Positions 1-64,000 of a stretch of DNA of 64,000 bases are shown here, piece after piece. The translations under genes and the position numbers were made by a program. This stretch comes from Methanobacteriota archaeon (GTDB lineage Archaea > Methanobacteriota > Methanobacteria > Methanobacteriales > Methanobacteriaceae). Position 1 is the stretch's first letter. Every line of letters begins with the position of its first letter. A model generated the notes under the pieces. That model was given only the letters and a program-made list of their open reading frames with translations, did not search any database and was not told where the DNA came from. The DNA is taken from the NCBI GenBank assembly GCA_963787255.1, contig CAWBCJ010000029.1, positions 64,001 to 128,000 on the forward strand, read 5' to 3'.

Positions 1-130
1 CGGTTTTACCATTTATTATAAGTTCATCTAGTTCCCCTAAAATCCTGGCATTGTTGGTTGCAACCTGATATCCTTTTATTTCGCTCCAGACTTTTTCTTC
101 CCCTTTTATGAGTTTTCTTTCTTCATTCAT
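1..130 (-). CDS. PRC-barrel domain protein (runs off window start)
   Basis: Manual translation MNEERKLIKGEEKVWSEIKGYQVATNNARILGELDELIINGKT; G-x-x-V...G-x-L-x-(D/E)-L-I-I PRC pattern; GGTGA RBS; overlaps the end of cobY. Confidence 0.7.
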   Translation of the reverse strand, partial: MNEERKLIKGEEKVWSEIKGYQVATNNARILGELDELIINGKT

Positions 131-717
131 CATCATCACCCACAAGCTTCTTAAGAAGCTTTATGTCTTCACAGGTATTTATGTTTAAGGCAAGTTCTAT
201 TTTTTCTATAATTAAAACTTCCTCATTTTGTGTCTTGTTAATACCTCTTAATATATTTAATCCCGATGGCACCAGATTATTAAACACTGAAGTGGGTTTT
301 AGGCCGTATTTTTGGAAAAGTTCGAAGTGGAACTAGAACACTCATGGCTGGCTTTTCAGACTTTTCATATTCATTTATAACCTCATCAATAATTTTACCG
401 TTAATAAGAGGTAAATCTGCAGTTATTGTTAGTAATATATCTGACTCACAGAAATGAGAGAGAATTAAACCAAGATCGTGCACATAGTCCTCACCTGGCG
501 TCATAAATGTTTTGATACCTATTTTTTTTAAAAATTTGTCAGTTTCAGGCGTGTTTTTGCTTGTGGCTACAATTATATCTTTATTTTTTTTAGAATCATT
601 TAGTGCATCAATTACATATTGAATCATTGGCTTATTATTTATCATTATAAGAGGCTTTTCACTCTTAAAATCCATTCTACTACCTTTTCCACCGGCCATT
701 ATTAAAGCTGTAACCAT
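123..717 (-). CDS. cobY: Adenosylcobinamide-phosphate guanylyltransferase (NTP transferase); one +1 indel near 325
   Basis: MAGGKGSRM..EKPL motif, ADLP; after the shift the frame continues ELFQKYGLKP..VPSGLNIL..LALNINT to TGA at 125-123. Confidence 0.8.
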
Positions 718-885
718 TTAATTGACTTCCCTAAAATTTAAAATTGTTCTATGCCCAATATAAAGTTATAAATGATTTATAACTACTAATTATGCCATAT
801 TACTATTACCAACTCATCATTACTAAATCTAAACTATTTTAGAGATTATTTTGTAATTTAAAGGTAGTAAATACTTAACACAAGG

Positions 886-893
886 TTTATATA
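886..893 (+). promoter_or_regulatory. Archaeal TATA box upstream of htpX
   Basis: AAGG-TTTATATA about 95 bp before the likely start codon. Confidence 0.55.
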
Positions 894-986
894 TCTAGTC
901 CCTCTAATATTCTTTGCTAAAAATGAATAATATTAGCAAAAAAAATGGAGAAAAATATTATAATTAAAATCAGTGGTGATAATCCG

Positions 987-1847
987 ATGCTTTCAAACAT
1001 TAAAACATTACTCTTATTCAGCGTTTTGACCTTTTTATTAATAGGTATAGGATATTTAATAGGTTCATTCTTTAAAGTAGGTCTTTTAGGGGCAGCAGTA
1101 TTCTTTTTAATTGCCGTTGCCATGAATTTCGTTTCATATTTCTATTCTGATAAAATTGTGCTTAAGTTATACAGAGCAAGGATTGTTTCTCCTGAAGAAG
1201 CCCCCGAACTTCATTCCATTGTGGATGATCTTACAATGAATGCTGGAATTCCCAAGCCAAAAATAGCAATTGTTGAAAGTAGTACTCCTAACGCTTTTGC
1301 AACAGGCAGAGGCCCTAAAAAGGCCGTAGTGGCCGTTACAACAGCTATACTTGGTTTATTAAATAGAGATGAACTGGAAGGAGTTTTAGCTCATGAACTT
1401 GGGCACGTTCAAAATAGAGATATTTTAATAGGTGCAATAGCAGCAACTATTGCAGGAGCAATATTTATTATTGCAGATTATGCAAGATTCTTTGCAATCT
1501 TTGGAGGTGGTGGAGACGATGACGGAGGATTAATTGGTATAATTGCAATGACCATACTTGCTCCAATAGCTGCCATGATGGTTCAACTTGCAATAAGCAG
1601 GTCTAGAGAATATAAAGCTGATGAAAGCGGTGCGCAAATTTCTGGAAACCCATTAGCGCTTGCTGACGCCCTTAGGAAACTTCAAATGGGCGTTAATACA
1701 AAGCCGATGGATGCTAATCCTGCTACAGCTCATATGTTTATAGTTAACCCATTTGGTGGGAAATCGAAGACATTTCTAAATCTATTTTCAACACATCCCC
1801 CAATGGACGAAAGAATAAGAAGATTAGAAGAATTAAGAAGTTTCTAA
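987..1847 (+). CDS. htpX: Zinc metalloprotease HtpX (M48)
   Basis: [26 protein letters not shown] motifs; GGTGAT RBS favours ATG 987 over 945. Confidence 0.93.
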
Positions 1848-1908
1848 TTCTTTATTTATTTTTAGGAATTTTTAATTGATTTTTTTTAAAATAATTTTAA
1901 TATAGATA

Positions 1909-1930
1909 GATGGGGGGAATTCCCCCCCTC
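1909..1930. terminator. GC-rich palindrome between convergent genes
   Basis: GGGGGG-AATT-CCCCCC in an AT-rich gap between htpX and the DUF2795 gene. Confidence 0.55.
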
Positions 1931-1942
1931 ATATTGACTTAT

Positions 1943-2137
1943 TTAGTGGCTTTGGCCAAATCCTTTGGCAACATCCCTTGCTGTACGGAATTCCATGTCT
2001 GGAAGGTTTTCTATCTCCTGAATAACTTGTTGATCAGCTTTATTGCTTCTTGCCTGCTGAATTAAATCCTGTTTCTGTGCAGGGAATCGTATACCTTTAA
2101 TTGATTTTTCTAATGTTGCAGCACTCACTCTAGCCAT
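1943..2137 (-). CDS. DUF2795 family small protein
   Basis: KGIRFPAQKQDLIQQAR..A...LP...F.TARDV pattern; GAGGTGAT RBS. Confidence 0.8.
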   Translation of the reverse strand: MARVSAATLEKSIKGIRFPAQKQDLIQQARSNKADQQVIQEIENLPDMEFRTARDVAKGFGQSH

Positions 2138-2369
2138 AATATCACCTCGTTTTTTATTTCGCTATCTTAATGATAAGATAACATTAAATATGCCAGTAAA
2201 ATATATTCATTTAATTATAGAATTAACCAGATACCTTTTAAGTCGCCACCATATCTGTAGGTTATACTTTAGTAATTCATACTTTAAAAAATTTACTACA
2301 ATTTTAGAAAAAATTATTACATGCACGGATCAAATCATTAAAATACAGTTGAAATCAGGAGAATAAAAC

Positions 2370-2597
2370 ATGCCCTATAAAAATATAGAAGATTTACCAG
2401 AACGTGTACAAGATAATTTACCCAAACATGCACAAAAAATTTATTTAAAAGCATTTAACAGTGCATGGGATCAATATAAGGAACCTAACGAACGTAGAGA
2501 AAACGAATCAAGAGAAGCTACATCACATAAAGTTGCCTGGTCTGCAGTAGAACAAAAATATAAGAAAGACAAATCCGGAAATTGGGTAGAAAAATAA
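2370..2597 (+). CDS. chaB: ChaB family protein
   Basis: MPY...DLP..V...LP.HAQ.IY..AFNSAW..Y...A.KVAW.AV..KY.K...G.W signature. Confidence 0.9.
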   Translation: MPYKNIEDLPERVQDNLPKHAQKIYLKAFNSAWDQYKEPNERRENESREATSHKVAWSAVEQKYKKDKSGNWVEK

Positions 2598-2620
2598 TAG
2601 AAAAGGAATTATGAATTAAA

Positions 2621-4102
2621 TTACATTCCTTTTTGTTTTTGAAGCTTTCTTCTTTGCCCTAAAATACAAGGACCGCCTTGCCTACCTCCAATTGGAATAT
2701 GTGGTGTTCCAATTGAATTCATACATCTTGCCATTACAGCAGCACCCATTGCAAGAGCATCGGATACGAAAATTGTGTCTTTGTAACGGTCTTTTGAATA
2801 ATTAAGGACGAATTCAGGCTTCCTTCCGGTTATTCCTGCCCTACCAGTAACACCAAGCATGGAACCTTCCTCAATAACCCCTTCTTCAAATGCTTCTTCA
2901 CTTAATCTCTGCACAATTTTGGCGCTTACATGGTCAAGTGTTGCAAACAGAGTATGGATACCGCTTTCAACATTAATCTCATGACCAATATCTGTTAATT
3001 TAGGGATTTTATCCCCATTTTTACCTATATCGCACCCTATAAGAGTTGTTCCAGCATCATACGCTGCTTTAGGGTCTACCGGCACTGTTCCAAACCTATC
3101 CCTATTTTCTGGAACGCGCCCTATATCCAAATGTTCGTGAACCCTCAGAGCATACTCTTCTGCCATCTTCCAATCAGCTTTTTTAAGTATATCCCTAGTA
3201 TAAAGATCTAAAGCTGCTCCTCCACGTTTATCTACCTTTTCAGTTCCACGTATTATGGCATCAGAAACAGCACCTGCAAGCCCGCAGAAATTACCTATTG
3301 TTCTTGCATATGGTTCTGCACCGTTTGTTATTCTTCCAGCAAGAGTTGTTCCAAAGTCCATAGAAACGCAAGGGTTACGGAAATCAACATTAGTCCATTT
3401 AGAACCCACTTTAATACCTGCAGTTACAAGTTCTCCTTCCATTTCATTCGCTACAACTGCTCTTCCTGTTGGTGGGAGCACGCTTACTACTGCCCCGTCA
3501 AACATCACCTTATCCAGTAAAGAAAAATCTCTCAATTTTTCAGGAAGACTTTCTTTTGACATAGCAGGGGACATCTTCTTTGGAGGGATTCCAGCATCAA
3601 GACAGCCATCTGCAAGAGCAATTATAAGTTCTCCAACTTCCTTAGGTGATGCAAATCCTGCAGTAACTCCAGTGGAACGCACAACAAAATCAAGATCCTT
3701 TTCCATATCTATTTTCGAACGTTTTACTGATTCCAAAATTGTATCTCGAACCATTTCAGAAACAGATTCTTTTGTAAGTTCTACTTCCCAAACAGTTTCT
3801 CCAAAGACCTTTTCGCCTTTTTTCGGCGGCCTGATGTCTCTGGTCATCTTCACAGTCTTATCCAAGAGATAAGTTTTGCTGGTGTTTAAATTTGTGGCCG
3901 TAAGAATGCATTTTGTGGTTGTGTTTCCAAGTTCAACAGATGCAACAATATAATAAACATCTGGTCGGAGATTTTGTCCGTATCCCTGTCCCGCTGTTTT
4001 CTTTGTAAATGATGCCATTTTTGCATCTTCTATTGTAATATATCTGCTTTTTGCTATAACCGGCTTCGGACCCCTACTCAATATTTTCCCTAAAAATGAC
4101 AA
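2621..4102 (-). CDS. mmp14: Methanogenesis marker protein 14 (ASKHA/actin-like fold)
   Basis: SVELGNTTTK, ANEMEGEL, DFGTTLAG motifs; located just downstream of mtrH. Confidence 0.85.
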   Translation of the reverse strand: MSFLGKILSRGPKPVIAKSRYITIEDAKMASFTKKTAGQGYGQNLRPDVYYIVASVELGNTTTKCILTATNLNTSKTYLLDKTVKMTRDIRPPKKGEKVFGETVWEVELTKESVSEMVRDTILESVKRSKIDMEKDLDFVVRSTGVTAGFASPKEVGELIIALADGCLDAGIPPKKMSPAMSKESLPEKLRDFSLLDKVMFDGAVVSVLPPTGRAVVANEMEGELVTAGIKVGSKWTNVDFRNPCVSMDFGTTLAGRITNGAEPYARTIGNFCGLAGAVSDAIIRGTEKVDKRGGAALDLYTRDILKKADWKMAEEYALRVHEHLDIGRVPENRDRFGTVPVDPKAAYDAGTTLIGCDIGKNGDKIPKLTDIGHEINVESGIHTLFATLDHVSAKIVQRLSEEAFEEGVIEEGSMLGVTGRAGITGRKPEFVLNYSKDRYKDTIFVSDALAMGAAVMARCMNSIGTPHIPIGGRQGGPCILGQRRKLQKQKGM

Positions 4103-4312
4103 ATGAATACCCTCCAGATAAATAAATATTAATCTATTAAAATGGTTTTGTTAAAAGGGGATATAAATTTTGTGAAAAAAATATTTTTTTAATATTAAAA
4201 TTCTGAAAACATTTAAAATAAAATCAATATTGATTTACAAATTTAAGAAATTTGATTCGTAAGATAAATTATAACAAAAAATAGCATTACTTTTAAAAAA
4301 ATAAAGAAATTT

Positions 4313-4328
4313 AGGCGAAAAATCGCCT
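4313..4328 (-). terminator. Terminator hairpin after mtrH
   Basis: AGGCGA-AAAA-TCGCCT 10 nt after the mtrH stop, followed on the minus strand by T-rich tracts. Confidence 0.7.
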
Positions 4329-4338
4329 TTTTTTTTAC

Positions 4339-5561
<1,223 letters not shown>

Positions 5562-5574
5562 AATTTGTGCCCCC

Positions 5575-5772
5575 TTATTTCATTAGTACCCAGAGTATTG
5601 GAAGACCTACGAGTAGAAGTGCAAGTATAAAGCCCATTGCCATACCATATATTCTGGTGGCTATGAGACCTGCAAATAATCTCTGATCTCTTCCAATTAA
5701 ACCGGTTCTGTATTTAACATCTGCTGCTACTTTTCTTATTCCTCTAATATTAGGTTTATTTGATATTAACAT
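5575..5772 (-). CDS. mtrF: Mtr subunit F
   Basis: SNKPNIRGI...[16 protein letters not shown] plus one TM helix; operon position. Confidence 0.93.
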
Positions 5773-5784
5773 TCAAAACCCCCG

Positions 5785-6501
<717 letters not shown>

Positions 6502-6513
6502 TTAATACACCTC

Positions 6514-6819
6514 CTACATAAATAGAGCAACCAGTAGAATTAGCCCTAATACAAATCCATACACCATATTGGTTAGTTTACCTGCACTCAAGTAAACACC
6601 TTCTCTTCCCGGGTAAGATCCTGGGGAAACTGTGGATGGATCAAGGCATGTGTATATATCTTCTACTGCAATCTCTAATTCGTCTAATTGATTATTTACT
6701 GTGTCCATGGACACTATTACGACATCTCTACCTAATGCGGCCCCTAACATCCCTGTAGAAGGGTCTAGAGTTAAGTTCATTTCAGGAACAACTTTTACTA
6801 ATGGTAACATTTCAGCCAT
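6514..6819 (-). CDS. mtrB: Mtr subunit B
   Basis: [13 protein letters not shown]; SYPGREG; TNMVYGF. Confidence 0.95.
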
Positions 6820-6831
6820 TTTAATTCCTCC

Positions 6832-7651
6832 TTAGTGCTCCTCTTCTTTAGGCCATAGACCAGACCATTTAACTGATGCTGCGTCTTTCTGCTGATGCTT
6901 TAAGGAATGATCTGAATTGATACAAACCATGCTAATGCACCAATTACAGCGATTAACCACCATGCACTGGATATTCCTATTGAAATAAGGCCTACAATTG
7001 CCATTGCCATGAATCCAGTGGATGCTGCCAGTTTAAGAGTTCTAACTTGATCTTCGTTTGGTCCTAAACATGCGTTGAATGGGTGTTGTATGGCCATTGT
7101 GTTCATGATGAACAGTAATGCTATGAATCCAGTATTAATTACTGTTAGTTGTATAACTGGCATTGCAATGCTTCCGGCTATAGCTGCTGAAAATCCGATT
7201 ACGGATAATGCTGCTGCACCTGATAATTCTGCTGTACACTGTACCAATACTGGTATTTTCATTTTAATTACTTTTTTACCAATAAGTGCAACTATTGCAC
7301 CTACTATCATAGCTATAATCAATCCCATTATAGGGCCTAAAATAGCTAGACCAGTTCCGAACACAAATGTTCCTGCAATTCCTGCTAATCCACCTACAAT
7401 ACCTATAGCAAGTGACATGTAACCTATGGAAGGTACACCTGTACCTAAACCGTAGCTTGCTACTCTTCTTATAGCGTCAGCACCCCATATTATGGCTGCG
7501 ACTGCTCCAAGAGCTGCAAATAGTGGTCCTAAAACTGGGCCTGCGAACGGTACTAAATATATACCTACAAGTCCGCCTATAACTCCAAGCGCTATCAGTA
7601 TATGGTTGCTGGTACGGCCACACCTGCGGGTCCTCCGCCTGCTGCTGACAT
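6832..7651 (-). CDS. mtrC: Mtr subunit C; indels near 7600 and 6900
   Basis: Starts MSAAGGGPAG; central AIQHPFNACLGPNEDQVRTL; ends DAASVKWSGLWPKEEEH*; pieces in different frames. Confidence 0.9.
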
Positions 7652-7652
7652 T

Positions 7653-8369
<717 letters not shown>

Positions 8370-8381
8370 TTTATTTCCTCC

Positions 8382-9269
8382 TTAATCTTCCAAGTATGGC
8401 CCGTATTTAGTTCTGGCAAATACTTCTATTCTGTTGTTGATGATTATCAATAGTATGAGTATTACTAGACCTGCAATGACTCCTCCTACTAATCCGAATA
8501 CTATTGTTATCCAGAAGCTTAGGAATACTATGAGTCCAAATGCAAAACCAGTAACCGGTCCACCGAATTTAGCACAGAAATAAACAACATCCATAGAGTT
8601 TCTTGGCCCGAGTTCTGAATTTCTGGTTATGTCACCGTGAATAGCAACTGGAATACCTCCACCAAATGGGTATTGTTGGTATTCTCTTTCTGCACCGTAG
8701 TGAACGTCTCCTGTTGATGAACCTATAGCACCGATTGTTATACCCCAAAGTACTGCAAGTAGCGGTAATGGGAACGGGTGACCTAATCCTTGGATTGGTA
8801 AAGTCATTAAGTACGATAATCCTACTATTGAAAATGTTACAATAAATCCGTGTCCTGTAATTGGTCCTAAGTGTTGTGTTATAACATCAAGGAACACTGG
8901 CTGGTTGAATTGTGATTGACTTACAATCCTACCTAAATGTGATGTTGTAGCGAATGCTGCATGAACCAAAGCAGCTACTGCTGCACCTGCAGCTATCGCC
9001 ATTATGACTGGTAGGTTTAATGATGCCATTAAAATAAATGCCACTGAACCTGCTATTCCTGCCCAAGTTCCCATCTGCACTGGTTCACCAGATATAGCTT
9101 TGTTAAACATTCTGTGAAGATTGCCCATCTGTGGGGCAAGTTGAACCTGAGAGTTAGGGTTACTCATGGATCCGACATCAGACTCTAAGTCCTCTGCGGC
9201 TCCAGCAATAGTTGCAGCGGCTCCCATAAGAGCAACAACGCCTAATCCTGTAATCATAGGGTCTACCAT
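8382..9269 (-). CDS. mtrE: Mtr subunit E (Na+-translocating)
   Basis: EDLESDVGS.SNPNSQVQLAPQMG; GSSTGDVHYGAER. Confidence 0.97.
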   Translation of the reverse strand: MVDPMITGLGVVALMGAAATIAGAAEDLESDVGSMSNPNSQVQLAPQMGNLHRMFNKAISGEPVQMGTWAGIAGSVAFILMASLNLPVIMAIAAGAAVAALVHAAFATTSHLGRIVSQSQFNQPVFLDVITQHLGPITGHGFIVTFSIVGLSYLMTLPIQGLGHPFPLPLLAVLWGITIGAIGSSTGDVHYGAEREYQQYPFGGGIPVAIHGDITRNSELGPRNSMDVVYFCAKFGGPVTGFAFGLIVFLSFWITIVFGLVGGVIAGLVILILLIIINNRIEVFARTKYGPYLED

Positions 9270-9303
9270 ATTCTTTTCCTCCTTATATTTAATAAAAAAA
9301 TAA

Positions 9304-9322
9304 AAATAGGTGTGTGTTACAC

Positions 9323-9328
<6 letters not shown>
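9304..9328 (-). terminator. Internal hairpin between mcrA and mtrE
   Basis: 10-bp inverted repeat AAATAGGTGT-N5-ACACCTATTT overlapping the mcrA stop, followed by T tracts on the minus strand. Confidence 0.7.
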
Positions 9329-10975
<1,647 letters not shown>

Positions 10976-10992
10976 ATTAATCAACCTCCTGA

Positions 10993-11742
10993 TTATTCAG
11001 GATAGAACCCACCTTGAGATCTAAGTACGTGTATCCTTTGACAGATTTCGACTGCGTCTTTGTCGTCTCTGTATGCTTCACCATCTTTTCTGTAAATGGT
11101 GGTTTTTGCTTTTAGGGTTTCTTCGTCGAGTGGTTCTCCTAAAGCTACTGGTTCGTCAAGTTCGTCACCAATCTGGTTTTTAACTGCTTCAACTACGCCA
11201 GTGTCTTTGTTTAGAACTAATCTTCTAAGCATATCGAACATCATACCGTCTTCGTCGAGTCTTAGGGAGTGTCCGTGAACTGTTTTTCCTCTTATACCTG
11301 ATCTTGCAGGGTCAAAGAATTCAGTTTCAAGGAGTTCTTTGGAGACTTTTTCTAGGTCTCTTTCTCTGGTTTCTATAATTTGTCTTCCGGAGAGAGTACC
11401 TGCGTCTGCTCCTCTGTATCTGCATAAGTATGCTCTTGACCTTACGAATGGATGAGCTGGAGCATTATACATTGAATCAGTAAACTGAATGTATCTTACT
11501 CTGTCACCAGCTTTTGCACCATCTAGTGGTTCGACGAGCTCTCTAATTGGGTCTTCTGGTTCATCCATTTCTTCGAGTGGTGGGTGAGCGCTTGGATATT
11601 CCTCACCAGGAGCTCTGTGTCCGAGTATGTTTACAACATCTTCGTCAGAGACTTCCCTTAGTTTTTCAAGTTCATATTCAGGGTCTTGGAAATTACTTCT
11701 ATTTTGGGCAACCTTACTTGTTCCAGGATAATATTTTGCCAT
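10993..11742 (-). CDS. mcrG: MCR gamma subunit
   Basis: [34 protein letters not shown]. Confidence 0.99.
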
Positions 11743-11744
11743 TA

Positions 11745-12341
11745 TCATGCACCTCCTAGTGCTAACCTAACTTTCCTAATTATTTCATCCAACTTTTCTT
11801 GGGGGGCTGTTTCTCCTCTAATAACACCGCTTATTATGTCCACGATTTCACCTTTGGTTTTAGGCTCTTCGGGCATTACAGCTTTTGTTTTCACACCAAT
11901 TTTTGCAAAATCTTCAAAGTCAACGGGATATTCGCATATTACTACGCAAGGTTTTTTCACGTGTCTTAATATTAACCGTGCCTTGTATACGATGTGATGC
12001 TTCACACCGCCTAGATGTACCACTATCAATTTATGTAAGTTGATCTGCTCTGTTTCTTTAGGAGTAAGTCCCATAAGACTACCGCCTCCTGCTGATGGAG
12101 CATCATGTGGAACACCAGCTCCAGCATTTAACACTAGAGTACTTGTCATTATGTTCGCTTCCCGAAGTGCAAATGTTATTTCACAAACAGGTTTGGTTAT
12201 GTGTCTCCTTCCAGGAGACATTGCAATTGTTAATACATCGCTTCCACTTTGTGCAAATGTTCCTCTTTGGGCAATTCCTCCTCCTTCGCCCATACCCATT
12301 GTTTCTCTGCAATCGACAATGTGAGTTCCTTTGCCAATCAT
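11745..12341 (-). CDS. mcrC: MCR operon protein C (activation complex)
   Basis: [37 protein letters not shown]. Confidence 0.97.
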
Positions 12342-12781
12342 TCTTCTTTTTTCCTGTGGAGTATTTGTGCTCTTTCACTAAGCTTAGCGTTTTGATCGGT
12401 TAATCCTACAATTTCGTCAGGAATTTCTTCTAATTCCGCTCCGTATTTAATCTGGTCTGTAACTGTTTTTTGTTTTCTTATGAAGCGTCCCATATGGATA
12501 TTATATCCGAATGGTATGTTTTCTTCACATACTTCTCTTATGTTATCAACGACTTCTTCTGATTCAATTTCTATTAGAATTCTGCCAGGTTTAACTTGTA
12601 TTATTACTTCTTCGCCGTTTACAACTATTGTTCTGTGGTCTGGGTCTTCATCACTTACTGGAGAAAGTCTTGGTCCTTGTATAATAATTTTTTTAATACC
12701 GTCTACACCATCAAGATTGTTTAACACTCTTTCTGCGGTATCGATATTTAATAATCTGTGTGGAAATATCTCGATGTCCAT
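12338..12781 (-). CDS. mcrD: MCR operon protein D
   Basis: [14 protein letters not shown]; G.F.R...TVTD.IKYG; GLTD. Confidence 0.96.
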
Positions 12782-12811
12782 TTACTGTTATGCCCCCAAA
12801 GTTAGGATTAC

Positions 12812-14137
12812 TTAAATACTGCTTTTGATATCGGCAGCTGCCTCGTTTACGTATTTTAATGGTTCTCTAAATTCAGGAACCTGACTGAACACGTCTTTAA
12901 TTAGTCCGGATGTTGCTTCTGGGGAGAACATCTGGGTACCTGCGTCGAGTGCCATTGCGGCTGCTACGCATGGTATAGCAAATCCTTTACTGTGTCTTGT
13001 AACGATGTGGTTACCGTTAAAGATACCGGGTCCACCTCCACCGTATATGGAGTGACTGAAGAAAGAGAATCCTACTGCTACACCTTCAGCTCTACCGAAG
13101 TCTACACCTGGTAGTCCTGTAGCGTATTCAAGAATATCGTTGTAGTATAGTAATGTTGAGGATACACCTTGAGCTGCTCTTGCAGCACCTTGGTTGACCA
13201 TTGTTGCTGCCATTTGTCCTGCTGCTGCGTATGCGTTCCATTTAGCTAAGTCGTCTGTTCCGTATACTTTGAAGTCACCTAATGTCTTTTCAACGCCTAT
13301 GACGCCGTCTTCTTCTGATTTTGCTACAGTATCAAGTATGACAGATCCTACGGTTCCTTCTTTACCATTGGCTTTTACGAGGTCGTAGACCATGTTATCT
13401 GCGTTCATTCCCTGGTAAGCTAAACCAAGTAAGTGCATTCTTTCAAATCTTCCTACTGCATCTCCCATTTCAAACATAGCTGTTTGTTCAAGGAGACTAG
13501 ATAGAGCTGCTGATTGCATTGTGTTTTTGAGGGTTGCTGCTACAACGTGGTTAACCATAATGTTTCTTAATGAGTAACCTGGACCTTCTAATTTCTGAGG
13601 TACGTCGAGCATGGTAGCTATGTTTCCACCTGCGTATTCAACGGTTTGTGGATATCTACCTAGAACTGCTGCTTTTACTACGTTTGCATCATACATGCTG
13701 ACGTCAAACTGGTTGATTATAGATTGGATGAATGCTGATGCAGTTACTAGTGATGTTGCTGAATATTCAGCTGCTGCGTCAAGTCTTGCTGTTGGTATTT
13801 GCACTAATACTCTCTTTCCACCTGCGAGAAGTTCGACCTTTGTGTCGTCACCTTCTTCTACAAGAATCATTTCTTTTGCTTCTTGTGCTATGGCTTCAGC
13901 ATTTCCGACTATGTCGAGATCCAATTCTCTTCCTAATATTTTTCCTCCAGCAACCTTTCCGGTTTTGAGAGCGTTCTCTACACCTTCAAGGTTTACTGCT
14001 ATTGTCCTCTTGATACCTTGCACGATACTCTTGATCGCTGGGTTTCTCAATGGACTTAGGGCTTCTAGTGGTACTTGTTCTTCAACAAGATTGCCTCTGT
14101 CGTCGTACAAGTCGATCTTATCTTCAAATCTTGCCAT
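12812..14137 (-). CDS. mcrB: MCR beta subunit
   Basis: [39 protein letters not shown]; AGGAGG RBS supports ATG 14137. Confidence 0.99.
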
Positions 14138-14269
14138 TCTTTCCCTCCTGAGAAATTTTTGCATATCAATTTGTGGTACCAATCATCCTAACGAATTTGG
14201 CTTGACCAACATTCAATTATAAGGAATCCTTTTGAGTACATATTGATATACGAGACTTCATTTAGGGTC

Positions 14270-14320
14270 TATATATTATTAAACTTTCTTCTTGATTCAA
14301 TTAGAAAGATTTATAAGTCA
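14270..14320. promoter_or_regulatory. Back-to-back BRE/TATA promoters for mcrB (-) and mmp10 (+)
   Basis: Minus strand GAAAG-TTTAATAA (about 14288-14276); plus strand GAAAGA-TTTATAA (14304-14316). Confidence 0.6.
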
Positions 14321-14427
14321 TAATCAACCTATTCATTACTAATATAGATGATCAGTTTTTAATGCAGTAAATTCAATTATTCTTAAAAAATAGTTTATTT
14401 TATATTAGTTAAATACAAGTAGATACT

Positions 14428-15675
14428 ATGCAAATCATAGCAGATGTAGGCGGAATACCGGGTAAAGACTGTCGAGGCTTTTGTAAATATTGTTATTTTA
14501 GAAAAGTAAAGGGCACAACCGCTTTTGGATGCAGAAATTGTTCCTTAGGCAAGGTAGGGTGCGATAGCTGTTCATCAGGAGTTAGAGAAACTTTAAATGA
14601 ATTTCAACCCCCATTTTTAGTTGTAAGCTCGGTCCAGAGTACCCTTATGCTAGGAAACTACCGGGATGCTAATCTTAAAATAAATATAAGCGGTGGAGGA
14701 GACGTAAGTTGTTATCCAAACCTTATGGAGGTTGTATCCACATTTTCTGAATTTGGTCTTCCCATGCATCTGGGATATACCAGCGGTAAAGGTATAGATG
14801 ATGCTAAAATGGCTGAAGATCTTGTTTCAAAAGAAGTTAACGAAGTTACATTTACCACTTTTTCAACAAATCCTGAAGTTAGACGTGAATGGGTTAATGA
14901 TAAAACTCCAGAAGAATCTCTTAAAGCACTTCAGATCTTCTGTGAAACCGCAGAGGTGCATGCCGCTTCTGTAATCGTTCCCGGAGTGAATGATGGCGAA
15001 GATTTATTCCAAACATGCGCTACTTTAGAGGATTGGGGTGCTAAGGCATTTATACTAATGAGATTTGCAAATTTCCGTAATCAGGGTTTAATACTTGGAA
15101 ATGAACCCATACTTGAGGGTGTAAATCCACATAGCCTTGATGAATTTGAGGCACTAGTTAGAAAAATAAATGACGAATTCAACTTTAAAGTAACAGGAAC
15201 TCCCGTTTGCGATCCTGATAATGATACTCCTTTTGCAATCTCAAAGGACAAAAATAGTGAATATCTGGATATATTATCCAAAATAAATTCTGAAGCAACA
15301 ATATTAACCAGTAATATTGCAGCTCCTTATATTGAAAATATCATTGGGAAAATTGGAGCTGATGAACTCGTAAACGTTGTTGCAGTAGATCAAGACATAG
15401 GCTGCCTTATTACAAAAAAAGACCTGGAAGAAGTTGATTTCAGCCAGTTAAAAGAGACTGTACTTATCCCTGGTCGTGCTTTTGTACATGAAAAGATAGC
15501 TAACGAAGTTTTAAGCAGCGATGGTGTAGATAGACTTGTTGCTAGAGGTCCGGATAAACTATCTGTTGACGGTGAAATGAGTGGTACTTTAAGCCGTGAA
15601 GATGTTCTTAAAACGGAATTAATTGCTTTTGAAGATCTTATAGGTGCAATAAACTTCTTTGGAGTTAGAAAATAA
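14428..15675 (+). CDS. mmp10: Methanogenesis marker 10, radical SAM McrA-arginine methyltransferase
   Basis: DCRGFCKYC radical SAM motif, second CxxC..CxxC loop, C-terminal DUF512-like region; divergent from mcrB. Confidence 0.95.
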   Translation: MQIIADVGGIPGKDCRGFCKYCYFRKVKGTTAFGCRNCSLGKVGCDSCSSGVRETLNEFQPPFLVVSSVQSTLMLGNYRDANLKINISGGGDVSCYPNLMEVVSTFSEFGLPMHLGYTSGKGIDDAKMAEDLVSKEVNEVTFTTFSTNPEVRREWVNDKTPEESLKALQIFCETAEVHAASVIVPGVNDGEDLFQTCATLEDWGAKAFILMRFANFRNQGLILGNEPILEGVNPHSLDEFEALVRKINDEFNFKVTGTPVCDPDNDTPFAISKDKNSEYLDILSKINSEATILTSNIAAPYIENIIGKIGADELVNVVAVDQDIGCLITKKDLEEVDFSQLKETVLIPGRAFVHEKIANEVLSSDGVDRLVARGPDKLSVDGEMSGTLSREDVLKTELIAFEDLIGAINFFGVRK

Positions 15676-15782
15676 GAATTTATTATTTTTCATTTACTCT
15701 TTTTATGATTTATTATATTTCAGTTCGTTATTACTTTGCTCTAAACCATCAATAAATTTATCTCTTGATATAGCCCAAATTA

Positions 15783-16859
15783 CTAACTTTTTAATTCTTT
15801 TTTAAGTTTTATAAGGGTTATTTCATTTCTTGAACCAAATCTCATAGGTGGACCCCACGTTCCAGTTCCCTGAGAAACATAAAGACTTGTCCCGTTATAT
15901 TCATAGAGCCCATTGAAATATGGAAAAACAAGCCGACCCAAAAAGTTAAATGGGAAAAACTGTCCTTTATGGGTGTGACCGGAAATTTGCAGATCAATAC
16001 CTGCTTTATTTGCAGCTTTCAGTTCACTAGGTACATGATACATCAAAATTGAAGGTTTTGATTGATCTATCTCTAATTGGGAAAGCACTTTCTTAAGATG
16101 CTGTTTCTCAAATGCATAATCAACGCCTATTATTTGTATATCCTGAATTTCAACCATTTCGTCCCGTAATATGTTAATTTTTGTAGTTTTAAGGACTTCA
16201 AAAACATTTTCTAATCCATCATAAACTTCATGATTACCTATAACCAAAAATACAGGTGCTTTAAGATTATCTATCGCATTAAACATATTTGGATGTAGTT
16301 TAGCGCTGCCATCTATGGTATCTCCAGTTATCAATACAATATCTGGATTTAATGTATTCGTTTTTTCAACTATTTTCTTCATAAATCCTGAATTTCTTAT
16401 TGAACCTATATGTATGTCGCTTAGCTGAACTATTTTCGCATTCCTCTTTAAAGTAGGAATATTGATTTCAACATCCTTAATTTCAAGAGATATACTGTTT
16501 AATATAGAATATGCACTTATGACCGAAGCAAGCGCTATTATTCCAATTACTGCTGTAATTGGAGGTATATAAAAAATTAAATTGAGTATTTCGTATCCAA
16601 TCAGAATGAATATAACGAAAATGGAAATTCCCATCCATGCAGAGGAAAAGGTATAAAAAGCACGCGTAAATGCATGTGAAACTGCTCTTTCAAGGACAGT
16701 GGCCGCTGGAAAAGATATTGCAAATAAAAAAACAAGCGAATATATTGTAGTTGTGGATAACTTTAATAGATTGCCCATTGTAAAGAAGATGAAGTAGTTA
16801 AGAGCAAGAAATGAGACAAAAATTACTGACATGAATATGGCTAGTTGAATTATTCTCAT
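15783..16859 (-). CDS. Membrane-anchored metallophosphoesterase (YkuE/YaeI-like)
   Basis: SDIH, TGD, GNHE, H, GHTH calcineurin-like motifs; N-terminal TM helices. Confidence 0.88.
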   Translation of the reverse strand: MRIIQLAIFMSVIFVSFLALNYFIFFTMGNLLKLSTTTIYSLVFLFAISFPAATVLERAVSHAFTRAFYTFSSAWMGISIFVIFILIGYEILNLIFYIPPITAVIGIIALASVISAYSILNSISLEIKDVEINIPTLKRNAKIVQLSDIHIGSIRNSGFMKKIVEKTNTLNPDIVLITGDTIDGSAKLHPNMFNAIDNLKAPVFLVIGNHEVYDGLENVFEVLKTTKINILRDEMVEIQDIQIIGVDYAFEKQHLKKVLSQLEIDQSKPSILMYHVPSELKAANKAGIDLQISGHTHKGQFFPFNFLGRLVFPYFNGLYEYNGTSLYVSQGTGTWGPPMRFGSRNEITLIKLKKELKS

Positions 16860-16978
16860 TATTAAACTCCGGTGCAAAATAGATTTAATTACATTGATGT
16901 GATTAGATTGTATATATCAAACAAAACATTTTAATTTTTCTCTTATAAAAAAAATAAATTGCATAAATCATGAAATAA

Positions 16979-17890
16979 TTAGAGAATGGATGATTCAGGT
17001 AGTAGTTTAACCATTGTATAATCATACATGAAGGACTTTTTAATTTCAGAAACGTCCTTTAAGAAGTAATCATCAACTTTAACATTTCCAATCTCATCTT
17101 TATATTTTCCATAGTTAAGTTTAACCCTTACACCGTCAAGCTGGCTTGTTACAGGTAAAGGAGAATAAATTTCTTTAATTGCAGGTATTTGGTTTTCAAT
17201 TTCGGTTTTAACTAATATTGAGGGCACTATGGGCGGATCTTCAGAAATTTCCTTTCTTCTATCATCTAAAATACTTTCAGTAACTTCTACAAGATTTCTA
17301 AGTGCTCTAATGTTTTCTCCACGCTTTAACCTTCTTGGAATTCTTCCTAAACCTCCAACATATGCTGTTGCTCCCGGAAGTTCATCTATGTTAATGTCTG
17401 GAGCGCCGGTTACAACTACAGGTATCTCAATATCTTCAAATAGATGTTTTTTATTTAATATGCACTCCCTGAAACTTCCAAGTGCGAAAACTGCCAGGTC
17501 ATGTTCTTCAATAAGGTTTTTTTCATCTTCTGAAATTCTTGATATACCCTTTCCTGCTCCACGGGATAAACCTATCATATTATCCTTTGCACCATATCTT
17601 CTTAGGTATTCTGAAATATCACAGGCAGAATGGGGAAGATGTTGCCTTGCAAGCGTTGGAGAAACTATCGCAATTTCTGTACCGGCCATTGGAGCAACTT
17701 TTATTGTTCCAAGTAGTTCATTTGCTTTTTCTTTTACTTTATCCGTATCTTCTATAGGAACAGCGAGTGTAATTACCAGATCCATTTGACTTAAATTTTC
17801 TTGAAGCACGAACCCGCCCAGATCTTCTATTAATTCTGTTATCTCTTCATGCTTGTGAACTCCACCAGTATAAGTTAATGTTTCATACAT
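16979..17890 (-). CDS. mmp7: Methanogenesis marker protein 7
   Basis: [15 protein letters not shown]; [25 protein letters not shown]. Confidence 0.92.
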
Positions 17891-18393
17891 AATTCTTTCT
17901 CCAGAATATTATAACGCATTTCAGCCCTTTTTATGGGATTTAATGGCACGTTTTTGTGGGAAGGTATTTCAACTGTTTTTATATTATCTTCCATTTCATT
18001 TATTTTATCTTTCATATAATCCGGATAAACTACAAAATCATAATCTTCTTTAACTATCTTAAAGCCCATATCTTCCACTATCTCTTTTAAAAAATTTGAA
18101 TAAACTTTTACTTTTATCTTTCGATTTTTATCTTTCTTAGAAAAAGTTATGTCTTTTATTTCACAATCAGTACCAAATGTTGTAGAAATTAGTTCTATGC
18201 TTTGATTAATTTGTGAAAAGGTGTTTAATTTAATTTTGATGGATTCAGTTGAAAGTTCAGATTCTGATAAAATCACTGCAATATCTGCGTTTACAGAATC
18301 TGGATCTTTAGTTACAATATATTCTGAAACACCTGCAATTTTCAATATTTCCGCACACATTGGAGTTGTTACAACTTTTAAGGAAGATTTCAT
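17875..18393 (-). CDS. Hypothetical protein overlapping the start of mmp7
   Basis: 172-aa ORF; VVTTPMC motif; 16-nt overlap with mmp7. Confidence 0.7.
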
Positions 18394-18581
18394 GGTCTAT
18401 CATTGGTGTTAAAATAATTTAAATTTGATGTTTTTATTTTAGTTAAACTAAAATATTAACAATTACATAATTAATATTACAAACATGAGGTGTTCTGCAA
18501 GACACTTAATGGCATATTTAAAAGCAAAACTGGTTTAAAGACATAATTTTAAAAATTTAATTAGAAAAAAAGGTGATTAAC

Positions 18582-18848
18582 ATGAAAATAGACGATATTA
18601 AAGGTAAAGAAGTGATAGATGGTAACGGAAACAAAATCGGCGTAGTTGAGGATATTGATTTAGATCTTAGAAGCCGTAAAGTGGAAGGTCTTGTACTTAG
18701 AGAAGGGGGCCTTACTGCTAAAATAGGATTGGGCGATAAAAGAACTGTTCCTTGCAGTATGATTGATAAAATTGGAGAGAAAATCCTTTTAAAAGGGAAA
18801 GAATCCCTCAGCCAACATGATTTAGATGTTATAACTGGTGGAGAATAG
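18582..18848 (+). CDS. PRC-barrel domain protein
   Basis: IKGKEVIDGNGNKIGVVEDIDLD...VP...I.KIGEKILL; AGGTGAT RBS. Confidence 0.88.
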   Translation: MKIDDIKGKEVIDGNGNKIGVVEDIDLDLRSRKVEGLVLREGGLTAKIGLGDKRTVPCSMIDKIGEKILLKGKESLSQHDLDVITGGE

Positions 18849-18988
18849 TTAGAAACCTATAAAAAAAGAATATAAATAACAATAAACATTATTTCTTTTT
18901 TTAATGTTAAATAATTTTTATTTTAAAATTTGAATAAAGTACACCAAAATAAATGAAATCCTAAAAACATTTCATTCATTTCCCCATA

Positions 18989-19246
18989 TTATTCATCGAA
19001 TTTTGATTTAATAAATGCTACAATAACTTTTCTGAAAAATTCTCTTTTATTAAAATCAGATAACTCATCATAAATAGATAATAGTTGGTAAGTATCGAAA
19101 AGATGATTTTTCACTGCATTTTCGACAGCTAGCATCTCTAATTCATCATCATATCCTCTATTTGACGTATTATTGAAAAAAGATCCCCCCATGCTCATTT
19201 TATATTCATCAATGATTGAATTCATCTTTTTATCATCTTTATTCAA
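18989..19246 (-). CDS. Hypothetical protein
   Basis: 85-aa ORF, TTG start preceded by GGGGAGGA RBS. Confidence 0.55.
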   Translation of the reverse strand: MNKDDKKMNSIIDEYKMSMGGSFFNNTSNRGYDDELEMLAVENAVKNHLFDTYQLLSIYDELSDFNKREFFRKVIVAFIKSKFDE

Positions 19247-19454
19247 TTTTATCCTCCCCTAACTGTAATGTGTCCTTTTTATTTTAATATGCACTTAAAG
19301 TACTTAAATTATATGAATGATGTTTTAAACTCCTTAAATCCATTTAATCTGAAAAATATGTATTTATTAATTATTTATACAAACATTTATATAATTAATT
19401 CACAATAAATTAACATAAGACCAGTCTAATTTTGGTCGAAAGGATGTGAATGAA

Positions 19455-19667
19455 TTGTTCGGAACAGATCAAGGTTCAAAAACAGCCCCTATCGAAGAAG
19501 GGAAAGAATATGATGTTAAAATAGAAGATGTGGGTAAAGAAGGCGATGGTATTACCCGTATAGAAGGTTTTGTGGTATTCGTACCAAATACAAAAGCTGG
19601 AGATGAGGTTAGAGTCAGAATTGTTTCTGTTAGAAGGCGTTTTGGTTTTGCTGAAAAAGTTGAGTAA
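19455..19667 (+). CDS. Single-TRAM-domain RNA chaperone
   Basis: [36 protein letters not shown]...FGFA; TTG start after AGGATGTGA. Confidence 0.92.
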
Positions 19668-19718
19668 ACTTTCCAATTAATTTTTATTTAACTAAATTAC
19701 TATTTTTGGTGCATTTTA

Positions 19719-20387
19719 ATGCAAGTTACTTTAAGTTTTGAAAAATCACTTTCCAGAGATGTTGCTGTAATGGTTGATGTTTTAAGAGCAAGCACCACCA
19801 TAACAGTTGCTTTAGACAATTTTAATCAGATTATTGCCGTAAAAGATAAAGGAAAAGCAATTGAACTTGCAGGAAAACATCAAACTGTCCTTGCAGGTGA
19901 AAGGGAAGGAGCTAAAATTGAAGGTTTTGATACAGGGAATTCACCTGTTGAAATAAAAAATTTTAGTGGAAAATGTCTTGTGCTTACTACAAGCAACGGT
20001 ACAAGGATTCTTGAGGGAATGAATGCAAAAGCATTGATTGGATCATTTATTAATGCAAAAGCGGTGGCTAAAGCAGCTTCTGAAATTGCAGATAATCATA
20101 TTGAAATTGTAATGGCAGGAGTAAGAGGACAATTTGCCATCGAGGATTTCTTAGGCGCCGGCGAGATTATATCAAACCTTACAGACTACAAACTTGATGA
20201 AATGGCACTTTCAGCTTACATGGCATCAAGAGATGATGAGATGGTCAATAAAGCAGTCCTGAATTCTAGCTCTGCTTTAGGACTTCAAAAACTTGGATAT
20301 AATAAAGATATAATTTTTAGTATTAAAAAAGATATATATAATGTAGTTCCTATTTACAAGGAAGGGATTATAAAAAAATTAGACTAA
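19719..20387 (+). CDS. comB: 2-phosphosulfolactate phosphatase (CoM biosynthesis)
   Basis: [31 protein letters not shown]. Confidence 0.92.
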
Positions 20388-20400
20388 TGTGAGATTTATC

Positions 20401-21561
20401 ATGGCGCCACAATCACTGGAAATAATTGGAACAGCACATGTTTCAGAAAAAAGTGTTGAAAAGGTAAGAAACACTATTTTAGAGAAAAAACCCGATGTTG
20501 TAGGGGTCGAATTATGCATAAACCGCTATAACAATCTAATGAATGAAAGAAATGGCATAGATCAAAAAAAGGAATTTCAAATTAAAGAATTAATAAAAGG
20601 CGACAATTTAACATTATTTTTAATAAGCGGATTTCTTTCATATATGCAACGTAAAATAGGAGATGATGTAGGAGTAAAGCCGGGGTCAGAGATGCTAGCT
20701 GCTATTGATGCCGCAAATGAAGTGGGAGCACGCGTTGCCTTAATAGATAGAGATATTTCAATCACTTTAAACAGGGCCATCAAAAAAATGAGCTTTGTTG
20801 AAAAAATGAAGTTCATATACGGCATTATAGCCTCATTTTTCAGTAAAGATGATGATATCAAAGATATCGATAGCATAACTGAAGGAGATGCATTACAAGA
20901 AGTTATGGAATATTTTCAGGAGATGTCACCGAAAGCGTACGATGTTCTGGTAACAGAAAGGGACGCTTACATGGCAAAAATGCTTTTAGATATTAATGAA
21001 GAAAATGTAGTGGCAGTTGTAGGTGCAGGGCATCAAAGCGGGATTAAAAAGTACATGGACAATCCAGATATTCTTCCTTCCTTTGAAGAGCTATTAAGTA
21101 TTAAAAAATCCAAAGTGTCGATAGGAAAAGTGGCTTTGTTCCTAATACCTATCATTTTTATCTTGATATTCGTACTGGCTTTTTTTAACGGGATAAACAT
21201 ACAGACAAGCATTTTTCAATATATTTTAATAACAAGCAGTTTATCTTTTGTTGGTTGTATTTTGTCAGGTTCAAAAATTTATTCTGCAATAACTGCATTT
21301 ATTGTCGCCCCACTAACCGTTTTACACCCTCTTCTTGCTGCAGGGTGGTTTTCAGGGCTTGTTGAGGCTAAAAAGAGAAAGGTGGGTATGAATGATTTAG
21401 CAGGCTTTAAAGAATGCGATAGTGTAAGGGATTTCTGGGACAATAATCTTTTTAGAGTACTACTTGTTGTGGTTGGAACCAATATTGGCGCCAGTATAGG
21501 GGCAATTCTTACAATACCCAATGTTTTCTATCCGCTTATAAGTAAAATTTTCGGTGGATGA
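20401..21561 (+). CDS. TraB/PrgY/GumN (pheromone-shutdown-like) membrane protein
   Basis: GTAHVS, VELC..R, PG.EM, DRDI..TL.R, ERD.YM, VVGAGH; C-terminal TM helices. Confidence 0.9.
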
Positions 21562-21747
21562 TAACTAATTTAAACCCCCCCAAATTCATTAATTTCAATT
21601 ATCAAATAATTATAAATCAAAAAAAAATATTCCTTTTATAAATTTATTGAAAAATTTTAAATGAATTAGATGATACAATGTAATACAGTTTGTGAATAAC
21701 TAAAAATATTCATTAAACAATTTTTTACTAGGATTAAGCGTGATTTC

Positions 21748-21960
21748 ATGTACCTGATATTTAGATGCAACTGTGGGCGTGCAATGTACTCCAGAGAAGG
21801 AGTTATACAGAAAAAATGCGTCTGTGGTAATACTTTTAAATTAAAAAGTCGTCGCATCATTGCAAAGGTAGAAGATGCCCAATTAGCTTCAAAGAAAGTT
21901 AGGGAACTTCAAGAAGAAAAATATGGCGAAGCGTACTTTACAACTGCTGATAAAATCTGA
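21748..21960 (+). CDS. DUF1922 Zn-ribbon protein
   Basis: [12 protein letters not shown]......KKCVCG... Confidence 0.8.
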
Positions 21961-22024
21961 AATTCTAAAACCATAAGATCAAGTTGTTAGATTTATCGGC
22001 TTAGAAAAAGGACAGTTTAATCTC

Positions 22025-23614
22025 ATGACAAGCAGTATCTATAATTTCACCAAAAAAGGCGAGAGAAAAAATATAGAATTTAAAGAAGGCTTGAAGAGGG
22101 CTTATCATCTTCAAAAAGATCGGAAGCAGCGCCTTGCATCCCAGATGAAGTATCGAATGGAGCGCGGAGATGGAGAAGCCATATATTTCATTGGCGTTGA
22201 TGACGATGGTAATTTAATAGGTCTTGACGAAGAAAATTTTGAAGAATCACTTTTTGTTTTAAAAAATATAGCGGAAGAAACAGGTTCATCTATTTTAAAG
22301 GTTGAAAAATATTCTGCAGATAATGGACAGGTGGCAAAGGTCCTGATTGGTAAAAGAAATCTTGATAAGAAGGATCATATGCTTGTAGGTGTTGCAGGGC
22401 ATGTAGATCATGGAAAAAGCACCCTCGTAGGTACTTTAACCACTGGAAACCTGGATAACGGCTCAGGTAGGACAAGGATCTTTTTAGACCTGCAAAAACA
22501 TGAAATAGAGCGTGGTCTTTCTGCAGATCTTTCTTTTGCAATATATGGATTCTGCAAAGACCAACCTTTAAGAGTTAAAAACCCCCTAAATAAAAAAGAA
22601 AAAGCAAAGCTTGTTGAAGAATGTGATAAGGTTATATCATTTGTAGACACCGTAGGGCACGAACCGTGGCTTAGAACAACCATTAGAGGAATTGTAGGTC
22701 AGAAACTTAATTATGGTCTTGTTACAGTTGCTGCAAATGAGGGTCCAACCCGTATTACTAAAGAACATCTTGGAATTATAATGGCTATGGAACTACCAGT
22801 TATAATTGCAATAACCAAAATTGACATGGTTAGCGAAGAAAAATCCCGGGAAGTTAAGAATAAAGTTTTTGAGCTCTTAAAACTGGTGGGTAGAATCCCT
22901 TACATGGTAAAAACTAGAGAAGACGCCCAATTTGTGGCTGAAAATATGAATGAACACTTGGTTCCAGTGATAAATGTTTCTTCATTAACTGGAAATGGTT
23001 TAAACCTGTTTGATGATTTATTTTTAAATTTACCCATTATTGACGATGCTGAAAATAGGGAAAAACCATTTATGATGTATATTGATAAAGTATATTCTGT
23101 TATTGGTGTTGGAACAGTTGTAAGCGGTACAATAAGACAGGGAAAAGTTAATAAAGGAGATCGATTGCTTTTAGGTCCTGATGGTTCTGGAAGATTCATT
23201 GAAGTTGGAGTTAAGACCATGGAAATGCACCACTACAAAAAAGACCATGCAGAAGTTGGTGAAGTGGTTGGTATTTCTATTACCGGCGTTGATATGGATG
23301 ATATTAAGCGAGGTATGATACTTTGCTCTTCAGATTATGAAATGAATGCTGTCAGAGATTTCGAGGCAGATGTGGCCATACTGGTGCATCCCACAACAAT
23401 TAGAGATGGTTACGAATGTATAACTCACATTGAAACAATTGCAGAAACTACGGCCTTTGAGCCTCTGGATAAAGAATACATGTCAGCAGGAGACAACGGT
23501 AAAGTTAGAATGAGATTTAAATACAGACCTTATTGTGTTAAAGAAGGTCAGAAGATAATATTCAGGGAAGGAAGAAGTAAGGGAATAGGTACGATCACCA
23601 AGATTATTGAATAA
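22025..23614 (+). CDS. Archaeal GTPBP1/2-family translational GTPase with N-terminal Schlafen/AlbA_2-like domain
   Basis: [20 protein letters not shown] motifs; EF-Tu-like domains II and III ending [10 protein letters not shown]; N-terminal E..NIEFK...[10 protein letters not shown]. Confidence 0.9.
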
Positions 23615-23813
23615 AATTTAATCATGACCAGTAATCTATGAAACTTACATGTACGATTCAGCCACCAGAAAAGCATCTGACAGCCAATACATTTGTCAAT
23701 GTAATTGATAACATACTTTTTTAACCAGTAAATCCCTATTTTATTTTTTCATTAAAAAAACATGAATGGAATGAGATTTTAGAAAAAATAGAATAATTTT
23801 TTATGAAATTATT

Positions 23814-24653
23814 TTACAAATTTATCTCATCAAGCATTTCACATACCTTGCAAATATTCATCGATGATGGTTCGCCACATTTTTCACATTCATATAAACT
23901 GGCAGGCTTTTTTTCAAATTGGAATGTTTTATCAAAGGATTTAAGTATATTTGCCTTAATTCCTTTTCTTTTGGATTCCATTTTATTTAGAAATTCCTTC
24001 ATTTTAGACCTTGCAGACATGTGAGAATAAGGACACTCTGCAAAATGAACTTTTACCTCGTTTAAAACTGCCCACGTTCCAACATCCTTTTCAGACACCT
24101 GCCAGAGGGGTTTAATCCTTGGAATGAGCTTGGGATGAATTGTATCCAGTTTCGGTCCGAACTTTGAAAACCTTCTAAAATCTGCCCTTGCAAAGCTCAT
24201 AATAAAGGACTGTATTTCATCATCCATGTTGTGACCAGTTGCAATTTTACTGGCACCAACTTCATAAGCAGTTCGGTTTAACAAATATCTTCTAAAAACT
24301 CCACATGGTATGCATGCGCTCTTATAATTACTGAAAATATTATCAAGATTAAAATTAAATTCACCAAAAAATGATTTTTCAATTAATTCAATCTCTGCTT
24401 CTTCAGCATTTTTCCTTGCTGCTTCTACACCTTCATTTCGGTATCCAGAAATACCTTCATCAATTGTTATGGCTATTAAATTAATATTAAACTCTTCTTT
24501 AAACTTATTCAGCATGTGTAAAGTTAAAATACTGTCTTTTCCACCAGAAAGAGCTATGGCTATCGTTTCATTTTTTTCAAGCAGTTTATATTTTTCAATT
24601 GTTTTTCTTATAGTGTTTTCAATGTTTTTGTTGAAATCTTCTTTTTTAACCAT
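23814..24653 (-). CDS. TIGR00269 TtcA/Ncs6-family tRNA thiolase
   Basis: PP-loop SGGKDS, CIPCGVFRR, ATGHNMDDE, CPY, C-terminal CxxC..CxxC. Confidence 0.88.
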   Translation of the reverse strand: MVKKEDFNKNIENTIRKTIEKYKLLEKNETIAIALSGGKDSILTLHMLNKFKEEFNINLIAITIDEGISGYRNEGVEAARKNAEEAEIELIEKSFFGEFNFNLDNIFSNYKSACIPCGVFRRYLLNRTAYEVGASKIATGHNMDDEIQSFIMSFARADFRRFSKFGPKLDTIHPKLIPRIKPLWQVSEKDVGTWAVLNEVKVHFAECPYSHMSARSKMKEFLNKMESKRKGIKANILKSFDKTFQFEKKPASLYECEKCGEPSSMNICKVCEMLDEINL

Positions 24654-24866
24654 GTGATCAAAATTATTTACTGATTATTAAAAATAATTTGTGTTGAATA
24701 AAATTTTTTTTATATTTTTATGTGAAATTTAATTAAATGGTTTCATGATTCAGATTTTAAATATTTAAGCTATTTATGGGCGCTATAAAACAAAAATTGA
24801 TTTTTAAACGTTTTTTTTTAAATATGGGAATTAAGATTTTATATTATTACATACATATTAATTATT

Positions 24867-25169
24867 ATGATAACTGCAGAACTTACCGTAATTCCTATTG
24901 GAACGGGAGACACAAGTTTAAGTAAGTATGTGGCCGTTGCTGTGTCTACTTTAGATAAAATGGGAATAAAATATCAAATAAATGGTGTAGGTACTTTAAT
25001 TGAAACAGATAATGCTGAAAAACTCTTTGATGCTGTTAAAGCTGTTCATGAAGCCATATTCAATGAAGGTGCGAAAAGAGTTTCAACTCACGTAAAAATA
25101 GATGATAGACGCGATGTTGAAAAAACAATGGAAGAAAAAGTGGAATCAGTTAAAGAAAAACTTGCATAA
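24867..25169 (+). CDS. MTH1187/YkoF thiamine-binding-like protein
   Basis: AELTVIPIGT..TSLSKYVA...GT.IE...RV.T..KIDDRRD. Confidence 0.9.
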   Translation: MITAELTVIPIGTGDTSLSKYVAVAVSTLDKMGIKYQINGVGTLIETDNAEKLFDAVKAVHEAIFNEGAKRVSTHVKIDDRRDVEKTMEEKVESVKEKLA

Positions 25170-25283
25170 ACCAAATAGCACCACAATTTGAAAAAATCTG
25201 TTTTTTAAATTAATTAGGTTAATTTAAAATCTAATATTTATTTTAAAACTAATAATATCACCTAAAAATTAAAAAATAGTTTA

Positions 25284-26381
25284 TTAAATTAGAAATCTAT
25301 CTGAAGCATCCTCAAGAACTGAAACTATTTTTCCAAGGTCTTCTGCCGTCAGCGCAGGATTTACCGGGATTGAAAGAACTTCTGCTGCTGCTTTTTCTGC
25401 TTCAAGACAGTTAGCAGTATACCCTAAATCTTCATAAAGTTTCTGCTTATAAATTGGTTTAGGATAATGTATCCCTGTTCCAATTCCTTCTTTGTTTAAA
25501 AAATCTCTTAATTCATCCCTTTTACCTTTACTAACTCTAATGGTATACTGGTGAAACACATGCTTCACATTTTCTTGGACAAACGGGGGTTCAATACCTT
25601 CAATATATTTTATATGCTCTGTAAGATATTCTGCGTTTTCAATTCTTTTTTCATTAAACCCATCAAGCCTTTTAAGTTGAACAACCCCTATTGCAGCGGC
25701 AATATCAGTCATTCGGAAATTATAACCTAAAATAACGTGTTCATATCTTTCGCTTTCACCGTGTGCTCTTAAAGCACGGGCATCATGATCAAATTCCTTA
25801 TTATTAGTGGTTATTATACCCCCTTCGCTTGTGGTGATGTTTTTTGTAGGATAAAAGCTGAAACATCCCATATCTCCCCATAGGCCCACATTAATATTAT
25901 TATATACCGCACCGTGAGCCTGTGCAGCATCTTCAATTACCTTCAAACCATGATTTTCAGCTATTTTATTTATCTTGCCCATATCTGCAGGCTGACCATA
26001 AAGATGAACAGGCATTATAGCCTTGGTTTTATCTGTTATGGCTTCTTCAATTAATTTAGGATTTATATTATACGTTTTTGGGTCAATATCTACAAAAACA
26101 GGCTTAGCACCAACATAAAGAATGGTGTTTGCAGTTGCAGCAAATGAAAAAGGAGTTGTTATCACTTCATCATCTTTACTTATTCCTGCACAAAGAAGAG
26201 CAACGTGCAGTGCAGTAGTCCCTGAACTTGTGGCGATAGCATGGCGAGTTCCTATATACCCTGCAAATTTTTCTTCAAATTCGGCCACTTTTGGCCCCTG
26301 TGCTATAAATCCTGACCTTAAAACAGATTCTACTTCCTTTATTTCCTCATCACCGATAAAAGGTTTGGCAATTGGTATCAT
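25284..26381 (-). CDS. DegT/DnrJ/EryC1/StrS sugar aminotransferase
   Basis: [23 protein letters not shown] (PLP Lys), GYNFRM. Confidence 0.93.
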
Positions 26382-26639
26382 TGATTATCACCCATAATAA
26401 TATGTACAAAATTAAGTTCAAATTAAAAAATATTTTATATTATATTATTTCAGTTATAATTGTATAAATACATTAATTTAATTTTCTAAAAATTTAAATG
26501 AGATATAATGATAAAAATTAAAATAAACAGTCCAATAATCCTTTTAAATCAAAAAAATGCATTTAAATCCAATTTTATACCCATTACCTGCTTTAATTTA
26601 TTTATATCTTAGTATCTCTTTTTATTTTAATTTATAAAG

Positions 26640-27176
26640 CTAAGAAACATTAATTCTATAAAGTCCTTTTTTAATGTCATTAAATAACTTGACCACATTT
26701 TCAGGACCCATCTTACTTTTTAAAATATTATATGCATTTTTTTGGATCATATCCTCGTTTAGAAGAATTCGGAGATTAATATTTTCAATTCCACCGATCT
26801 CATATTTATCCATGATAGAAATGACAATATTTTTAATTTCTTCATCATTACTGCTTATTTCATCAATATTTTCTTTTATATATCGTTCTGCCCTCTCTTT
26901 TCGCGTAATTAATGGAGATTCAAATACCATATTAGCTATAACATCAAATGTATCTGATTCTTCTGTTTTTTCAGTCTCTTTTATGAAGCTAATGTCCATC
27001 TGCATTTCATGAAGCATGTCAATAAATTTACGCCTTTTACTGTCATCTATCCATAATTTCTGCAGTTTTTCAAAAGTTGAAACTTGTTTTTCAATGAACT
27101 TTCTGGTTATGATTTTGTATTCGGTAAAAGTAATTCTTTTACCGTTAAATTCAAGTTCTATTTCATTGCCAGACAT
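26640..27176 (-). CDS. Stand-alone EcoEI_R_C-like domain (C-terminus of a type I restriction R subunit)
   Basis: LQKLW...KRRKFI..L...DTFDVIA..VF..PLITRKERAE...MDKYE.GG pattern; own TATA box and AGGAGA RBS. Confidence 0.6.
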   Translation of the reverse strand: MSGNEIELEFNGKRITFTEYKIITRKFIEKQVSTFEKLQKLWIDDSKRRKFIDMLHEMQMDISFIKETEKTEESDTFDVIANMVFESPLITRKERAERYIKENIDEISSNDEEIKNIVISIMDKYEIGGIENINLRILLNEDMIQKNAYNILKSKMGPENVVKLFNDIKKGLYRINVS

Positions 27177-27239
27177 ATAATAATCTCCTATTACATTTTG
27201 AGCTCCTCATATGGATCATTATAAATTTAATTCTTTAAA

Positions 27240-28175
27240 TTATAAATTTTTATTCTCAGCATCTTCCCAACGGAATATGTCCAATAATTTATCCTTTTTA
27301 CCCCAAAATATTATTATTAATGCAATTAAAACTGCCAAAACTGTTCCCAGTATATTACTGGATGGATCTAGTGGAGTTGAAAATACTGATGGCAAATTAC
27401 CAAGCCCTGCATCAGGTGTATTAATTATAAGTGCCACGTAGAGATTATTTGTTATGTGAATTCCTGCAGCTGTTTCTATGCTGTTTTCGCCTAAAGTTAT
27501 TATTCCTAGCATTAATCCAACAATAAATGTATCTAGAAGTATAAATGAACTAAATATAATATTAGTTCCATTAAACCAATGCAAGCTCGCAAAAATGATT
27601 GATGTGGCTAATAGCGGAATGATAGGCTTTTTACTTAGCAGTCCAAATCCCTGCATTAAATATCCTCTAAAAAACAACTCTTCAAAGAACGCCTGTATTG
27701 GAAATATAATCAAACTTAGGATAAGTAAAATTCCAAAGGTCTGGGGGTTAAATGTAAACTGATAACTTCCAGGATCAGTTAAAAAACTTAAAAGTGTGAA
27801 TAAACTTAAAATAAAAAACCATAAACCTGCTCCTTTGAATATTCTTCTCCAGCTAATTTTTGATTTAATTGTAATTACAGATATTAAACTTCTTTTATGA
27901 ATAAAACGCACTGCAATATAGAAAAACAGGAAACTGAATACATAAATTATCCCTACCAGCGCAAGAAAAGTGAATGGTTCGTAAAGCATGCTTTCCATTC
28001 CCAGAAGACTTTCCGGGCCGGACTGCAGAGCCACAATAAGCATGTAAATTATTAAAATTACTGCTGAAATTAATCCGGGAATTAAAAATGTCAGCAAAAT
28101 AGTTATAATGTATCTCCACCCGTTGTTTTTACCTGATTCTGCGTTGTATAGAAATGGGATGTTTGAAATAATCAT
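27240..28175 (-). CDS. CPBP (Abi/CAAX) intramembrane metalloprotease
   Basis: EELFFRGY, FASLH, H..NN motifs; multiple TM helices. Confidence 0.9.
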   Translation of the reverse strand: MIISNIPFLYNAESGKNNGWRYIITILLTFLIPGLISAVILIIYMLIVALQSGPESLLGMESMLYEPFTFLALVGIIYVFSFLFFYIAVRFIHKRSLISVITIKSKISWRRIFKGAGLWFFILSLFTLLSFLTDPGSYQFTFNPQTFGILLILSLIIFPIQAFFEELFFRGYLMQGFGLLSKKPIIPLLATSIIFASLHWFNGTNIIFSSFILLDTFIVGLMLGIITLGENSIETAAGIHITNNLYVALIINTPDAGLGNLPSVFSTPLDPSSNILGTVLAVLIALIIIFWGKKDKLLDIFRWEDAENKNL

Positions 28176-28318
28176 TCCTCCTTAATTAGCTTAATAGATC
28201 AATAATTTTATTTATAAACATTAATAAAAATTGTTGAACGCTACCATAAATGAATATAATTATATGGGATTTTAGTTAAATATCTAAAAACGTCAAAATT
28301 CATTTATCAGGTTAAATT

Positions 28319-29476
28319 ATGGATATAAAAACTATACATGAAGGACTTGTAGAAATCAAAACGCCTGAATTTGATAAAATATCATCAAAAGCGCCCGTAT
28401 TTTACAACCCTGTAATGGAACTAAACAGAGATTTATCAATACTCGCCATTAAGACTTATCAAGAAAATTTAGGACATGAAATCAGTATATGTGACGCATT
28501 TGGAGGAAGTGGAATCAGAGGTGTAAGGTATGCAAAAGAAATTGATAAAGTTGAAAATGTTGTTATCACTGATATAAATCCTCTTGCAGTCCAGTTTGCC
28601 CAGGAAAATATAGAATTAAACGGATTAAACAATGTTAAGGTTTATAAAGAGGATGCAAATATTTTACTCAGGAAATGCAGGGGGAAATTTGACATTGTAG
28701 ACATTGATCCTTTCGGTACTCCTTCTCCTTTTATTGAATCTGCAGGAATAAGCCTGAAAGCAGGTGGAATGCTGTGTGTAACTGCAACAGACACTTCAGG
28801 ATTATGTGGAACTTACAAAGAGCCATGCATACGGAAATACAGTGCAATGCCCCTTAAAACTGAATACTGTCACGAGTTAGGTATCAGAATTCTTGCTGGC
28901 TTCATTGCACGGACATTATCTAAGTTTAAAAAATGTATTGAAGTGAAATTTGCCCACAGCAGCGAGCATTACATGAGAATATATGCCGTGGTGCGTAAAG
29001 GAGCCAAAATAACTGATGAGTCCCTAAAAAATATTGGATACATTTTAAACTGCAATAATTGTCTTAACCGGATGATAGTTAAGGGCATTACTCCCCAAAT
29101 TGGTCTGGATTGTCCTGTTTGTGGAAAAAAATTCAAAACTGCAGGGCCGTTATGGTGCGGTGATATTTCAAAACCCGATTTTATAAAAGGAATGCTGGAA
29201 AATATAGAAAAAACTAGTATAAATCAAGAAAATAAAGCTTTAAAGCTTCTTAATTTTGTCTATGATGAATCTGAAGCTCCTGCCACTCATTATGATCTCC
29301 ACGAAATCTCTAGAAATTTAAAAATAAGCGCACCCAAGCTTATAGATGTTCTGGATTCCCTAAAAGAAATGGGTTACTTTGCATCAAGAACTCATTTTAA
29401 ACCAACTGGAATTAAAACAGATGCACCTGTAGATAAAATAAAAGAGATTTTTTTAGACCGGAAAATTGAAAAGTAG
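28319..29476 (+). CDS. trm1: tRNA (guanine-26, N2)-dimethyltransferase
   Basis: VFYNP.MELNRD, SGIRG.RY, DIDPFGTP, TATD, E.G.RIL, RTHF. Confidence 0.95.
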   Translation: MDIKTIHEGLVEIKTPEFDKISSKAPVFYNPVMELNRDLSILAIKTYQENLGHEISICDAFGGSGIRGVRYAKEIDKVENVVITDINPLAVQFAQENIELNGLNNVKVYKEDANILLRKCRGKFDIVDIDPFGTPSPFIESAGISLKAGGMLCVTATDTSGLCGTYKEPCIRKYSAMPLKTEYCHELGIRILAGFIARTLSKFKKCIEVKFAHSSEHYMRIYAVVRKGAKITDESLKNIGYILNCNNCLNRMIVKGITPQIGLDCPVCGKKFKTAGPLWCGDISKPDFIKGMLENIEKTSINQENKALKLLNFVYDESEAPATHYDLHEISRNLKISAPKLIDVLDSLKEMGYFASRTHFKPTGIKTDAPVDKIKEIFLDRKIEK

Positions 29477-29545
29477 ATGGTCTTTCTTGATATTTAAATA
29501 AAAAAAGAAAAATTAAATAGTTTAAATTATATTAAACTGTTTAAT

Positions 29546-30241
29546 TTATTCGTAATTTATCAGTCCATGTGTATAATAATACTGAAGCTCTGAAGCGTGC
29601 TGTAATTCAAAGTTTCTGTACGGTAGACTGAAATACGGGAAAATCATTCCTTTTAAAGTATAATAATAAGCCGGAATTATTCCGTATTCTCTTCTAGCTA
29701 TATCAAAGTATAATGGATATCCGCATCCTTGAGTAAAAATTGGATTACCGCTTCTTGCTGTTCCATGCCATACCATTGGAATTGGACCTTGCTGACCGTG
29801 CTGTTTTGCTAATTTATTTACATGAGCCATTGCCTCATCGTATGTGTTAAATATTTGTCCATCGGACTTATACTTATATCTACCATCAGGAACGCCAAAA
29901 ATAGCCACTTTAATAGAATCAAACCAATCAACGCTATTATATGTTTGTGCAGTTCCTTGAGTATCTATAAAAGCCATTTCAATTATAAACACATCATCTT
30001 CCATATAACTCCTGTAATTGGAACTTCCTGCAAAATGAACTACCAATGCACATTTTGAATTTCTTTCTTCAGCATAATTAGCTAAAAGCTGGGAGTGAGG
30101 ATGACCGGGATACATATCCGGGTTTGCCAATTTAACAAATCCAAGTCTTCCTAATGGTTCAATATTACCATTTAAGCTTGCGATATAAATATAACCTCCT
30201 AATAACAGAAGGATAACTACAATAACTATTCCCCATCTCAT
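29546..30241 (-). CDS. Membrane-anchored hypothetical protein
   Basis: 231-aa ORF with N-terminal hydrophobic anchor; AGGTGA RBS. Confidence 0.75.
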
Positions 30242-30597
30242 TTATTCACCTATACCTCTAAAAGCATTATTTTTTTATTGTAATATTCTTAATTCAATGA
30301 AAATTCAGTAATAATAATCAAATCTTTCCCATTTTCCTAAGCATATTTCTCAGGGAAAGTTCGTTAAATATCATTTCACATCATAGTAATTAAATTTTGT
30401 CCCAACTTTATCACAATTTTAAAATTACAATTTACAAAAAAAAGCATTGAAGCATTTTAATTGAAAAATAAATATTATATAACATCATATTAACTTTTCA
30501 CTTTTTATGCTTTTTTCTTCTTCTTTAGTAAAATGATTTATATAAAATAAGGCTCATAAGAAAGATTGGCTTATGCCCAAAATAAAATGGAGGTGAC

Positions 30598-31287
30598 ATG
30601 ACCATGGATATTGGTGAAATAGTTGGAGATGCCATTAGATACCCATCTCAAGACTGGAAAAAAGTAGTAATACTCGGAGTACTCTTTATCTTGAACGTGA
30701 TAATTATTGGAGTGCTTTTCTGGCCAGGATACTTACTTAGAGTACTTAAAGCAACTTTAGCTGGTTCCGATGAACTCCCTGAATTTGATGATTGGGGCGG
30801 AATGGTTGTAGATAGTCTTAAATTAATTGTAGTTTCTATTGTATACTTTATAATACCGGCAGCGATAGCATTTATAGGCATATGGGCCTCAATTGGGTCA
30901 ATGATTGCGATGCAGAACGTAGGAGTTGTTTCCCCAGTGGCATTTATGGGCCTACTGAGCGGAGCGGTCATCATAGCAGCGATAATAGGGATAATAATTG
31001 CCCTAATTTATTACATGGCAATAGTAAACATGGCATATAATGACAGTGAAATCGGCGCAGCATTCAGATTTAGCGAAATCATGGATTTAATCTCTGCAAT
31101 TGGATGGGCAGACTATATAATATGGTATATAGTCATGATCGTCATTGGAGTTGTCATAGGAATTATAACAAGTATTATAGGTATTATTCCAATACTTGGT
31201 TGGATAATAATTCTCTTGATTGTTTATCCATACTCATCTATGCTATATGCAAGATCTCTTGGATTATTAGCTACATCAGAAGTATAA
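30598..31287 (+). CDS. DUF4013 membrane protein
   Basis: MDIGEI..DA.RYP..DWKK; GY..R......LPEFDDW; AAFRFSEI. Confidence 0.88.
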
Positions 31288-31470
31288 ACAACTTTTATTT
31301 TTTTATTTTTTTTAATTATATCTATATTTTATAAAATTATATAAAATTTTTACAATATATGTAAATTAAATCATTAATTTAAAAATAATACACAATGTAT
31401 TTAAATAATATTGTAAATATATAAACATTGTTCATAATATTCTTTTTTATATGATATTGCAGTGATAAAA

Positions 31471-31959
31471 ATGAATGAAGAAGAAGCAATTAAGATAGAT
31501 GAAACTGACAAAAAAATCCTTAATTTACTGAGTAAAGATGGTAGAATGTCATACCGGAAAATATCCAGGGAAATGGACATATCAGTCGGTACAGTTCACA
31601 ATCGAGTGGATAAATTCATAAAGGCAGGGATTATAAAAAATTTTGTGCCCCAACTTGACCATTCCAAGCTCGGCTATAAATTAACCACAATAATAGGTGT
31701 AAGAGTAAAAGGGGGCGTTTTAAGAAACTGGGAAAATAAAACTGCCTACCATAAAAATGTTCTGGGGATTTACGACGTAACTGGAGAATTTGATGCCATA
31801 TTACTTGCCAAATTTAAAGATACTACCGAACTTGATTCATTTATTAAAGAACTCCTTAAGGAACCAGATGTGCAGAGAACATACACTCAAACCGTTTTAA
31901 ATATAGTAAAAGAAGAATTAGGATCATCATATATTTTAAATGAAGAAAATGATGATTAA
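31471..31959 (+). CDS. Lrp/AsnC transcriptional regulator
   Basis: DETDKKIL.LL..DGRMSY..I.....S.GTV..RV HTH; YDVTGEFD. Confidence 0.93.
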   Translation: MNEEEAIKIDETDKKILNLLSKDGRMSYRKISREMDISVGTVHNRVDKFIKAGIIKNFVPQLDHSKLGYKLTTIIGVRVKGGVLRNWENKTAYHKNVLGIYDVTGEFDAILLAKFKDTTELDSFIKELLKEPDVQRTYTQTVLNIVKEELGSSYILNEENDD

Positions 31960-31997
31960 TAATTTTAAATCATCATTTACAGCTTTAAAACAAATAT

Positions 31998-32372
31998 TTA
32001 CTTAGAACATCTCTTCAGGAGTACTATAACTGTCTTTTCGTGCTCTTCTTCTGGAGAAATCAATTCAATAAGATCTTCTGAATTAACCGCATCATCTGTA
32101 AGCGATATTACATATTCATCATCCGGTTCTTGAACTACTAGTGCAATGGGAAATATTTCCGCTGCTACAACGCCCTGTTTTTCATTTCTAATTACATAAG
32201 TTTGTATTATAGGATAAATAGTTCTTTTATCTAGTTTAATTACTTTTCCTATATTGGTGTTTATTATTGGTTCTGTAATAGTCTTTATTGTTCTTTTCAT
32301 TTTGTTCATTTCTGTTTTTCTTGAATTATGTACTCCTTTGAACATTTTCCTTGGATTCCTCATGATATTCAT
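31998..32372 (-). CDS. Divergent GerW/YtfJ-like protein lacking the Gly-rich loop
   Basis: IGKVI.L..RTIYPII...EIFPIALVV aligns with the IGE....DKVIIPI...IQPLSVVV core of 32993..33469. Confidence 0.5.
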   Translation of the reverse strand: MNIMRNPRKMFKGVHNSRKTEMNKMKRTIKTITEPIINTNIGKVIKLDKRTIYPIIQTYVIRNEKQGVVAAEIFPIALVVQEPDDEYVISLTDDAVNSEDLIELISPEEEHEKTVIVLLKRCSK

Positions 32373-32377
32373 TTTTA

Positions 32378-32971
32378 TCAGCCTCTCGCTTTTCTAAGTT
32401 CACCAAGCAGTGATCTAACTGGTTTTTTTGTAAAAGCCTTTAGTCCTTCGATTGCTATCCATAAAAGTATTAATTTTAATTCTATTACGAAAGAACCGTC
32501 AATACGTTCTTTATTAAAATCAGGTTCCACATTTAAGTATGCGTTTGGAATAATATTATTTATTAATGAAGCTAAGCCCCATAAATACCCGCTTATAATT
32601 GCTGTATCTGCAGGACTATCAAATCCAATAATAGAATCAATTGATATCTTTTTTACAGAAATAGATCTTAAAAATGCTTTAAATATATTAAAAATATATG
32701 GTAACGATTCTACAGAAAGTGTAATTATCTTTGGAATGCGGTTAAAATCTATTCTTTTTTGCTTTTTTTCCTCTTTAGGTTTTTTCTTCTTTTTATCCGA
32801 AGGAATCTTTCGTTGAATTAATCTTATCTTTAGCCAGCTTACTTTGAAATGCCCCTCATTTACAGAGCCCTTCCTGTAAAGCTGCATTGAAATTTGAAAA
32901 GGAACCACCAGAACCCCTATTAAAATTAAAATAATAATAAGGATTATGATGGCAACTGTTAGGTATGCCAC
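32378..32971 (-). CDS. DUF2953 (YtfI-like) membrane-anchored protein
   Basis: N-terminal TM helix; GFDSPADTAIISG..W; V.PDF motif. Confidence 0.82.
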   Translation of the reverse strand: MAYLTVAIIILIIILILIGVLVVPFQISMQLYRKGSVNEGHFKVSWLKIRLIQRKIPSDKKKKKPKEEKKQKRIDFNRIPKIITLSVESLPYIFNIFKAFLRSISVKKISIDSIIGFDSPADTAIISGYLWGLASLINNIIPNAYLNVEPDFNKERIDGSFVIELKLILLWIAIEGLKAFTKKPVRSLLGELRKARG

Positions 32972-32992
32972 TACTATCCACTCTTTTAATAA

Positions 32993-33469
32993 TTACATTT
33001 CTGAACCAGGCTCTTTAAACTCTTCAGATTCCTCTCCGCCTCCCTTCTTTTTTCCTGCCATTTTCATTCCTTTTTTCATCATTCCGCTAGGTCCACCTTC
33101 TTTTTCTATCATTTGTGTTATTGCATACCCTAAATCTGTTGCTATTTTTGATAGAGGACCCATTCCAGATACAGATAGTATTTGAACTCCTTCAGGGCCT
33201 TCTACGTTTTTAAATACTACTACTACTGATAAGGGTTGTATTCCTGCTCCTCCACCGGCACCTGCTCCTGATCCTTTCTGGCCTTGCATCATACCTCCCA
33301 TTCCGGCCCCAGTTCCAAACGCTAAACCAACTTTAGTTATAGGGATTATTACTTTGTCCCCTATTTCCATTGTTTCTCCTATTACGTTATCTGTTGCTAA
33401 AACCTTTAAAAGTTCATCAACGGTTGTTTTAACCATATCTGTCATGTTTCCCATCATTTCTTCAGCCAT
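32993..33469 (-). CDS. GerW/YtfJ family protein
   Basis: VIGE....DKVIIPITKVGLAFGTGAG...GAGGGAGIQP signature. Confidence 0.88.
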   Translation of the reverse strand: MAEEMMGNMTDMVKTTVDELLKVLATDNVIGETMEIGDKVIIPITKVGLAFGTGAGMGGMMQGQKGSGAGAGGGAGIQPLSVVVVFKNVEGPEGVQILSVSGMGPLSKIATDLGYAITQMIEKEGGPSGMMKKGMKMAGKKKGGGEESEEFKEPGSEM

Positions 33470-33810
33470 GCTAATTATACCTCCAAATAGTTTTTAAATA
33501 GTATTCTATTACCTTTATGTAATACTAAATATATATAATTTATTAATATTCAATATTTTTTGTTCCATTTATATACACTTTTAATTAAAAAATATGCCAA
33601 TATAACTTTTTTTATTAATATACAACATAATATTGAATTTAAGCCAAATAAAATGACTAAAATAGCTCTAAAAGTTATTTAAATTGAAAAAAATACATTA
33701 TTAGGCCCAAAAAGGCAAAATTAAAAAAAGAATAAATAAACCAAAAAAAAGTAATCAAATGATGGATAAATATTATTAATATCATAAAAAATCATAAGTG
33801 GGAGGATCTA

Positions 33811-34735
33811 ATGAAATCAACAGGCGAAAAAATAATAAAAATCATTAAATTAGCACGTTTTCAATTTATATTTGGCGGATTTTTATATTTTTGTCTTGGA
33901 GCATTTTTTGCGGTTTTATTAAACGCAGAGTTTGCTTTAAATAAATTTTTACTCGGTTATGCTATTTTCTTTATGGCACATCTTTCCATGCAATACAGCA
34001 ACGATTATTTTGACATGGAAGCAGATAAACATGGTAATCCCAGCCAATTTGCCGGTGGGAGCGGAATTCTATTAGAAAATCCCGAACTTAAAAATTTTTC
34101 AATATGGTTTTCAATTACACTACTAAGCCTATCATTAATCCTCGCTGCAGTATTTGTGGCAATATTTTCATATTCTATTTGGTTCTTCATATTTGTGGTA
34201 TTTGGTAACTTTTTAGCATTTTTCTATGCAGCTCCCTCCAATTAAACTATCATATAAGGGGCTTGGAGAACTTGCAACAATTTCCATAGGCTTTTTGATG
34301 CCAGCAATGGGCTATTTAACCCTAATGGGAACAATAAATATACCTTTCGTTATTTTCTCCATACCTCTACTCCTTTACCAGCTATTATTCATTAATGCTG
34401 TCCAAATTCCAGATATGGAAGGAGATAAATTAGGAGGTAAAATCACTTGGATTGTAAAAAGAGGACGTATCTTTGGATTTAAAACTATAGCAATTGCCGG
34501 ATCATTAGCCACCCTATCCTTCGTTGCCATTTCTCTTACCAATCTGTATCCCATCACTATTAATTTCAAAGTTATTGCGTTTCTTTCAATTATTCCTCTT
34601 GCTTTTGCAATATTGAGTTATTTAAAAAGATCTGAAGATAGAATGGCTGCAACTACTCTTGTAAATAGAAATCTTTCTTCTTTAATTGCGTTTGTAGCTA
34701 TAATAAACTGTTACTTCATTTACCTCATTGTATAA
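33811..34735 (+). CDS. UbiA/MenA-type prenyltransferase; indel near 34236
   Basis: NDYFD...D, GGSG, YAAPP.KL.Y.GLGE, IPDMEGD...GK.T; two ORFs join after removing one base. Confidence 0.8.
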
Positions 34736-34767
34736 TTTAGTATATAGCAATGATCTGGCGAATAAAG

Positions 34768-36157
34768 ATGAATAACAATGATATCAAAAATACAGTTTTA
34801 ATTACAGTGGTACTTGGATCTTTTCTTATACCATTTATGGGAACATCAATAAACCTTGCACTTCCCTCAATCCAAACAGAATTCTTATTAGATGCTGTTT
34901 TGCTAAGCTGGATTCCAACTGCATTCATTTTAGCTAATGCTACATTAATACTTCCATTTGGAAGATTAGCAGACATACATGGTAGGAAAAAAATCTTTTT
35001 ATATGGCATTATAACCTATACATTTGCCTCATTTCTTGCTTCAATCTCTCCTTCTGGAATCCTACTTCTTATATTTAGCTTTTTACAGGGAATTGGCTGC
35101 TCCATGATTTTTGGAACAGGGATAGCCCTTATTTCTTCAGTTTTCGAACCTAAAGAAAGAGGAAAAGCTTATGGAATTTATGTAGCCTCAGTCTATACTG
35201 GAATTTTTAGTGGATTAATATTAGGAGGATTTTTAATCCAAAGTCTGGGATGGAGAAGTATTTTCATTTTTAATGTCATTTTTGGTCTTTTATTAATATC
35301 AATTGTTTTACTGGAAGTTAAATCAGACTGGACAGGATCCAAAGGAGAAAAATTCGATCTTTTAGGTTCTATACTCTTCTTTTTTACAATATTTGCATTG
35401 GTACAGGGATTTTCAAATCTTACCAATGGAAATTTAGGTAAATATTTACTACTTGTCAGGACTTTTAGGAGCTCTAATCTTTTTAAGGTATGAAAAAAAG
35501 TTAAAATATCCTCTTTTAAAGATATCTATTTTTAAAAACCGAGTATTTACAATTTCAATAATTTCTATCTTAATAATCAATATTGGAACCACTGCAATAA
35601 CCTTTTTATTAAGTCTTTACCTCCAATATCTAAAATTATTAAGTCCTAACACTACAGGGATCATATTAGTCGTACAACCTCTTTCAGTGGCAATTCTATC
35701 TCCATTTGCAGGTAGAATATCAGATAAAATTGATACCCGAATAATTGCCTCAATTGGAATGACAATAACAACCATTGGACTCTACTCATTTACTTTTTTA
35801 AATGAAAATACTTCTTTAAGCTTTATAATTTTGGGATTAATTCTTGTTGGAACGGGGTTAGCTCTTTTTTCATCTCCCGCCACAAATGCAGCCATGAACT
35901 CCGTAGGTAAAAAAATCTATGGAACAGCTTCAGCAACAGTTTCAACTATGGTATTTCTAGGGCAGGTTCTGAGTATGGGAGTTGTAATCCTGATTTTTGC
36001 ATCATATCTTGGAAATGTCCAGATAATTCCCCAGTATTACAACCTGTTTTTAAAAAGCGCAAATACTGCATTTATTGTCTATACCATAGTTTGTTTTATA
36101 GCAATATTTGCACTACTTTTAATTGGTAAAAATAAAATCTCAGTTAATAAAAATTGA
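34768..36157 (+). CDS. MFS (DHA2/EmrB-like) transporter; indel near 35455
   Basis: GRLADIHGRKK motif A, ERGKAYG, about 14 TM helices over two ORFs. Confidence 0.85.
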
Positions 36158-36201
36158 TTGATCTAATGGCTTAATCTAAAAATAACCTATAAAATATTAA
36201 A

Positions 36202-36669
36202 TTAAATTTCAAGGTATTTTTTAATTTTGTTAATAATCTTCATTCGTACATTTTGGGGGACTTTACGAACTCCTTGTTTTGATTTCATGGTACTGAACCC
36301 AAAACATGGGTCTTTAAAAATAATACCTTCAAATTCAATTATTTGCTTGTATCGCGGTATGAAATGCCAGTGTACATGAGGATCGGGATGATCATTAAGA
36401 TAGGATAAATTCATTAGGCAACCCCAATTAAACATTGTTGAATTAAAGGCCTTTTCAAGTGCAGATTGTAAATTTTTAACAATTTTACTAAATTCTTGCC
36501 ATTCTCCATCTTTCAATCTTCCTAAATCGCCTTCATGCCTTTTTAACGCTACAACGCAGGTTCCTAGGTTCTTCTGATCAGGAGCAAGTAAAATAAACCA
36601 GTATTCTGTCTCAACTATTAAATCCCCATAATTATGACCTCGTAATACTTCAAAATGTTCTGAATCCAT
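36202..36669 (-). CDS. HIT family hydrolase
   Basis: PHVHWHFIPRY histidine triad. Confidence 0.88.
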   Translation of the reverse strand: MDSEHFEVLRGHNYGDLIVETEYWFILLAPDQKNLGTCVVALKRHEGDLGRLKDGEWQEFSKIVKNLQSALEKAFNSTMFNWGCLMNLSYLNDHPDPHVHWHFIPRYKQIIEFEGIIFKDPCFGFSTMKSKQGVRKVPQNVRMKIINKIKKYLEI

Positions 36670-36811
36670 ATTAATTATCCCATAGTTCTATTTATGTAAT
36701 TTAAATTTTAAAACTAGACTTTTCTATTTATTTTATTTGTAATAGACCTTTGCAAAATTTTATTAAATTTGTTATATAAACTAATAATATAATGACCTAG
36801 GGGCTAATGTA

Positions 36812-37123
36812 ATGGAATTTGAGAATTTAAAGGATGAATTAAATGAAATGAGTGACAATAAGAGAAATGAAGTTATTATGGGTTTAAGAAAGGACTGTAT
36901 CTGCCATACATGTCCCACATACAATACCTGTACGCGACAAAGCGAAGAACTCCTTTATTGTATGGTAGGAAGCAGTGATTGTCCCATACACGAAAGAAAA
37001 TGTTTATGCCCTCAAGATTGCCCCATATATGAAAGATTTAACTTAAAAAGGTCTTTTTACTGTTCTCTTAATAAAAAAAGGAAAGATCGATTAGTATATA
37101 ATAAAAAAATTATTAGAGTATAA
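36812..37123 (+). CDS. DUF2769 Cys-rich protein
   Basis: CICHTCPTYNTC..LYC..G.S.C....KCLCP.DCPI.......FYC. Confidence 0.8.
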   Translation: MEFENLKDELNEMSDNKRNEVIMGLRKDCICHTCPTYNTCTRQSEELLYCMVGSSDCPIHERKCLCPQDCPIYERFNLKRSFYCSLNKKRKDRLVYNKKIIRV

Positions 37124-37212
37124 AATTTCTTTTAATAGCTCAAAATTGATTTAAAATAAGAAATTACTTACTGTTTGAAAATAAGATATTAACATACAAA
37201 CGGTGTTTTTTT

Positions 37213-38232
37213 ATGACCTCACTAATCTATTCAGACGAATATAGAAAGCATGACACAGGAAATCATCCTGAAAATCAAGAAAGAATTAATGCAATCATGA
37301 GATCACTTAAAGATGAAGATATTTTAGATAAAATCAATGTTACATCTCCACAAGTTGCAACAGAAGGAGATCTTCTAAGAGTTCACACAAAAAACCATGT
37401 TGAATACATTAGAAATTTCTGTGAAAATGGAGGAGGATATATAGATTATGATACCTTTGCAGCACCTGAAAGTTACGAAATAGCCAAGCTTGCTGCTGGT
37501 GGGGCCATCAAAGCGGCAGAAATTGCTTTTAAAAATGATGAAAATGCATATTCCATTGCACGTCCTCCGGGACATCATGCAACTCACAATAAATCTATGG
37601 GGTTCTGCATTTTTAATAATTTGGCCGTTGCATTAGAACACTTGCGGCACAAAAATAACGTGAAAAAATTCCTTATTTTAGACTTTGACGTCCATTTTGG
37701 AAATGGAACCTCACATATATTTTATAATGACCCGAACGTGCTTTATATATCAATACATCAAAATCCAAGAACAATATTCCCCGGATCAGGTTTTGTAGAC
37801 GAAATAGGAAGTGATAATGGTGAAGGATATAATTTAAATATCCCTATGGCTGTTGGATCAACCACTGACGATTATGTTTACATGTTAGATGCAATCCTTG
37901 AGCCTATTGCCTCTAAATTTAATGCAGACTTCTATTTTTTAGATGTTGGATTTGATGGGCATGTAGATGATCCGCTTTCCAGTTTAAGTCTCACAGATGA
38001 TTTTTATGAGTATATAATCCATAAGATGAAAAACATTGCTGGATCTATGGCTTTAATCTTAGAGGGAGGATACAATTTAAATGTTCTTTCAAGATGTAAT
38101 GTTAAAATGATAAATGCATTAAACAATATAAGCAATGATGATTGTTATAAACATGAGCTGACATTAAGGATGGAGAACCAAAATACATTAAATAGAATAA
38201 AAGATGTATTTTCACCATTTTATGAATTTTAA
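37213..38232 (+). CDS. Histone deacetylase/AcuC family protein
   Basis: HPE..ER, RPPGHHA, GFCIFNN, DFDVHFGNGT, GFD.H.DDPL, LEGGY. Confidence 0.93.
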   Translation: MTSLIYSDEYRKHDTGNHPENQERINAIMRSLKDEDILDKINVTSPQVATEGDLLRVHTKNHVEYIRNFCENGGGYIDYDTFAAPESYEIAKLAAGGAIKAAEIAFKNDENAYSIARPPGHHATHNKSMGFCIFNNLAVALEHLRHKNNVKKFLILDFDVHFGNGTSHIFYNDPNVLYISIHQNPRTIFPGSGFVDEIGSDNGEGYNLNIPMAVGSTTDDYVYMLDAILEPIASKFNADFYFLDVGFDGHVDDPLSSLSLTDDFYEYIIHKMKNIAGSMALILEGGYNLNVLSRCNVKMINALNNISNDDCYKHELTLRMENQNTLNRIKDVFSPFYEF

Positions 38233-38355
38233 ATCACTAAAATTTAATCAACTAACAAAATATAAACATAAAATGGTAGTTAAGATAATAATGATTGTAT
38301 TAAATAAGTAAAAGATATATTATTTGCCATTTTTTATGAAGTTAAGGTGATATTT

Positions 38356-39030
38356 ATGGAAAAATTAAGACTCCAGCAAGCTCAACAATTAATAGAAGAA
38401 GCAGGGAAGAGAGAAACCGCACCAGAAAAGCTCAAAAGTCCGCGAGAAGGAACTATTAACGCTGATGTTTTTGGAGAAACATTGAATGAATTAATTGAAG
38501 CTGAAGAATTCATTTACTCCAGCAGACCATCACATAAGCTGAATGAAGAAGATGCAAAACAATTCTGCAGCAAAATTTTAAGCGTTAGAACTAAAATAGA
38601 TGAAATTTTAGCTGATTTCGGGGTTATTGAAAAAGAAAGCGTAGAAGAAGAAATTAAAAAGCTTTCAGAAGATATTTTAATTTTAACAAGCAAAAACAAT
38701 TTTAAAAAAGTTTTTGCAAAATTTGGAGTTGACCCTCAAAAGATAGTGGTTGCAGGTGTGCCACTCGAAGTTGAAGATATGAAAGTTTTAAATCCCAAAA
38801 TTCCAGAAGCTGCACTTGCAGGGATTTCTAAGAAAATTGAACACGTTAAAAACGATATACAACGAAAAATTGACGGTTTAAATTTAGAAAAAATTTTAGT
38901 GATTGTTGAAGCTGACAATGCTGGCGAAGTTCTTGGTAAACGTTCCAAAGAAATTTATGATGCTGAAGTGGTTTTTTTGGATAATTTAAAGGACATTACA
39001 CCTGAAGACTTTAAAGAAATTATTTCTTAA
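38356..39030 (+). CDS. DUF2100 family protein
   Basis: S.P.H.L motif and VAGVPL..EDMK.LNP.IP pattern recalled for this archaeal family. Confidence 0.65.
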   Translation: MEKLRLQQAQQLIEEAGKRETAPEKLKSPREGTINADVFGETLNELIEAEEFIYSSRPSHKLNEEDAKQFCSKILSVRTKIDEILADFGVIEKESVEEEIKKLSEDILILTSKNNFKKVFAKFGVDPQKIVVAGVPLEVEDMKVLNPKIPEAALAGISKKIEHVKNDIQRKIDGLNLEKILVIVEADNAGEVLGKRSKEIYDAEVVFLDNLKDITPEDFKEIIS

Positions 39031-39495
39031 TTTTTTTAGGTGAAGTTACTTTTTATTCTTCAATTAAGAAAATTAAATTCAATAAAGATTTTCTTTCAAT
39101 TTTTTAGTTTTGTGATTATTAAAGTATTAAAAGCGCCCATTTTAATTTATAAAACATTATTTAAACTTTATTACATATTAACAGTTCAATAAGCTTTAAT
39201 TTAGTTATTACTAAGTTTAAATAATGTTTTATATCAATTTGACCATATTAAAGTAATTAATGAAGCATTGGAAGTTGTATGTAAGTTTTCAGTTATATTA
39301 TAAAATCAAAACATATGAATTTCAAAATTTTTTTTAATTACATTTATAAATCAGTTAATCGTTACTTAAATTAATAAATAATTAAAATGATTTAAAATCA
39401 TATACTTGGAAACTATTAAATATTACTTAAATTATGATTTACCTTCAAAATTTAGATTTTTGAAGGCTAATTATTATCTAATCGGGGTGAAAAAT

Positions 39496-40449
39496 TTGGT
39501 TATCAAATGTTTTCCAGACACACAAGATAAAATACCTACAATTCCAGTGCATCTAACAAGGGTGGGGGTTAGCGGGGTTAAAAAACTTCTAAAAATTGAA
39601 AGAAACGAAAGAAGACCGATAATTCTTTTACCGACATTTGATGCATTTGTGGATCTTCCCAGTAAACAGAGGGGAATCCACATGTCAAGAAATCCAGAAG
39701 CAATAAGCGACGTGCTTGAAGAAGTTGTTGACGGTACAGCAGTTGAAATAGAATCTCTTTGTGCTGAAATAGTAAGTACGTTACTGAAAAAGCATACATA
39801 TGCAAAAAGAGCAGAAGTAAGCATGAAAAGTGATCTTATGATGATTAAAAGGTCTCCAGTTACAGGTTTAAAGACTCAGGAAATGACCAACATCATGGCA
39901 GATGCTACAGGCTTTAGAGACGGAGATGAAATTGTAATAAGAAAAATGATCGGTGCAGAAGTTGTAGGGATGACTGCATGTCCCTGTGCACAGGAATCTG
40001 TACGGGAAACATCAAGAGAAAATCTCCTTGAGTTTTTAGATGAAGAGACTACTGAAAGAGTTCTTGATTCTGTATCTCTTGCATCGCACAACCAGCGAGG
40101 GCGTGGAATGATCATGATAGAGGTTCCACACCAAGAAGTGATGCGTGTAGAACAACTTATAAAGATTATAGAAGAATCAATGAGTTCTTCTGTCTGTGAA
40201 CTTCTAAAAAGGCCTGATGAGAACGCTATTGTTGTTCAGGCTCACAATAACCCCATGTTTGTTGAAGATTGTGTAAGAAATATGGTGCAGAAAATAGTGA
40301 ATGAATTTAAACATTTCCCTGATGACACTCTTGTTACTGTTAGGCAGGTGAATGAAGAGAGTATACACCGGCACAACGCCTTTGCAGAAAAAGTAGCCAC
40401 ATTAGGTGAGCTTAAATATGAAATAGAAGCTATAGACGACAATGATTAA
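39496..40449 (+). CDS. mptA: GTP cyclohydrolase IV (methanopterin biosynthesis)
   Basis: PDTQ, LTRVGV, RGIHMSR, GMTACPCA, SHNQRG, FVEDCVR, ESIH.HNA; TTG start after GGGGTGA. Confidence 0.93.
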   Translation: MVIKCFPDTQDKIPTIPVHLTRVGVSGVKKLLKIERNERRPIILLPTFDAFVDLPSKQRGIHMSRNPEAISDVLEEVVDGTAVEIESLCAEIVSTLLKKHTYAKRAEVSMKSDLMMIKRSPVTGLKTQEMTNIMADATGFRDGDEIVIRKMIGAEVVGMTACPCAQESVRETSRENLLEFLDEETTERVLDSVSLASHNQRGRGMIMIEVPHQEVMRVEQLIKIIEESMSSSVCELLKRPDENAIVVQAHNNPMFVEDCVRNMVQKIVNEFKHFPDDTLVTVRQVNEESIHRHNAFAEKVATLGELKYEIEAIDDND

Positions 40450-40476
40450 TTTATTTTAGATAGGAGAGGGTAATCC

Positions 40477-40911
40477 TTGATGCAGACACATAAAATAGCA
40501 AGTAAAGTAATGGAAAGTTTAGAAGCATTTCATGGTTCAAAACCTGCTATAGATGCCAATAATATCCTTATTGTAAGAGGAATGACAAAAAAACAATTTA
40601 ATGTAGAAATGGAAGTTTTTCTTTCAAATGTCTTAAAAAATATGGGTGCTAGAGAAATCGACATGTTTTCTAAAGAAGGTGGTAGTATTATAGGGATCAT
40701 GGACGAAAGAATAAGATCTAATGTCCCTATTCAAAGTGAAACCGACGTTTCAGGTATTCAGATGATGAAAGATTCCCTGGAAGCTATGAATTGTGATGTA
40801 GCTGTTACTATGGGTATTTCCAATGATATAGGGCTATTTATAGTAACATGGGATGATAAAAGTGGGTTAGGGCTACGATTTGTTGAAGTTGTTGTTGCAA
40901 ACCTCGAATAA
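40477..40911 (+). CDS. DUF2120 family protein
   Basis: AF.GSKP.ID...ILIVRG; W.DKSG.G..FVEVVV. Confidence 0.7.
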   Translation: MMQTHKIASKVMESLEAFHGSKPAIDANNILIVRGMTKKQFNVEMEVFLSNVLKNMGAREIDMFSKEGGSIIGIMDERIRSNVPIQSETDVSGIQMMKDSLEAMNCDVAVTMGISNDIGLFIVTWDDKSGLGLRFVEVVVANLE

Positions 40912-40954
40912 AAACTTTATTTTCTATTTTTTTTAATTAACAGTGGAAGGTATC

Positions 40955-42034
40955 ATGGCAGAATATTCAAAAGATGACATATTATCTCTTTTAAATGCAA
41001 AAGGCAAGGATATTTTATCTTTAATATCTTCTGCAGAATCAAAAAGAGATACAAATAGGATTACTTATTCAAAAAATGTTTTTTTACCCTTAACTGACAT
41101 CTGCAGAAATGAATGTGGCTATTGCACCTTTAAAAAAAATCCTGAAGATGAAAATGCACGAATTTTAATGGATCACGAAGAAATTTTCGCTGTTTTAAAG
41201 GATGCTGACAAATGGAGATGTAAAGAAGCTTTATTTACTTTTGGAGAACGTGCAGAAGAGTTTGATGAAGTTAAAGCAGCTCTTGAAGATCTAGGCTATG
41301 ATAACATGATTGAATATCTCTATTTTATCTGTGATGAAACGCTGAAAAATACAGGTCTTTTACCACACAGCAATCCTGGAGTGCTCAAAAAAAGTGAACT
41401 AAAGACTTTGAGGGAAGTAAATGCGTCCATGGGGCTGATGCTTGAAACTACAAGCAAAAGGTTAATGAAAACAGTGGTACATGAAAAAAGTCCTGGAAAA
41501 GATCCTGATTTAAGGATTAAGACCATTAGAAATGCTGGAAAATTAAAAATACCATTTACTACAGGCTTGCTTATTGGTATTGGGGAAACAGTTGAAGAAC
41601 GTGCTGAATCCCTTCTTGAAATAAAACGGCTTAATGACAAATATGGCCATATTCAAGAGATAATAATCCAGAATTTCAAGCCTAAGCCGGGAATTCCGAT
41701 GGAATCATGGAAAGAGCCTTCTTTAATTGAAATGATCAAGATGGTCGCTGTTACAAAAATTTTATTTCCAGATACTGGTGTTCAGGTCCCTCCAAATCTG
41801 AATAAATATAATGCTCAGGTATTTCTCCTTGCAGGCGCTGACGATTGGGGTGGTGTTTCACCAGTTAGTAAGGATTATGTAAATCCAGAGGCTCCCTGGC
41901 CAGAAGTAGATGATTTAAGAATAATTACGGAAGAAATGGGTTTATTTTTAGATGAAAGACTTCCAGTATATCCTGATTTTATTAATGAGACATTTTTAAG
42001 TGAAAAAATAATGAATAAGATAAATTCTTTTTAA
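40955..42034 (+). CDS. cofG: FO synthase subunit 1 (F420 biosynthesis)
   Basis: TYSKNVFLPLT, CRNECGYC, EALFTFGE, HSNPG, SMGLMLE, QVPPNL, DDWGGVSP. Confidence 0.95.
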   Translation: MAEYSKDDILSLLNAKGKDILSLISSAESKRDTNRITYSKNVFLPLTDICRNECGYCTFKKNPEDENARILMDHEEIFAVLKDADKWRCKEALFTFGERAEEFDEVKAALEDLGYDNMIEYLYFICDETLKNTGLLPHSNPGVLKKSELKTLREVNASMGLMLETTSKRLMKTVVHEKSPGKDPDLRIKTIRNAGKLKIPFTTGLLIGIGETVEERAESLLEIKRLNDKYGHIQEIIIQNFKPKPGIPMESWKEPSLIEMIKMVAVTKILFPDTGVQVPPNLNKYNAQVFLLAGADDWGGVSPVSKDYVNPEAPWPEVDDLRIITEEMGLFLDERLPVYPDFINETFLSEKIMNKINSF

Positions 42035-42079
42035 TCAATTCAATTTTCTAAAAAGAAGATTTTAATTTTCAGATTTTTG

Positions 42080-42105
42080 ATCAACTTTTTTTTAAAAAGG
42101 TTGAT
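42080..42105. terminator. Inverted repeat between convergent cofG and response regulator
   Basis: ATCAACTTTTT-N3-AAAAAGGTTGAT. Confidence 0.55.
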
Positions 42106-42147
42106 GAATTAGATAAATTCTTTTTTTAGAGTATGGATTTTATCTTA

Positions 42148-42546
42148 TTATTTACTTAGAATGAACCTTTGATGTATTCTTCGTCTGTAAAGAGCGTCTT
42201 CTACTGTGTATTTAAGTTGATTTTCCTCAAATGGTTTTGATATATATCCATAGGGCCTTGTTGCCCGCATAAGTTGTATTATTTCCTCGGTTAAATAGCC
42301 TGTAATGTAAATAACAGCCGTGTCAAAAGTATTAGTTATTTTTTTTGCCAATTCAATTCCATTATCATTTTTTTGTTTAATATTTATTAATGCCAAGTCT
42401 GGTTTTACCTCACTAGCTTTTTTTAAAGCTTCTTTTTGAGATGATGCTATTATTGGAGTATTATAACCCCAAAATTCAAATCTATCTTGAAGATCCATTG
42501 CAATGACTGCTTCATCTTCAACAATTAAGATTGTTACAGTGTACAT
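42148..42546 (-). CDS. Single-domain response regulator (receiver); Asn at the phospho-acceptor position
   Basis: ILIVEDE, PDLALINI, GIELA, YITG, YISKPF. Confidence 0.88.
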   Translation of the reverse strand: MYTVTILIVEDEAVIAMDLQDRFEFWGYNTPIIASSQKEALKKASEVKPDLALINIKQKNDNGIELAKKITNTFDTAVIYITGYLTEEIIQLMRATRPYGYISKPFEENQLKYTVEDALYRRRIHQRFILSK

Positions 42547-42930
42547 AAGTCATATCTCCATTTATTTTAATAAAGTTCATAGTAATACTATACTTAATAT
42601 TGTTATTAATTATTATATATAAAATTTGCAATAAATAGAATATATCCCACAATTCCCATAGAAAAGCTTGATTTTGTATAATAAAGATATATTTTTCCTT
42701 AAATCATGTGAAATAAGTGTATGGATGCTTCTTCAAATATACATTATTTAAATATTAAAAATAATATTAGTTCATTATTGACAAAAATAGAACTAATCAA
42801 TATTTTAATTGTACTGATTTACGTTAATATCAAATAATTAAAATTAATAAAATCTATTGCATAGATTATCTTTTAGAATCCAATTAATGTGACGGATTTA
42901 AAATTATATAAAAACAAATGCAGGTGAATT

Positions 42931-43758
42931 ATGACTAAGATCGGTTTTATAGGCTACGGTAGCATGGGAAGCATGATAATAGATGGTTTATTAAAATCAA
43001 AGATACTAAAACCCAATGAAATCATTATATCCAACAGGACACTAAATAAACTTGAAGAAATTAAAAAAAAGTATCCTGAGATTGAAATAACTGATGATAA
43101 CAAATATTTAGCCGCAGAATGCGATAAAATATTCATTTTCGTGGGAACATTTGCTGTTAAAGAAGTAATAGAAGACATAATTGATTATATTTCCGTTAAT
43201 ACCCACATAATACATATTGCAGCAGGATTAAGCCTAAAAAATGTTGAAAAGGTTTTTGATGGAAAAATAACCAGAGTAATTCCCAGTCTAACATCAAAGG
43301 TGAATGAAGGGGTTTCATTAATTCATCACAATGAAAAAGTTAGAGAAGATGATGATGCTGAATTTGTAAATAATCTTTTTAGTGCAATTGGAAACGTTAA
43401 AATTATACCTGAAGATGATTTTGAGGTAGGTTCGGATCTTACAAGCTGTGCACCAGCATTTATTGCATCAATTTTCATGCACTTTGCAGAAGCAGGAGTA
43501 AAACATGGAAACTTTACAATTGAAGAAACCGAAAAAATGGTGATTAAAACACTTTATGGTACTGCCAAGCTTCTTTACGAAGAAAATATGAGTTTTAATG
43601 AGATAATATCAAGGGTTGCAACTAAAGGAGGAATAACAGAAGAAGGAGTTAAAATTCTGAAAAAAGAAATGCCTCAAACTTATGATAGAATTTTTAAGGC
43701 CACATTAAGCAAGCATGAACAGATTAAAGCAGAATTAAACGAACAATACTACAAATAA
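42931..43758 (+). CDS. Pyrroline-5-carboxylate reductase family, ComER-like
   Basis: IGFIGYGSMG Rossmann motif; SCAPAF; VATKGGITEEG instead of the usual ProC SPGGTT. Confidence 0.8.
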   Translation: MTKIGFIGYGSMGSMIIDGLLKSKILKPNEIIISNRTLNKLEEIKKKYPEIEITDDNKYLAAECDKIFIFVGTFAVKEVIEDIIDYISVNTHIIHIAAGLSLKNVEKVFDGKITRVIPSLTSKVNEGVSLIHHNEKVREDDDAEFVNNLFSAIGNVKIIPEDDFEVGSDLTSCAPAFIASIFMHFAEAGVKHGNFTIEETEKMVIKTLYGTAKLLYEENMSFNEIISRVATKGGITEEGVKILKKEMPQTYDRIFKATLSKHEQIKAELNEQYYK

Positions 43759-43787
43759 TAGTATGAATAATTCCATGGAACAATATT

Positions 43788-44240
43788 ATGAAAAATTATT
43801 CAAAAATAAATCCAAAAACAGCATTTATAATTTATATTATTCTTGACACCGTTTTAGTCGGAATGGGAATGGGCGTTCCATTTTTCTGTATTTTATTCGG
43901 ATTTCCAATGGGATGGTACCTTGCAAAAAGAGTCTATGGAACTAAAAGAAATTTAAATGAAATTTTAAAACCAATATTAAAATATGCATCGCTAACATCA
44001 GCTTTTACCTTAATTTTAATGATAATTGTCTGGGGACCTGTAGCAACACTGCTTCTAAACCCTGCTGCCGATTTTGCAAATTTTGGGATTCCAATGATCT
44101 TATTCGACCCCAAAATGAGTTTCATTGGCTGGATAATTCTTATGATATTTGTATCCCCATTTTTACAGCTTCTTGTAACTGTTTTTGCTGCAAATATAGC
44201 AATAACCAAATATTCACGGGAAGTGAAAAATGTCCACTAA
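43788..44240 (+). CDS. Hypothetical membrane protein
   Basis: 150 aa with several hydrophobic helices; GMGMGVP. Confidence 0.7.
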   Translation: MKNYSKINPKTAFIIYIILDTVLVGMGMGVPFFCILFGFPMGWYLAKRVYGTKRNLNEILKPILKYASLTSAFTLILMIIVWGPVATLLLNPAADFANFGIPMILFDPKMSFIGWIILMIFVSPFLQLLVTVFAANIAITKYSREVKNVH

Positions 44241-44432
44241 AGAAGCAATATGAAAAATACGTAATATATTGAAAAATAATAAAATTCTTATATTTGTTAA
44301 ATAACTATTATCCTGCTTTTATTTAGTTTTTAAGCGGCATTTAATTTAATAAATTCTTATACTAAATTGGTACATTAACTCCGTAAGGTTTAAATATCAA
44401 AAGTATATAATCTAACTAATGCGCTAAGGTAT

Positions 44433-44505
<73 letters not shown>

Positions 44506-44554
44506 CTTAATTTAAAAAAAAGTAATTATAAATCAAATGAAATATTTTTCATTT

Positions 44555-44702
<148 letters not shown>

Positions 44703-44822
44703 CCCCCTTTTTTTAAAACACAAAATCACTTATTTTTTAGACTGTTAATAAAAACTAAGTTAAATATAAATTTATTAAATATCTTAAATTTAATTACTAA
44801 TTAAAAAAATAAGCGTGATTAA

Positions 44823-45443
44823 ATGAAAAAATTTAACAATGTCACAATGATTGAAGGTATTGGGTTTGATTCCAATATTTATATCTTTGACGACGTTATA
44901 GTTGACACCGGAACCGGTGAAAACTTCGAATACGTGCTTAATTCTATTAAAAACGCGGGTTTCAATATCGCGGAAGATATTAAACAGATTGTAAACACCC
45001 ACTGTCATTTTGACCATATTGGCGGAAACCGTTTTTTCAATGCAAAGATTGCAATTCACGAAGCAGATGCTCCCGCGCTTGAAAATGGAGATATTAACGC
45101 GACTGCCGCTTACATGTTCGGAAAGCCCCTTGAACCAGTAAAAGTTGATTTACACCTTAAAGAAGGTGACAAAATTAATGATTTTGAAGTTATTCACACA
45201 CCAGGACATACAATTGGTGGAATATGTCTTTATGATGGAGAAACATTGATTTCAGGAGATACTGTGTTTGCAGACGGAGGATTTGGTAGATTCGACATTG
45301 GAGGAGACATAAACCTGCTCAAAGCGTCCATTGAAAAATTATCCGAGCTTAGTGTTGAATATCTTCTTCCAGGACACGGGCCCGCAGTTGATAATGGTTC
45401 TGAGCACATTAATTTGTCCAATAGAATCATCAAAAGTTTTTAA
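44823..45443 (+). CDS. MBL-fold metallo-hydrolase
   Basis: THCHFDHIGG, HTPGHT, SGD, PGHG. Confidence 0.92.
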   Translation: MKKFNNVTMIEGIGFDSNIYIFDDVIVDTGTGENFEYVLNSIKNAGFNIAEDIKQIVNTHCHFDHIGGNRFFNAKIAIHEADAPALENGDINATAAYMFGKPLEPVKVDLHLKEGDKINDFEVIHTPGHTIGGICLYDGETLISGDTVFADGGFGRFDIGGDINLLKASIEKLSELSVEYLLPGHGPAVDNGSEHINLSNRIIKSF

Positions 45444-45506
45444 TTATTTTTTTTTAATCATTATTTTAAGATATATAACTATTAAAAAAGAGATTTTAAA
45501 TTATTT

Positions 45507-46449
45507 TTAAGAAATAGTTACATTTATATCGTTACTGCCATACCCTGTGTCAATGACATCGAAATAAGTTAATTCCCATGCTTTTCCAGTATATTTTGCA
45601 TTAATACATGGATAATACGCATCCCATCTAAAATTTTGAACTTCTGGAAGCTTATCTGCCTTATTAATAGCTTCTTGAGCTGATGGAACACTGCCACCCG
45701 TTACTGTAAGACTTTGTACAGTTTTCACATCTGATTTTTCTTTATTTAATGTGTTGTATTTAAATGAATAGTAAGTACTGTTATTATTGTCACTTTCAAC
45801 CAGAGTCCATGTAAACATATCCATTGTAGGATATGCTGCAGAATATACAAAGTTTCCACTTACAGGGTTTTCATCAAGGGCGTTAGATTTTTCATAAGCC
45901 CTTATACCTCCAAAAGAGATTAAAATAATCATAAAAATTGCCATTGCAGCTTTTTTGTATTTCATATCCAATTTCAAATAAAGAATCAATAAAACTATGA
46001 GCGCGATAACTGCAGTTGTAATATCTATGTAGTAATAGATTTCAGCACTGAATCTTTCAAGTGTAAATGGATAAAAAAGAGGTATTCCTCTTGATGTTAA
46101 AAAATCAAGGAATAAATGAGTAAGTGCACCAAAATAAGCTATTCCTACAGTTTTCCATGTAAATTCAACTGATATATCCCGCCGAATTATTCTTCCTATA
46201 AATCCATTGATTCTTTTTTCTGGAGATAACATATAAAAAGAGCGTGGACGCAACCCCTGCAAAAATAAAAGTATGGGTAATTCCCCTATGTGAGAAAACA
46301 AAAAGATATGTGGCTAAAAATCCAATCCATGTAATAAAAATAGTATCTAAGTCTGGTGCAATCCCACCGAATGCTCCTTCAAGTTTATTCTTACTTTTAA
46401 GAGCAAATAAAATAATAAAAGGTACTAAAAAATGTGTGAAGAAGTCCAT
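45507..46449 (-). CDS. YdjM/YbcI-type membrane metal-dependent hydrolase; indel near 46215
   Basis: MDFFTH, PDLD, HRGITH, HLFLD.LT..G across two frames; shift at a homopolymer run. Confidence 0.8.
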
Positions 46450-46483
46450 ATTATCTTTAAAATCTCCATTAAATTCATGAATT

Positions 46484-47134
46484 TTATTTTGTGCACATTT
46501 TGACTATATCCTTTACAAATGCAGATTTAACTAGAATTGAAATTTTATTCCCTTCATTTAAAACCATATCTGCTTTAGGAATAGTAATTTCGCCATTTTT
46601 ATACACTGCAACAATTATATAATTATCTGTTGGACTAATGTCCCCAACTCTTTTACCTATGATCTTCTTATTTTTCACAGTGATGTCCAGTATTTCCGCA
46701 TCACCTTTTCCAATAACGATTAAGTCGGCGACCTTCGGTCGGGTAATTATTTTTTCAAGGTAGCCTGCTGCTGTAAGTTCTGGGCTTATAACATCATCGA
46801 TGCCTACTTTTTTAAATGCTTCCTCGTGATCGGGGTTACTAAGCCTAGCAATGATTTTATTAATGTTATACTGTTTAACAAGTATGCATGAAAGGAGATT
46901 TGCCTCATCGTTACCTGTTGCAGCGACAAAAACATCGGCATCAGCTACATTAGCCTCTTCAAGGGTTTTTGTATCTGTACCGTTACCGCAGATTACCAGA
47001 GCATCCATTTCAGCGGCTGCAGCGCCGCATAAGCTATCATCATTTTCTATAAGGGTGACGTCATGTCCCCTGCTCACTAAATTAGCTGCAAGATTTAATC
47101 CTACCCTTCCTGCACCCATTATAACTATATACAC
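46484..47134 (-). CDS. trkA: Trk K+ uptake regulatory subunit
   Basis: [17 protein letters not shown]; TrkA_N plus TrkA_C. Confidence 0.92.
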
Positions 47135-47281
47135 ATTTACACCTTCAAAAAAGTAAATTAGACGTTTTAATTTGAATAAGCATAATTATCATAATTTTAT
47201 CAAATAATCTCATTTCTATTATTTAAACTATTGACTTTCAAACTATTTCTCGTCATAGTATAAAAGCTTGTCCATAAAAAA

Positions 47282-48715
47282 CTATCTTTTAAGTAAACTA
47301 AATGAAGCTCGTAGCAGAACAAGTACTGGAATTATTTCGATTCTCCCAATCCACATGTTAAATATCAGGAAAGCTTGTGGAATCTGAGGCATTGTTGGGG
47401 TGACAATACCCATTGAAAGCCCTACATTTCCCTGTGCAGAACAAATTTCGTATAAAGAGTTTAATGCATCGTATCCGTACTGTACAAATACAATCCATGT
47501 TATAAAAATAAAAATAAGATAAATAGATACATAAGAACCTGCTTCTCTAATTTCTACATCAGTTACAGGTTTATTAGATATTTTTCGAGGTATAACAGAT
47601 CCTGCAGGGGCTACTATCCTTAAAAGTTCCCAATATAACCCTTTTACAATTGTAACAACCCGTATAAGCTTTACTGCACCTGAAGTAGAACCTGCTGCCA
47701 TTCCAATTATCATACAGGCTATAAGAATTAGTTTAGCATATTGCGGCCATGCAATCATAGTATTTAAAGGAGAAATACTTGAACCAGTACATGAAAGAGC
47801 AGAAACTACATTGAAAAGGGATTCTAAAGGTAAAAACTTTGCATTTATTATTAAAAGTACGGTAAAAATAAAAATTATAATTAGAGATGCTTGAAGCTGA
47901 ATATCCTTTATTACACTTTTTAATTTACCATTTAAAGCCCTATAATGAACAAGAAAGCTTGTTCCCCCTATAAACATCAGTATTATTGTTATTATGTAAA
48001 TTATATTGCTTCCATAAGCACCTATGTTATCATTTTTAATGGACATGCCGCCGGTTGATAAATTGGTAAAAGTATTGTTTATAGCGTCGAAAAGGGGCAT
48101 TCCAGCAAGAACATATAAAACAATTCCTAAAACGGTGTAAAAAATGTAAATCCACCATATGGTCCTTACAGTTCCAAGAATACTGGGTTTTATTTTTTCT
48201 TCCCTAGCTTCAGACTTGTACAACCTTGCTGCTGCTGTTCCGGGCCTAATTAAAATCCCAATAACTACAATAACAACACCAAGCCCCCCAATCCATTGTT
48301 CAATACTTCTTAAAAACAAAACCGATTTGGGAAGTATTTCAACATTTAAGAATATAGAGAGGCCACTGCCGGTCCATGCAGACATGCTTTCAAAATAAGC
48401 ATTTAAAAAGCTTATGTGTGTAACCTGCATTAATATCAGGCTTCCAATTAGTGCCGCCCAGAGCCAAGCAACTGCAGCAATTATCATTCCATGTTTAAGT
48501 CGTAGGTTCGTGCCTTTACCTACAAATAATTTTCTTAAACCAAATCCAAGCAAAATTGAAAATCCTGAGGGAATTATAAAGGAAATGTAATTGGATTCAC
48601 CGTAAATTAGAGCAACTATAAGGGGTATTAATGTCACTACACCAATACCAATCATTATCAAGCCTAGCTGCTCTGCTATTATATAAAAATCCCTTTTTCT
48701 AAACTGGCCAATCAT
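47282..48715 (-). CDS. trkH: Trk K+ uptake membrane subunit
   Basis: FESMSAWTGSG, QWIGGLG, STGG, GSTSGAVK..R, GNVG, MWIGR.EI. Confidence 0.92.
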   Translation of the reverse strand: MIGQFRKRDFYIIAEQLGLIMIGIGVVTLIPLIVALIYGESNYISFIIPSGFSILLGFGLRKLFVGKGTNLRLKHGMIIAAVAWLWAALIGSLILMQVTHISFLNAYFESMSAWTGSGLSIFLNVEILPKSVLFLRSIEQWIGGLGVVIVVIGILIRPGTAAARLYKSEAREEKIKPSILGTVRTIWWIYIFYTVLGIVLYVLAGMPLFDAINNTFTNLSTGGMSIKNDNIGAYGSNIIYIITIILMFIGGTSFLVHYRALNGKLKSVIKDIQLQASLIIIFIFTVLLIINAKFLPLESLFNVVSALSCTGSSISPLNTMIAWPQYAKLILIACMIIGMAAGSTSGAVKLIRVVTIVKGLYWELLRIVAPAGSVIPRKISNKPVTDVEIREAGSYVSIYLIFIFITWIVFVQYGYDALNSLYEICSAQGNVGLSMGIVTPTMPQIPQAFLIFNMWIGRIEIIPVLVLLRASFSLLKR

Positions 48716-48935
48716 CTATATCGTATTAAATGATATTCAACAATGCTTATAAATTTAATTGTTAATGCAATAGCCCGATTTAATGCTTATTCAAAATTAT
48801 CCACGAATTATTATATAATATTTAATTTAAAAGAGTAAATTTAAGACTACATACTGCTTTCACGTTCATTTAAAAGTTGATGTGTAATTAAAAATTAAAA
48901 AAGAGAGTTTAAAGTTTTTTTTAGATCCCTTTAAA

Positions 48936-49709
48936 CTATTTCATTTTCCCTTCTGAGCTCATAAAATTCTTTAATTCACGAATGGTTGACATGAACTGTG
49001 CAGGGAAAATGATGGTTGAATTTTTCTCACTTGATATTTCATTTAACACTTGTAAATTCCTTAATTGAAGCGCAACTGGATGTGCTTCTATTATGTCTGC
49101 AGCTTCTCCAAGCTTTGCTGCTGATAAAAACTCACCTTCTGAAGCGATGATTTTAGCCCTCTTCTCCCTTTCTGCTTCTGCTTGTTTAGCCATTGACCTT
49201 CTCATTGATTCGGGCAAATTAATATCCTTAATTTCCACTGCTGTAATCTGTACACCCCATGGTTCGCTGTGAACGTCAATTATTTCCTTAATCCTCTCAT
49301 TTATTTTAGTAGTTGACGATAAAACGTCATCTAAAAGGAATTGTCCTATAACATTTCTCATGGTAGTCTGTGCAATCTGATTTACAGCCCTATTGTAATT
49401 TTCAATTGCTACAACAGCGTCATAGGGTTTAACTACTTTGAAATATGCAACAGCGGCCACATCAATTGAAACGTTGTCCTGAGTTATTATTTTCTGTGAT
49501 TGAATGGGCATGGTAACAATTCTAAATGATACCTTAACCATTCTATCTACTATCGGTATAATAAGGCGCAACCCTGGTTCCTTAATCCCTATAACCTTTC
49601 CAACTCTGAAAACAACTCCTCTTTCATATTGGTTCACTATCCTTATTGAAAGTCCTAAAATAATTAAAATTATGATTCCTACTATAATAAGAGTAAGCCA
49701 ATCAGCCAT
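48936..49709 (-). CDS. SPFH/stomatin-like protein
   Basis: [37 protein letters not shown]. Confidence 0.93.
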
Positions 49710-50100
49710 TTTTTTTAACCTCCATAAGTTTATTTCTTATAATAATTTATGTATAAACTTACTATTAAATATGAAGTTTAAAGTATTAAAAAATATAGAA
49801 AACGCTCTTTTTAAGGTTAGTACTATCTTAAAAGATATCATTGAAGTTTTAATAGTTTTATCCGTATCTAAAATAGTAAATTATATCTTTAAAGTTAATA
49901 TGAAAAGATAAATTTAATATTAGGACTATATTTGAGATTTTAAAAATTGAATTATAAAAAAAATAGAAAATAAAGTTAAATATAATTTTTAAATTAAATC
50001 ATGATAAAACCGGACATTTATGCCTTTAAAGGGTTTCGTAAAAAAAAATTTAAAAATGTCCATTAATTAATGGAACTTAAAATTTAATTTAAAACTAATC

Positions 50101-50337
50101 TTATTCAACTACGTCAGCAAAGCCGAAGTTCTTTCTTGTTGAATTTATTTTAATTTTAACTTCATCACCGAGTTTGGCGCCTGAAACAAATACTACATAT
50201 CCTTCTATTCTTGCAATTCCGTCGCCATCTCTTCCTACATCTTCAATTTTAACATCGTATTCCTCTCCCACATTGATAGGAGCGGAAGGTCCTCTATTAT
50301 CTGAGAAATTATCTCTTCCATAATTATTTCTAAACAA
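50101..50337 (-). CDS. Single-TRAM-domain RNA chaperone (second paralogue)
   Basis: [35 protein letters not shown]; TTG start after AGGATGTGA. Confidence 0.92.
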   Translation of the reverse strand: MFRNNYGRDNFSDNRGPSAPINVGEEYDVKIEDVGRDGDGIARIEGYVVFVSGAKLGDEVKIKINSTRKNFGFADVVE

Positions 50338-50472
50338 TTCATCACATCCTAAATGAGCCAGATAACTGACTTAATACTCAGTGTTCATTTTGAAATTATA
50401 TAAATTTTATGTTTTAATAAATTTTTTTAATTTGATCATTTTTTTATAAAATTAGTCACATAACAATATTAT

Positions 50473-50955
50473 ATGATTGGAATAATGTCAGATTCACACG
50501 ACAATCTGGATGCCATTAGAAAGGCAGTTGATGCATTTAATAAGGCTGAAGTAGATCTTGTAATACATGCCGGAGATATGATATCCCCATTTACCGCCAA
50601 AGAGATTAGAAAACTAAATTGTGAGTTTAAAGCCGTTTTTGGGAATAATGATGGAGAACGAGATGGTCTAAGACATTTTTTTAAAGGTATATGCTATCAC
50701 GACGATTTTCAAGAGCTTGAAATTGAAGGAAAGAGATTTGTAGTTATCCATGGAACTAACGAAGATGTAGTAGATGCTCTAGTTAAAAGCAATAAGTATG
50801 ATGTGGTTATAAGAGGACATACTCACAAATTAGAGATAAAAGAAGGAAAGTCTTTGATGATAAATCCTGGAGAGACCTGCGGTTACTTATCAGGCGAACA
50901 AACTGTATTATTACTTGATCCAGAGGATTTGAGCTACAAAACAGTATTTCTGTAA
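50473..50955 (+). CDS. YfcE/MJ0936-type metallophosphoesterase
   Basis: SDSH, HAGD, GNND, HG, GHTH, NPG. Confidence 0.92.
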
Positions 50956-51054
50956 AATTAGTTTTACATAAGCGATTAAGAGAATGTTTTTTTCGGCTAA
51001 AAAATATAATTAAACAAAATGCAGATTATTTTATGCACTATCAAGGTACAAAAA

Positions 51055-52071
51055 ATGAAATATAAACCTTTGATCCTGATATTAATTGGAATTGGAGTTC
51101 TAATAGGTATGATCCTATTTATAGGGCCTGGAAATATTGAAAGCGCCATTAAACTAGCTAATCCCTGGTATGTTGCCCTTGCTGTAATTTTACAGTTTGC
51201 TGTTTACGGACTCTGGACCTGGAGATGGTCTATAAACATTAAATCCGTTGGTATTTCTGTTAAAAAACAGCATGTTTTTCCAATGCTTATGGTAGGTTTA
51301 GCTGTAAATAACTTGACTCCCAGTGCAAGGGGTGGGGGAGAACCTATAAGAGGTTATATACTGAGTAAATATTCAAATTCTTCATTTGAAAAGTCATTTG
51401 CAACAGTTATAGCTGATAGAGGCCTCGATACGTTTCCATTCATAGTTTTAGCAGTTATTACAATAGTTGCTGCAGTTTTTTATTTGAATTTACCTGATTA
51501 TGCCCTATACTCACTTATAATTGCAGTCTTAGTTTTAGTTGTAGTGTTTTTTATAGTACTTTACATGTCTTTTAACCTTGACTTTGGGCGTAAAGTTTCA
51601 TTGTGGCTTGTAGGTTTGATAAAAAGATTTTCTAAAAAGGATCATAGCAAACTGGAAGAAAATGCACTTAAAGCGATTCATGGTTTTCAAAACAGCATGC
51701 GCACAATGGTGAAGGACAGGAATGTATTGCTTTATGGACTTCCAATTTCTTTTTTAATCTGGTTTTTAGAAATAATAAGAGTATATGTAATTTTTTCTGC
51801 ATTTAACGTTGATGTGTCCCTTTTGGTGATTGCAGTGGTCTTTATAATATCCACTTTAATTGGACTGATTCCACTTCTTCCAGGAGGTTTAGGGGCCGTT
51901 GACGGAATCATGATAATACTATTTTCCGCTGCAGGAGTTCCTCCATCTATAAGTGCAGCTGCAACAATTGTAGAGCGTCTAATATCTTTCTGGATGACTT
52001 CAATTATAGGTATTGCACTGCTTCCTTATTTTGGAACAAGTGTGGTGGAAAGAATCACCAAGAAGTCTTAG
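51055..52071 (+). CDS. UPF0104 (MprF flippase-like) membrane protein
   Basis: RW, NNLTP...GGEP.R, DR.LD, PGGLG.VD, ERLISFW. Confidence 0.88.
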   Translation: MKYKPLILILIGIGVLIGMILFIGPGNIESAIKLANPWYVALAVILQFAVYGLWTWRWSINIKSVGISVKKQHVFPMLMVGLAVNNLTPSARGGGEPIRGYILSKYSNSSFEKSFATVIADRGLDTFPFIVLAVITIVAAVFYLNLPDYALYSLIIAVLVLVVVFFIVLYMSFNLDFGRKVSLWLVGLIKRFSKKDHSKLEENALKAIHGFQNSMRTMVKDRNVLLYGLPISFLIWFLEIIRVYVIFSAFNVDVSLLVIAVVFIISTLIGLIPLLPGGLGAVDGIMIILFSAAGVPPSISAAATIVERLISFWMTSIIGIALLPYFGTSVVERITKKS

Positions 52072-52270
52072 GGCACGTTTAAATAGTTTTAAATAACTCT
52101 TTTAGCATTTAAAATCATAAGTATTTTTAAAAGTTGCTAAATACCTTTATAATTGGATTTATAATTCAATGAATTTTTTTTATTTTAATATTAGTTTTTA
52201 AATTGAATTACTAAAAATCAAATAGAAAAATATATAATATTTCTAAAACTACCATCAAAAGGTGATAATC

Positions 52271-53164
52271 ATGGAAATAAACGGTGTAGAAATAGAAGAT
52301 ACATTTGCAGAAGCATTCGGTATACAGGTTTCAAGAATTCTTGTAACTGCTGCAACCAAAAAACTAGCAAAAATAGCAGCAACTGAAGCTACAGGTTACG
52401 GGACTTCAGTTATTGGTTGTCCTGCTGAAGCAGGGATAGATTGTTATGTTCCTCCAGAAGAAACTCCTGACGGAAGACCTGGTTACATAATAATGATCTG
52501 TAATATGTCCAAGAAAAAACTGGATCACGAATTATTAGAGCGTGTAGGAATGTGCGTGCTAACAGCTGCAACAACTGCGGCTTTTAACGCTCTTGACGAT
52601 GAGGAAGAAAAATTAAAAACCGGATTCAAGCTTAAATTCTTTGGAGACGGCTTTGAAAAAGAATTAGACATTGATGGAAGAACTGTTTACTCAATACCTA
52701 TCATGTCCGGAGACTTTTTAGTAGAAGGCGAATTTGGTATAAAAGCAGGTGTGGCAGGTGGTAACTTCTTTATAATGGGTGACAGCCAGTCATCAGCATT
52801 AATTGCTGCTGAAGCTGCTGTTGACGCTATTGATGCAATTAAAGGTGCCATAACACCATTCCCTGGTGGAGTAGTTGCATCTGGTTCTAAAGTAGGTTCA
52901 AACAAATACAAATTCTTAGGTGCTTCTACTAATGAGAAAATGTGCGTTACACTTAAAGATTCAGTTGAAGGAAGCGAAATTCCAGCAGATGTAAACGGTG
53001 TATATGAAATTGTCATTGACGGTGAAAACGAAGAAGTCGTTAAAGAAGCAATGAAAGTCGGAATAGAAGCTGCTGTAAAAGTTCCTGGTGTTTTAAAAAT
53101 AAGTGCAGGAAACTTCGGCGGAAACCTCGGTGCATTTAAAATAAACCTTCACGACTTATTCTAA
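52271..53164 (+). CDS. ftr: Formylmethanofuran:H4MPT formyltransferase
   Basis: [54 protein letters not shown]. Confidence 0.97.
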
Positions 53165-53237
53165 GCTCTCAAAAACGGACAGTATTTAAGCGCGAAACTT
53201 CGTTTTGCTAGCTATGAATTATATGAAAGTGTTTGTA

Positions 53238-53260
53238 AGGTTTAAAAAACCTATTTTTTT
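53238..53260 (+). terminator. Hairpin plus T tract after ftr
   Basis: AGGTTT-AAA-AAACCT followed by ATTTTTTT; a second hairpin GCGAAAC-TTC-GTTTTGC lies at 53192-53208. Confidence 0.55.
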
Positions 53261-53504
53261 CTTTTTATTAAAATTGAAATCTGCAGTTTTTAAATTCGAA
53301 ATGTTGATTACTCATTATTAAATAATTTAATTTCCCAAATAAATCATTGATAAGTGTTTATTCCTGTTTAAATCCCTAAAATGTTTCAAATCATCACTTA
53401 TGGAATAATTTATAAGTGAGTTAACACCAATAGAGCACCATCTTATAAAACATTAATCCGGTCTTTTTAATTAAATCTAGAAAACGGTTTTATGAAGGGA
53501 TTTC

Positions 53505-54224
53505 ATGCCATATTTGATATGTGAAAAGTGTAAAGGGTATTACGAGCTTCAAGTGGGAGAATCGATTGCAGATTTCGAAGAATGTGAATGTGGTGGCAGT
53601 TTAAAGCAGTTAGAATCCTTAGATATCCCCTACAATAAACAGAGGGTAAAAACTATCATTGAAACATTTAAAGATAATTATAAATCCTCCAAAGAAAAAT
53701 CTGAATACGCAGAGGAAACTCCAAAACTGAGCATTAGTGTTGATTATACTGAGGGTATAAATAGGCTGTTAAAAGAAGATAGACCATCAAAAAAAGATGC
53801 TAATGCAGAATTACAAAGATCTACTCTTAAAGAAGTAGCTTTAATTCCAGAACTCTACAATTTTAAGTATCTAGATTCCATAGATGACGATACATCATCT
53901 AAAATCATTGAAATAATTGCAGAAGTTGTTTACGAAGGTAAGGGAATAATAGACGCGACAAATGAAATAGTATCCAGAACATCCATAAAATATGATGACG
54001 CATTACACATTAGCAGAAATGAAATAAGCAGAATAAAAAACCTTGGAAACTGGTATATTCACAAAGAAAAAGGATATAACCATTTTAAAATATCTAAATC
54101 ATTTAATGCATGCGCAAAATGCGGTAAAGCATATGATAATATGATATTTACCATGGAACAGGTGGAAATGTTGCCCCCACTTCATGATCTGTGTAAATGT
54201 AACGCTATTTTTTATAAAGAATAA
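53505..54224 (+). CDS. N-terminal Zn-ribbon fused to a phage MuF (head morphogenesis)-like domain
   Basis: YLICEKC.GYYEL..GES..DF..CECGG.L at the N-terminus; C-terminal ISRNEISR...G...CAKC...PPLHDLCKC resembles MuF IARTE...CxxC...PPxHPxCRC. Confidence 0.62.
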
Positions 54225-54250
54225 AAATAAATAAAAAAACAATTTAAGTT

Positions 54251-54433
54251 TTAATCTCCTCCAAATACGTAGCCGCAGCATGAACACCGGTATTTACCTT
54301 CTTTAGACCTGAAACCTGTTGATGATTTATGCGGTTGTCCCCCAACAACTCCTACTGTTCCAGAATCCTTCAAAATATGCTTGTCTTCACATCCACACTT
54401 AGGACATTTTTTATTTAGCTCTTCTGCTTTCAT
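54251..54433 (-). CDS. TIGR04165-type methanogen Cys-rich peptide
   Basis: MK.EEL.KKCPKCGC.DK...G..RC..CGYVF; GGAGG RBS. Confidence 0.72.
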   Translation of the reverse strand: MKAEELNKKCPKCGCEDKHILKDSGTVGVVGGQPHKSSTGFRSKEGKYRCSCCGYVFGGD

Positions 54434-54537
54434 ACACATTACCTCCAGCTAAATCTATGAAAACCTTCATTAAATGATTTTTAATAGAACTTAATTTCTA
54501 TACATTTATTATTTTCTATCATTCAATTTAAATTGGA

Positions 54538-56457
54538 TTAAGGATTTTGAGATTCAACAATCTCCCATATCTTTTCTTCAGGTAAATTAACTCCAAATAG
54601 AATTCCTGCTTTATTCAAATCCTTTTCAATCTTCTTTATTGCATGTATATCCGGTGCTGCAACAGTATGGGAATGCACATGTCTTGATATATTGTATAAA
54701 GCTTCCACAGATCTTCGGGCATCTGGCCTTTTAAGTTCATCTTCGCAGTTTTTCACGTCTTCTTCTGAAATAATATACAGATTTCTGGTTACAATTTGTC
54801 TAACACCAGGTAAATAATGCTTTGAATCCAGAATTCTGCCCCCATATTTTATAATTATTCTTTTATCATCAAGATTTGTAACCTCATGTTTTAAAAGAAA
54901 TTCAACAACCCGCCCATATTCTTTAATTTTAGATTTTATCTCATCACCGGATAGATTTACCCCTAATAAATATCCTTTTTCCTTTAATTCCTTTTCAACC
55001 CTGGAAAGGCTTTTAGTATCCGGTCCAGAGATAGTGTGGGAGTGAATTCCACCACCTGAAAGAGCATATAACCTTTCTAAAGATTCCATCTTAGAATTAT
55101 CATGTTCAAGGCTTTCTAAAAATTTATCCATATCTTCAAATTTAGATAAGCCTACTTTACGATGTAAAGGTTCGCGAAATCCTTGCAAATAATATTCTAT
55201 ATCTTCTAATGTGCATCCGTGTTTTAAAATAATCTCTGATTCAGCCCTTATATCACCAACAGCGTGATTCTCGGTTATTTTCATTTCTGGCTTTATAACA
55301 ACTTCAACCAAACGACCATATTTCCTTGCCATCTCTCTTATCTCTTTCTCGTCTAGATCAACACCTAAAAGAAGTCCTTCTTTTTTAAGCTCTTCTGCAA
55401 CTTTATTTAAAGTTTCTTTATCCGGTCCAGAAATCCAGTGTGAATGAATTCCACTAACTGATTCGTATATTCTCTCTAAAGCCCTTTTCCTTGAAGGTTC
55501 ACGTTCTAAACTATCCAAAAATTTATGTAATTCACCTATTTTTGTTATTCCTATTTTCCTTTCAAGGGGTTCTTTAAATTCAGGGAGATGATATTCAATA
55601 TCTTCTAGGGTACAACCGTGTTTTAGTATAATTTCTGCCTCTTTTTTGATTTTAGAGACGTTGTGCATCATTGTTATTTTCATAATGGTCGGCTCTACAG
55701 CTGCAAAGTATATGTCTTCCCCACCACTTGTTTCAGGAGAAATAACTCTATCTGCCCCTGATCTATAAAGTCTCTTAATATTTTCTCGTTTACTTGCCCT
55801 TGCAACGATCCAAATCTCAGGATGTATCTCTCGTGCGGTTAAAGTTATAAAAAGGTTGTCTACATCGTCTCCTGTTGTAATTATAACTCCTCTTGCTTTT
55901 TTTATCCCTGCATCCATCAATATGCTCTCATCTGTTGCATCTCCAGGAATTGCAAGAACTTCAGGATCTTCCCATAACTCTTTTTCTACAATTTTCCTAT
56001 CTCTTTCAATTATTATTCCCACCTGGTTTCTTTTTTTAAGCTCTCTGAAAACTGCTGCACCCACTCTACCGTATCCACAAAGCACGAAATGGTTTTTAGT
56101 TGCAGCCATTTTCTTTCTTAACCTGGAACCAGAGGTAATTTCTTCTACAGTCATTGTAACCACCGAAATTGTTAAAGTAAATACATAAGCTAGTAAACCA
56201 ACCCCTCCTAAAACAAGAGTTACTGTAAAAAGTTTTTGTAGAGGAGTTGCTGGACTAATGTCCCCATAACCCACAGTTGCTATAGTTATAACAGTAAAAT
56301 ATAAAGAATTGATTAAATCAAGGTGCATAATATATAAAGAACCTATTATTCCATAAACTGCTAAGGATATTAGAGCTATTAAAGCATATGTCAATATACT
56401 ATAAGAAATTGAAGGCATATTTTCCGAGATTGCAGGAAGCTTAGGTCTTTGGGCCAC
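54538..56457 (-). CDS. K+ channel with RCK domain and three tandem 3H (NiaR-type) domains
   Basis: TVGYGD filter between two TM helices; CGYGRVG RCK motif; three repeats ending (I/V)HSH(W/T); GTG start after GGTGAT. Confidence 0.88.
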
Positions 56458-56556
56458 CAAATCACCATGAAGATAAATAATAAATTTTAAAGAAATCAAG
56501 TATTATTAAATAATTGGTTTTATAGATAATAAATATATTATATACAAAGTGATAAC

Positions 56557-58029
56557 ATGACCCCCAAGGACATGATGGTAGCTGATAGCAATGCAGAAGA
56601 TTTGGGAATTCCTAAATCTGTTTTGATGGAAAATGCAGGTAAATCTGTTGCTGATCATATTATTAACATTTTAGATCCATGTAAAGTTACTATATTTGCC
56701 GGTACAGGCGGTAACGGTGGTGACGGATTTGTTGCAGCAAGGCATCTTTTAAACAACAGTTACAGCGTGGATTTATTTTTTTTAGGATATCCAAATAGGA
56801 TTAAATCACCTGAAACTCTTCAAAATTGGACTGCAATTCAAAATATTAGTATAGGTCTAAATTCTCTTAAATTAGAAGTTATTGAAGATTCATCTGCACT
56901 CCCAAAAGTTGATTCTCCAGTTATTGTTGATGCACTGCTTGGAACTGGAATCCATGGTAAAATTAAAGAGCCTATTTCCAGTGCAATTGACATTGTAAAC
57001 AAATCAAGAGGAATTAAAATTGCAGTTGATATGCCAAGCGGACTAGATCCTTTAACTGGTGAAGCTCCAGATAAAGCCGTGGAGGCAGATTACACCATTA
57101 CATTCCATAAAATCAAAACTGGACTTAAAAAAACAGAAATAAAGTACGTTGGAAATATTATTGTGTACGACATAGGCATTCCAAAAGAAGCCGAAACGTT
57201 TTTAGGCAAAGGAGACCTTTTACGTCTCAAAAAACGAGATATTACCTCCCATAAGGGCAATAATGGAACAGTTCTTGTAGTTGGCGGAAGTTCAGATTAT
57301 TCCGGTGCTCCAACATTTGCAGGACTTTCTGCTTTTAAATCTGGTGTTGATTTAGTTTATGTTGCCTGTCCTGAAAGTGTCTCCTCAACAATCAGATCAT
57401 ATTCGCCGGATTTAATTGTAAATACACTTTCTCATGACTTTATTGTTGATGATGATGTTGATAAAATAATAGAACTTTCAAAAAAAGCGGATTCAGTTGT
57501 AATTGGCTGCGGTATTGGAAGAAATAACGAAACAACTTTAGCTGTAAATGAAATCGTTAGTGAAATCAAAAAACCAATGGTGATAGATGCAGATGGTTTA
57601 AAATTATTATATACTGATGTAATTAAGGAAATAGAAAGTGAAATAGTAGTTACACCCCATTCAGCAGAATTTGAATCATTATTTAGTATAAAAATGCCGG
57701 ATAGGCTTGAAGATAAAATAGAAACTGTTTCAAAAGCTGCTGGGGAAAATAATTGTGTTGTTCTTCTAAAAGGAGTTCTTGATATAATATCAAATGGCAA
57801 AAAAACAAGACTCAATAAAACTGGAAATCCTGGAATGACCGTTGGAGGTACAGGAGATTGTCTTGCAGGTCTTGTTGGGGGATTAATGGCTCAAGGACAT
57901 GATGGCTTTGAAGCTGCTTGCCTGGGTGCTTATATAAATGGTAGAGCTGGAGATATGGCCGCGGAGAAATACGAATATCACTTTATGGCAAGTGACATGA
58001 TAAAATACATTGATGACGCATTTAGATAA
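56557..58029 (+). CDS. nnr: Bifunctional NAD(P)H-hydrate epimerase/dehydratase
   Basis: LMENAG, GGNGGDG..AAR, DALLGTG, DMPSG; SHKG..G, DADG, TPH..EF, GGTGD.LAG. Confidence 0.95.
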   Translation: MTPKDMMVADSNAEDLGIPKSVLMENAGKSVADHIINILDPCKVTIFAGTGGNGGDGFVAARHLLNNSYSVDLFFLGYPNRIKSPETLQNWTAIQNISIGLNSLKLEVIEDSSALPKVDSPVIVDALLGTGIHGKIKEPISSAIDIVNKSRGIKIAVDMPSGLDPLTGEAPDKAVEADYTITFHKIKTGLKKTEIKYVGNIIVYDIGIPKEAETFLGKGDLLRLKKRDITSHKGNNGTVLVVGGSSDYSGAPTFAGLSAFKSGVDLVYVACPESVSSTIRSYSPDLIVNTLSHDFIVDDDVDKIIELSKKADSVVIGCGIGRNNETTLAVNEIVSEIKKPMVIDADGLKLLYTDVIKEIESEIVVTPHSAEFESLFSIKMPDRLEDKIETVSKAAGENNCVVLLKGVLDIISNGKKTRLNKTGNPGMTVGGTGDCLAGLVGGLMAQGHDGFEAACLGAYINGRAGDMAAEKYEYHFMASDMIKYIDDAFR

Positions 58030-58049
58030 ATATAAAAAAAATATTTTTC

Positions 58050-58304
58050 TTAGAATAATCCAAGTGCCTGTGCAATTATTAAAAGTATAACTCCAAATAC
58101 TCCTCCAAATCCTGCAATTAAAACGGTTAATATATTTATTGGAATGTTGATGAAAGGAAGTAAATTAACAATGACTAGGAAAATCCATCCGAGAATTACA
58201 TGAACCAGTATTTTTAAAAGCAGTCCGCCTAATTTAATTATAACTATAATCCCAATTAGTGCAATAATTACTATTACAGCTGCTGTTATCAGATCCAAAG
58301 CCAT
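58050..58304 (-). CDS. BofA-family small membrane protein
   Basis: H.ILGWI.L.IVN.....IPINI.T.LIAG.GG.FGV pattern. Confidence 0.72.
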   Translation of the reverse strand: MALDLITAAVIVIIALIGIIVIIKLGGLLLKILVHVILGWIFLVIVNLLPFINIPINILTVLIAGFGGVFGVILLIIAQALGLF

Positions 58305-58417
58305 TTTATCATTATTTATATTTGTTTAAACTGACTAATGTTTTTTTTGAATTATTTAAAATAGATAAAATATCAAATGAAAACAATTTTTACATTAAAT
58401 ATAGAAATAAAGGATAT

Positions 58418-59600
58418 TTAATCCTTTTTACAAATCTTATTGAATGTAGCAGCCTGAATACCGTAATTTTTAACCATTCCAGTCATTTCACGCTGATCCA
58501 TTCCTTTATCTTCAAAAGAAACTGTTTCTTCACTGTATAAGACTGTAAGGAGATTCTCTTCCAAGTATTCTGAGATTTCCCTTGTGAAGCTTCACTTTTA
58601 CAGTTCCTGTCACTCTTTTCTGCATGTTATCAACGAGAGCATCAAGGTCTTCCCTTAAAGGCTCGTGCCACAGTCCATCATATATAAGCTCAGAATAAAC
58701 TTCACTGACGTATGCCGCGAATTTAAGTTCACTTCTTGTTAATGTTAGTTGTTCTAATGCTTTATGAGCAGTTATAAGTAAAATTGCGCCAGGTACTTCG
58801 TAATTTTCCCTTGATTTAAGGCCAATTATCCTATCTTCAATTATATCAATTCTACCGATTCCGTTTAAGCCTGCAATTTCATTGCATTTCCGGATTAAAT
58901 CCAATGTACCCATTTTCTCATTATTCAGTGCTACAGGAACACCGTTTTCAAATTTGATTTCCAGAATCTGTGCTTCATCAGGCGCTTCTTCAGTTGAATT
59001 TGTCCATTCAAAAGCTTCTTCAGGTGTTTCCACCATAGGATCTTCCAGGATGTCTCCTTCAATTGATCTTCCCCAAAGATTTTCATCAATACTGTACTGT
59101 TTATCTGAAGGAAGAGGAATACCGTGATTTTCTGCATATTTTATTTCTTCACTTCTTGTAAGGTTTAAATCTCTAATAGGGGCTATAACATCAAGACTGG
59201 ATTTTGATCTTATTATAGATTCAAATCTAAATTGATCATTACCTTTTCCAGTACATCCGTGAGCTATTGCATCTGCACCCTCTTTTTTAGCAAGTTCCAC
59301 TATTTTCATAGCTATTAAAGGTCTTGCCAGTGCTGTACTTAATGGATAACCTTCATAAAGTGCGTTGGCTTTAATTGCCCTGAATATAAATTCTTCTGCA
59401 AATTCATCCTTTGCATCAACAGTATAATGTTTTAAGGAACCAATTTTATCTGCTGCCGCTGCAGGTCTTTCTATTTCTTCTTCAGGCTGCCCTACATCCA
59501 CGCATGCTGTAATAACTTTCATGTCGTATTTCTCTTCAAGCAGTTTAATGCACACTGATGTATCCAAGCCTCCGCTGAATGCGAGAACCACTTTCTTCAT
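58418..59600 (-). CDS. argG: Argininosuccinate synthase; +1 indel near 58538
   Basis: [42 protein letters not shown]; shifted frame continues YSEETVSFE...KD*. Confidence 0.93.
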
Positions 59601-59689
59601 TATTTCACCTTGATTATTTATAAGTCTAAATATAATATAAGATAACTATTGAGTATTGGAATATTATAAATTTATACTTGGTGGAAGAC

Positions 59690-60412
59690 ATGGCCATAGC
59701 CAGAAATATTATCATTGTGTCCCATGAAACCAGCGGCAGAATCGAAAAAAACACAGCTTTGATGGAATATCTATCAGAAAGTAGTGTTATTGATGATTTA
59801 ATAGATGCAGCAAAGATTGGAACTCCCCTCTTAAAAATTGGCAGTGGAAGCCCAAAAATAATGATTACCTCAGGAATACATGGAAATGAGCTTCCACCCC
59901 AGGTAGCTGCAATTCAGCTTATTGATGATTTATTAAACGCTGAAATAAATGGAACTCTCTATATTATTCCCTTTGCAATACCTTACGCCACTATGGAAAA
60001 TTCGCGAAGATTTAAAGGGATGGATATGAATAGAACTGCTTCAAAAGGTGGATTTATATCAAATAACATTATTAACACTATTAAATCTCTAAAAATAAGT
60101 GCCGTAGGGGATTTTCACTCGACAAAACCTGGAAGTAATCCCGGGATTGAAAGTGTTTTTTGCTCTAAAAGTCCTTGTTATGAAAGTTATTTAATGGCAA
60201 AACATATAACTGAAGCTAATGCATCTAAAATGATATGTCACCAAGAAGCAGGAGCACTGTACAATGGAGCGCTTGAAGATGAATGTAATCTCACTGGAAT
60301 TCCTGCCATTACCTGCGAAGTTGTATCAAGAAACGGTATTGTTGAAGGTAAGAGCTCTAAACGTTCTTATATTCAAATGAAATCTTATTTAGAGTATTTT
60401 AACATGATTTAA
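59690..60412 (+). CDS. M14 succinylglutamate desuccinylase/aspartoacylase family protein
   Basis: GIHGNE, DMNR, DFH, TCE motifs. Confidence 0.85.
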   Translation: MAIARNIIIVSHETSGRIEKNTALMEYLSESSVIDDLIDAAKIGTPLLKIGSGSPKIMITSGIHGNELPPQVAAIQLIDDLLNAEINGTLYIIPFAIPYATMENSRRFKGMDMNRTASKGGFISNNIINTIKSLKISAVGDFHSTKPGSNPGIESVFCSKSPCYESYLMAKHITEANASKMICHQEAGALYNGALEDECNLTGIPAITCEVVSRNGIVEGKSSKRSYIQMKSYLEYFNMI

Positions 60413-60477
60413 TTCATTACTACTTTAAAAGCTGGTAAATTTGTTCTAATTGTCTTTCAATGACTTCAAGTGATAGA

Positions 60478-61155
60478 ATGCCCTCTTACAAAAAACACGT
60501 CTTATTTTCAATTATAATAGCTCTTCCATTTATTCACGACGTTTTTTATCTATCCCTTGCAGTTATTGGAACTTCTATAATTGACATGGATCACCATGTG
60601 AAGAAGAAAAATCTTATTATAATGACTATTTTTGGAATTTTATTGTCTTCTTCACTCTATATATTGAAATTACCTTTTTTTGTTGGCATTTCATTGATTA
60701 TGATGGCATTTATTTTTTATATTTCTAAACACAGAGGTTTTACTCATTCAATTTTTGGAACATTGGTATTGTCATTTCTTTTAACATTTTTTGTTTTAGG
60801 AATTATTCCGTTGCTTAACATGTTTAATGTTGACATTAAACTTTCTTTGATCTTAATATCTTTAATTTTAGGCATTATAGTTTTAAATAAGAAAATTTTT
60901 CTGCCTTACCTTATTCTTGTCCCCATAGGTATAGTTATAATGCCTGATTCAAATATAAGTCTTAATTATACATTTTTAGCAATATTTATAGGATGTATAA
61001 GCCATGTAATGCTTGATTTATTCACTCCCAGCGGAATAAGATTTTTAAATCCATTATCATCAAAAAAATTTAAAAAAGATTTAGGAATAGTTTTATTCAT
61101 TTTATGGATTATTGGAGCATTTATTTTTAATTTTAAAGATATTATTTTCATTTAA
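60478..61155 (+). CDS. YdjM-type membrane metal-dependent hydrolase
   Basis: YKKH, DMDH, HRGFTHS, SH..LD.FT..G. Confidence 0.85.
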   Translation: MPSYKKHVLFSIIIALPFIHDVFYLSLAVIGTSIIDMDHHVKKKNLIIMTIFGILLSSSLYILKLPFFVGISLIMMAFIFYISKHRGFTHSIFGTLVLSFLLTFFVLGIIPLLNMFNVDIKLSLILISLILGIIVLNKKIFLPYLILVPIGIVIMPDSNISLNYTFLAIFIGCISHVMLDLFTPSGIRFLNPLSSKKFKKDLGIVLFILWIIGAFIFNFKDIIFI

Positions 61156-61351
61156 TAGCTATCAGTTTATTAAATTCTTAATTTTTGTAATAACAAATCA
61201 GTTAAAAGTTATCTAAAAGAAAAAGAGGTAGATTTATATATCATGTTTTATCATTATAATTACATGATTTCATGGTTAAAATCAGAGCATACTTAATGAA
61301 AATACTTAGCCATGTTAATTATATCGTTTGCAACGTTAAAGAGGTTAATTC

Positions 61352-61666
61352 ATGAACATCATATTCAGAATATTCTATGCAATCGCTTATTTCATCATAC
61401 TCATTATTGAGATAATAAAAGCCACAATTGACGTGGCCCTGCGAACCGTAAACGGAAAGGTTGAGCCAGTAATTGTAGAAATTGATACTGAACTTAAAAG
61501 ACCTATTTCTCAAGTTATACTGGCCAACAGTATAACCTTAACACCCGGTACGCTTTCAATTGACGTAGACACGGAAAAATGCATAATAAAAGTTGCAACT
61601 ATTGTACCAAGAGCAAAAGAGGACGTTATTCCCTTTGAACGCTTTATAAAAGGATGGCTAGAGTAA
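61352..61666 (+). CDS. ehbA: Energy-converting hydrogenase B subunit A (MnhE-like)
   Basis: [17 protein letters not shown]; first gene of an Mrp-like cluster. Confidence 0.85.
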
Positions 61667-61682
61667 AAATCAAGGTGTTAAA

Positions 61683-61943
61683 ATGGATATACTACTAATA
61701 TCTGAATATATTTTAATGGCAGCGCTGGCATTTTATTCAATTGCTACAATAAGAATTGCAACAAGGAAAACCATTTCCATGGGAATTGTTGGATTACTCG
61801 GTTTAAGTGCTGCAGTAGCAACAATACTAATTTTAATCAAATACATTTATGGAATAGCCTTTTGTAGTGACATAGCTCTAGCACTGGTTATTTTAGGTCC
61901 TGTTGGTACTATAGCGTTTTGTAAGGTCATACGGGGATGGTAA
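61683..61943 (+). CDS. ehbB: Ehb subunit B (MnhF-like)
   Basis: [17 protein letters not shown]; operon position. Confidence 0.8.
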
Positions 61944-61944
61944 A

Positions 61945-62217
61945 GTGGACGACATATTTACTTTGATAAAATCAGCAATTTTAATAATATCGGCGATTCT
62001 TGTGGTTCTTACAGCTATTGGACTTCTAAGATACAAGGACGATATGGAATTAATATTATATGCAAGAGTACATATGCTCGGAGTAGCGGACATGGCATGT
62101 ATCTTAGCCTTACTCTTTCTTAACGAGCCATTGCTGGCAGTTACATATTTCTTCCTGACACCATTTGCTTCACACGCCATAGCAAACGCTTACTACTATG
62201 GGGAGGAAAAACAATGA
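61945..62217 (+). CDS. ehbC: Ehb subunit C (MnhG-like)
   Basis: IGLLR..YAR.H; P...HAIA.A. Confidence 0.8.
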
Positions 62218-62450
62218 TTGAATACATATTAATGATTGTAGCAGTTTTAGGAGCAGTTATAGCGCTTACTCAAAGAGATCTCCTCAAAGCAGCCATATTA
62301 ACAGGAATTTCTGGGGCTGCAATTGCTTTCCTTTTCCAATTTTTACTGGCTCCAGATGTAGCCTTAACACAAGCAATAGTTGGTACCGCTATAATACCAG
62401 TATTCATTGCCTTAGCAGTTAAAAAGACACGGAGAATGGAGGAAGACTAA
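62214..62450 (+). CDS. ehbD: Ehb subunit D (DUF4040)
   Basis: DLLKAAI...[12 protein letters not shown]; ATGA overlap with ehbC. Confidence 0.82.
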
Positions 62451-62480
62451 GATTTCAACTTCTATAAATGAGGGATTATC

Positions 62481-62928
62481 ATGATTATAGACTCACAACT
62501 GGCATCGTTCTTCACAGCAGCAGCATTAATAATAATAGGCATTTATGCAGCACTGTTTCTGGATAATTTGATTAAAAAAATAATTGGCTTTTAGCCTTTA
62601 TTGGAGATGGAGTCAATCTATTTATAATTACTATGGGATATAAAGCCGGCGGGATAGTTTACATATTCCTTCCAGGAATGGCTGTGGACTGGTTTGCCCA
62701 AAACGCTTCTTATCCGCTACCATTTGCATTAGTACTTACCAGTATTGTTATAGGTGCAAGTACACTTGCTGTAATGCTTGGTTTAGTTATAGTACTTTAT
62801 AAAAAATACGGATCCATAAAAGCATCCAAGATTCTTGGAGAGAAAGAAAATCAGAACACGATATTCAGAATCACGTTTACAAGTCTTTGAAAACATTAGA
62901 AAAGTCAGTTCCAGGTGATAACTTATGA
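62481..62928 (+). CDS. ehbE: Ehb subunit E (MnhC-like); indel near 62590 and probably near 62848
   Basis: DNLIKKIIG then, shifted, [10 protein letters not shown]; [13 protein letters not shown]; an alternative frame ends in an ATGA overlap with ehbF (otherwise stop at 62890). Confidence 0.75.
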
Positions 62929-64000
62929 ATCCACTGATTGCATTAATGGTAATAATACCAATTGCATGTGCATTGCTTTTAAATCTGTTCCATACAAAGG
63001 ATAAAACTGTTAAAATACTAGCAATTGTTGTAGCATTGATTTTACCAATTATACCTTTATTTACAAGCTATGGTCTTCATTACTTTGGTGCATATAGTAC
63101 TTTAGCTCAAAGTCCAACATTAGCACAATGGGTACCGGCTTCCATTACTAGTTCAGCTTTAAACACATTTCACATGGGTATCGTATATTCATTTGCCAGT
63201 GCACAACAGATTCTCATAGTAATACTTGGAATAATAGCATTTTTAGCCATATTAACCTCCTTAAGCGAGACAAAAAAAGCTTCGGGAGTATATGCATTCC
63301 TTGATGTTCATGGGAGTTGCTTCAATGTCTGCTGTTATCCTCACTGATGATATATTCAATTTATATGTATTCTTCGAAATCACTGCAATAGCACAGGTGG
63401 GAATTGTAGTTGCTTCTAAAGTTAAAGGAAACATGGAAACTGCTCTAAAATACATGATTATAGGAAGCATCGCATCTCCCCGTTGCTTTTACTTGGAATA
63501 GCGTTGCTTCTTGGAGTTACCGGTAATGTTAATATTACTGACATAGTTTATTCGATTAAAACAGGTCTTGTAAATCCACAAAGTCCTGTATTACTTATGT
63601 CATGCGCTCTTATAATATTTGGATGGATGTATGCAGCAGGATTACCACCATTCCATACTATAAAGTCAGAAATATATAGCAAAGCACTTCCACACGGTGC
63701 GGCATTGCTTCAAGCCTTTTCAGTGTTTACATTAGTAGCACTTGGAATTGTCATATTTAGAATATTCTCATACCTCCCATTTTCAAAGGTATTTATCATT
63801 GCCATATCCTTAGCAGCTATGATATTGGGCATAACAATGGCATTAATGCAAACTGATTTCAAAAGAATTATCGGGTACCTTGCAGTTGGGGAACTTGGAT
63901 ACATTGGACTAGGACTTGGTATTGGTACCACTATGAGTATAACTGCTGGTCTTTTCCAGGCAGTAAATGAAGCCATAATAACAGCATTCCTGTTTATTGG
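62925..64000 (+). CDS. ehbF: Ehb subunit F (MnhD/NuoL-like antiporter subunit); indels near 63300 and 63480; runs off window end
   Basis: [27 protein letters not shown]...YL..GELGYI. Confidence 0.85.

What the first reader, a model, noticed from the sequence alone, without database searches (positions are those of the whole stretch)
54538..58029. K+ channel with three tandem NiaR-type 3H domains, head-to-head with the NAD(P)HX repair enzyme
Seen: a 2-TM pore (TVGYGD) and a Rossmann RCK domain (GYGRVG) are followed by three ~130-aa repeats. Repeats 1 and 2 are 399 bp apart and still similar in DNA (55591 vs 55192). Each has an N-terminal His and a C-terminal HxH (MMH..IHSHW; ENH..IHSHT; LKH..VHSHT). 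Repeats 1 and 2 keep the Glu after the first His; repeat 3 lacks it. Only ~100 bp separate this gene from the divergent nnr. Established: in NiaR (YrxA/TM1602) the 3H domain binds a metal through three His and senses nicotinic acid, and RCK domains gate K+ channels on nucleotides or Ca2+. Inference: a channel that couples K+ flux to niacin, NAD-damage metabolites or transition-metal status, sharing a control region with NAD(P)HX repair. I know of no functional description of such a system.
Basis: partly seen in the sequence, partly recalled or inferred. Interest (0 to 1): 0.8.

Follow-up and report, generated by a model that had tools for sequence, protein, structure and literature searches.

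The report
Potassium channel with three 3H sensors
This methanogen gene encodes a potassium channel whose usual regulatory tail is replaced by three metal-binding "3H" sensor domains; the design is real and untested at the bench, but it is already annotated, and its supposed link to the neighbouring NAD-repair gene looks like ordinary conserved gene order.

Summary
Window 54538-56460(-) encodes a 640-653 aa protein with a 2-TM K+ pore (TVGYGD), a TrkA_N/RCK Rossmann lobe (GYGRVG) and three Pfam 3H domains (E 4e-61). It lies head-to-head with a bifunctional nnr.

Each repeat alone hits NiaR structures. The modelled 3H part matches only NiaR in the PDB at E<=0.001. Repeats 1 and 2 keep the NiaR metal set H/E/HxH. 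Repeat 3 has invariant D-K in place of the Glu.

The family is not new as an object. Over 100 homologs carry the name "3H domain-containing protein". A 2008 paper lists 3H fusions to TrkA modules. Versions with one, two or three 3H domains occur across Methanobacteria and in Methanopyrus.

The nnr link is weak:
- The whole ~17 kb block is collinear where the pair is kept.
- The ftr neighbour is kept at least as well.
- nnr lies about 640 kb away in the most distant genus.
- nnr is absent beside 3 of 3 Methanopyrus-like genes.

No nicotinate phosphoribosyltransferase was found in this genome. The best reading is a nucleotide- and metabolite-gated K+ channel with an unknown 3H ligand.

The parts
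54538..56460 (-). Channel gene: 640 aa from TTG 56460, stop at 54538-54540. Alternative starts are TTG 56499 (653 aa), GTG 56457 and ATG 56418 (626 aa).
   Evidence: ORF list; homolog lengths of 640 and 626-629 aa; N-termini of homologs; GGTGAT just upstream of TTG/GTG.
56332..56403 (-). TM1 (residues 20-43, 640-aa numbering).
   Evidence: Helix 20-43 in the AF2 model; Pfam Ion_trans_2.
56260..56316 (-). Pore helix and selectivity filter T62-V-G-Y-G-D67.
   Evidence: Sequence; filter is T138, V136, G138, Y98/F40, G138, D138 of 138 homologs; helix 49-62.
56161..56244 (-). TM2 (residues 73 to about 100). In the model the helix runs on to residue 120 as the linker to the RCK lobe.
   Evidence: Helix 73-120 in the AF2 model; alignment to MthK residues 8-237.
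55735..56088 (-). RCK/KTN N-lobe (TrkA_N, residues 125-242) with G129-Y-G-R-V-G134 and E152 at the end of strand 2.
   Evidence: Pfam TrkA_N 5.6e-35; PDB hits to GsuK, MthK and KtrA RCK domains; GxGxxG and E152 conserved in 137-138 of 138.
55360..55689 (-). 3H repeat 1 (residues 258-367): H266, E274, H339, H341.
   Evidence: Pfam 3H; TmNiaR hit at E 3.9e-6 with H and E aligned to H79 and E87; H266 in 137/138, the other three in 138/138.
54958..55290 (-). 3H repeat 2 (residues 391-501): H399, E407, H473, H475.
   Evidence: Best Pfam 3H stretch; NiaR hits at 4.5e-7 and 9.9e-7; all four residues in 138/138.
54589..54912 (-). 3H repeat 3 (residues 517-624): H525, D532-K533 in place of the Glu, H596, H598. 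Its pocket differs from repeats 1 and 2.
   Evidence: TmNiaR hit at 1.8e-4 with K533 aligned to E87 and D532 to E86; H525, D532, K533, H596 and H598 in 138/138; separate clade with 100/100 support.
56461..56556 (.). Divergent intergenic region. It holds an AT-rich block conserved within the genus, including ATTATTAAATAAT (56502-56514) and TATA-like runs.
   Evidence: Sequence; alignment of 21 intergenic regions, conserved in genus g1 and not alignable in g4 or g5.
56557..58029 (+). nnr: bifunctional NAD(P)HX epimerase (YjeF_N) and ADP-dependent dehydratase (Carb_kinase). It is a neighbour and was not shown to be part of the system.
   Evidence: Pfam and NCBIfam; synteny tests.

Best explanation
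This is an MthK-like 2-TM K+ channel, presumably a tetramer. Its cytoplasmic gate is a nucleotide-type KTN/RCK N-lobe. The usual TrkA_C lobe is replaced by three tandem 3H domains.

Shown here:
- The domain order.
- The K+ selectivity filter.
- The intact GxGxxG...E dinucleotide motif.
- The NiaR-type fold of each repeat.
- Strict conservation of a NiaR-like metal set in repeats 1 and 2 (His, Glu, HxH) and of a variant set in repeat 3 (His, Asp-Lys, HxH).

Inferred:
- Each 3H domain holds a divalent metal as a cofactor.
- Through that metal it binds a small, probably carboxylate-bearing, metabolite, as NiaR binds niacin.
- Occupancy changes 3H packing and so the KTN dimer hinge just upstream.
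- That change, together with NAD(H) or ATP/ADP at the Rossmann site, opens or closes the pore.

The ligand is unknown. Repeats 1 and 2 probably bind the same compound, and repeat 3 something else or nothing. The family is lineage-specific to Methanobacteria and Methanopyrus, with one to three 3H domains. The triplication is old. The nnr adjacency is inherited gene order.
For: - Domains: Pfam and NCBIfam.
- PDB by sequence: MthK 2e-28 over residues 24-261 and GsuK RCK 1e-17.
- Foldseek of the full model (pLDDT 84): MthK and GsuK, aligned over about 355-363 columns.
- 3H part: model pLDDT 87.9 with a strand-helix-strand-strand-helix-helix-strand-helix-strand pattern in each repeat. Its only PDB matches at E<=0.001 are NiaR 1j5y, 7cv0 and 9ebr, probability 1.00.
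- Each repeat alone hits TmNiaR.
- Ligand residues are conserved in 137-138 of 138 full-length homologs in all three repeats; these homologs are close kin and not independent.
- NiaR chemistry: metal bound by Glu and HxH, niacin carboxylate on the metal, first His hydrogen-bonding it, and Tyr112' from the partner subunit lining the pocket (PMC7713382, passages).
- In the MthK alignment the positions I recall as MthK's Ca2+ ligands (D184, E210, E212) read T, R and S here, and MthK has no GxGxxG (residue roles recalled).
- Repeats form three separate clades across five genera, and orthologous repeats are more alike (55-75%) than paralogous ones (28-62%).
- Forms with one, two and three 3H domains exist.
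Against: - No experiment or expression data exists for any member. No RNA run was listed for this stretch.
- Domain arrangement is not reliable: pTM is 0.46 for the full model and 0.56 for the 3H part. The hinge-coupling step is therefore inference.
- Only one helix (247-254) lies between the Rossmann fold and the first 3H strand, so the ring may assemble differently from MthK.
- An internal Met like the one I recall giving MthK its soluble RCK subunit is present in only 33 of 138 homologs. How an eight-RCK ring would form is open.
- In G033 the gene is interrupted just after the filter, and G037 matches only from residue 76. The channel is dispensable in some species.
- The 3H domains could be purely structural.
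Confidence: 0.65

Rival explanations
1. One reading: the 3H domains sense niacin or an NAD-damage product such as NAD(P)HX, and the channel shares a control region with nnr, so that K+ flux is tied to NAD repair.
For: - The only characterised 3H ligand is niacin.
- Several pocket positions stay hydrophobic in repeats 1 and 2: BhNiaR M88, V105, L119, F130 and M134 correspond to I, I, V/I, F and L (mapped by me from the alignment).
- The divergent pair is kept in 29 of 30 loci and 24 of 30 loci, covering three GTDB families and including single-3H genera.
- The intergenic block is conserved within the genus.
- The RCK lobe has an NAD-type GxGxxG...E motif.
Against: - The whole block of about 17 kb is collinear in those genomes.
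- The ftr neighbour is kept in 26 of 30 loci and also in G039, where nnr is about 640 kb away.
- 0 of 3 Methanopyrus-like loci have nnr within their flanks.
- 5 of 30 loci lack nnr.
- nnr is present in 3 of 3 genomes that gave no full-length channel match (G023, G024, G040).
- No PF04095 NAPRTase was found in G000, while the control rang in 8 of 14 reference genomes.
- BhNiaR L92 corresponds to A or S, and a 5-6 residue insertion precedes HxH.
- The intergenic block is not alignable in g4 or g5.
Confidence: 0.1
2. Metal sensor: the 3H sites are empty at rest, and the channel responds to free Ni2+, Zn2+ or Fe2+.
For: - His/Glu/HxH sites are conserved in all repeats.
- Ni, Cu or Zn were considered for TmNiaR (PMC7713382).
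- Methanogens have a high nickel demand (recalled).
Against: - BhNiaR was purified with fully occupied Zn, and the metal acts as a cofactor for niacin and DNA binding.
- Sites built from two or three His plus a carboxylate are typically tight.
- Nothing in the neighbourhood concerns metal transport.
Confidence: 0.1
3. Structural only: the three 3H domains are degenerate stand-ins for the RCK C-lobe that build or space the gating ring. Gating is by nucleotides alone.
For: - The first 3H sits where the MthK C-lobe lies; Foldseek aligns about 360 columns to a 317-residue MthK chain.
- The number of 3H domains varies between 1, 2 and 3 among relatives.
- The 3H of the kinase paralog has lost the first His and the Glu.
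Against: - The putative ligand residues are invariant in all three repeats over 138 sequences, and the repeats have been kept distinct since before the genera split.
- That pattern is hard to explain without a binding function.
Confidence: 0.12

Closest known systems
MthK (Ca2+-gated K+ channel, PDB 1lnq, 6oly and others)
   Same: 2-TM pore with a TVGYGD-type filter followed by an RCK N-lobe. Sequence E 2e-28 over residues 24-261; top Foldseek hits. This genome also has a separate MthK-like paralog at G000:C29:294537-295244.
   Different: MthK has a TrkA_C-type C-lobe and no GxGxxG. The positions I recall as its Ca2+ ligands read T, R and S here (roles recalled). Here the C-lobe is replaced by three 3H domains. 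The internal Met that I recall giving MthK its soluble RCK is not conserved (33 of 138).
GsuK (multi-ligand RCK K+ channel, PDB 4gx0, 4gx1, 4gx2, 4gx5)
   Same: Best PDB sequence hit for the Rossmann lobe (6.4e-29 overall; second RCK 9.9e-18). Entries are titled as bound to NAD and to ADP, which fits a nucleotide-type site here.
   Different: GsuK has two RCK domains per chain and no 3H domain.
NiaR (TM1602, PDB 1j5y and 9ebr; B. halodurans NiaR, PDB 7cv0 and 7cv2)
   Same: Same 3H fold and same H/E/HxH metal set in repeats 1 and 2.
   Different: NiaR is a winged-helix repressor of NAD genes with one 3H domain. Here there is no DNA-binding domain and there are three 3H domains. A 5-6 residue insertion with a conserved L-x-x-[LI]-Y precedes HxH. 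BhNiaR L92 corresponds to A or S. Repeat 3 has Lys at the Glu position.
PRK12338 kinase-3H protein (2-phosphoglycerate-kinase-like), G000:C29:~910.7-911.6 kb
   Same: It is the only other 3H protein in this genome, and 3H is found in 119 of 121 sampled genomes of the class. Relatives' copies of its 3H domain were 30-45% identical to repeats 1 or 2, and it shares the Y-Y-L-x-G-F-R-E-P and L-E-x-L-Y motifs.
   Different: It is a soluble P-loop kinase. Its 3H has Asn for the first His and Val for the Glu. It is not the 2PGK equivalog: NF003259 scores 195 bits against a cut-off of 343. The true 2PGK is a separate gene.
Single-3H channels of Methanobrevibacter (P0272, 377 aa) and Methanopyrus (P0289, AAM02762.1, 380 aa)
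   Same: Same pore-TrkA_N-3H order. Identities are 39% and 27%. The Methanobrevibacter-type 3H groups with repeat 1.
   Different: One 3H domain instead of three. The Methanopyrus form has a degenerate filter region in P0289 (TGVGCAN).

Membership tests
RCK-gated 2-TM K+ channel (MthK-like) | K+ selectivity filter T-V-G-Y/F-G-D between two TM helices | tested here: met
   TVGYGD at residues 62-67; conserved in 136-138 of 138. Model helices 20-43, 49-62 and 73-120. Pfam Ion_trans_2 at 51 bits against a cut-off of 22.5.
RCK-gated 2-TM K+ channel (MthK-like) | RCK/KTN N-lobe (TrkA_N) after the pore | tested here: met
   PF02254 at 120.6 bits against a cut-off of 23.8; PDB hits.
RCK-gated 2-TM K+ channel (MthK-like) | RCK C-lobe (TrkA_C) | tested here: not met
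   No PF02080 hit at E<=1; 3H follows one helix after the Rossmann fold. Other channels in the same search do carry TrkA_C (P0133, P0134, P0179).
RCK-gated 2-TM K+ channel (MthK-like) | MthK Ca2+-site residues (D184, E210, E212; recalled) | tested here: not met
   They align to T, R and S.
RCK-gated 2-TM K+ channel (MthK-like) | Tetramer with a cytoplasmic gating ring; K+ conduction | not testable with these tools
   No oligomer model was run and there is no assay.
3H domain (PF02829) | Profile match above the gathering score | tested here: met
   203.6 bits against a cut-off of 25, in three stretches. In the genome search each stretch scores 66-79 bits.
3H domain (PF02829) | Three conserved His (one N-terminal, then HxH) plus Glu | tested here: met
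   Repeats 1 and 2 have the full set. Repeat 3 has three His, with Lys (preceded by Asp) at the Glu position.
3H domain (PF02829) | HPr-like alpha/beta fold as in NiaR | tested here: met
   Foldseek hits 1j5y at 1.5e-6, 7cv0 at 2.1e-5 and 9ebr at 3.8e-5, probability 1.00, TM-score on target 0.56-0.59; nothing else at E<=0.001.
NiaR (niacin-responsive repressor) | N-terminal winged-helix DNA-binding domain | tested here: not met
   No such Pfam domain was found; the N-terminus is a channel.
NiaR (niacin-responsive repressor) | Niacin pocket (BhNiaR M88, L92, V105, L119, F130, M134, L141, L142, Y112') | tested here: inconclusive
   Repeat 2 reads I, S, I, V, F, L, M, E, F, with a 5-residue gap in NiaR just after L142. 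Repeat 1 is similar and repeat 3 differs (L, R/K..., C). These were mapped by hand and from the repeat alignments.
NiaR (niacin-responsive repressor) | Genomic link to NAD synthesis or niacin salvage genes | tested here: not met
   The only NAD-related neighbour is nnr, which is explained by block synteny. No NAPRTase was found in G000.

The most novel reading that the evidence does not exclude
The archaeal 3H domains sense a phosphorylated or plain carboxylate of the methanogen's own solute metabolism, not niacin. On this reading the channel matches cellular K+ to its organic counter-anion.

The lead:
- In 119 of 121 sampled genomes of the class, 3H occurs. In this genome the only other 3H carrier is a kinase of the 2-phosphoglycerate-kinase family.
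- 2PGK starts the synthesis of cyclic 2,3-diphosphoglycerate, a solute reported at 0.07-1.1 M in relatives. Both enzymes of that pathway are activated by K+ (PMC10690619, passages).

Three non-equivalent sites (repeats 1 and 2 against repeat 3) plus a nucleotide site would make it a multi-input channel. It would be the first K+ channel gated through a metal-cofactor small-molecule sensor.
Probability: 0.1. Interest if true: 0.75.

Novelty: new variant of a known kind. Interest (0 to 1): 0.42.

Why it matters
RCK channels are the main model for ligand gating of K+ pores, and the ligands known so far are Ca2+ and other ions, nucleotides and c-di-AMP. A channel in which the RCK C-lobe is swapped for one to three metal-dependent 3H sensors would add a new input class. 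It would also give the first handle on what 3H domains sense outside NiaR. The protein is small and soluble-domain-rich, and it has thermophilic orthologs (genera g4 and g6), so it suits structural and flux work. As a genome finding it is modest, because the architecture is already annotated and the proposed tie to NAD(P)HX repair does not hold up.

Tried and rejected
1. nnr coupling was tested by synteny at four depths and rejected as specific evidence.

2. Recent duplication or gene conversion of repeats 1 and 2 was rejected. Third-position identity is 55/115 and the repeats are orthologous across genera.

3. A conserved internal start giving a soluble RCK-3H subunit was rejected for this gene: Met118 occurs in 33 of 138 homologs. 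Pore-less paralogs do sit next to the channel in G004 and G021.

4. A shared operator in the intergenic region: only an AT-rich block conserved within the genus was found, and nothing is alignable in g4 or g5. This is no evidence either way.

5. Expression: no RNA holder was listed for the stretch, and read laying was not used.

6. The cyclic-diphosphoglycerate idea could not be tested further. I had no seed or family accession for the cDPG synthetase. The 3H kinase is not the 2PGK equivalog.

7. Earlier scan notes: two look-ups returned nothing.

8. Literature:
   - '3H domain' with 'potassium channel' gave 0 papers.
   - 'PF02829' gave 1 paper, on NiaR.
   - Of the 15 papers listed (of 119 holding at least two of '3H domain', TrkA, 2-phosphoglycerate kinase, RCK), only two NiaR-type papers hold '3H domain'.
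   - '3H domain' with 'archaea' gave 5 papers (4 listed), none of them on a channel by title.
   - The 2001 domain survey cited as reference 38 in PMC2330245 is not in the library and was not seen.
   - Supplements, such as Figure S2 of PMC2330245, were not opened.

9. Complex prediction, the protein-atlas search and the third fold search were not used. Metal-site geometry was not measured because model coordinates are not exposed.
Full report
**What is there**

Window 54538-56499(-) is one open frame of 653 aa. Pfam finds Ion_trans_2 (residues 47-115), TrkA_N (138-255) and three 3H stretches (E 4.3e-61), and lists no TrkA_C. NCBIfam adds only below-cut-off likeness to Kch/TrkA models and to PRK12338, a kinase-3H protein.

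The real start is probably TTG 56460 or GTG 56457. Most homologs are 640 aa and others are 626-629 aa. A congener has no Met at the M28 position. GGTGAT lies just upstream. I number from TTG 56460 (640 aa). The gap to the nnr ATG at 56557 is then 96 bp.

nnr (56557-58029, +) is the bifunctional YjeF_N plus Carb_kinase enzyme.

**The repeats**

The first His residues are at 266, 399 and 525, and the HxH motifs at 339-341, 473-475 and 596-598. Repeats 1 and 2 are 133-134 aa apart, which is 399 bp or 402 bp.

| Pair | Protein identity | DNA identity |
|---|---|---|
| Repeat 1 vs 2 | 57% | 217/345 = 63% |
| Repeat 1 vs 3 | 28% | 51% |
| Repeat 2 vs 3 | 31% | 52% |

Third codon positions of repeats 1 and 2 agree at 55/115, so this is old similarity held by selection on the protein.

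Orthologous repeats in five genera are 55-75% identical, more than the repeats are to each other within one protein. In a maximum-likelihood tree of 33 repeat sequences, each repeat forms its own clade: repeat 3 with 100/100 support, repeat 2 with 97/94 and repeat 1 with 84/85. The triplication therefore predates the split of these genera. The single 3H of the Methanobrevibacter-type channel falls with repeat 1.

**Are they 3H domains?**

Yes. Each repeat alone finds T. maritima NiaR in the PDB: repeat 1 at 3.9e-6, repeat 2 at 4.5e-7 and repeat 3 at 1.8e-4.

An AlphaFold2 model of residues 256-640 has pLDDT 87.9 and pTM 0.56 (32-sequence alignment A3). It gives the same strand-helix-strand-strand-helix-helix-strand-helix-strand unit three times, each followed by a linker helix. 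Foldseek against the PDB returns only NiaR (1j5y, 7cv0, 9ebr) at E<=0.001, with probability 1.00.

The full-length model has pLDDT 84.0 and pTM 0.46. It matches MthK and GsuK, with about 360 aligned columns against a 317-residue MthK chain. The first 3H therefore sits where the RCK C-lobe normally is. Domain packing is not trustworthy at these pTM values.

**Sites**

From the NiaR structure paper (PMC7713382, passages read):
- TmNiaR binds its metal with H79, E87, H146 and H148.
- BhNiaR binds Zn with E91, H150 and H152.
- The niacin carboxylate sits on the Zn, and H83 hydrogen-bonds it.
- A hydrophobic pocket includes Tyr112' of the partner subunit.
- The H152A protein is metal-free and binds DNA poorly.

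I examined 138 full-length homologs. These were 133 database proteins of 590-700 aa, four locus translations and the window protein. They are mostly one genus and so not independent.

| Region | Residues and counts of 138 |
|---|---|
| Repeat 1 | H266 137; E274, H339, H341 138 each |
| Repeat 2 | H399, E407, H473, H475 138 each |
| Repeat 3 | H525, D532, K533, H596, H598 138 each |

HMMER aligns K533, not D532, with the Glu ligand.

By my hand mapping, pocket positions in repeats 1 and 2 stay mostly hydrophobic (I, A/S, I, V/I, F, L). However, BhNiaR L92 corresponds to a small residue, and a 5-6 residue insertion with a conserved L-x-x-[LI]-Y precedes HxH. Repeat 3 differs at several positions.

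**The pore and the RCK lobe**

The filter is T-V-G-[Y/F]-G-D in 136-138 of 138. The motif G129-x-G-x-x-G134 and E152 at the end of strand 2 are present in 137-138 of 138. The best PDB relatives of this lobe are GsuK, whose entries are titled as bound to NAD and to ADP, then MthK and KtrA.

In the MthK alignment, the positions I recall as its Ca2+ ligands read T, R and S. This is a nucleotide-type lobe and not a Ca2+-type one. The genome also holds a separate MthK-like gene.

**Distribution and prior knowledge**

More than 100 full-length homologs at 70-95% identity exist. Many are named "3H domain-containing protein" or "voltage-gated potassium channel" by their sources.

Among 1.84 billion cluster representatives, the only complete triple form listed is P0122 (646 aa, 66% identity). 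The other matches that reach the 3H part are fragments or 268-381 aa single-3H forms. By their source names these are from Methanobrevibacter and Methanopyrus, including AAM02762.1.

In 41 related genomes, full-length or near-full matches occur in 22 of 23 of the genus, counting G000; the miss, G012, is 84% complete. They also occur in 9 of 9 of g4 (two matched only from residue 76-77), in 5 of 5 of g5 (one split over two contigs) and in 1 of 1 of g6. There are none in G023, G024 or G040.

In an even sample of 121 genomes of the class, 93 have a channel of this kind. Open frames are about 376-428 aa (one 3H), 522 aa (second copies in G113 and G115, aligned to repeats 1 and 2 only) or about 630-680 aa (three 3H).

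[quoted passage not shown] I found no paper that combines '3H domain' with 'potassium channel' (0 papers) and no channel study in the other three searches. The architecture is known and annotated, but no functional study turned up in the library searched.

**The nnr link**

nnr lies divergently next to the channel in 29 of 30 loci from the relatives; the other locus is cut by a contig end. In the class sample it does so in 24 of 30 loci. Five lack it (L046, L047, L048 and the two second copies L066 and L067), and one is cut (L050).

The control speaks against a specific link:
- In g1, g4 and g5 the whole region from about window 46.5 kb to 63.9 kb is collinear. It includes argG, nnr, the channel, ftr and others.
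- The convergent neighbour ftr is kept in 26 of 30 loci.
- In G039, the most distant genus with the triple channel, the ftr side is kept. No nnr lies within 8.3 kb upstream, and nnr sits about 640 kb away on the same contig.
- None of three Methanopyrus-like loci has nnr, or any other gene of this window, in its flanks.
- nnr is present in the three genomes that gave no full-length channel match.
- The intergenic region has an AT-rich block conserved within the genus, with TATA-like runs and a 6-1-6 palindrome at 56502-56514. It is not alignable in g4 or g5.

I read the pair as inherited gene order, possibly with ordinary back-to-back promoters.

**Niacin**

No NAPRTase (PF04095) was found in this 95%-complete genome, although the same search rang in 8 of 14 control genomes. 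This does not exclude niacin as a ligand. It does remove the obvious physiological reason for sensing it.

**Another lead**

The only other 3H protein in this genome is a 323-aa P-loop kinase, NF008995/PRK12338. In relatives, copies of its 3H domain were 30-45% identical to repeats 1 or 2. It belongs to the 2-phosphoglycerate-kinase family but is not the 2PGK equivalog, which is a separate gene. Its 3H has lost the first His and the Glu.

2PGK starts the synthesis of cyclic 2,3-diphosphoglycerate. This solute is reported in thermophilic relatives, and both of its enzymes are K+-activated (PMC10690619 and PMC1224877, passages). A K+ channel and a kinase of this family sharing a sensor domain suggests a common metabolite signal. 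I could not test this further and give it low odds.

**Verdict**

The most likely function is a K+ channel gated by a nucleotide at the KTN lobe and by an unknown small ligand at metal-bearing 3H sites. Two of the sites are canonical and one is a variant. It is a new variant of a known kind: annotated, uncharacterised, and a reasonable target for biochemistry.

Noticed in passing
L040 (G004:C35) 6582-8198 and G021:C12:23745-25361: Two congeners carry a second gene directly downstream of the channel. It aligns from residue ~112-114 to the end at 73-74% identity, in 552-564 aa frames. This is a pore-less RCK plus three 3H paralog that could serve as a soluble ring subunit.
   Followed up: partly
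L039 (G033:C1) about 8590-8690; also G037:C1:1149295-1151022: In G033 the channel gene is interrupted just after the filter. A ~32-bp stretch (the codons for YGDITPLTVT) is directly duplicated with ~21 bp between the copies, giving a stop and a frame change. G037 matches only from residue 76. The gene is probably a pseudogene or a split gene in these two species.
   Followed up: partly
L066 (G113:C2:248554-249645) and L067 (G115:C1:1540273-1541370): These are second channel copies with 522-aa frames. They align to pore, RCK and repeats 1-2 only at 65% identity, and neither nnr nor ftr is nearby. They represent a two-3H form.
   Followed up: no
window 53505-54224 (+): A 239-aa protein with Cys-rich ends and a weak Phage_Mu_F match (E 2.5e-4, below the cut-off). 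It sits between ftr and the channel in this genus and was not detected at this place in the g4, g5 or g6 loci.
   Followed up: no
A1 alignment, C-termini of homologs: Many homologs, including those of g4, g5 and g6, end in a conserved E-x-F-C-[IV]-x tail. The window's protein, which ends ESQNP, lacks it.
   Followed up: no
window 56502-56514: A perfect 6-1-6 inverted repeat, ATTATTAAATAAT, lies inside the genus-conserved AT-rich intergenic block. In some congeners one arm differs.
   Followed up: partly
window 58050-58304 (-): An 84-aa membrane protein with a BofA family match (7.6e-11) lies directly after nnr. BofA is a family known from Bacillus sporulation, so its presence in a methanogen is odd.
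   Followed up: no
P0289 (Methanopyrus single-3H channel), A1 columns 70-85: The filter region reads TGVGCAN instead of T-V-G-Y-G-D, and the Pfam Ion_trans_2 score of its cluster-mate P0141 is weak (23.7 bits). This lineage may not be K+-selective.
   Followed up: no
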